This document shows, piece after piece, positions 1 to 32,000 of a DNA stretch of 32,000 nt. A program made the position numbers and the translations under genes. The stretch spans positions 210,001 through 242,000 of the forward strand of contig JAUWGH010000007.1 of assembly GCA_030606485.1 (NCBI GenBank). Direction: 5' to 3'. This DNA is from Promethearchaeota archaeon (GTDB taxonomy: Archaea > Asgardarchaeota > Lokiarchaeia > Sigyniarchaeales > SOKP01). The first letter of the stretch is position 1, and each line of letters begins with the position of its first letter. The notes under the pieces are model-generated. The model was not told the origin of the DNA, did no database searches, and worked only from the letters and a program-made list of their open reading frames with translations.

Positions 1-810
1 GGGGAGGGAATAGAATATACTACTTTTATGTTATTATCCGTTTTGATAAGCAGTATAATTTGGTTGATTATTGGGAGTTTTTCTGGAATACCTTTGAGCT
101 CTACACATAGTACCATAGGAAGTATATTTGGTGTAATACTTGTTTTTTCTCTTTTTCAGGGAGACGTTGACCCAACAACTGCTCTCAATTATGAGATATT
201 AAGTAGTGTGGTCATAAGTTGGTTTTTATCTCCAATATTTGGTTTTCTCTTTACTTATCTTTTATTCAAAATTATCTCCAAATTTTTTTTATCACGTTTA
301 AAAGGTATGAATCAAATTGAAAAATCAGAAAAAAGTTTTTCATGGTTATTACTAATTGCAGTTATTTTTGCTGAAATCTGGGTTGGAGCTAATTCTGCAG
401 AATGTATTGGAATTTTTCATGCGCTTTGGAGTAATGGTTCATTAACTTTAATAGAAAAAGATTTTTTCGTTGTAATTTGTGGAATTTTTGTCTTTCTGGG
501 AATTTTTATCGCAGGAAGATATGTAATAAAAAATTTAGCCAGCCAAATGACTGATGCACGACCATGCGAGGGTTTTATCATTCAAATATCATCATCGATT
601 ATTTTAATGATATGTACCTTATTGTCTTTACCTATTTCACACAGTCATGTTATTGTATTTTGTATTTTAGGTTTAAACCTAGCTCAAAAACGTGAAATAG
701 ATTACAGAAGTTTAGGTAAAATGGCAATTTACTGGGTTTTAACTTTTTTTATAGCCGGTATTCTCGGTGGTATGATATATATGGGATTTTTATCAGTAAG
801 CTTAATATAA
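1..810 (+). CDS. PiT-family inorganic phosphate transporter (5' end lies outside the window)
   Basis: Hydrophobic multi-TM protein with GIPLSSTHSTIG and LPISHSH PiT-type motifs and VGANS at the second GAND position. The frame is open from base 1 (GEGIEYTTF precedes the ATG at 28). Adjacent to a DUF47 gene. Confidence 0.88.
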   Translation, partial: GEGIEYTTFMLLSVLISSIIWLIIGSFSGIPLSSTHSTIGSIFGVILVFSLFQGDVDPTTALNYEILSSVVISWFLSPIFGFLFTYLLFKIISKFFLSRLKGMNQIEKSEKSFSWLLLIAVIFAEIWVGANSAECIGIFHALWSNGSLTLIEKDFFVVICGIFVFLGIFIAGRYVIKNLASQMTDARPCEGFIIQISSSIILMICTLLSLPISHSHVIVFCILGLNLAQKREIDYRSLGKMAIYWVLTFFIAGILGGMIYMGFLSVSLI

Positions 811-902
811 AAAGGAAAATGATTTAATTGAGTGAGAAAATTATTTATGAATGAATTTATTTAAATTTAAATTGTGAAAAGGAAAAAAAAACGGGAAAAA
901 AA

Positions 903-1580
903 ATGGGTTATTTAATTGAATATTTCAAGCAACGAACCGCTGAAAATGCAATAGAAAAAGCAAATACTCATGCAAAAACGGCTCAACAATGTGTATTTGA
1001 ATTAAAAAAAGGATTCAATGCTCTTTTAATCGAAAAAGATTATGATAAAGCAGAAAAGATTTTCAAAAATGTAGATAAAATTGAAAGTGATGCAGATGTT
1101 CTTAGGAGAGAGATATTAGAAGATATTTCAAAAGGTGAATTAAATCCTAATGTCCGTATGGATCTCTCTCATTTAGTTAAAAGAATAGATGATATCGCAA
1201 ATTGTTCGAATGGGGTTGGTAGGCGTATTAATACAATATCAAAAGAATTTTGGGAGAATTGTAGTCAGGAATCCATAGATTATATAATTCAAATAATTGA
1301 TAAAACTGTAGAATGTGCAGAACTTTTGGATGATCTTTTAGATGCTCTGATTAAATCCCGGGAAAAAGTAAAAGATATTGCAATCAAAATCAATAAAATG
1401 GAACATGAAGTTGATGTTTTAAATCTTAAATTAAGCGAGAGCCTTCAAAAAACCGACTTTAAAATTAACATTTTTACTGGTTTTTTGATTGCTGATACAC
1501 TTAATATTTTAGAAGCAATATCAGACTCGATTGAAGAAGTCGCAGATTATATATTACTTTTAACAGTTTCAAAAAAATAA
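903..1580 (+). CDS. DUF47 / PhoU-like phosphate transport regulator
   Basis: All-helical protein with the duplicated pattern IESDADVLRREI...IDDIAN and MEHEVDVL...LEAISDSIEEVAD; typical partner of PiT. Confidence 0.88.
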   Translation: MGYLIEYFKQRTAENAIEKANTHAKTAQQCVFELKKGFNALLIEKDYDKAEKIFKNVDKIESDADVLRREILEDISKGELNPNVRMDLSHLVKRIDDIANCSNGVGRRINTISKEFWENCSQESIDYIIQIIDKTVECAELLDDLLDALIKSREKVKDIAIKINKMEHEVDVLNLKLSESLQKTDFKINIFTGFLIADTLNILEAISDSIEEVADYILLLTVSKK

Positions 1581-1646
1581 TCTGGAAAATTATAAATCCA
1601 TTACTCTTTTTAAATTATTAAACATCTCTGTTCTATTAGTAATAGA

Positions 1647-1889
1647 ATGGTTTATAGAACGAGATATTTCTTCTTTAGATGCATCAATTGTGGCGAATAC
1701 TATTATACTACTAAAATTATTAAGAGAAAAAAATGCGTTAAATGTCATAAATCATTTTCCTTTGAAAAAGCTTCAAAATTTTCTCAAAAATGTTCCATAA
1801 AAGAAGCTATACTAATAATTAAGGAAAAAAAAAAGAATCAATATTTATTTAGATTTAAGAAAGATAATCATAAAAAAAATATTATATAA
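1647..1889 (+). CDS. Small Zn-ribbon protein (DUF1922-like)
   Basis: FFFRCINCGEYYY...KRKKCVKCHKSF, two CxxC pairs, resembling archaeal DUF1922. Confidence 0.6.
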   Translation: MVYRTRYFFFRCINCGEYYYTTKIIKRKKCVKCHKSFSFEKASKFSQKCSIKEAILIIKEKKKNQYLFRFKKDNHKKNII

Positions 1890-1991
1890 GACTTTTTATA
1901 ACTTTATTGATTAGGCATTTCTTTTTTCTTTTATTAGTATTCATTTTATTTTAATGAACCAAAGGAATTCTCATATCGATTTTTTCTTGAT

Positions 1992-2555
1992 TTAATTTTT
2001 AGCAAGACCTTTATAGATTACGAATAACCTAACAAAAAGACTATTGTAATTCTTCCTTGTAAATTCTTTGTTAACATAATTACGTGCAGTAAATTTGTAT
2101 TTTGTACGCTCTAACAAATAACATATAACTGTCCTAGGTTCCATACTTCTATACCTTCTCCCATTATCTTGAATATTAATTACCTCATCCCATTTGAAAA
2201 AATTTTTTTTTTTATTAAAAGTTCTAAAAAATACACCTTGAGTTCCAACAATAAGAAACCTTAAATATTTAATAAATGTTGCAGATCCCAATATAACAAA
2301 TAATACCATCCCAAAAAATGATAGTATTCCAAGATTTTCCAATGGGTAAATTAGGAATACACAAAGCATAATTAATGCTATTATCCAGCATAGAATTAAA
2401 AGAAAATAATCAGTTGTATCAAACCCTCCTTTCATTACAAAAATCTTTCCTTCAGAAAATGCTTTTGAAATATCTTGGTCAGTACTGTATCTTCCAAAAT
2501 TATAACTTCTATTTTTATATTCTTGATAGGTTTCTTTTAACTTTTCTATCTCCAT
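1992..2555 (-). CDS. Hypothetical membrane protein (2 TM, possible PH-like C-terminal domain)
   Basis: Two hydrophobic helices followed by GVFFRTF...FFKWDEVINI, resembling membrane-anchored bacterial PH-like domains. Confidence 0.5.
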   Translation of the reverse strand: MEIEKLKETYQEYKNRSYNFGRYSTDQDISKAFSEGKIFVMKGGFDTTDYFLLILCWIIALIMLCVFLIYPLENLGILSFFGMVLFVILGSATFIKYLRFLIVGTQGVFFRTFNKKKNFFKWDEVINIQDNGRRYRSMEPRTVICYLLERTKYKFTARNYVNKEFTRKNYNSLFVRLFVIYKGLAKN

Positions 2556-2835
2556 TTTATTTCGACCTTCGAAAATTTGAGATTAATATTTAAATCTCAC
2601 TTATTAAAATTAGCTTTTTAATTTAAAAATTTAATCCAATCCTCTTAAATTTTTTAATTAAAGACATTTAAATTAAAGAAACCGTTCTTTTTTTGTAAAT
2701 ATTAATCATCAACTTCTGTTTTTATTCATCCAATATTGTTATAACACATAACTTTTTTGCATGGATAAAAAATTCAGTGACAAATTTTCATTAATTTTCT
2801 TGTTCTAAATCTTAAAAAAATCACTTCTTAATCGA

Positions 2836-2902
2836 TTTATTAAATATATAAAGAATGTAAATGTATCATAATTAAATAAAGACAAAATTTTAAAAACAGA
2901 AA
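2836..2902 (+). repeat. 67-bp direct repeat, copy 1 (partner at 4302-4368)
   Basis: Ungapped alignment to 4302-4368 with 7 mismatches; the core 2859-2902 has only 2 mismatches in 44 nt. Confidence 0.9.
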
Positions 2903-3001
2903 ACTATTTTTAATTTTATATTTTTCATAAAACTAATACAGATCTGGTGTAAGCCTTGAAAACGTATTAAATTGGGTTTTAAAAAATTATTTTTATAATT
3001 A

Positions 3002-4237
3002 TTATATCTCTATCTTTTCTATTGTTCCTTTTTCATCAATTTTTTGGATAATGATAGGAGAACTCTTGTTTTTATCCTTCTTATCAATTTTAAGAACATT
3101 TTTCATTAAATTCAAAAAGTCCATTGGATTCATACATGCTTCGGGTGGCAATACTCCTTGACCTTTTATTTTTCCTTGTGCCATAAGTATCGTTCCCATT
3201 GCAGCTGGTATTCCTGTACCTGCACCCATTGCTTCTCCTTTACCTGCACCTTCTGAAACCAAAGAAAATATATAAGTTCTTGCTAATCCCCTCTCATTTC
3301 TACCAGAAACGACAATCTTAACACAACCACGCGGCTCTCCAAAATTTACTTCTTTTAGAATTTCATCTCTTCTTTTAATCAAGTAAGAAATTGCAAAATT
3401 ATAAGGAGCAATTTTATGTCCATTTACATTAATATATTCCTTGCTATCTAAACCTGCTTGAAAAATCTTTCTAGTTAAATTATAATATTCCTCAGGCAAT
3501 ACCGTTCCTTTATTCGTAACACGCTTTACTCCCTTGATGTACATAGGTAATGTTATAGGTTCTGGATGAGGATATGGATAAACTAATAGGGGACCCTCCG
3601 AAGATAAATTAATAAATTCAACTTTTTCCCTTAAGGCTTCGGCTTCTTTTTGGGTTAGGTTTTTTAATTTGCCATCTATAAATATTGGAACATCTTGACG
3701 CATACAATAAAATCTATGCCCAATAACACCTGCTCCTTCAGTTGGCTCACCGCCATGAGCATGATATAAATCAATTGAATCTGTTTCTTTCAATAAAGTT
3801 TTGGAACAGAATGCTGCGAGAAGATTTGTAACTCCTGGGCTTGATCCCATTCCAATTAAAGCTGTGACGCCAGATTTTTTTGCTTCTTTATCCAGTGCTA
3901 AAGCATCGTAGGTAGCACCTGTATCATCACAAATGTCTACATAATTGATACCCATTTCGATCACTGTTGAAAGAATAAGCTTCTCAAATTTATAATATGG
4001 CCCGATTGTATTGAGCACAACATCAGACCCTTTAATTGCCGCTTTAATACTCTCTGGATCCACAGCATCAACTTTAACGGCAGAGACTTTACCTCCAAGT
4101 GTAGCAGCCATATTCTTTGCTTTTTCTATATTTATATCAGCTATAACGACTTCATCAAATACATCAGAATTAGCAAAAACTTTCGTAGAATAACTACCCA
4201 CTGCACCTACTCCACCTAAAGCTGTAACTTTTGTCAT
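3002..4237 (-). CDS. Saccharopine dehydrogenase-family NAD(P)-dependent oxidoreductase
   Basis: N-terminal Rossmann motif GGVGAVG, NTIGPYY, YVDICDD, GMGSSPGVTNLL, and C-terminal GVLPPE. Confidence 0.85.
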   Translation of the reverse strand: MTKVTALGGVGAVGSYSTKVFANSDVFDEVVIADINIEKAKNMAATLGGKVSAVKVDAVDPESIKAAIKGSDVVLNTIGPYYKFEKLILSTVIEMGINYVDICDDTGATYDALALDKEAKKSGVTALIGMGSSPGVTNLLAAFCSKTLLKETDSIDLYHAHGGEPTEGAGVIGHRFYCMRQDVPIFIDGKLKNLTQKEAEALREKVEFINLSSEGPLLVYPYPHPEPITLPMYIKGVKRVTNKGTVLPEEYYNLTRKIFQAGLDSKEYINVNGHKIAPYNFAISYLIKRRDEILKEVNFGEPRGCVKIVVSGRNERGLARTYIFSLVSEGAGKGEAMGAGTGIPAAMGTILMAQGKIKGQGVLPPEACMNPMDFLNLMKNVLKIDKKDKNKSSPIIIQKIDEKGTIEKIEI

Positions 4238-4301
4238 TTTTTAATTTCCCCTATAATTAACTTTTTTATTTTTATTCTCAAATAATTTTCTTCCTAAATA
4301 T

Positions 4302-4368
4302 TTTATTAAATATTTATAGATTTAAAATGTAACATAAATAAATAAAGACAAAATTTTAAAAACAGAAA
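4302..4368 (+). repeat. 67-bp direct repeat, copy 2, within the divergent dehydrogenase/tldD promoter region
   Basis: Matches 2836-2902; contains a TATA-like TATTTATA and lies 18 nt before the tldD ATG. Confidence 0.9.
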
Positions 4369-4386
4369 TTGTATTGATAATTTAAC

Positions 4387-5799
4387 ATGGAGACTCCAAA
4401 TCCTTTAGAAAGCAATTTAATTTCTAAATTAACAAAATTAGCTACTCAAAAAAGAATAGAATATTGGGATATTCGAGTAGCATTTAGTTCTGGAACGTTA
4501 TTAGAATTTACTAATGGAAAAAATAAAGAAGTATCATATTCAAATATAAAAGGTATTGGTATCAGAGCTTTTGTTAATGGAGGTTGGGGGTTTTCTGTAA
4601 AACAAAATATATCTGATAGTTCAATAATAGAAGGATTAAATGAGGCTATAAAATTAGCTCACTACGCTGAACGATATTCAAAATTCAAATTTAAAATAAG
4701 AGAATATGATTTAATTAGAGATAAATATCAAACAAAAGTGAAAACGCCTCTTAATGATGTGAATATTGAACAAAAAATTAATCTCACCATGAAAATTGAA
4801 AAAGAAGCACGTGATTTTGATCCAAGAATTATAAATACAAATTCTTTATATACTGATAGTATAATTAATTCTCTTTTTATTAATTCATTTGGAAGTTCAA
4901 TTGAGCAATCTATCTCAATTTTGAGGATTTTCTCTATTGTTCATGCTAAGGAAAATGGAAATTTGCAAAGGAATCATGAATCCAAGGGTGGTGTCGGCGG
5001 TTACGAATTAACTAAAAAAGCCGATAAAATTGGAATAATGTCAGCACAAAAAGCTGTACAATTATTATCGGCTAAACCAGTTAAAGGAGGAAAATTCACA
5101 GTTATAATGGACCCAAAATTAACTGGAGTATTTATTCATGAAGCTTTTGGACATGCATGTGAAGCTGACCTAGTTATCGCCAAAGAAAGTATTTTAGAAG
5201 AAAAAATAGGAGAAAAAGTTGCGTCTGAAAAAGTATCAATTATCGATGACCCAACTCCAAATGATATGGCTCTATTTGGTTCCTATAAATTTGATGATGA
5301 AGGTATAGCTGTAAAACCAGTTCAATTAGTAGAAAATGGCGTTTTAAAAACCTACCTTCATGATTTAGAGAGTGCAAGTAGAATGAATGAACCCCCTAAC
5401 GGGCATGGTCGTGCATCATCATATTCATCTAAACCACAAGCAAGAATGGGGGTTACTTACCTTAAGGAAAGTGATTGGAAATTAAATGAAATGATCGAAG
5501 ATACTAAATATGGTATGTTTTGTGAAAATTGGAAATACGGATACACTAACCCGGCAACAGGAAATTTCCAATTTAAAACTCGAAATTGTTATAAAATTGA
5601 AAATGGAGAAAAAACAGAATTAATGCGAGATGTTGGTTTATCTGGTTTAATCCTCGAGATTTTAAATAGAGTTTCAGCTATTGGTAATAAAGTAGAATTT
5701 AGTGATGGCATTTGTGGAAAAGGAGGACAACGTATTAGAAATTGTAATGGGGGACCTTACCTACGTGTTGAAGATGTGGTTATGGGAGGTTTGCAATAG
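4387..5799 (+). CDS. tldD: TldD family metalloprotease (catalytic subunit)
   Basis: Zn-binding HEAFGH motif, YKFDDEG, GNGHGRA-like NGHGRAS, RMGVTY, and the C-terminal GICGKGGQ Cys. Confidence 0.93.
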   Translation: METPNPLESNLISKLTKLATQKRIEYWDIRVAFSSGTLLEFTNGKNKEVSYSNIKGIGIRAFVNGGWGFSVKQNISDSSIIEGLNEAIKLAHYAERYSKFKFKIREYDLIRDKYQTKVKTPLNDVNIEQKINLTMKIEKEARDFDPRIINTNSLYTDSIINSLFINSFGSSIEQSISILRIFSIVHAKENGNLQRNHESKGGVGGYELTKKADKIGIMSAQKAVQLLSAKPVKGGKFTVIMDPKLTGVFIHEAFGHACEADLVIAKESILEEKIGEKVASEKVSIIDDPTPNDMALFGSYKFDDEGIAVKPVQLVENGVLKTYLHDLESASRMNEPPNGHGRASSYSSKPQARMGVTYLKESDWKLNEMIEDTKYGMFCENWKYGYTNPATGNFQFKTRNCYKIENGEKTELMRDVGLSGLILEILNRVSAIGNKVEFSDGICGKGGQRIRNCNGGPYLRVEDVVMGGLQ

Positions 5800-5801
5800 A
5801 A

Positions 5802-7187
5802 ATGATAACAAATAATAATTTTCCAAAAGACAATAATGTTCTTTTTGATAGAGGTAAATTTGGTTTAAGAATTACTGAGAAATTTGATAAAGTAAAATGT
5901 TCTGAAATTTATATTCAAAAAACAGAAAGTTTTGCAATAGGATTAGAAAAAAATTCCATCAAAGATTGCAATAAATCTGAAAGTTGTGGATTTTCGGTAA
6001 GAGTTTTTGATAAACGGGGCTCATTAGGTTTTGCATATGCTAATGATATTTCTAGTAAAATAATCGAAAAAACCATAAATAATGCTGTAAAGATGATGAA
6101 AGCTGGACCTCCAAATGATGAATTTAAGGATTTACCATTTCCTAAAAAATCTAATTCTAAAATAACAGGAATTTATGACAAAAACATTAAAGATCTTGAT
6201 TTTGAAACACCATTCGATTTAATTAAAGATATGATAAAAATATCATCTGAAGATTCTCAAGTTGTAACTCAATCTGGGGATTTTTCCTCTCTTTATACTT
6301 ATTATTACGTATTTAATTCAAATGGGATTGAAATATCCTCTGAAGAAACAGCGGCTTCTTTAACATCATCGATTGTAGTTAAAAATAATAGGAAAAATGA
6401 GACTGGAAATGGCTTTCATTGGCAAATAGAAAGGAAATACAAGGATTTAGATGCAATTGAAGTTGTCAATAAAACACTCCAAATGGCTAAAATGAATTTA
6501 AATAGGATTAAAATAGAAACAATGAACGTCCCTCTTGTATTAACTCCAAAAGGAGTAATTAGTTTAATATTAAATCCAATTGCTTCAGCAATAAATGCTG
6601 AAACATTTCAATATAACAGAAGCTTTCTTGTAGGAAAATTAAATCAAAAGATTGGTTCAGATCTGTTAAATATTGAAGATAATGGTTTAATTAATGGAGC
6701 TATAGGGTCTTCAGAATTTGATGCTGAAGGTGTCCCATGTCAAAATAAAAAAATCTTTTCAAATGGAGCATTTTTAACTTTAATTCATAATAGCTTCACC
6801 GCTGGAAAAGATAATGTGGAAAGCACTGGAAACGCACAGAGAAATTCTTTTTCTTCAACCCCTTATATCGGTTCAACTAATTTATTCTTCAATACCGGAG
6901 ATTGTAAAATGCAAGAATTATTTGAAGATATAAAAATTGGAATTCTCTTAGATTATACTGGTGATTCTCCTAATATAGCAACAGGGGATTTCAGCGGGTT
7001 GATTTTAAACGGAAATATTATCCGAAATGATGAAATTCAAGAATCACTGAATGAAACTATGATTGGAATTAATCTTTTAGATCTTTTTAATAGAATAGAG
7101 AAAGTGTCCAATAAACTTGAAGTTTATGGCTCAAAAAATGCTCCTTATGTAAAAATAAGTAATGTTCAAATTTCTGGGTCCAAATGA
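5802..7187 (+). CDS. pmbA: PmbA/TldE family protein (non-catalytic partner)
   Basis: FDAEGVP, STGNA and ATGDFSG motifs, no HExxH; starts 2 nt after tldD. Confidence 0.9.
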   Translation: MITNNNFPKDNNVLFDRGKFGLRITEKFDKVKCSEIYIQKTESFAIGLEKNSIKDCNKSESCGFSVRVFDKRGSLGFAYANDISSKIIEKTINNAVKMMKAGPPNDEFKDLPFPKKSNSKITGIYDKNIKDLDFETPFDLIKDMIKISSEDSQVVTQSGDFSSLYTYYYVFNSNGIEISSEETAASLTSSIVVKNNRKNETGNGFHWQIERKYKDLDAIEVVNKTLQMAKMNLNRIKIETMNVPLVLTPKGVISLILNPIASAINAETFQYNRSFLVGKLNQKIGSDLLNIEDNGLINGAIGSSEFDAEGVPCQNKKIFSNGAFLTLIHNSFTAGKDNVESTGNAQRNSFSSTPYIGSTNLFFNTGDCKMQELFEDIKIGILLDYTGDSPNIATGDFSGLILNGNIIRNDEIQESLNETMIGINLLDLFNRIEKVSNKLEVYGSKNAPYVKISNVQISGSK

Positions 7188-7202
7188 TTTAGACCTATGT
7201 AT

Positions 7203-7760
7203 CTAAATATCTGTTACATTAAGTCTAATAAATAGAATATCAAGAAAGCTCTCCAAATTGTTTTCAATTTTCCACAATTCAAAAATTATTGTTTTATTTG
7301 AACCCGGATTAGAAAATGAAATGTTTTGAGCATCAGAAATCCATTCATTCCCATGTTGAAGTGTAATAATTTGAAGTTTGCTAATTAAGGTACCGTTCGA
7401 ACCTGATTCACTGTTAATCCATGTACTATGATTTCCTTTAAGGATATGAATTGAAAAAGAAAAGTCTTCATTTAAGAAATTACCTACTGTGGTAAACAAT
7501 GTTACATTTTCATTGATTTTTATTTGCGTTGGATAATCTTGGGCATATCCTTCTGAATTTAATAAACCGTAGGTATAATAACCCGGCTCAACCTTAATTA
7601 TTTCATAAATAATAAAACAAGAAGTTAGAATGATTCCAATTAATAAAATAATTCTGGTGATCTTTGCCAGATTTTTCTGTTCTTGATTTGAATTATTATG
7701 AGACTTTTTTTCTTTCATATTTTCTTTAATCTTCATTTTCAATGCTTTTAAACCATTCAA
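7203..7760 (-). CDS. DUF1616-like single-TM membrane protein (true start may be a downstream Met)
   Basis: One TM helix followed by YYTYGLLNSEGYAQDYPTQIKINENVTLFTTVGN, resembling the DUF1616 C-terminal domain; overlaps the end of the upstream epimerase gene. Confidence 0.6.
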   Translation of the reverse strand: MNGLKALKMKIKENMKEKKSHNNSNQEQKNLAKITRIILLIGIILTSCFIIYEIIKVEPGYYTYGLLNSEGYAQDYPTQIKINENVTLFTTVGNFLNEDFSFSIHILKGNHSTWINSESGSNGTLISKLQIITLQHGNEWISDAQNISFSNPGSNKTIIFELWKIENNLESFLDILFIRLNVTDI

Positions 7761-8793
7761 TTGTTACCCTTAATCCTTCTTTTAACGGAGTAGTCGGTTT
7801 CCATTTTATAAGCCTTTTTGCTTTTTCTAAAACAGGGCATCTCCTTACGGGATCATCAATTGGTAATGGATTATGAGTAATTTTTGAATTAGAATTCGTA
7901 AGTTCAATAATTAGTTCGGCAAGTTCTAATATTGTTAATTCATTATCATTCCCTAAATTGATAACTTCACCATTAGCAGCATTAAAATGGACTGCTTTTA
8001 ATAATCCTTCAACTTCATCTACAACGTAAGTAAATGACCTAGTTTGAGATCCATCACCAAACACGGTTATATCTTTATCATTAAGTGCTTGATGAATAAA
8101 ATTAGGTATAACTCTCCCAAATAGAGCACCATAGCGAATTCTTGGACCATAAGTATTAAAAATTCTAATTATTTTAGCTTTTATTTTATGTTGTAATTCA
8201 TATGCTTTAATGAATGCCTCACCTGCTCTTTTAGATTCATCATAACAACTGCGAGGTCCGACAGGATTTACATGTCCAAAGTAAGTCTCAGGTGTTGGCA
8301 CTGCACTGTCTGGAGGATTCCCATAGATCTCACTTGTGCTAGTATAAAAAAATAATGCGTTATGCGCTTTTGCTATACCTAAAGCATTCATTGTTCCCAA
8401 AGTGTTACTTTTTAAAATTGATATGGGAAATTTAGTAAATTCGAATGGCGATGCTCTCGAAGCCATATGCATTACTATATCTATCTTTTCGATATCTCCT
8501 ACACATATTCCCATTGGATGATTAGTAAGTCCGAAATATATAGGTTTTGAAATATCATGATTTAAAAATCTAAAATTTTTTTTATCCATTAAATGACTTA
8601 TATTATCAAAACTACCTGAGGATAAATTATCTAAACAAATACAATATGCCCCTTGCTCTATAAGCACATCACAAATCCAAGAACCTAAAAAACCGGCACC
8701 TCCTGTTACCAAAATAATTTTTTCATTAAATTTAATACTTTCTTTTTCTAAGCGTTTAATTATCTCTTGAATTTCTTTTTCATGATCATACAT
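7726..8793 (-). CDS. UDP-glucuronate decarboxylase (UDP-xylose synthase)-family extended SDR
   Basis: TGGAGFLGS, HMASRASP, TSTSEIYG, RSCYDESKR, RIFNTYGPR, GDGSQTRSF, DDPVRRCP. Confidence 0.9.
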   Translation of the reverse strand: MYDHEKEIQEIIKRLEKESIKFNEKIILVTGGAGFLGSWICDVLIEQGAYCICLDNLSSGSFDNISHLMDKKNFRFLNHDISKPIYFGLTNHPMGICVGDIEKIDIVMHMASRASPFEFTKFPISILKSNTLGTMNALGIAKAHNALFFYTSTSEIYGNPPDSAVPTPETYFGHVNPVGPRSCYDESKRAGEAFIKAYELQHKIKAKIIRIFNTYGPRIRYGALFGRVIPNFIHQALNDKDITVFGDGSQTRSFTYVVDEVEGLLKAVHFNAANGEVINLGNDNELTILELAELIIELTNSNSKITHNPLPIDDPVRRCPVLEKAKRLIKWKPTTPLKEGLRVTIEWFKSIENED

Positions 8794-8866
8794 AGAAAGT
8801 CCCGAAATTTTCCCTTAAATTGTTAATAAAAATGTTTTGAAATAAAAAAAGCTTTAGGCTAAAAAA

Positions 8867-9481
8867 TTAAATTGAATTATCCTCTTTTTCTCCGCAAAAT
8901 TGGCAATAAATTAGCTCTTTTGGATAATAATTTCCACAAGATTTGCATTTTATTAGAGAATTTTTTAAAATCTCTTTACCCAGCTTTACAAAGATTGACT
9001 CGACATTGAATCCCGTTTTAGAGCTGCATTCAATTACTTTTCCATGAAAATCATATCTAATAAAAAATTCCGAAACATCTTCCTTAGAAAGCTGTCTAAT
9101 TTCTTCTAAATCAAGTTTGGATCCAATTAATAATTTAGTATTGGGAGGATTAGGACTATTATTAATAATCTCAAGCCAGTTTTCTAAATCTTCTAATGAT
9201 TTTCTGTTGGTAATATCATACAAAATTAAAGCTCCCGATGCACCGCTAACATATGACGGAAAAAGGGTCCGGAATTTCTCTTCACCTGCAAAATCCCATA
9301 TATTTAATAAGATAATACTATCTTCAACTACAACTTTCTTCGTCTCGAAATCAACTCCTATTGTAGAAAGAGTGGAGATATCGAATTTCCCAGTACAGAA
9401 TCTTCTGATTAAGCTTGTTTTTCCCACCCCTCTGGCCCCAGCAACGATAATTTTGAATTTTATCACGAACCCAACCTCCAC
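8867..9481 (-). CDS. Rab-like small GTPase with C-terminal Zn ribbon
   Basis: G1 GARGVGKT, G2 STIGVDF, G3 WDFAG, G4 SKLD, G5 CSSKTG; C-terminal CKSC-x10-CQFC; GTG start. Confidence 0.9.
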   Translation of the reverse strand: MEVGFVIKFKIIVAGARGVGKTSLIRRFCTGKFDISTLSTIGVDFETKKVVVEDSIILLNIWDFAGEEKFRTLFPSYVSGASGALILYDITNRKSLEDLENWLEIINNSPNPPNTKLLIGSKLDLEEIRQLSKEDVSEFFIRYDFHGKVIECSSKTGFNVESIFVKLGKEILKNSLIKCKSCGNYYPKELIYCQFCGEKEDNSI

Positions 9482-9607
9482 GTCTTCGATGTGCTTTGAT
9501 TTTCTTTTTTTAATACAATTTCGTTATAAATAAATATAATTAACCAATTTATTATTTTTTATTAAAATTGATGAATTTGAGAAAAATTTCCATAATTTGA
9601 ATTATTT

Positions 9608-11947
9608 CTATTTTGATTCAAATTTATCATTTTGATATTTAAAATTTGCGATTTTATATAATTTCTGCCCCAATTTTTTTCCAATTTTTGGAGTTTCCAT
9701 TAGGTCTCCAATATCAGCATTGAAAATGTCCTTTATTTTATGGAATTTTGATAACAAACTTTTTGCTCTTAAATAATTAATCCCCGGAACTCCGGCAATA
9801 ATAAATTCTAATAAACGAGATATTTTTTTTGGTGCTTTTTCAAATCTTAATTTAAATTCTTGCTTTTTTTCAGATTGTTCTTTCTTAGCTAAATGGTATA
9901 ATGTTTTAGCGGTTTCTCGAGAATCCATTGTTTGATAGATATAAATACCCATATTAATCATAACAGAAAAAATAGCACCATATATCGCATTTTCGCTTAG
10001 ATTTGAAGAAATAATTGGGTTTTCACCTTCGAGAATTAAGATTGGCCGATAAAAATTTTGTGATAAGTCTTTTAATTCTTTAAAAAAACGTCCATCTTTT
10101 ATTGAATCTGAAAAATCTTTAGTGCTTTTTCTTTCAACCCCAACCTTTTTTGAAATAATATAATCGGCCACTTCTAAATTCTGGAGCTTTATTTGAACTC
10201 CATACAAAGATAATGTTCTAACTACTGAAGAGGCTGTTTCACGGTTATCCACATAAATAGTATAATCTTCTGCTCCTCTTATTGGAGTAACCGATTCTGA
10301 ATCTAAGGTATTTTCTGAACCAGCATTATCTTTTTGCTCAATATCTTTGATAAAATCCATTAAATTCTTTTTCTTTTCATACTTTGAATTTTTCATTCTT
10401 ATCAAACTCTCTTTCATTTTTTTTTCTTTTGCTAATTCCGCCCAATAATAACCTTCATCTCGGGTGCCCTTTGCGATCAATATTATTATTTTTCCTGCCT
10501 TTTGTCTTCCCGTACGTCCACGTCTTTGAATTGATCGAACGACACTTGGAGTCATATCATAAAAAATTACTAAATCACAATCTGGTATGTCAAGTCCTTC
10601 TTCACCAACATTAGTCGAGACTAATACATTATAAATTCCTTCCTTAAACTTATCAAGTATTTCTAATTGATTTTTCTGAGACATACCCTTATCTCGTCCT
10701 TTCGTTTGTTGACCTATAAATTTATGAATTTGAATAACGTCATCTTTACCGAAATAATTAATTATATTATTAACTGAATCTCGATATTGTGAAAAAACTA
10801 AAATCCTCGAATTTTCATTTAAAGAAATTTGTTCAGATAATGATTCCTTTAATTTCTTCATCTTTGGATGAATTAATCCTTCTGAGATTAGATTTCGTGT
10901 TAAATTAATGGCTTTTTTGAAATCTCGATTTTGAAATAACTCATTAAGTGATTTTGAACTCTTATTATTTTGAATATTTTCCTCATTTTTGGTAAAATAT
11001 TGCTCTAGAGCTTTAAGACCCTGCGTCTCCAATAGTTCAATCATATGGGATAAGCGTAAGGCATTTGCAACCATCTTTTTTGCATTAAACATAGCGAATT
11101 TCTCATTATCATCAGTAGTTTGAGAAATTTTTAAATCAATTTCTTTATTTAATCCCAGTATTTTTAAACGGGATATGTTTCTGATTACTTCGCTATCAAT
11201 AAAGTTCTGATGTTTTAAGAATTTATAAATTTCTTTTAACTTTTTTTCTAAAATTTTTAAAATCTCTAAAAAATCTTCAGGTAAATCAATTTTAATCCAT
11301 ATAATATCAACTTTTTGAATATAAGGTTTAACATCTTCATCCTTCTCTGTCCTAATCTCGATCTTATCGATAAATAAATTCTCTTTTATTATATTAATTT
11401 TCTCTTCAGTCGCCCCTGGACTTGCCGTTATTCCTAAGATTTGTCTACTTCCATCAAGACTCATATATTTTTGAGCAATAAACGTATATGCATAATTCCC
11501 TACTGCCCTATGACATTCGTCAAAAATGATTAAAGAAACATTACTGAGAGAATAGTTATTTGAGATTATATCATTTTGAAGAACTTGTGGTGTGGCAAAT
11601 AATACTCGCGTGTTATCCCATTCCTCTTTCCTATGAGCAGGAGATATCGCACCTGTAAACATTACCAATTGTTCTTCAGGAATTCTTGTCGATTCTATAA
11701 ACAGTTTCCTATGCTGATTTACCAGCGGTTTAGTCGGTGCAAGAAATATCACTTTTAAATCTTCAAATTTAGATAACTTATAAATAGCAAGAATTAAAGC
11801 TATAATTGTTTTCCCTAATCCGGTAGGAATAATTACTAAACAATTAGAATTAATACAACTTATAAATACATTTTCTTGATACGCTCTTCTAATAACTTTA
11901 TTTTCTTTTAAAAGTGGATGGTTTATATAGATTCCATTATCATTCAT
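9608..11947 (-). CDS. hef: Hef (FANCM/XPF-like) SF2 helicase fused to ERCC4 nuclease and HhH
   Basis: PTGLGKT, DECHRA, TASPG, EEGLDIP, QRRGRTGR, VDNRE, VADYII..VERKS, and C-terminal GVPGI/PKIGKK HhH motifs. Confidence 0.93.
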   Translation of the reverse strand: MNDNGIYINHPLLKENKVIRRAYQENVFISCINSNCLVIIPTGLGKTIIALILAIYKLSKFEDLKVIFLAPTKPLVNQHRKLFIESTRIPEEQLVMFTGAISPAHRKEEWDNTRVLFATPQVLQNDIISNNYSLSNVSLIIFDECHRAVGNYAYTFIAQKYMSLDGSRQILGITASPGATEEKINIIKENLFIDKIEIRTEKDEDVKPYIQKVDIIWIKIDLPEDFLEILKILEKKLKEIYKFLKHQNFIDSEVIRNISRLKILGLNKEIDLKISQTTDDNEKFAMFNAKKMVANALRLSHMIELLETQGLKALEQYFTKNEENIQNNKSSKSLNELFQNRDFKKAINLTRNLISEGLIHPKMKKLKESLSEQISLNENSRILVFSQYRDSVNNIINYFGKDDVIQIHKFIGQQTKGRDKGMSQKNQLEILDKFKEGIYNVLVSTNVGEEGLDIPDCDLVIFYDMTPSVVRSIQRRGRTGRQKAGKIIILIAKGTRDEGYYWAELAKEKKMKESLIRMKNSKYEKKKNLMDFIKDIEQKDNAGSENTLDSESVTPIRGAEDYTIYVDNRETASSVVRTLSLYGVQIKLQNLEVADYIISKKVGVERKSTKDFSDSIKDGRFFKELKDLSQNFYRPILILEGENPIISSNLSENAIYGAIFSVMINMGIYIYQTMDSRETAKTLYHLAKKEQSEKKQEFKLRFEKAPKKISRLLEFIIAGVPGINYLRAKSLLSKFHKIKDIFNADIGDLMETPKIGKKLGQKLYKIANFKYQNDKFESK

Positions 11948-12098
11948 TTGATTTACTCCATATTACATAGCCGACTCTTTTTGCTATTTTGCTAATGATA
12001 ATTACTTATTTAATAAATAAAAAAAATTACACTCTACTCGATTAATATAAAAAGAATGAGGATCTAAAAAATATATCATAATAACTCACTAATAATGA

Positions 12099-12202
12099 TA
12101 GGCGAGGGGGAATTCGAATCCCCGATCTCTACGGTCTGCCCATTAATCTAAAATTAAGATAATTGTGAGCGTAGCGCACTAACCGGGCTATGCTACTCGC
12201 CT
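12099..12202 (-). tRNA. tRNA-Val(CAC) with a 29-nt intron (12136-12164), no encoded CCA
   Basis: Cloverleaf: AGGCGAG/CTCGCCT acceptor, GCAT/GTGC D stem with AGCCCGGTTA loop, CTACG/CGTAG anticodon stem, GGGGA-TTCGAAT-TCCCC T arm. Removing 29 nt gives the loop CT-CAC-AC. Confidence 0.85.
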
Positions 12203-12285
12203 ATAAATTAAAAATTAAATATATAAAAAACAAATAAAACAAAAAAGATAAATTTGATTAATTTTTAAATTTAATATTAACCTAT

Positions 12286-12603
12286 TTGAGGTCTCATTTT
12301 TTGTCCACCCCTAATGAAGCAAGAAAATTACGTAAAAAATATAAAGAGGTACAAAAAAAAATCAAAATAGGTTCAATTTTTCTTACAAGATTTGAAAAAG
12401 CAAGAATAGTAGGAGCTAGAGCTTTACAGATATCGTTTGGAGCGCCAATTCTTATTATTCGGCCCAAGGAAGTTATAGATCCAATCAAAATTGCTCAGTT
12501 AGAGCTAGAATCCGGTATCCTCCCCTTGACTTTACGTAGAAAACTTCCAAATAAAGAATATCAAGATATTCCCATAAACTGGCTAGTTATTAAGAAAAGT
12601 TAA
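12286..12603 (+). CDS. rpoK: DNA-directed RNA polymerase subunit K (Rpo6/RPB6)
   Basis: LTRFEKARIVGARALQISFGAP and DPIKIAQLELESGILPLTLRR; TTG start, uncertain. Confidence 0.95.
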   Translation: MRSHFLSTPNEARKLRKKYKEVQKKIKIGSIFLTRFEKARIVGARALQISFGAPILIIRPKEVIDPIKIAQLELESGILPLTLRRKLPNKEYQDIPINWLVIKKS

Positions 12604-12636
12604 TCATTTCTTTTAAATTGATTATTTAAAACAAAA

Positions 12637-13140
12637 TTACTGAACTCTGTATTTTCCTCTCTCTGTTAAGTAATAAACATCATTTCCTGCAATCTTTTCC
12701 TTGATTACATAACCTTTCTTTATTAAACCATTTAAAATTTTTAAAAGATCATCTTTTCTAAATGGTTCAATTCCTAAAGGAATTCTACTCTGATTTGCAA
12801 TTATTGCTATGCGTCTCAAAAACATTCTTTTATCCATAATTGATTCAAGTATCGTCAATTCTTCGTTAGATAACTTTTCAAATTGATCATGTTCTAAAAG
12901 TCGATCTTTTAATACTTTAGATAAATCTTGAACATGTTCCCCAACTTCTTGTTTTTTAGTTTCAACATGAGATAATTTAACTAGATCTTTGGCGACTGGA
13001 ATCTTTTTCTTTATTTCTTGATTTTCCTTCTCTTTCCTTATTGTATTATCCATAAATCCATGTTTCTTTAATTTCTCTTTATCATTCTCTTTTTCATCTT
13101 TTTTAAAAAAATGCAAATTTTTCAAACCTTTTAATAACAA
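12637..13140 (-). CDS. Hypothetical protein with C-terminal winged-helix domain
   Basis: Charged N-terminus; C-terminal LLKILNGLIKKGYVIKEK...VYYLTERG wHTH pattern. Confidence 0.55.
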   Translation of the reverse strand: MLLKGLKNLHFFKKDEKENDKEKLKKHGFMDNTIRKEKENQEIKKKIPVAKDLVKLSHVETKKQEVGEHVQDLSKVLKDRLLEHDQFEKLSNEELTILESIMDKRMFLRRIAIIANQSRIPLGIEPFRKDDLLKILNGLIKKGYVIKEKIAGNDVYYLTERGKYRVQ

Positions 13141-13214
13141 TTATAAAATTTTAATTTTTATTATATTAAAATTATCTTAATTTTTAAAATTAAAAATATC
13201 TCTAATGAAATAAT

Positions 13215-13787
13215 ATGAAAAAAAAAATAACATTGCCAAATAGATGTTCCATTATTATAAAACATGCAAACCGTGAAGATGTCGACGGTGTTTGGAAAAA
13301 TTATAATACTGTTGTAGATGAAGGAATCTATTTACCAATATTCGAAAAGGTGTGCGGTATTGAAAAGGAATCGTGGTATGAAGATATAAAATTGGGAAGA
13401 GAAATATGTATTGTAGCTCAAATTCCTAATGTAAAACCTCCAGATAATATCGCAGGGCAATGTGAAATAACAGATCCCGAATGGGATGCGGCAAAACATG
13501 TGGGAATTCTTGGAATTATTGTAAGAGAGGATTTTAGAGGATTAGGGCTTGGAGAGATATTAATTGATTATGCAATACTTGAGTCAAAAAAATTAAAAAA
13601 TAAAACTAAAATTATTTTATCTTGTTTTTCAACTAATAAAATCGCATTATCTCTTTATAAAAAATTTGGTTTTGAAAAAATAGGGATTAGAAAAAAACAA
13701 TTCTATATGAATGATCAATTTTATGATGAGGTTTTAATGGAAATTTTTATTGAAGATTATTTAAAGGGTAAAGAAAAAAACCATTAA
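13215..13787 (+). CDS. GNAT family N-acetyltransferase
   Basis: VREDFRGLGLGEILI acetyl-CoA motif A; NKIALSLYKKFGFEKIG motif B. Confidence 0.9.
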   Translation: MKKKITLPNRCSIIIKHANREDVDGVWKNYNTVVDEGIYLPIFEKVCGIEKESWYEDIKLGREICIVAQIPNVKPPDNIAGQCEITDPEWDAAKHVGILGIIVREDFRGLGLGEILIDYAILESKKLKNKTKIILSCFSTNKIALSLYKKFGFEKIGIRKKQFYMNDQFYDEVLMEIFIEDYLKGKEKNH

Positions 13788-13856
13788 ATAGATACAATTC
13801 ATCTTTTTGAACTCATTATTCAAAAATGATTAAAGAAATAATAGAATTAAGTTTTT

Positions 13857-16800
13857 TTAGGTTTCTATTATCGGTAGAGTAAAATAAAATTCAGCCCCTT
13901 TGTCTTTTCCTTTTGAAGTTCCCCATATTTTTCCACCATGTGCTTCCACAACTCCTTTTGAAATATAAAGCCCAAGTCCTAACCCCTTTTTTCTATTAAT
14001 ATGATCAGCACTCTCTTTCTCTATTACTTCAAATTTTTTGAATAATTTTCTAATATCACGAATATTCAACCCTTTACCCTCATTTCTAACTTTAAACAGA
14101 AATTGATTTTTAATCTTTTTGGCTGAGATCTCAATGTTACCACCATTCAAAGTGAATTTTACAGCATTTGAGAATAAATTAGAAAAGACTTCATAAATTC
14201 TATTGGGGTCAACTCTCAGATATAAATCTTTTTGAACATCTACAATAACATTAAGTTTTTTATCGTTTATTTGAAAACTTAGTTCTTCAACGCAATTTTC
14301 AATTATATCGTAGATATTTTTTTCCTCTCGGATTATATCCATTTTTTTTGCGTCAATTTTCATTACATCTAATAATTTCTCGATTAAAAGATTTAATCGC
14401 TGAGAATTTTTTTGGATAAGTAAGAGATCTTTCCTGATTTCAAAATCCAAATCTTTATAGTGAGTGAGAATATAATCTGTATACCCCGTGATAGAAACCA
14501 TAGGTGTTTTTAATTCATGAGCTGCAATTATAATAAAATCATTTTTTAACTCATCTAATCTCCTTAATTCAATATTCTGCTTTCTTAATTTTTCTTCAGA
14601 TTTTCTTAATTTCTGCTCTGCCAACTTCAAGTTGCTAATATCATCAAAAGTTCCTAATACCCTGATGGTTTTTCCTTCTTGATCTAATGTTGGGACCAAT
14701 TTAGATCTAAAGAACACAGACTTCCCCCATTTCGAAATGTAAGGTCGCTCAGAACTGATCTTTCGATTTTCCATTATGCACTTTTTATAATCAGCGGAAA
14801 TTCCTGCCTTCATTAAAAGAGGAAAAGTTAAAAGATTAATCTTTTTAGTAGCTTCTTTAGAAGGAGACCCAAGGAGTTTAAGGGCACTTGTATTGACATT
14901 AAGAATATTTCCATTGACATCACAAGTCAAGATTCCTATAGGTGCTTCATCAAAAAGTGTTCTATATTTTTCTTCTGATTCTTTTAATTCTTCTTCTGTT
15001 AATTTACGCTCAGTAATTTCTCGTATGAAAATTGCAACTTGTTCCTTAGAAAAAAAGAGATGGCGTGCTTCATAATATTGCTCTTTTCCTCTTATCGGTA
15101 ATATATATTCTAAAATTTGAGGTTTTTTTGTAGCAATTGTCTCTCTAATCTTTTTAAGAATTTCTTGTCCAAGATTTGAAGGCACAACGTCTGCCATTCT
15201 TTTACCCATAAATTCTTTTGGGGGGGCATATAGATGTTCCACTTTACCCCGATATTCCAATATTGTAGAATCTTCAGAAACCAAAAAGAATAAATCGGGA
15301 ATTGATTCACAAATTCGCCTGAATTTTATTTCGGATTCTTTTAATTTTTGTTCTGCTTTCTTACGTTCGGTGATTTCTAGAGTAGTTTCAACGGCACCAA
15401 TAACATTTCCATTTGGATCCTTCACTGGAGTAGCTCTTATAATCCAAGATCTTCCATCGGGTGTAGTTCTTTCTTGTTTCTGAAATTCTTTAGTTTCAAT
15501 TGAATTTAGGACGGGACAGTCAATACATGGACTATCTCTTTGAGCCCATATCTCATAACAATGGCGTCCAATTAATTGTTCATGGGATAAACCAACTGAT
15601 TCTCCTGCTGCATTATTTGCCCATACAATTTTTAATTCTCTATCTTGATAGGAGATAAGCTCAGAAACACTATTTAAAATAAGGGCTTGTTCATCTTTAG
15701 TTTTAAGCAATTCTTCTTCAGCTTGTTTCCGCTCAGTAATATTTCGTATAAAAATTGCTACGCGATTTTCAGTAAAAAAGAGAAGTCGTGCTTCGTAATA
15801 CTGAACTTTACCTTTCATGGGAAGATTATATTCTAGAATTTGTGGTTGTTTCGAGCTTATTGTCTTTGATACATATTCTTTAGCCATTTTTCCAAGTTCA
15901 AAAGGTAATATATCACTCAGTTTTTCACTAAGAAACTGTTCAGGAGGAATAAAAAATTCTTCCCTTTTTCCACGATAATCTATTATGGTGGTTTTCTCAT
16001 CAACAAGAAAGAATAAGTCTGGAATTGATTCAAAAATTTGCCTGAATTTTTTTTCAGACTTTTCCAATTCTTTAGTCCTTTCAATTACCTTATACTCCAA
16101 TTCTCTATTTAATTTTTTTAATTCCTTCTCAGCTACTTTCCTTTCTGTGATATCCTGAAGAATAACTTGGATATACTTTTTACTACCTAAATTCACTAAA
16201 GAACTATGTAAATTCATCCATACTAAAGAACCATCTTTAATATAACAAGGAATTTCGATAGGAGGCGGATTTATACCTTCAAGGATCCTCTTATTTCTGT
16301 CTTCGAAAAAGGTTTCAAGTTCAGATACCTTAAATACTGGTAAAATTTCTTTATAATTTTTACCAACCATCTCTTCTTTTTTAATTCCATATAATTTCTC
16401 AATAGTAGAATTACATTCCATAATGTTTCCTTTTGTATCCGTTAATAAAATTGAAAAAGGTGAATTTTCAAACAAATGTCTATATTTTTCCTCAGATTCT
16501 TTTAATTGTTGTTCAGCTCTTTTTTTTTCTGTGATATCTTCTGTATGAACTAACACTAAATCGGGTGGAACAAAAGCGTAATTCACAAAAAGATATTTCC
16601 TTTTATTTGTACTTTTATAATAATAGTATAACTCTCGAGAAAAGTTTAATTTCTCTTCAAAACATCGATATAATTCTTCTAAAATTGTTGGTTGATCACT
16701 ATATAATTCAGAGGCTTTAATTCCTAAATAATTTTTGATTTTACCATCAGTTATTCGCTCCGAAGCAATATTATAATCAATTAATACGAGATCATCATTT

Positions 16801-18470
16801 TCTTTTTGCCATGTGTAAGTAGGGATAGGAATTCCCTTGTAGAGTGCTTTAAATTTTTTTTCAGATTCTTTTAACTTTTGCTCCGCCTGCTTGCGCTCGC
16901 TGATATCTCTGGCAATACCACAAAGACCAAAGATATTACCATTAGCATCCTTAAGCGGCACCTTGATAGTATGAAAAGTATGAGGGATTCCATGAATAGG
17001 TTTCGTTGGTTCTTCTTCAATGATTTCTCCATTGAGAACACGTTTATCTACTTCCATCACATGTTTCCCTGCTTCTTTACCAAATAAGTCGATATCTGTC
17101 TTGTTTTTTAACTCTTCAGCTGGTACACCAAACATCTCCTCCATCGCTGGGTTTACTTGAATATATTGCAATGAGCGATTCTTAATGAATATACTATCTT
17201 TAGCTGTCTCGAAAACTGCTCGGAGCATCTCTTCACTTTTACGTAGTTTTTCTTCTATATTTTTGCGTTCAGTGATGTCTCTAGCAATTAATAATCCTTT
17301 TTTATTCCCATTATTATCTATAAATGTACTCCCTTTAACTTCAAGCCAAATCCAATATCCTTTTTTGTGTTTAACTCTAACTATTTCCGTTCCTTCCCCA
17401 GTTTTAAATCCCATCCTTAAAGATTTAATAGTATGCTCAATATCATCATGATGGAGTAAATCTATTGAATTTCTCCCGATTAATTCTTCCTTTTTGTATC
17501 CTAATAATTTTTGAGTGATTTGCTCATTCATATATTCAATATCAAAATTTTCATTGATAATAATAAATAAGTCATTTGCATTTTCTGAAATCAATCGATA
17601 TTTTTCTTCGGATTGTTTCAAATTCTGTGTTCTTTCATCAACTATTTGCTCTAATTCAATATTTAATTCTTTTAACCTTTTTTCAGATTCTTTTAATGCT
17701 TGTTCTGCTTTCTTTTTATCAGTAATGTCTACTAGAGTAATGAAATCTGCAGGTTTTCCTTCATACAAAATTGATTTAGAATATACATCGACCCATTTTA
17801 ACTCTCCGGACTTTGTGAATATTCTACAAGAATACTGTGTTGCAACGTCTGTTTCTCCAGCTTGTTTCTTTTTTGCTTGTTCCATTATAAATAGTAAATC
17901 ATCTGGATGGATTAATTTAACAAAATCGTTCAATGACCATCCTATTATTTCTTGAGGCGTATAGTTACCAATTTTTGCTACAGCTTCATTTACATATTTC
18001 AAAACATTATCTTGGAGGATAACTATACCCATTAATAATTGTTCAGTAATTGTCCTGAATTTTGATATTGATTCTTTAAGCTTTTTCTCCGCATTCTTTC
18101 TTTCGGTGATGTTATTTGCAATGCCTAAAATTCCGTAGATTTTTCCTTTTTTTTTAAGTGGAATTCCATAGGTCTCAACATATATGGAATTACCATCTTT
18201 TGTTTTAAGTTTAAATTCACTACGTTTAGATTGCTTTCTCTTTTCTTTAAGATCTTTGATAATATTTAATGCATTAACTATTTGATTTTTATCAATTAAA
18301 TTTTTAAAGGATAGATTTGGAATATCATCTCTTTTATATCCAAGTGTTTCTAATGCAATATCATTTGCATCAAAAAAATTTCCCCTTAGATCATGAGCAT
18401 AGATTAAATCTAAGGAATTATCAAATAGTGCTCTAAATTCTTTTCTAATCTCAGTTTCATCAGTTGACAT
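13857..18470 (-). CDS. Soluble multi-PAS (about 10 PAS/PAC) sensor histidine kinase
   Basis: Ten repeats ending in [D/N/E]I[T/S]xxK-type PAC motifs; H box AAHELKTP, N box NLFSNAVKF, G2 GLGLGL; no TM segment or receiver domain. Confidence 0.95.
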   Translation of the reverse strand: MSTDETEIRKEFRALFDNSLDLIYAHDLRGNFFDANDIALETLGYKRDDIPNLSFKNLIDKNQIVNALNIIKDLKEKRKQSKRSEFKLKTKDGNSIYVETYGIPLKKKGKIYGILGIANNITERKNAEKKLKESISKFRTITEQLLMGIVILQDNVLKYVNEAVAKIGNYTPQEIIGWSLNDFVKLIHPDDLLFIMEQAKKKQAGETDVATQYSCRIFTKSGELKWVDVYSKSILYEGKPADFITLVDITDKKKAEQALKESEKRLKELNIELEQIVDERTQNLKQSEEKYRLISENANDLFIIINENFDIEYMNEQITQKLLGYKKEELIGRNSIDLLHHDDIEHTIKSLRMGFKTGEGTEIVRVKHKKGYWIWLEVKGSTFIDNNGNKKGLLIARDITERKNIEEKLRKSEEMLRAVFETAKDSIFIKNRSLQYIQVNPAMEEMFGVPAEELKNKTDIDLFGKEAGKHVMEVDKRVLNGEIIEEEPTKPIHGIPHTFHTIKVPLKDANGNIFGLCGIARDISERKQAEQKLKESEKKFKALYKGIPIPTYTWQKENDDLVLIDYNIASERITDGKIKNYLGIKASELYSDQPTILEELYRCFEEKLNFSRELYYYYKSTNKRKYLFVNYAFVPPDLVLVHTEDITEKKRAEQQLKESEEKYRHLFENSPFSILLTDTKGNIMECNSTIEKLYGIKKEEMVGKNYKEILPVFKVSELETFFEDRNKRILEGINPPPIEIPCYIKDGSLVWMNLHSSLVNLGSKKYIQVILQDITERKVAEKELKKLNRELEYKVIERTKELEKSEKKFRQIFESIPDLFFLVDEKTTIIDYRGKREEFFIPPEQFLSEKLSDILPFELGKMAKEYVSKTISSKQPQILEYNLPMKGKVQYYEARLLFFTENRVAIFIRNITERKQAEEELLKTKDEQALILNSVSELISYQDRELKIVWANNAAGESVGLSHEQLIGRHCYEIWAQRDSPCIDCPVLNSIETKEFQKQERTTPDGRSWIIRATPVKDPNGNVIGAVETTLEITERKKAEQKLKESEIKFRRICESIPDLFFLVSEDSTILEYRGKVEHLYAPPKEFMGKRMADVVPSNLGQEILKKIRETIATKKPQILEYILPIRGKEQYYEARHLFFSKEQVAIFIREITERKLTEEELKESEEKYRTLFDEAPIGILTCDVNGNILNVNTSALKLLGSPSKEATKKINLLTFPLLMKAGISADYKKCIMENRKISSERPYISKWGKSVFFRSKLVPTLDQEGKTIRVLGTFDDISNLKLAEQKLRKSEEKLRKQNIELRRLDELKNDFIIIAAHELKTPMVSITGYTDYILTHYKDLDFEIRKDLLLIQKNSQRLNLLIEKLLDVMKIDAKKMDIIREEKNIYDIIENCVEELSFQINDKKLNVIVDVQKDLYLRVDPNRIYEVFSNLFSNAVKFTLNGGNIEISAKKIKNQFLFKVRNEGKGLNIRDIRKLFKKFEVIEKESADHINRKKGLGLGLYISKGVVEAHGGKIWGTSKGKDKGAEFYFTLPIIET

Positions 18471-18629
18471 TTATATCCTCAATCTTTTTTTATAACATTT
18501 TTGATTAAATTTTAGCTCTACATTCTTAAGAGATATGATTATTTTTTTAATTTAATGCTATCCTTTGTATTTGAATCATAAAAAAAACATTTAATTATAT
18601 TATGAAAAATTAAATTATGTAGAATAAGT

Positions 18630-18872
18630 ATGAATAAATTATTTAAATCCAAATTAAGAATTAGTGATTACATTGATGAGATTTGTCCTGAAAAAATATT
18701 CATTTTTAATGAACAATCTATAAACTTAAAAAAATATTTAATAATTGATAATTCTGCTTTTAGAGTTCTGTTAAGCGGAGTTAGAATGGCTCCCAATACT
18801 ACAATGACTGAATTATTAAGATAAGCGAGTATAATAACTCTAAAATCTATGATTTTGAAGTATGAATTTTAA
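18630..18872 (+). pseudogene. 5' remnant of a Glu/Leu/Phe/Val dehydrogenase gene
   Basis: DEICPEKIF...LIIDNSA...SGVRMAPNTTMTELLR*ASIITLKS resembles the family N-terminus (DExGPEK...LVIDNTA.GP.KGG.RM...E..RLAR.MT.K). In-frame TAA at 18822-18824; homology is lost soon after. Confidence 0.7.
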
Positions 18873-18912
18873 AATAAAAAAAGGTAGAAAAAAAAGAGTT
18901 ATTTTCAATTTT

Positions 18913-20055
18913 TTAGAAACAACGATGTATTACCTGAGGTCCCATCTCTTTATATTCACGCCTAGTCACCCACATTCTATGGAATGTTTTTAGAGATGCG
19001 AGAATGGAACCACCAATCCATACACTGTACATCCGCTCTGGAGGAGCTATAATTTTAACGTCAACGCTTTCAGGAATTTGTTCTTTTATCTCCTTGGTCA
19101 ATCGTTCTTTTAAACCAGGGTACATTGTGGAACCGCCAGAAAGAACGATATTCCCATAGAGATCTCTTCTTAAATCGACATCACATTCAGAAATTGAACT
19201 TACAATAATATCATCCATGGGCTCCAATTCTTTACCAATTACAGATGGGTTAAACATGCATTCAGGTGCAAGGAATCTCTCAACTCCAACATTAATTGTT
19301 TCACCATCTGGTAACATATAGGATTTTTCCATACCTGCTACTTTCTTGGAAAGCATCATTTCCTTTTCCGGATCGACAGCTACATAGCATAATTTCTCTT
19401 TAATGTCTCGTACAATTTCTTTTTCAGCTGAAGTAGTAAATGCATAACCTTTTTGTCTTAGTAATCTTTGTAGGTAATTCGTAATATCTCTACCTGCAAG
19501 ATCAATTCTTTGAATTGCATGGCTTAATGCGAATCCCTCGAATATTGGGACAACGTGTGAAACACCATCTCCAATATCTATAACGCATCCAGTTGTACGA
19601 CCAGAGGCGTATAGAGATAGTACTGCTTGCATAGCAACATATAACGCAGGAACATTAAAGGTTTCAAACATAATTTCAGCCATTTTTTCTCTATTTGGTC
19701 TTGGGTTTAATGGTGCTTCGGTTAAAAGCACTGGATGTTCGCTAGGATCGATACGAAGATCTGTATAAAAAGTATAATGCCATATTTTTTCCATAGCGGT
19801 CCAGTCTTCTATAATACCGTGCTCGACAGGAAACATTAATTTGAGGACACCTTTGAGTTGTAATGCTTCTTCCCCAATATAATACTCTCTAGTATAGTGC
19901 TCTACATCCGTCATTATACTTTCGTATTTAGGATATCCTATAAGCGTTGGAAACACGGATCGTGGCTGATCTTCTCCAGCAAAACCATTCTTTGAAATAC
20001 CAGTTCCATTATCTACGACCAAGGCTTTAGCGGAAAGAAAATCTTCTTCGGTCAT
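18913..20055 (-). CDS. Asgard actin (Lokiactin-type)
   Basis: [94 protein letters not shown]-terminal HRCF. Confidence 0.97.
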
Positions 20056-20311
20056 TGTATTTTACCAATTTGTTTTAATTTAATATTTATTTTTATTGTT
20101 AATATAAAATTACATATATTTTTGGCTTTATAATTTTATATTTTTTAAGTGGATATTTTCACATTTTATATGTAATACACTTAAAGTTAATTTATATATG
20201 CTCTTTTTTCTATTTATATGTTATTATCTGATTCGATAGTAAATGAATGCTTAATGGTTCAGAAATGAGGAAATTATTACCACATATTGAAAAAATTCTT
20301 AGAGTTCTTCG

Positions 20312-20329
20312 ATTTGTATTAATACAAAT
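20312..20329. promoter_or_regulatory. Perfect 18-bp palindrome ATTTGTATTAATACAAAT (candidate protein-binding site)
   Basis: Self-complementary sequence in the intergenic region upstream of lokiactin; function inferred only. Confidence 0.35.
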
Positions 20330-20398
20330 ATCTCAATTATTAGATAAAAAAATCTAAAAAAAATTTAAATGTTAAAATTTAATGAATTTCTAAATACA

Positions 20399-20491
20399 AG
20401 AAATATTAATGATAATTTCTCAATATATGACATTGAGAAAAAATAAACTTTAACTAATTAAAAGGAAGTAAGTTATGTTAACAGGAATTCA
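20399..20491 (+). repeat. 93-nt copy of the radical SAM promoter and first codons (MLTGI); partner at 24391-24483
   Basis: AGAAATATTAATGAT...CATTGAGAAAAAA...TTATGTTAACAGGAATTCA versus AGAAATATTAATGAT...CATTGAGAAAAAA...TTATGTTAACTGGAATTCA. Confidence 0.9.
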
Positions 20492-20496
20492 AATTC

Positions 20497-20523
20497 TAAT
20501 TCAATATCTTGAAAATAAAATGT
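20497..20523 (+). repeat. 27-nt direct repeat (uvrB-like fragment IQYLENKM); partner at 24325-24351
   Basis: TAATTCAATATCTTGAAAATAAAATGT versus TAATTCAATATCTTGAGGATAAAATGT, 2 mismatches. Confidence 0.88.
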
Positions 20524-20838
20524 TCATGGCAACAAAAGAACTAAAAACCCAACTATAGATGGATCTATAACTCCAATAAAATACACTAAGATTATCAAGC
20601 CCGGCCACAATGAAAACCAGCCAATAATGCATGCAAGATATGAGATTTGCCATATATATAAAAACTTACTCCTCATTTTAACAGAAACATGATTATTGAA
20701 CCAATTAAATTGTGAATTGATCTTAGTTCCAGCGATGCTAATGATAAATCCAATTAATGGGGGACCAAAACCCCCTCCAAAAAGGAGTAGAACAATTGAG
20801 AGTAAAAATAAGACCAACTTACTATGCTTTTTTTCCAA
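20524..20838 (-). pseudogene. 3' fragment of an uncharacterised multi-TM membrane protein
   Basis: KKHSKLVLFLLSIVLLLFGGGFGPPLIG looks like the middle of a longer membrane protein. It has only a TTG start, with an in-frame TGA three codons upstream. Confidence 0.5.
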
Positions 20839-20918
20839 TAAACTTCATTATTCTCATGGAAAAGTATTGCATTCTCGCTGATAATTACTATAATTCATAT
20901 ATTTTTTACCATCGAGGA

Positions 20919-21683
20919 CTAAGATGGTTGGGAAACGTCTTTTTTACTGATTTGGATTAATTTCCTCCCAATGAGAAATTGTCAAACTAATATAAAGGGA
21001 GCGGCTAATATAAAGGGAGCGGCAAGGATAATTGGAATGGCAGATAAGGAAGGGAAAAAGATCGTTGGAATAAAATACGAAAGAAGACATAAATTAGCAA
21101 TGATCCCAGAACGTGCATTCAATTTACTAAATATCGGATTCCTTAGCATAATGATTGAGGAAATTAAACACGCTGATACTATAAAGAAATGACTTAAATA
21201 CATTGCAGTTCCTTGAAAAGCTATTCCGGGATTATTTATGGCTAATAATGCTTCACCTGCAGCGAGAAGTATCAATCGTTGTTCTTCGGAAGTGGTATTG
21301 AAGTAAAGTTTACTGAGGTTTAGCAATGCAAAAGCTTGGTTGGATGCGAAAGATAATATTATTCCGACTAAACCTAGAACAGAAGCATATACCATTGCAC
21401 CATAATTGGTTTTATGGAGAACTCCAAAGAGAGCTAAAAGCATCACCCCGACTAAAAAATTATTGACTAAGTCAAAAATATCTAGAAAAACTAAACCCAA
21501 AAATGGACTATCATCTAGAAGAGTAAACCATTCAATTGCAGTTGTGGGCATAACCTCAGGACCAATATGGAAAATTCCATTGAGTTCTGAACCAATATTT
21601 TTCCTGAAGATGAATACGGCAAGTAACGCGACAATTCCGCCTATTTTAAATAATAAATTCCATTGAGTTCTATTTTCTTCCAT
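20919..21683 (-). CDS. DUF4386-like membrane protein, probably truncated by a TGA at 20982-20984
   Basis: Multi-TM protein with PTTAIEWFTLL and LLNLSKLY...QRLILLAAGEALLA; likely ATG at 21683. The frame continues past the TGA as QFLIGRKLIQI to a TAG at 20919. Confidence 0.6.
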
Positions 21684-21717
21684 TTTTGGAAGACCGCCAG
21701 AAGTAGATACAGTTGTT

Positions 21718-22332
21718 TTAGTTGCATTTCGCAAGTTCACTCATCTCTCCGTTTATAATAGGTGGATTTGCCAATTCTTTTGCCAATTCTTTTGCCCAAT
21801 TCTGGATGGCATCCCAGTTTCTCGTATCATAGACTCCTGGTTTTGTCTCCTTGATTCCTGCAGCTTTAAGTTCTAATTTTAGTGGCCCCATAAATTTTTT
21901 AGCCCAGAATGGCATATTATTATAATCCCATATACCTCCAAACAGACCCATTGAGATTGGATGCAGATTATATTTAGAAGCTTTTTCTTCAAGGTATTTT
22001 CTTCTCGCTCTCCCAATTTCTTCGGGGTCTCCATCATGATCGGGTAAACCTTGTGCACCAGAGGACACAAAGAGAGCCACTTTCTTGTTTTCCAGTTCTC
22101 GACTAAATCGTTTCAAAAAACCTTCAGCTTTACTAGTCCATCTGTTGATCTGAATTCCGCTGCCAATAATAATAAGCTCATACTCTGCTATATCTCGAAC
22201 TTTCTCTTTTTTGAGATTAACTACCTTAACATCTAATTCTTCATCTTGAAGAACTTTAGCAATTTCCTCTGCGGTACCGGTAGTTGCTCCATAACGGGTA
22301 CCATATACAATTAAAATTTTGTTTTTTTTCAT
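21718..22332 (-). CDS. Flavodoxin domain protein (HemG/Flavodoxin_5-like)
   Basis: ILIVYGTRYGATTGTAEEIA FMN-binding loop, YELIIIGSGI, VALFVS, DTRNWDAIQNWAKEL; ATG at 22332 preferred to TTG at 22350. Confidence 0.85.
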   Translation of the reverse strand: MKKNKILIVYGTRYGATTGTAEEIAKVLQDEELDVKVVNLKKEKVRDIAEYELIIIGSGIQINRWTSKAEGFLKRFSRELENKKVALFVSSGAQGLPDHDGDPEEIGRARRKYLEEKASKYNLHPISMGLFGGIWDYNNMPFWAKKFMGPLKLELKAAGIKETKPGVYDTRNWDAIQNWAKELAKELANPPIINGEMSELAKCN

Positions 22333-22336
22333 TTTT

Positions 22337-23014
22337 TTATCTTCCTCCAATTATTTTTTTTCTAGCTATCCCTTGTAATAACATGTCAATCGAGTGTTGA
22401 AGATATCCCTCAGCGGTGATGCCATACGTCTCTAAGAGTAATTGATTTACGGGAGATAGATGTACTATACCCTCAATGGCAGAAACCAAGAACATTACTG
22501 TCTTTATTGGATCCATGTCCTTTCTTATTGTACCATCTTTAATTCCCAAACTGACAGCGTCCGTTAACATACCAAGTAATTCTTTTTTTAGTCCGATATA
22601 TTCTTCCGCGTTTTCAATTTCTGTATCATCATCCTCGTCGATTTGAAGCATTTTCATAAAACGAGGAGCTCTAGCTGAAAGATTAAGACGATAATAATCT
22701 GAGTGAATTTGTATGTAATCAAAGTAAGCTAGAATTATGCTCATTATTTTTCCTAATCCTGTAGTCTCGTTTTTTACAGCATTTTTAAACGTATCCCTAA
22801 GGATAACCATACCTTTTATTACTACGGCAAAATACAACGAAAGTTTATTTTTAAAATACAAATAGAGCGTCGTTTTAGAAAGCTCTAAATCTCCAGCGAT
22901 ATCATCCATGGAGACCTCATCATAACCTTTTTCAAAGAATCTCTTTTTTGCGGCTTCGAGGATATTATTGTATCGTTGTAATTTTTCGCGTTCTCTTCTA
23001 GATAATTTTGAAAT
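22337..23014 (-). CDS. TetR/AcrR family transcriptional regulator (start extended to an ATT)
   Basis: The frame upstream of ATG 22909 is open and reads SKLSRREREKLQRYNNILEAAKKRFFEKGYDEVS-MDDIAGDLELSKTTLYLYFKNK, a complete TetR HTH. GGTGA SD at 23021-23025. Confidence 0.85.
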   Translation of the reverse strand: MSKLSRREREKLQRYNNILEAAKKRFFEKGYDEVSMDDIAGDLELSKTTLYLYFKNKLSLYFAVVIKGMVILRDTFKNAVKNETTGLGKIMSIILAYFDYIQIHSDYYRLNLSARAPRFMKMLQIDEDDDTEIENAEEYIGLKKELLGMLTDAVSLGIKDGTIRKDMDPIKTVMFLVSAIEGIVHLSPVNQLLLETYGITAEGYLQHSIDMLLQGIARKKIIGGR

Positions 23015-23051
23015 CTTAATTCACCACTTTTAATTTATTAATCACTTTGTC

Positions 23052-23100
23052 TTACTACAAGTTATTTATTTTACTAATAGTAAGGTAATTACTATAGTGA
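23052..23100. promoter_or_regulatory. Array of three TTACTA-N-TAGTAA-like palindromes upstream of tetR
   Basis: TTACTACAAGTTA (23052), perfect TTACTAATAGTAA (23071), TTACTATAGTGA (23089); spacing 19 and 18 nt. Confidence 0.7.
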
Positions 23101-23101
23101 T

Positions 23102-23992
23102 CTAGGGGGTGGATGGATGTGATTTTTGCTTAACCATTTCTTGTACTCGTGCGTAAGGATGTAGATATCTTCCTTTCTCTTCAGTAAAGGATTTCATGTA
23201 GAATTTCGAGTATACTTGAATCGCTTGGGTAGGACAATAATTCAAGCAGGCATAACACATATAACATTCAATATTGCGCTGCCATGAAGGTGTATCATTC
23301 ACTATGGTAATTTTCTTAGAAAGACATACTTTCTCACAGGTTCCACACCCGGTACATTTTGAATCAGCGTAAAAGTATTTTCTTACTTTCGTAGCTACGT
23401 GATGGACTGCAAAAGGAATAAGTCGTTCTAAAATATAGTTCAGTGGGCGAAAGCGAGAAAACGTGACTCCGCTAACGTCGTCTTGATATAGTTCTCGATT
23501 AATTATCGTTTTTTGAATCAAATTTAGTTTTTGCTGCACGTTCCTTTCAATTTCTTTTAATTCCTCGCTTTTCGGGACGATAAAGGATTTCAATTTGGGG
23601 TCATTCATATACATATTGATAATGAAGCTTGCGTGTATTTCTTTTTCTTGTTTTTTAAGAATATTATTGATGGTCATAAATCCGCGAAAAATGGTTCCTC
23701 CACGGGTTGCAATTGCAAAAAGATACTCGGAAGCTGTCAAGTCGAGTTTCCTCAAGAACTTTTTTACCGGAATGGGAATGGTTAAACCGTGACAAGGAAA
23801 GACGAACCCGATAGTATCTGCGGTGGTTTCTATTTTTTTATCCCTCTCATCCTCCCCCACCTTTACCTTTGAACATGCATTTAAAAGCGCCGCAATGGGG
23901 ACGAGCGTCGAGTCTGGAATCCGTTTTTGTAATTCTCTTGCAACATATAACGAGTTTCCAGTTCCTGAAAAATAATAGATTTCGGTGGTCAT
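23102..23992 (-). CDS. EFR1-family ferredoxin (N-terminal flavodoxin-like domain plus 2x[4Fe-4S])
   Basis: YFSGTGNSLYVA, IGFVFP, CTGCGTCEKVC and CYMCYACLNYCP. Confidence 0.88.
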   Translation of the reverse strand: MTTEIYYFSGTGNSLYVARELQKRIPDSTLVPIAALLNACSKVKVGEDERDKKIETTADTIGFVFPCHGLTIPIPVKKFLRKLDLTASEYLFAIATRGGTIFRGFMTINNILKKQEKEIHASFIINMYMNDPKLKSFIVPKSEELKEIERNVQQKLNLIQKTIINRELYQDDVSGVTFSRFRPLNYILERLIPFAVHHVATKVRKYFYADSKCTGCGTCEKVCLSKKITIVNDTPSWQRNIECYMCYACLNYCPTQAIQVYSKFYMKSFTEEKGRYLHPYARVQEMVKQKSHPSTP

Positions 23993-24035
23993 GGGAATTA
24001 ACTTTATTTTCTTATTAATATAAGTCCATTATAAG

Positions 24036-24084
24036 TTACTATTAGTAATACTCTGACTATCAGTAATTATATTACTAATAGTAA
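24036..24084. promoter_or_regulatory. Array of three TTACTA-N-TAGTAA palindromes upstream of the EFR1 gene
   Basis: TTACTATTAGTAA (24036), TGACTATCAGTAA (24054), TTACTAATAGTAA (24072); exact 18-nt period. Confidence 0.75.
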
Positions 24085-24158
24085 TATTTGTATATAAATC
24101 TTGCGATCATAGAAATAGATGTTAAATTCAAAGTTTAACTTTGAGATATAATACATAG

Positions 24159-24353
24159 ATGGACCATAATACATAGAATAGCATTACTCCACAAACTATT
24201 CAGAAAAACATTTTAGATTCTCTTTCTGAAGAACAGGAATTTAAGGAAAGGGAGGTCAAAAGATTAAAGCAAAATGTTCATGATAAAATCCAAGAATTAG
24301 AGAAAGAAGGAGATATTGAAGTTGTAATTCAATATCTTGAGGATAAAATGTAG
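24159..24353 (+). pseudogene. uvrB: Remnant of a uvrB-like 3' end
   Basis: MDHNT*NSITPQTIQKNILD...IEVVIQYLEDKM* resembles the UvrB tail (MEYNxxHGITPxTIxKxI...UVR coiled coil); internal TAG at codon 6. Confidence 0.6.
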
Positions 24354-24390
24354 CATTTAAAAAAATTTGGCTTTAATAATTATAAAAACT

Positions 24391-24483
24391 AGAAATATTA
24401 ATGATTATATCTCAGTGTATAGCATTGAGAAAAAAATGAAAAATTAACTGTAAAAGAAAGAATATTATGTTAACTGGAATTCA
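24391..24483 (+). repeat. Radical SAM promoter/start region duplicated at 20399-20491
   Basis: See partner repeat. Confidence 0.9.
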
Positions 24484-25369
24484 TTTTCTTCTAACATATG
24501 CCTGTAATTTTGAATGTAATCACTGCTTTTTATATTGTTCACCGGTTTCAGAGGGAACTTTCAACCTTAAGCAAATAAGGAACGTTCTTGATGAGGCAAC
24601 CAAAATTGAAACGATAGAATGGATTTATTTTGAAGGTGGGGAACCATTTCTTTACTATCCGCTGATGCTTGAGGGGATAAAAATTGCACGTAATAAAGGA
24701 TTTAAGGTTGGAATAGTAACTAATTCGTATTGGGCAACGGCTATTGAAGATGCATCACTTTGGCTTAAGCCAATTCGAGATCTTGAAGTTTCGGATTTCA
24801 GCGTTAGTGATGATTTATATCATTTCGAAGATGAAAAAGAAAATCTCGCTAAAATAGCTTTCACGGCTGGGAAAAAACTGAATTTACCTATGAGTTCGAT
24901 AACTATTGAGGAACCTACAGTTGAAGTTGAAATAACTAAGGAACAAGAAAAAGGAGCACCAGTTATCGGTGGAGGTGTTATGTTTAGGGGAAGGGCTGTC
25001 GAAAAGTTAATTGAAGGATTACCTCTAAGATGGTGGGAAGAATTTAACCAATGTCCATATGAAGATTTGAGAGATCCTGGGAGAATTCACGTTGATTCAT
25101 TTGGAAACGTCCATCTATGCCAAGGTTTGAGTTTAGGTAATATGTGGGAAATACCATTATCAAAGTTGATTAAGAATTATGATGCGGATTCGCATCCAAT
25201 CTGCGGACCTTTAATTAGAGGAGGTCCTGCCCAATTAGTTAAGGAATATGATATTAAACATGAAGATAAATATGTTGATGAATGTCATTTATGTTATCTT
25301 GCTCGCTTAGCGTTAATAGATAAGTTCCCTAGGTATCTTACACCAAGACAGGTATACGGATTAGAATAG
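24467..25369 (+). CDS. Radical SAM protein with Cys-containing (SPASM/twitch-like) C-terminus
   Basis: CNFECNHC (CxxxCxxC), FEGGEPFL, IVTNSY, and C-terminal CPY...VHLCQG...ICG...DECHLC. Confidence 0.9.
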   Translation: MLTGIHFLLTYACNFECNHCFLYCSPVSEGTFNLKQIRNVLDEATKIETIEWIYFEGGEPFLYYPLMLEGIKIARNKGFKVGIVTNSYWATAIEDASLWLKPIRDLEVSDFSVSDDLYHFEDEKENLAKIAFTAGKKLNLPMSSITIEEPTVEVEITKEQEKGAPVIGGGVMFRGRAVEKLIEGLPLRWWEEFNQCPYEDLRDPGRIHVDSFGNVHLCQGLSLGNMWEIPLSKLIKNYDADSHPICGPLIRGGPAQLVKEYDIKHEDKYVDECHLCYLARLALIDKFPRYLTPRQVYGLE

Positions 25370-25418
25370 GAATTAAATTATAATAAGAGAAAGAGACCTA
25401 GTATTTAATATTAAAAGC

Positions 25419-26555
25419 TTAGCGAGTAATCATCAACTGCTCTAATTCTTCCCTCATTTTTTTAATTTTAGGTTTCTCAAAATGCTCTCGAGCTGGACTC
25501 AAAATATCAATTATCTTATTTGCAATGCCATTTTTTAGGTCGAGTGGATGAATTTTTTTGTCTAAAAATGCATCATCCAATTCTTGGTAGGAAAAAAATT
25601 CTATATCGCCACCATATTGCGCAGACCTCTCGATCAGAAAATGAGAGTCTTTTTCTCTGAAGATAATTGATTTTGCCCAATCTAAAATTGGATTAAATGT
25701 TATATTCCCTTCAGGACAGAATGCAGAATTTATTTTATCTTTTATTTCTTGAGGGTTATCATGAATGAAGACAGCTGATTTTGGAATTGATTTGCTCATT
25801 TTCATTTTAGCCCATAATTCTTGCAGTTGAGATTCATCTGATATTGGCCATATTGGTGGTTTTTGTAAGCCTAAGATTAAATGATGATGGACGCAAATAG
25901 GCTTAATTTTTTTGCCTGTTGTGTTAACTAGGTTATTCTTCTTCATTTTCATTGCAACATCTCGAGCAATCACATGAGCTTTTCTTTGGTCATAACCGGC
26001 ATGCGCAAAATTAATATTTTGGATAAAGATATCCGCAACTTGCATAGCTGGGTATAATAATTTTGCGAAATCGATATTTTCTCCCATTTTCCTCCCCATT
26101 ATTGTAATACTCCTTTGCATTCTGTTTAATGTGGTATTTTTACAAACATCAATGACTGTCTCCCAATAATTATCGTTGTAATGATATAACTCTGTGCCAA
26201 GTGTAAAATTAACCTTATCTGGGTCAGCCCCAACGCACAGTAAGCTTGCCTTTAACCCTTCTTTAAAATATCCAACTGCAACTTCCTTAATTTTTTCCAT
26301 ATTCCCGCTTAATTTGTCGTTGATATAGCTGTGCCAATCAGCTAGGAAAATTGAGCATTTTATTCCAGCATCTAAAAAATCTTTAATTTTACCCATACAG
26401 ATAATCCCAGTCCCTAAATGAATCTTTCCCGAAACCTCAAAGCCAATATAATGATTTAGGGGGATCCCTGTCTCAAGATAAAGTTTTAAATCGTCATCAG
26501 TAAGTACTTCTTCAGTCCCTCTTTTAATTAAGTTAAATTTTTCTTTAACGTCCAT
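25419..26555 (-). CDS. tyrS: Tyrosine--tRNA ligase (archaeal type)
   Basis: YIGFEVSGKIHLG (HIGH equivalent), LYPAMQVADI, GYDQRKAH, KMSKS, INSAFCP, LHPLDLK-like IHPLDLK. Confidence 0.96.
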   Translation of the reverse strand: MDVKEKFNLIKRGTEEVLTDDDLKLYLETGIPLNHYIGFEVSGKIHLGTGIICMGKIKDFLDAGIKCSIFLADWHSYINDKLSGNMEKIKEVAVGYFKEGLKASLLCVGADPDKVNFTLGTELYHYNDNYWETVIDVCKNTTLNRMQRSITIMGRKMGENIDFAKLLYPAMQVADIFIQNINFAHAGYDQRKAHVIARDVAMKMKKNNLVNTTGKKIKPICVHHHLILGLQKPPIWPISDESQLQELWAKMKMSKSIPKSAVFIHDNPQEIKDKINSAFCPEGNITFNPILDWAKSIIFREKDSHFLIERSAQYGGDIEFFSYQELDDAFLDKKIHPLDLKNGIANKIIDILSPAREHFEKPKIKKMREELEQLMITR

Positions 26556-26759
26556 ATTAGGAAATAAAAATCCCCTCTTTAATTATTTTATTAATAACAT
26601 GGGTTATCTAAAACAACGGAAATAACAATATTTCAATCTAAATTAAATTTTAATAATCCAATCCATAAAAAAAATTAAATTGTTAATAAATAAAAATTAT
26701 TTAAATATCTGAATTCAATTATATAAAGTGATTAAAAATTAAAATCAAGTGAATAAAAT

Positions 26760-27467
26760 ATGAGTGTAAAATCATTTTTCGAAAATCTTTGCTTGTTTGT
26801 GGGTGGAACTGTTTTAATCTTAGGAAATATATATCGCGATTTTTTCTTTATCACTATAGGTTCATTAATGGGAGTGGTGTCTCTTGTTCTAGCAATATTG
26901 ATAACAATTGAAAAGAAAGATGAGGAGACTCTCAATGAAAAGATATATTATAATGCTCTCAATTATCTCTATATCGTTGGAATAATTTTAACTATTGGAT
27001 TCCCTATTACAGATCCTACAGTACAACGACTCTTATTTGATGTCGCATTGACTATTGCTACATTTATGATTCTTATTTTTATATGGAATATTTTATATTT
27101 CAAATATAACTTTATGAAAATTGATATAGCAGACACAGATTTTCGAGATCCAACTAAAAAAATACTACTTCCTAGATTCCTTCTTGTATCATTAATCTTA
27201 GGCTTTATACTCGGAGGTATCAATTTCGTTATTAAATTTTTATATAGTTCTATTTTTGTTATTACTGGTTCAAGCGACATAGCTTTCATGATATCAAGTT
27301 ATATTTTACTTATAGTAGTGGCAGTATTTGTTTTAATACTAATCTTTTATCAAAATTTCCAGAAAATGGGCGTAAAATTTAAAGAGATTAAAAAGGAAAA
27401 ACCCAAGAAACCTACAAAGAAAAAGCAAGAAATCAAAAAAGAAACACCTCCTGCTCCAGAAAAATAA
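26760..27467 (+). CDS. Hypothetical multi-TM membrane protein with Lys-rich C-terminal tail
   Basis: About six hydrophobic segments; basic/Pro-rich tail. Confidence 0.6.
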   Translation: MSVKSFFENLCLFVGGTVLILGNIYRDFFFITIGSLMGVVSLVLAILITIEKKDEETLNEKIYYNALNYLYIVGIILTIGFPITDPTVQRLLFDVALTIATFMILIFIWNILYFKYNFMKIDIADTDFRDPTKKILLPRFLLVSLILGFILGGINFVIKFLYSSIFVITGSSDIAFMISSYILLIVVAVFVLILIFYQNFQKMGVKFKEIKKEKPKKPTKKKQEIKKETPPAPEK

Positions 27468-27527
27468 AAATTATAAAAAAAATAAAATTAGAAGAAAATC
27501 CAAGTTATTTTTTATTTTTTATTTATC

Positions 27528-28148
27528 TTAATTAATTGAAAGAACTTCCTTTATCTCTTCTAAAATTTTTGTTTCATTTCGAAATTGGATTCCAATCATT
27601 CCAATTTGTTCAGCCACTTTCACATTTTTTCTGTTATCATCTATGAAAATGCATTCACTCGGCTTATAATTAATATGCTCTAATACATGTAAAAATATTT
27701 TGGGATCTGGTTTTATCATACCTAGTTCAAAAGAGTAAAAAACTTGGTTAAAATAATCTCGGAAATCAATTATATTTTTTGCAAGAAATTCTACATGCAA
27801 GGGGTTGGTATTCGAAAGAGCGAAAACTTTATACATCTTATCTTTTTTCAATTTTTTAATAAAATCAAGAAGCTTATAGTTCAGTGAATCGAAAATGCTA
27901 TTGAACATATTAAAAAATTCTTCTTTACCTACATCTTGAAATTGAAATCTTTTTTTCGCTTCTTGATAAAATTCTTCTTTAGAAAATAAGCCTTTATCCA
28001 ATTTTTCGATTGGTTCCCATAGATCTTTATAAATATTAATCTGTTTATTGTCTGATTTTGGTAATATTTTTTTGTAAAATTTTCTCATATTGAGATTAAC
28101 AATAACGTTGCCAAGATCAAAAATTAAAGCCTTGATGGTGTTGGTCAT
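27528..28148 (-). CDS. HAD-superfamily phosphatase
   Basis: IFDLGNVI motif I, LSNTN motif II, KPDPKIF motif III, FIDD motif IV. Confidence 0.92.
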   Translation of the reverse strand: MTNTIKALIFDLGNVIVNLNMRKFYKKILPKSDNKQINIYKDLWEPIEKLDKGLFSKEEFYQEAKKRFQFQDVGKEEFFNMFNSIFDSLNYKLLDFIKKLKKDKMYKVFALSNTNPLHVEFLAKNIIDFRDYFNQVFYSFELGMIKPDPKIFLHVLEHINYKPSECIFIDDNRKNVKVAEQIGMIGIQFRNETKILEEIKEVLSIN

Positions 28149-28250
28149 ATTTAAATAAAGTAAAGAATGAAAGGATTAAAATATTCTTTTTAAAACAATG
28201 TAGTAAAAAAATCTTGCCTTTATGTCTTAGAAGAACAGCGATAAATAAAA

Positions 28251-28763
28251 TTAAGCGCGTATGATTACCTTTACTAAACCTTTTTTACGTAATTTTTCCA
28301 TCATTTCTTCAATTTCTTCCACAGACTTTTCTGCAATCGCGGCAACCTGTTCTAACGAATTATTTCCATCACAAATCTTTAAAACTTTATATTCTTCTTG
28401 AGTGAGCATTCCAAATTGTATTGAAATCTCTGAAACTTCTTTAACAACTATTGGAATTCGAGCACCTACACCACCATAGGCTTCAGTAGCTGGAGCTTCA
28501 CCAAAGAATGCCTTGGCACCTGTGATCTCATATTTATCATTTATATAAATGTGGATATTATGTTCTTCCCCAGATCTATCATCTGGATTATCGGGATCCG
28601 GTTTTGAATGGCTATGTCGATAGCGCTTCGTATAAATTCCAGTTTGAAGACCATTGTGAATTTCTTCTTTATCAATCTTCAAAGGGACCATTTCTTGGCA
28701 TATATCACACCAGACCCAGGCCTCTATCAATTTAAAATATTTTTTTACTTTATTTATAGGCAT
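28251..28763 (-). CDS. Hypothetical protein: N-terminal Cys/His putative metal-binding domain plus C-terminal winged helix
   Basis: WCDICQ, RHSH and EHNIH in the N-terminal half; LTQEEYKVLKICDGNNSLEQVA...MEKLRKKGLVK wHTH. Confidence 0.6.
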   Translation of the reverse strand: MPINKVKKYFKLIEAWVWCDICQEMVPLKIDKEEIHNGLQTGIYTKRYRHSHSKPDPDNPDDRSGEEHNIHIYINDKYEITGAKAFFGEAPATEAYGGVGARIPIVVKEVSEISIQFGMLTQEEYKVLKICDGNNSLEQVAAIAEKSVEEIEEMMEKLRKKGLVKVIIRA

Positions 28764-29071
28764 AATTAAACCAATATATCATATAAATTAAATAAATATT
28801 ACTACATTTTTAGAGCACAGATATTATATTAAAAATAGTTTCTTTAGAATTTAAATATTAAATCCTATATTTCATCTCTTCACTAAAACCAAATAATTTA
28901 ATAAAATTGAAAAAAACAATAACAAAAACAGATTTAATAAACTACCTTAAATGGAAATCATCCAAATTATATTTAAAATTAATTTTATCTCCTATTTTTC
29001 AATTTTTTTAAATGATTTAAGTATTTAGATTCAAAAAAATAAAATATTAAAGTTATAGATAATTTTTTTAA

Positions 29072-29239
29072 ATGATTATGGAACAATGTTCTTGTTGTGG
29101 TCGAAAAATTACTCCTTTCGAAAACAGTGTTCACTTCCCATGTCCAAATTGTGGAGACGTAACAATTTGGCGTTGTGAGAAATGTAGAGTAGCGGGTAAC
29201 AGTTATACTTGTATTAAGTGTGATTTTCTGGGCCCATAA
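29072..29239 (+). CDS. Small Zn-ribbon protein (DUF1610/COG2888-like), missed by the ORF track
   Basis: MIMEQCSCCGRKI...FPCPNCG...IWRCEKCR...YTCIKCDFLGP, four CxxC pairs; conserved position upstream of EF-1beta; start at 29072 or 29078. Confidence 0.88.
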   Translation: MIMEQCSCCGRKITPFENSVHFPCPNCGDVTIWRCEKCRVAGNSYTCIKCDFLGP

Positions 29240-29274
29240 TTAACTATAAAGAATTTTTAGAAGGTTATTAGGAA

Positions 29275-29544
29275 ATGGGAAAATATTATGTTGGTTTGGT
29301 TGAAATTATTCCAGAAGGTATTGATGCTGATTTTAATGGTATCGTGGAAGAATTAAAAAAAAGGCTTCCAGAAGGTGCTTCACTTGTAAAATATGAACAA
29401 ATCCCAATCGCTTATGGATTAGAAAAATTGAGAGTGCAGGTAAAATTTCCAGTAGAAATGGGTTCAGCCGACTCAATTGAAGAATCTTGGGTTCAAATTG
29501 AAGGAATTCAACGTGTAGAAACTATTTTGATTTCAAAGGCGTGA
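29275..29544 (+). CDS. ef1b: Translation elongation factor aEF-1 beta
   Basis: IIPEGIDAD, EQIPIAYGLEKL, DSIEESW..IEGIQRVET. Confidence 0.92.
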   Translation: MGKYYVGLVEIIPEGIDADFNGIVEELKKRLPEGASLVKYEQIPIAYGLEKLRVQVKFPVEMGSADSIEESWVQIEGIQRVETILISKA

Positions 29545-29579
29545 AAGTTAAACGTTCTCTACAAACACTTTTTTTATAT

Positions 29580-31463
29580 TTAAACTATTCTCTTAAACAT
29601 TTTATCAATATCTCTAAAACTGATTACTCTATACGTGGGCCTTCCATGTGCGCAATGATATGGATCTTTGCATTTTGATAAATCTAATACCAATTTTCTT
29701 ATATCCTTTAATGTTAGATAATCCCCTCCCCGAATACTTTTATGACATGCAAGATAATTGATAATCTCCTCCTCAGAATCGGAAAAACTCTGTTGCTTAC
29801 CAATGTTTGCGATTTCTTCTATCATGTCTTTAAGCACATCTAATTTAGGGAGCTTTCCAAAAATTGCTGGTATCGCCCTTAAAATAAAAGTGGCCCCCCC
29901 GAAATCCTCTAATTCAAATCCAAACTTATTAATCTCACTTAAGTGTTCTTTCAAAAAAAAACGTTCAGCTGGAGAGATATTAATTTTTAAGGGATAAATT
30001 AATTGCTGTTTTTGAACTTTCGAACCTCTATATTGACTTAAAAATCGCTCTTTCATGATTCTTTCTGAAGCTGCATGTTGATCAATAATTAATATCGTTG
30101 GATTACCATCCTCATCATTACTTTCAAATAGTATATAAACATTATTACTTAATTGTCCTGTTCTGGAAATAGGACGCATTTTAGGTAAGGTATCAGTAAT
30201 AATATATTGCTCGCGTGATAATGATTCTGTTATGGCATTTTCAAATTTTTTATCAAGGATATCCTCGGTTATTAGTTTAGTTTGTATCATTTCCTTCGAT
30301 TTTACTGAGTCGATAAGGCTTGAATTAGCGGGAATATTTGATGCTTTTTCTTTTGCAATTAATGATACATCTACACGAGAAGTAATATCCATAAATTCAG
30401 ATAGAATTTCCTCTTTCTCTTCTTCAATAAATGTTTCCAACGGTTTTGTGATTATTTCCTCCTTTTTTGGTAAGAATAATTCTTCTAGGTGTCTTCTCAA
30501 TGCATTTTCTATAAAAGGGAATAAGACTTTTTCATTATTAAATCGAACAGTCATCTTTTGTGGATGGATATTAAAGTCTACATTCGCAGGATTTATATCC
30601 AAATTTAAAATAAAGAAAGGAAACCTCCCAACCATTAAGAAACCTTTATACGCATCCTTAATTACTTCAAAAAATTTATCAGATATAACATATCTCTTAT
30701 TAAGAAATAAACTGGAACTAGTTCTTTTTTTTTTCGAAATTTCTGGGTCACCTAGCAAGCCAGACAATGCAAATAGCCCATCGGGATGGATATAATCGAT
30801 TGGATACATTTTTTTAGCAATTTCTTTTCCATATATATGGAAAACCATATCTTTTAAATCATCTGAAGGTGGACAATTAAGAATATCTAAATCGTTGTGT
30901 TGATAGATAAAATGAATTTGAGGATAACCTAAGGCATATCTAGTGATTATATCGGTAATATGACCAAGTTCCACCCTGTTTGTTTTTAAAAATTTTTGTC
31001 TCGCGGGAATATTATAGAATAGATTTTTAACTTTTATATTCGTTCCGACAGGAGCTGAAATTTCCTTTTTTTCAATAACCCCTCCGCCATGAATTACGAT
31101 GGTCGAACCTAAATCATCGTTTTTAGTGCGTGTTATTAATTCTACTTGTGAAACTACCGCGATACTACTAAGAGCTTCTCCCCGAAATCCTAATGTTGTT
31201 AGAGTATCTAAATCTTCAAATTTTTCTATTTTTCCGCTTGTATAACGATCAAAAGCGATTTCTACATCCTCTTTTTCAATACCGTAGCCATCATCAATTA
31301 CTTGAATCAAACTTTTTCCTGCATTTTTAATTATAATCTTGATGTTCTTTGCCCCTGCATCAATCGAATTTTCCACCAATTCTTTAACAACTGAAGCAGG
31401 CCGTTCAACAACTTCTCCGGCTGCTATTTTTTCGAAATCTTTTATTTTTTTTATTCGCTGCAT
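29580..31463 (-). CDS. mutL: DNA mismatch repair endonuclease MutL
   Basis: IAAGEVVERPASVVKELVENSIDAGA, TLGFRGEAL, endonuclease motif DQHAASERIMKE, ACHK, CAHGRP. Confidence 0.97.
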   Translation of the reverse strand: MQRIKKIKDFEKIAAGEVVERPASVVKELVENSIDAGAKNIKIIIKNAGKSLIQVIDDGYGIEKEDVEIAFDRYTSGKIEKFEDLDTLTTLGFRGEALSSIAVVSQVELITRTKNDDLGSTIVIHGGGVIEKKEISAPVGTNIKVKNLFYNIPARQKFLKTNRVELGHITDIITRYALGYPQIHFIYQHNDLDILNCPPSDDLKDMVFHIYGKEIAKKMYPIDYIHPDGLFALSGLLGDPEISKKKRTSSSLFLNKRYVISDKFFEVIKDAYKGFLMVGRFPFFILNLDINPANVDFNIHPQKMTVRFNNEKVLFPFIENALRRHLEELFLPKKEEIITKPLETFIEEEKEEILSEFMDITSRVDVSLIAKEKASNIPANSSLIDSVKSKEMIQTKLITEDILDKKFENAITESLSREQYIITDTLPKMRPISRTGQLSNNVYILFESNDEDGNPTILIIDQHAASERIMKERFLSQYRGSKVQKQQLIYPLKINISPAERFFLKEHLSEINKFGFELEDFGGATFILRAIPAIFGKLPKLDVLKDMIEEIANIGKQQSFSDSEEEIINYLACHKSIRGGDYLTLKDIRKLVLDLSKCKDPYHCAHGRPTYRVISFRDIDKMFKRIV

Positions 31464-31475
31464 ATAATATCAGCT

Positions 31476-32000
31476 CTATAAATCATTAGATTCAATATCT
31501 TCTATTTTTTTCTTTATTTCACTTAATTTCTCTATTGCTTTTAGTGGAGTAATATTGTTAATATCGATATTATTAATAATTTCAAATAATTTAATATATT
31601 CTTCATTTATCTCATGTTTTACTTTCACAATTGGTTTAAAGAATGATGTTTGCACAGTTTTCCCGGTTTTTTTTATTTCTTTTTTCCTAGTTTTAGGAGT
31701 CAACTTCATTAAATTATTTCCATTTCTAATTGTTTCTCTAAAAGTATCATTTTTTTCTATCTGTTCAAGGACCTTAAAAGCTCTTATAATTGTGTCTTCT
31801 GGGATCCCGGCAAGTCGTGCAATATGTATGCCATACGATTTATCTGTACTTCCTTCTTGAACTTTTCTAATAAATGTTATGTTACCATCCTCATCTTCCT
31901 TTATATCTAAATGATAATTCTTTACTCGAGGAAGTTCAATTTCTGTTAGTTGGTGGAAATGAGTAGAAAATAGAGTTTTTACTTTCATAGAATGTAATTT
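31476..32000 (-). CDS. mutS: DNA mismatch repair protein MutS, C-terminal part (5' end outside the window)
   Basis: TLFSTHFHQL, FIRKVQEGSTDKSYGIHIARLAGIP, NITPLKAIEKL; frame open to the window edge; directly upstream of mutL. Confidence 0.95.
   Translation of the reverse strand, partial: KLHSMKVKTLFSTHFHQLTEIELPRVKNYHLDIKEDEDGNITFIRKVQEGSTDKSYGIHIARLAGIPEDTIIRAFKVLEQIEKNDTFRETIRNGNNLMKLTPKTRKKEIKKTGKTVQTSFFKPIVKVKHEINEEYIKLFEIINNIDINNITPLKAIEKLSEIKKKIEDIESNDL

Follow-up and report, generated by a model that had tools for sequence, protein, structure and literature searches.

What does a zinc ribbon do at the end of an archaeal Rab-like GTPase, exactly at the position from which the hypervariable, prenylated tail of eukaryotic Rabs emerges, and does it tell us anything about the origin of that tail? 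The question is raised by a gene located in a 32,000-nt stretch of DNA of a Promethearchaeota archaeon (contig JAUWGH010000007.1, positions 210,001-242,000; hereafter the window), whose genome is that of an Asgard archaeon, 3.75 Mb in size and with 64 Ras-family matches, only one of these approximately 64 genes carrying a C-terminal CxxC...CxxC ribbon. The gene is real and strongly conserved. It was listed on the minus strand as a 204-codon open reading frame (8867-9481), but the start is most likely the GTG at 9466-9464 and not position 9481, since the 24 aligned homologues all begin with MIKFK, matching a start at this codon, a putative Shine-Dalgarno-like GGAGGT (9474-9479, minus strand) is found 7 nt upstream, and public collections record the 199-residue form and not the 204-residue form. 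The coding sequence would thus span 8867-9466 on the minus strand, with a TAA stop codon at 8869-8867 and a product of 199 residues. A candidate archaeal TATA box (TTTATAA, 9524-9530, minus strand) lies 58-64 nt upstream of the start, which in DNA of 29% G+C carries little weight, and two T-runs (T6 and T7; 8844-8866, minus strand) immediately 3' of the stop codon constitute a candidate archaeal terminator. Taken together, these signals suggest that the gene may be its own transcription unit. No tRNA was found in the window by ARAGORN.

The first 170 residues (8957-9466, minus strand) form a G domain, which matches Pfam Ras (PF00071) with 143.4 bits against a cut-off of 21.6 (E 6e-42, profile positions 1-161 of 162) and the NCBIfam small_GTP model TIGR00231 with 68.4 bits against a cut-off of 42.5; Pfam Roc (96.5 bits) and Arf both score below Ras. 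When the sequence was compared with proteins of solved structure, the top 60 matches were all eukaryotic Rabs, with Ypt6 in first place (1.7e-36), followed by Rab8A, Rab12, Rab10, Rab14 and Rab6. An AlphaFold2 model built from 122 sequences (mean pLDDT 91.5, pTM 0.86) displays the classic order of strands and helices, and Foldseek places Rab8, Rab1, Rab5 and Rab3 at the top ranks (TM 0.88-0.94, identity 33-38%), Rab8 being the best match (TM 0.90, identity 37%). Likewise, in a structure search independent of Foldseek (VIA) the Rabs are the best matches (Rab3C, Z 27.1, identity 33%), followed by RhoA (Z 25.9, 25%), NRAS (Z 24.3, 31%), Ran (Z 24.1, 28%) and Arf6 (Z 20.9, 21%), and these values come from a predicted fold that cannot by itself separate Rab from Ras or Rho. 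The Rab-like G domain described in the initial annotation is therefore upheld by the best matches together with the motifs discussed below. Roco and LRRK2 rank near the bottom of the small-GTPase matches (Z 17.9 and 19-24% identity, against Z 27 and 32-38% identity for Rabs), so that the placement with Roc, which the initial annotation had set against its own proposal, was not found. Membership of the Roc (ROCO) group was rejected on these grounds, on the lower Pfam score of Roc and on the size of the protein, whose 199 residues include no COR domain.

The complete set of Ras-superfamily motifs is present: G1 is the P-loop GARGVGKT (residues 10-17), switch I holds Thr35 within STIGVDF, G3 is WDFAGE, in which DFAG is kept, G4 is SKLD (residues 116-119), in which Lys and Asp are kept and Asn is replaced by Ser (Ala or Thr in relatives; EAKxD in most other genera), and G5 is SSK (residues 147-150). 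The catalytic Gln that follows DxxG in the superfamily is absent, its position being occupied by Glu62; every aligned homologue has this Glu, as do all 50 orthologues taken from genomes. The same Gln-to-Glu change is common to the ribbon-less sister GTPases described below, and is therefore a trait of a wider Asgard clade and not of the ribbon family alone. The domain would be expected to bind guanine nucleotide and to cycle, and, given the Glu in place of the catalytic Gln, its hydrolysis chemistry or its dependence on a GAP is probably unlike that of Rabs. At the level of individual genomes, the orthologue of G109 (L022:1495-2112, minus strand) harbors, just upstream of the Trp codon of WDFAGE, a 30-nt insert with a stop codon and an 8-bp inverted repeat, which is absent from the copy in the window and from two other aligned orthologues.

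The initial annotation had further claimed all five RabF-like motifs. In fact, IGVDF, LLNIW, KFRTLF, YVSGA and ILYDIT are all found in the translated sequence, RabF1 being identical to the eukaryotic consensus and RabF2 to RabF5 recognizable (5/5, 3/5, 2/6, 3/5 and 4/6 identical residues), yet the agreement is a loose one, with 17 of 27 positions identical and 23 of 27 similar. The comparison covered 23 representative eukaryotic Rabs, which score between 10 and 25 on the same scale (mean 18.7), and the other GTPases of the genome, several of which lack a ribbon, exceed 17 and reach up to 21; the zinc-ribbon GTPase is therefore not the most Rab-like GTPase of its own genome. The likeness to eukaryotic Rabs such as Ypt6/Rab6, Rab8A, Rab1 and Rab3 lies in the 32-38% identity, the Z scores of up to 27 and the RabF motifs, whereas the Rabs have a prenylated tail, the catalytic Gln and NKxD where this protein has a ribbon, Glu and SKLD. 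A hypervariable tail with a prenylatable CC, CXC or CAAX is absent from it, and membership of the eukaryotic Rab family was rejected because of this tail and, in published trees, also because of phylogeny.

What stands in place of the tail is a C4 zinc ribbon comprising residues 172-194 (8885-8953, minus strand), with the sequence CKSC-x10-CQFC followed by EKEDNSI; the predicted zinc ligands are Cys174, Cys177, Cys188 and Cys191, and the short acidic tail behind them (KEDNSI region, 8870-8884, minus strand), where pLDDT falls to about 70, is genus-specific, with SKT-type tails in other genera. The position reported in the initial annotation, exactly that of the prenylated tail of Rabs, is thus confirmed. 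The four cysteines are invariant in 25 aligned homologues and in all 68 distinct ribbon GTPases extracted from genomes, and the motif is therefore not a product of chance. Among 50 orthologues the consensus reads kkC.nCGk.YPlElKfCQyCG, and of the 22 ribbon positions 11 reach a conservation of 90% or more in proteins that are only 62-66% identical overall. The loop of the ribbon differs by subfamily: the 50 orthologues have YPxEL, the paralogues within the window's family FSKKL and the members of a sister family ISxD, which is the pattern that a partner-specificity surface would show. In the AlphaFold2 model helix alpha5 (residues 155-170) runs straight into a strand at 171-173, with a second strand at 180-182 and a ribbon pLDDT of 87-89, and no flexible or hypervariable linker is predicted between helix and ribbon; folded alone, alpha5 and the ribbon reach a pLDDT of 83. 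Orthologues from other genera pass Pfam thresholds, as P0067 does for PF13240 Zn_Ribbon_1 (26.4 bits against 25) and PF24460 DUF7575 (29.1 against 28.5), and the ribbon of the window remains below threshold, its only match being Zn_ribbon_15 (16.4 bits against 28.9, E 0.017). Zinc binding is probable.

The nearest solved analogues of the ribbon model are fingers of the RanBP2/NZF type, at Z scores of only 2-3.9, which do not discriminate; they include the Ran-GDP-bound fingers of Nup358 and Nup153, the NZF domains of TAB2 and Npl4, and MDM2, FUS and ZRANB2, to which the RBM5 finger and ribosomal zinc ribbons may be added. RanBP2/NZF fingers account for most of the top structural matches and share the C-x2-C-x10-C-x2-C spacing and the predicted two-hairpin ribbon, but the GTPase lacks the Trp and Asn that are their hallmark, and the resemblance is one of fold only. 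Pfam zf-RanBP gave no match to the protein at E up to 0.1, and since the signature W-x-C-x2-4-C-x3-N-x6-C-x2-C is not found and Z is only 3.9, membership of the RanBP2-type/NZF family was rejected.

In order to follow the ribbon across the phylum, a profile of the last 58 residues (alpha5 and ribbon) was run over 400 genomes. All 134 genomes of the window's family match, most of them with E values of 1e-28 to 1e-32, the few weaker matches coming mostly from incomplete genomes. Sequences from three sister families within the order match at 1e-14 or better, one family including the closed genome named Candidatus Harpocratesius repetitus by NCBI, and one genus of the order gives only scores at the level of alpha5 (about 5e-7). 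All other families among the 400 genomes score between 1e-7 and 1e-10, the level reached by alpha5 alone. The sole strong match outside the order comes from G190, a genome contaminated to 9%, and sits on a contig of 10 kb whose neighboring gene fits the arrangement seen inside the order; this contig is probably mis-binned. A wide spread among Asgard archaea, suggested by the NCBI names Heimdall-, Thor- and Hermodarchaeota on some homologues, was therefore rejected, strong matches among the 400 genomes being confined, with this exception, to one order. Elsewhere in the window's genome the only ribbon of the same type is that of an unrelated 50-residue ORF. No longer fused forms with alpha5 and ribbon were found, a null result of little weight, and a heuristic scan of the same genome returned no GTPase operon with separate small zinc-ribbon, longin and multi-TM proteins.

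Phylogenetic trees were computed from the G domain alone, with the ribbon columns removed, as a quick tree of 101 rows and a careful tree of 67 rows; the eukaryotic rows were Rabs, recognized by their CC or CXC tails, together with one named Anaeramoeba Rab. Both trees agree. The ribbon GTPases form one clade (support 100/94, present in 100% of bootstrap trees), within which the orthologue group of the window is sister to the paralogue group of the same family and the sequences of the sister families branch below. This clade is sister to 23 ribbon-less Asgard GTPases (joint support 94/92), which share the switch II WDF[AG]GE, and the resulting Asgard-only clade of 43 rows (94/92) stands apart from the eukaryotic Rab clade (91/87). 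A published phylogeny that also samples eukaryotic Ras, Rho and Ran likewise contains no Asgard GTPase that is specifically sister to Rabs, and places the Asgard 'RasL' proteins with Rab, Ras, Rho and Ran together (bioRxiv 10.1101/2024.02.28.582541). The suggestion that the ribbon represents a pre-eukaryotic solution to localization is thus unsupported, because the ribbon clade is a derived one within an Asgard-only radiation and, in the 400 genomes, belongs to a single order. The ribbon is an innovation of that order rather than a precursor of the eukaryotic tail. Its bearers are a variant, limited to one lineage, of the Ras/Rab-like GTPases already known from Asgard archaea, and are neither Rabs nor a stage toward prenylation.

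Based on these results, we hypothesize that the product is a soluble switch of the Ras superfamily, akin to the 'RasL'/Rab-like proteins of Asgard archaea, whose ribbon serves as a fixed docking module of single, order-level origin, a reading to which we give a probability of roughly 0.55. In such a protein a rigid C4 ribbon would replace the free C-terminus, fused to alpha5 and putatively placed on the face opposite the switch regions, from where it would keep the protein docked to one particular macromolecule, most likely another protein. A single fusion event in the common ancestor of a Lokiarchaeial order would have been followed by diversification into subfamilies of orthologues and paralogues, in each of which a particular ribbon loop is conserved.

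In all 15 genomes compared within the family, the ribbon GTPase is preceded, in gene order, by two TldD/PmbA genes, a DUF1616 membrane protein and a sugar epimerase, and followed by Hef, an Rpo6-like gene, an ORF of 167 residues, a GNAT acetyltransferase and lokiactin. In the window, the tandem TldD/PmbA metallopeptidase pair, conserved beside the GTPase across the family, is located at 4387-7187 (plus strand), and a gene of the UDP-sugar epimerase/dehydratase type, overlapping that of the DUF1616-like membrane protein, at 7203-8793 (minus strand); this TldD/PmbA-epimerase side is retained in two sister-family genera. Directly upstream of the GTPase lies a full-length Hef-type helicase-nuclease (DEAD/Helicase_C, ERCC4 and HhH; 9608-11947, minus strand), and farther on a small ORF with an RNA polymerase Rpb6 (RpoK) domain (12286-12603, plus strand; E 1.5e-6), which is syntenic in 14 related loci. 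In several genera the GNAT gene is followed by a further paralogue of the ribbon GTPase, at a place where the window's genus has a PAS histidine kinase (sensor kinase of 1537 residues with at least seven PAS domains; 13857-18470, minus strand). The actin homologue of the same syntenic block (18913-20055, minus strand; Pfam Actin, E 7.9e-134) is lokiactin, 96-99% identical to the copies in related genomes, as expected for an Asgard genome. An operon with Hef or with the epimerase was considered and judged unproven, in view of the GTPase gene's own TATA-like, Shine-Dalgarno-like and T-run signals and of an insertion of 1.5 kb that separates Hef from the GTPase in some genera.

Such neighbors lend some color to a tentative alternative, which we consider possible though unlikely, namely that the ribbon binds nucleic acid and tethers the switch to RNA, DNA or a nucleic-acid machine. 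The ribosome-assembly GTPases RsgA and YqeH carry zinc-finger domains that tether them, RanBP2-type fingers bind ssRNA, and among the structures that resemble the ribbon are RNA-binding fingers (FUS, ZRANB2 and RBM5) as well as the ribosomal zinc ribbons. Furthermore, the GTPase is found directly downstream of Hef in all 15 family genomes and, at only 30 nt, in one sister-family genus, and it is adjacent to Hef in another family of the order, with the Rpo6-like gene nearby, and Lokiarchaeota are known to fuse Rab-like GTPases to histone folds, the 'Rab GTPase histones' (PMC11390915). Nevertheless, the link to Hef is loosened by the 1.5-kb insertion, the structural matches discriminate nothing at a Z of at most 3.9, the net charge of the ribbon is about zero in the window's copy, and most of a sister family has a RagA-like GTPase in the place of Hef. 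In that family a divergently transcribed Gtr1/RagA-like GTPase of 402-433 residues, with an N-terminal extension of about 107 residues, accompanies the ribbon GTPase in seven loci from four genera, with small ORFs between the two genes in one of the seven, and in one genus a GPP34/GOLPH3-like gene (PF05719, E 3e-23) is located on the other side of the ribbon GTPase (L084:7192-10057, L046:8421-11882 and L047:800-4628). A search of the window's genome with the sister-family RagA-like protein gave no match at E 1e-10, and the RagA-like GTPase is therefore not a universal partner. Likewise, in the loci compared the ribbon GTPase is not accompanied by any gene for a GAP, a GEF, a roadblock or a longin protein; with neighbors so heterogeneous and no constant companion, the context does not name the ligand.

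It could also be argued that the ribbon has no targeting role at all and is a structural zinc cap that stabilizes the end of alpha5. Small zinc ribbons are common stabilizing elements of archaeal proteins, and this one is short, rigid and fused immediately to the helix. We regard this explanation as quite improbable, since the non-cysteine surface residues of the ribbon (Pro, Glu, Leu, Gln and aromatics) are invariant in orthologues and switch blockwise between subfamilies, and the approximately 25 ribbon-less sister GTPases evidently fold without such an element.

Less credible still is the idea, raised in the initial annotation alongside protein and nucleic-acid targeting, that the ribbon targets the GTPase directly to the membrane, as a stand-in for prenylation. 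To our knowledge, no small zinc ribbon of this type binds lipid alone, and nothing in the sequence of the ribbon points to direct contact with lipid, be it an amphipathic helix, a polybasic patch or a hydrophobic stretch, the tail in the window's copy being acidic; the ribbon does not look like a lipid anchor. In the model the flexible linker needed to reach the bilayer is lacking, and the subfamily-specific loops would suit a specific partner better than bulk lipid. What speaks for a membrane role is the location of the ribbon where the anchoring tail of Rabs emerges, the presence of the DUF1616 membrane protein and the sugar epimerase among the neighbors, and the fact that Asgard Rab-like GTPases are described without prenylation motifs (PMC4915359), with no BLAST homologues of REP and Rab geranylgeranyltransferase reported in Asgard archaea (PMC10933270). 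A final reading, in which the ribbon is a RanBP2/NZF-like finger that reads in trans a small GTPase or a ubiquitin-like protein, such as the G domain of a second copy, the paralogue located a few kb away in sister genera or the RagA-like neighbor, is highly improbable, and if true it would imply nucleotide-state-dependent GTPase pairs and an archaeal precedent for the recognition of Ran-GDP by nuclear-pore zinc fingers.

A fixed docking module at the C-terminus of a soluble switch, the reading we prefer, would not be without precedent in these archaea. Rab-like GTPases with RabF motifs were described in Lokiarchaeum in 2016, with C-terminal cysteines and extensions stated to be absent (Surkont & Pereira-Leal, PMC4915359), and the structure of a Thor-Rab was obtained by crystallography in 2024 (7EZB; Tran et al., PMC10933270); no GTPase with a terminal Cys was reported in strain MK-D1, and Loki Rab-like GTPases with C-terminal roadblock or longin fusions have been noted (PMC10933270). 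Together with the histone-fold fusions, these provide a precedent for C-terminal modules on Loki Rab-like GTPases: the design is the same, a folded module taking the place of the tail on a Rab-like G domain, and is limited to Lokiarchaeia, but the module is a histone fold or a roadblock/longin domain in the known fusions and a 23-residue zinc ribbon here. With the other Asgard 'RasL'/Rab-like GTPases the family shares the G-domain family, the RabF-like motifs, the phylum and the lack of a prenylation signal, and differs from them in always carrying the C4 zinc ribbon. In a full-text literature search we found no description of a zinc-ribbon tail on an Asgard Rab-like GTPase, and the databases label the family 'GTP-binding protein' or 'Rab family GTPase'.

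As a derived and lineage-restricted trait, the ribbon has no direct bearing on the origin of Rab prenylation. Its significance lies in the biology of the archaea themselves, which possess dozens of Ras/Rab-like switches without lipid tails, described as having no C-terminal targeting signal. One Lokiarchaeial order would appear to have solved the positioning of such a switch differently, by welding a conserved zinc ribbon onto it. As one small soluble protein, amenable to a clean deletion or a Cys mutant and equipped with subfamily-specific ribbon loops, the zinc-ribbon GTPase may offer a tractable handle for finding a physiological partner, which would be the first for an Asgard Ras-like GTPase.

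Follow-up and report, generated by a model that had tools for sequence, protein, structure and literature searches.

Microhomology-mediated break-induced replication with fork stalling and template switching (MMBIR/FoSTeS) has been described in eukaryotes and E. coli, and the small circular viral DNAs found integrated in eukaryotic genomes represent greater-than-unit-length integration by illegitimate recombination. An insertion sequence or transposon is recognized by a transposase, terminal inverted repeats and a target-site duplication of 2 to 15 bp. In the passage of PMC6382021 that cites de Vries & Wackernagel (2002), junctions of homology-facilitated illegitimate recombination (HFIR) at microhomologies of 3 to 10 bp are given as documented in naturally transformable bacteria. 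In Asgard archaea, integrated elements include Yucahu-i and mini-Yucahu of Atabeyarchaeia (PMC11529989), as well as the aloposons and the HeimV/HeimM elements, which sit at tRNA sites (PMC8813620); the small ones carry short att repeats and coexist with circular forms (PMC11529989).

The locus that we compare with these systems is a 4-kb block of foreign genes that was inserted in a Lokiarchaeon and now separates its actin gene from its radical SAM gene, in a stretch of 32,000 nt (hereafter the window, to which all positions refer). We read this cassette, with a probability of about 0.7, as a scar, now fixed, that was left when foreign chromosomal DNA was inserted once, illegitimately and by way of microhomology, and not as a mobile element. 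The left flank of the insertion site is the lokiactin gene (18913..20055, minus strand; Pfam Actin, E=8e-134), and the right flank is the radical SAM gene (24467..25369, plus strand; Pfam Radical_SAM), whose congener orthologues are 89 to 93% identical in amino acids. The original prediction had suggested looking in relatives for an empty site, with lokiactin beside radical SAM and a single copy of the radical SAM upstream region (P). Five distinct congeneric sequences (G001, G002, G003, L058 and L059/L060) fit that description: in each, the radical SAM gene directly adjoins lokiactin across 418 nt, there is only one P, and the R sequence, the inner repeat of the cassette, is missing. At this site the window has exactly 3992 nt more than the empty sites, which equals the start-to-start spacing of the two P copies.

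These two copies comprise the region upstream of the radical SAM gene together with its first codons. The left copy, P (20357..20497, plus strand; ATG at 20475), which we call L-type, is now an orphan, whose putative promoter would point antisense into the memX remnant of the cargo; the right copy, P' (24352..24489 together with the junction filler, plus strand), or R-type, is the putative driver of the radical SAM gene. A gapped local alignment (score 105) puts the identity of P (20378-20497) to P' (24372-24489) at about 83%. The 3.75-Mb genome contains, apart from P itself, only P' and one 35-nt match at E=9e-4, so that P, with two copies genome-wide, is not a generic promoter motif. It contains a hairpin with a 9-bp stem (20416-20440) that belongs to no known RNA family, an Rfam scan of 20000-24700 at E<=1 having returned no match.

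The left copy shares 97 to 99% identity with the one P that G001, L058 and L059 have at their empty sites, and P' shares 92% with that of G002 and G003; the 5' part of P' (24352-24390) is unlike the intergenic region of every empty site. Each empty site proved to be a single-switch mosaic, L-type on the left and R-type on the right, with the switch at 20395-20414 in G003, at 20417-20425 in G002 and at 20483-20492 in G001, L058 and L059. P and P' are therefore not fresh duplicates but two types of sequence, both of which occur among the empty sites as well, and this excludes a simple recent duplication in situ. Since they are some 17% apart and each matches an empty-site type, a single in-situ duplication would account for the pair only together with conversion or with a donor from which P' came, which counts against the preferred reading. 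In other genera, the upstream regions of radical SAM orthologues do not align, so that there is no outgroup with which to polarize the two types; an ACA at codon 4 hints, weakly, that the L-type is ancestral.

One possibility raised by these mosaics is that the cassette is old in the genus and that at least some of the empty sites are secondary, having lost the cassette when P and P' recombined, with an L-to-R mosaic left behind. Clean single switches at differing points are what such deletions would leave, and the divergence between P and P' (about 0.2) is on the order of the synonymous divergence between species (0.2 to 0.4). However, among six lineages with dS values from 0.1 to 0.43, the L-type P copies are no more than 2.6% apart, which is too uniform for an orphan that has drifted since before the species split, and each L-type empty site would call for a crossover confined to the final 14 nt of homology. 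Moreover, the cargo is known only in the window species and in a second occupied lineage, L166. We consider secondary loss of this kind rather unlikely.

The junctions are consistent with our preferred reading of a single microhomology-mediated insertion. The left junction, J1 (20486..20503, plus strand), was found by comparison with the empty sites and with real uvrB genes, and consists of three AATTC(A/T) units (GG-AATTCA-AATTCT-AATTCA-ATATC) at the point where codons 4 to 7 of the radical SAM gene meet uvrB sequence. The AATTCA microhomology that had been noticed at this junction is indeed present and is common to radical SAM codons 4 to 6 and uvrB. At the right junction, J4 (24351/24352), a filler of about 7 nt precedes P'. 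Within the cassette, breakpoints fall at 20544/20545, at about 21782 and at 24131-24136, and delimit at least three source blocks: a uvrB-uvrA piece, a memX/DUF4386 block and a three-gene module. The last of these breakpoints, J3, is where homology to every other copy of the module stops (24131-24136 in L167, L168 and L169; 24132 in G007). As J2 and J3, both inside the cassette, are also non-native joints, a donor circle would itself need two illegitimate joins, and this counts against the preferred reading.

That the two P copies are of different types is also what would be expected had a metagenome assembly joined two strains into a chimera. Independent contigs refute this explanation, to which we give practically no weight. 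The ENA scaffold L154 is colinear with the window from 19098 to 29992 at 99.6% identity, and both junctions recur in two further independent occupied assemblies, L160 (98.8%) and L166 (94 to 96%), the latter from a separate lineage. Contigs from other studies bridge J1 (X12 record 11) and J4 (X12 record 16, X6 record 31 and X15 record 24), and the left junction stretch is present in 20 runs from 9 studies. The insertion is not a misassembly.

The order P-R...R'-P' and the 27-aa chimeric ORF (20475..20558, plus strand), in which the start of the radical SAM gene is fused in frame to the uvrB piece, are as first described and were recovered by alignment and translation. The inner repeats call for a different account. 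The match itself is real: 20487-20523 and 24315-24351 agree at 32 of 37 positions, with a score of 49 against a shuffle mean of 17.7 (sd 2.5; z about 12). The first 11 nt of this alignment (20487-20497) are the junction microhomology, and the true duplication is therefore 26 nt (20498-20523 versus 24326-24351), not the 27 nt originally predicted. Its two copies differ at 2 of the 26 positions; they would be expected to have been identical at the start, and this counts against the preferred reading. A third copy of R upstream of P, suggested by MAFFT, was rejected, its local score being at chance (26 versus 25 +/- 3).

Both R and R' lie in uvrB sequence. R opens piece 2 of a uvrB fragment (20498..20544, plus strand), where it is followed by the codons ..MFMATKEL; this piece aligns to uvrB of 19 other genomes, and metagenome uvrB contigs part from the window at 20542-20544, going on as ..RFEDAAYLRD. 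R' closes piece 1 (24137..24351, plus strand), which was located by tblastn with the UvrB of G014. Just upstream of piece 1 and within its first codons there are three in-frame TAG stops (at about 24129-24179), followed by 57 open codons with no start codon. At 87 to 89% nucleotide identity, the fragment is closest to uvrB of another genus, g11. The genome's own uvrB, which is intact and lies on contig C5, shares only about 63% of its amino acids with piece 1, and it was not the template. When the ends of the cassette are joined head to tail, they align to real uvrB genes without a gap. R and R', first taken for repeats, are thus the overlapping ends of a foreign uvrB 3' fragment and not the ends of ORFs. 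As judged from these alignments, the insert is circularly permuted, with a terminal overlap of 26 nt. Both of its ends come from a single uvrB-uvrA fragment and overlap, so that the DNA that entered was probably either circular or copied round more than once.

The second occupied lineage, L166, bears on both the permutation and the age of the cassette. Its J1 and J4 are identical to those of the window, and its uvrB piece extends to the uvrB stop and 26 codons of uvrA. Joined end to end, the 442 nt of cassette ends in L166 match the uvrB-uvrA locus of G014 as one colinear stretch that spans the uvrB stop and the uvrA start. The fusion ORF is 46 aa long in L166, where it stops at the natural uvrB stop, compared with 27 aa in the window; as its length is not conserved, the chimeric ORF is probably not functional. 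L166 also has 203 other bases in place of the DUF4386-like segment (20851..21694 of the window). The common junctions place the insertion before the split between the window species and L166; the cassette has been remodelled since, with internal segments lost or swapped.

The cargo is likewise a patchwork. Next to the uvrB piece lies an internal fragment of a membrane-protein gene, here called memX (20545..20850, minus strand; called ORF 20524-20838, 104 aa), whose final 7 codons overlap the uvrB piece in antisense. Longer homologues of memX (P0122, P0123 and P0124) extend on both sides of it, and in the memX region L170 and L171 carry on past 20542. There follows the body of a DUF4386-like membrane-protein gene (20851..21694, minus strand; ORF 20982-21740), with a weak Pfam DUF4386 match and 89.6% nucleotide identity to L170; such proteins are rare in the family (3 of 134 genomes, distant homologues). 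The three-gene module comprises, all on the minus strand, a flavodoxin gene (21718..22350; Pfam Flavodoxin_5, E=2e-19), a TetR-family regulator gene (22337..22909; Pfam TetR_N and TetR_C; 74 to 89% amino acid identity to module homologues) and an EFR1-family ferredoxin gene (23102..23992), whose product combines a flavodoxin-like domain with two [4Fe-4S] clusters and scores 181.7 bits against NCBIfam NF038196 (cut-off, 75). A putative promoter/operator region of the module (23993..24136) runs up to J3, where module homology ends. The module occurs in genera g2, g11, g4, g9 and g3 at 68 to 82% nucleotide identity, and the cargo represents part of an aldehyde:ferredoxin-oxidoreductase neighbourhood. 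None of the four congeners carries it, and both the module and the uvrB piece match other genera, which bears out the proposal that the genus acquired the cargo from outside. In a comparison of the window with L166, dN/dS of the cargo genes was 0.42 to 0.58, and all of these genes are intact; the three electron-transfer and regulator genes thus appear to have been kept intact under relaxed purifying selection.

As originally claimed, the cassette contains no integrase or transposase. Pfam and NCBIfam returned only membrane proteins, flavodoxin, TetR and EFR1 ferredoxin, with no cargo ORF matching an integrase, transposase or rep family, and none of the 25 longest inverted repeat pairs lies at the cassette ends. 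An insertion sequence or transposon was rejected: there is neither a transposase nor a pair of terminal inverted repeats, and the duplicated target is about 135 to 140 nt long. Bracketing by direct repeats might instead point to a nonautonomous, site-specific integrative element that is mobilized by a recombinase acting in trans, with R (26 to 27 bp) or P as its att site. Like the integrated elements of Asgard archaea named above, the cassette is a block of a few kilobases, bracketed by direct repeats, that is present in some lineages and missing in relatives. Those elements, however, have a short exact att repeat that is also found in the empty site, an integrase or a tRNA site, and coexisting circular forms, whereas the cassette has no recombinase, its inner repeat is missing from the empty sites, and no free form was seen. 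R is explained by the uvrB coding fragment to which it belongs; P does occur once in each empty site, but it is about 120 nt long and its copies share only 83% identity. Furthermore, the two pairs of repeats, both of them imperfect, are nested one inside the other in permuted order, the cassette occupies a single genomic place, and no excised form appeared in the contigs of four runs. We regard such an element as very improbable.

A closer parallel is HFIR. As in that process, foreign DNA without mobility genes has been joined at a short microhomology (AATTCA, at J1), a homologous stretch (the radical SAM gene) lies beside the other junction, and recipient sequence can become duplicated. It is conceivable that two steps of this kind were involved: a fragment from an R-type congener that already carried the cassette just upstream of its radical SAM gene would have been taken up by an L-type recipient. 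Homology in or beyond radical SAM would have anchored it, and its other end would have been joined at AATTCA, within the radical SAM start of the recipient, so that P would be the recipient's and P' the donor's. This would directly account for a P that is L-type throughout, as far as the junction, for a P' that is entirely R-type, and for the difference between 24352-24390 and the intergenic sequence of all the empty sites. The genus is, moreover, visibly mosaic, local identity to different congeners ranging from 87% to 99.5%. The microhomologies of the junctions documented in transformable bacteria would also fit. Against this, sites in the radical SAM and TyrRS genes downstream of P' show mosaic patterns with no clean donor tract, no R-type genome with the cassette was found, and the origin of the R/R' overlap is shifted to an unsampled donor without being explained. 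The cassette also differs from HFIR in that its host is archaeal (HFIR is not known from archaea), in that the insert is circularly permuted with its 26-nt terminal overlap, and in that the second junction, J4, is non-homologous as well, no homologous anchor tract having been demonstrated. We view this two-step history as possible, but on the doubtful side.

In the single insertion that we favor, the target would have been the start of the radical SAM gene, of which the stretch from the promoter to codon 7 now flanks the insert as P and P'. The incoming DNA would have had two parts, about 0.4 kb across the uvrB-uvrA junction of another Lokiarchaeial genus and about 3 kb from the aldehyde:ferredoxin-oxidoreductase neighbourhood (EFR1 ferredoxin, TetR, flavodoxin and membrane protein). 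As the insert begins in the uvrB piece and finishes 26 nt beyond the same point, slightly more than one unit would have been copied. Concerning the mechanism and the physical form of the donor DNA, we infer replicative, microhomology-primed synthesis (break-induced or rolling-circle-like) on a circle or concatemer; serial template switching in which the uvrB locus was visited twice would be an equivalent route. The resemblance to MMBIR/FoSTeS lies in a patchwork from different loci, microhomology and a small filler at the joints, a duplicated target flank and one template locus visited twice. The templates of the cassette, however, are foreign (from another genus) and not the cell's own chromosome, and sequence shows the product of such a process, not the process itself. 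With greater-than-unit-length integration of circles, it shares an insert that starts and ends in one segment, a short terminal redundancy and microhomology at the junctions, but it has no recognizable replication gene or origin and consists of ordinary chromosomal genes. The capture by microhomology or homologous recombination, without a classical mobile element, that was originally proposed is thus supported, while the nature of R/R' and P/P' and the age of the event needed refinement.

Searches for the donor and for free forms were negative within their scope. Neither a free circle or tandem array nor a donor genome with the uvrB piece beside the cargo was found among 135 family genomes, and the contigs of four runs, which as contigs drop rare variants, contained neither the predicted circle or tandem joint (24351 to 20498) nor a joint that skips the cassette. 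A different, permuted joint (23981 to 20707) was seen in two metagenomes; its 21-nt linker gave only two chance matches, in unrelated bacteria, in a search of genome contigs. One speculative idea, which we think improbable, is that Lokiarchaeia gain genes by way of small circles outside the chromosome, made of ordinary chromosomal DNA and without any gene for replication or integration. Such circles would combine pieces of unrelated loci, and rolling-circle synthesis primed by microhomology would copy them into the chromosome at a break; the permuted joint could be a trace of them. If true, horizontal transfer would here follow a route like that of eccDNA and MMBIR, which is otherwise known from eukaryotes.

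The cassette itself is a one-off scar, a clear case of a known kind of event, and defines no new system. What is new is the recognition that R and R' are the overlapping ends of a foreign uvrB fragment, that the joined ends rebuild a colinear uvrB-uvrA stretch, and that the L166 lineage has the same junctions. The locus also shows that recombination is active around lokiactin and that the species of this genus swap short tracts freely. With both junctions, the empty site and an intermediate form in hand, the locus is a well-resolved example of an Asgard archaeon that gained genes from another genus without mobile-element machinery.

Radical SAM orthologues that are 89 to 93% identical were found in three congeneric genomes (G001 to G003) and on three metagenome contigs (L058, L059, and L060), and at all six loci lokiactin lies directly upstream of the radical SAM gene, with 418 nt between them. 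Since L059 and L060 have the same sequence, this leaves five distinct cases among congeners of the empty site, lokiactin beside radical SAM, that the original prediction had looked for; relative to these, the window has 3,992 extra nucleotides. Misassembly is excluded. The independent ENA scaffold L154 runs colinear with positions 19098 to 29992 at 99.6% identity, and Logan contigs from other studies bridge both the left junction, between the radical SAM start and a uvrB piece (X12, 20325 to 21038, two mismatches), and the right junction at 24351/24352 (X12, X6, and X15). The right junction is also present on nine more contigs besides L154, and 20 runs, belonging to 9 cold-seep and marine-sediment studies, contain the left junction stretch.

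A repeat scan and gapped local alignment recovered both of the repeat pairs predicted to bracket the cassette. The outer pair, copies of the radical SAM promoter region and first codons (P, 20378 to 20497; P', 24372 to 24489), is ca. 83% identical and lies 3,992 nt apart, start to start; in the 3.75-Mb genome, P is matched by itself and P' only. The inner pair (R, 20487 to 20523; R', 24315 to 24351) is identical at 32 of 37 positions (score of 49, versus 17.7 ± 2.5 for shuffles), and the true R/R' overlap spans 26 nt, of which 2 are mismatched. As originally delimited, R begins with 11 nt that are the junction itself, GG-AATTCA-AATTCT-AATTCA-ATATC, AATTCA being common to uvrB and radical SAM codons 4 to 6. 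The predicted 27-amino-acid chimeric ORF (20475 to 20558) is likewise present. A hint of a third R copy upstream of P proved to be due to chance. Both promoter copies contain, between TATA-like box and start codon, a hairpin (palindrome) with a 9-bp stem (TCTCA...TGAGA; 20416 to 20440 and 24410 to 24430), which is kept in both promoter sequence types while its upper stem and loop differ. It has no matching Rfam family and could serve the radical SAM gene as an operator or as an element in its 5' UTR.

The identity of R came from uvrB. The reading frame ending in R' has stops upstream and lacks a start codon, and the DNA on this side corresponds to the 3' portion of uvrB; many genomes in the family give a match, the best being in genus g11 (G014, G060, and G085; 87 to 89% nucleotide identity). 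Given this best match, and given that the host's own uvrB is intact on a different contig and only ca. 63% identical to the fragment, the fragment is foreign. The left R carries on the same uvrB reading (..IQYLENKMFMATKEL) as far as 20544, where metagenome uvrB contigs part from the window and run into ..RFEDAAYLRD. Joined head to tail, the cassette ends align without gaps to real uvrB genes, and they are thus overlapping parts of a single uvrB fragment.

A second occupied lineage is represented by a 23.9-kb Logan contig (L166) encoding an EFR1 ferredoxin (P0001) 96% identical to that of the window. Its flanks are 94 to 100% identical to the window, and its left and right junctions are exactly the same; window positions 20545 to 21694 are replaced by 446 different nucleotides. 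These comprise the remainder of uvrB up to its natural stop (yielding a 46-amino-acid in-frame fusion ORF), the 42-nt uvrB-uvrA spacer, uvrA codons 1 to 26, 57 nt in common with the window (20794 to 20850), and a 203-nt segment of another membrane protein. When joined, the ends of L166 (442 nt) match the uvrB-uvrA locus of G014 as a single colinear block that spans the stop of uvrB and the start of uvrA, and the captured piece was therefore a contiguous stretch of this operon. L166 shows an earlier form of the cassette; the insertion is older than the split between the two lineages (dS of ca. 0.1), and its interior was remodelled afterwards. The fusion ORF of L166 (reverse complement, 6078 to 6218) joins the radical SAM start in frame to the last 38 UvrB codons, including the UVR domain, downstream of the predicted orphan promoter; being shortened to 27 amino acids in the window, it is not conserved.

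All cargo genes are on the minus strand. The central module encodes an EFR1-family ferredoxin (NF038196, 181.7 bits), a TetR regulator, and a flavodoxin; five or more other genera in the family carry it at 68 to 82% nucleotide identity, and none of four congeners does. All three genes are intact in both the window and L166, with dN/dS between the two of 0.42 to 0.58, versus 0.04 to 0.24 for actin, TyrRS, and radical SAM. Similarity to every other module copy stops at 24131 to 24136 and at ca. 21782. In other lineages (L168, L170, and L171), the module neighbours a membrane-protein gene (memX) and aldehyde:ferredoxin oxidoreductase; the 104-amino-acid ORF of the window is an internal memX fragment, severed at 20545. 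The body of the DUF4386-like gene is found in L170 (89.6% nucleotide identity) and is missing from L166. A palindrome, TTACTAATAGTAA, is repeated upstream of tetR (23063 to 23083) and of the ferredoxin gene (24064 to 24084), with similar palindromes in the homologous L167 spacer; these are probably TetR operators. In the DUF4386-like gene, a perfect 18-nt tandem duplication (20987 to 21022) at the 3' end makes six residues, AAPFIL, occur twice at the C terminus. In contigs of two studies (X6 and X12), position 23981, at the ferredoxin start, is joined back to 20707 (memX codon 44) through an identical 21-letter linker: some related DNA carries the genes in cyclically permuted order, or as a tandem or circular form. 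Loose ends gather at 20707 to 20724, and L170 is also broken at 20710, the insertion point of a PAS sensor gene.

None of the cargo ORFs matched integrase, transposase, or replication families. The proposal that a foreign cassette was captured by microhomology or homologous recombination, and not by a classical mobile element, is supported and sharpened. A site-specific element is very unlikely because the empty sites lack R and R is merely a piece of coding sequence. The cassette is also unlike known Asgard integrated elements, which come with integrases, with att sites that are short and exact or with tRNA targets, and with free circular forms (PMC11529989, PMC8813620). We instead favor, with a probability of roughly 70%, a one-off illegitimate insertion without element-encoded machinery. 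A target stretch of ca. 135 to 140 nt stands on both sides of the insert, whose ends overlap by 26 nt; the left junction falls within microhomology, and the right junction has a 7-nt filler. Two more nonnative joints lie within the cassette, one at 20544/20545 (in L166, at uvrA codon 26) and one at 24131 to 24136. We infer that foreign DNA was copied replicatively from microhomology primers, as in MMBIR, with slightly more than one turn of a small circle or concatemer as the template, or with serial template switches that came back to the uvrB locus. A specifically circular template has somewhat less than even odds.

The history of the site was examined by scoring, across the empty sites, only positions that differ between P and P'. 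Each empty site is a clean mosaic with a single switch from left (L) to right (R) type, located between 20395 and 20414 in G003 and between 20417 and 20425 in G002; G001, L058, and L059 are of L type as far as 20483. P is 97 to 99% identical to L-type empty sites and to L166, and P' is 98% identical to L166 versus only 92% to G002 and G003; the first 40 nt of P' are unlike the intergenic DNA of all the empty sites. P and P' did not arise by a fresh duplication. HFIR may have carried the cassette from an R-type donor already possessing it into an L-type recipient, or the stretch may have been duplicated in situ and one of the copies later converted by congener DNA. Alternatively, the insertion may be old, with later deletions brought about by P recombining with P'. 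Local identity is strongly mosaic across the region, and no clean donor tract was found; short-tract exchange between species is evidently common. L-type copies differ by no more than 2.6%, far more uniform than expected from the species' synonymous divergence (0.2 to 0.43). The L-type segment at 20378 to 20491 (compared with L025, L058, L059, and L166) keeps to this limit across six lineages with synonymous divergence of 0.1 to 0.43, and the intergenic DNA beside it differs by 4 to 9%. This uniformity points to strong constraint or to recent cross-species spread of this 100-nt segment.

Other segments nearby are also variable. G001, G002, and L059 have a 235-amino-acid membrane-protein gene (26760 to 27467, within 26594 to 27546) that L166 lacks and that is without a counterpart in G003; this second presence/absence polymorphism lies at a distance of 1.2 kb from the first. 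Between the PAS histidine kinase gene and lokiactin, the spacer (18471 to 18912) is 95.6% identical to L166, and the portion that aligns in G001, G002, L058, and L059 is only ca. 94 nt long; it is another lineage-specific segment next to the actin gene.

The processes closest to this insertion are HFIR (PMC6382021) and MMBIR/FoSTeS. The cassette is a well-documented further example of an already known kind of event, and the lineage that hosts it is an interesting one.
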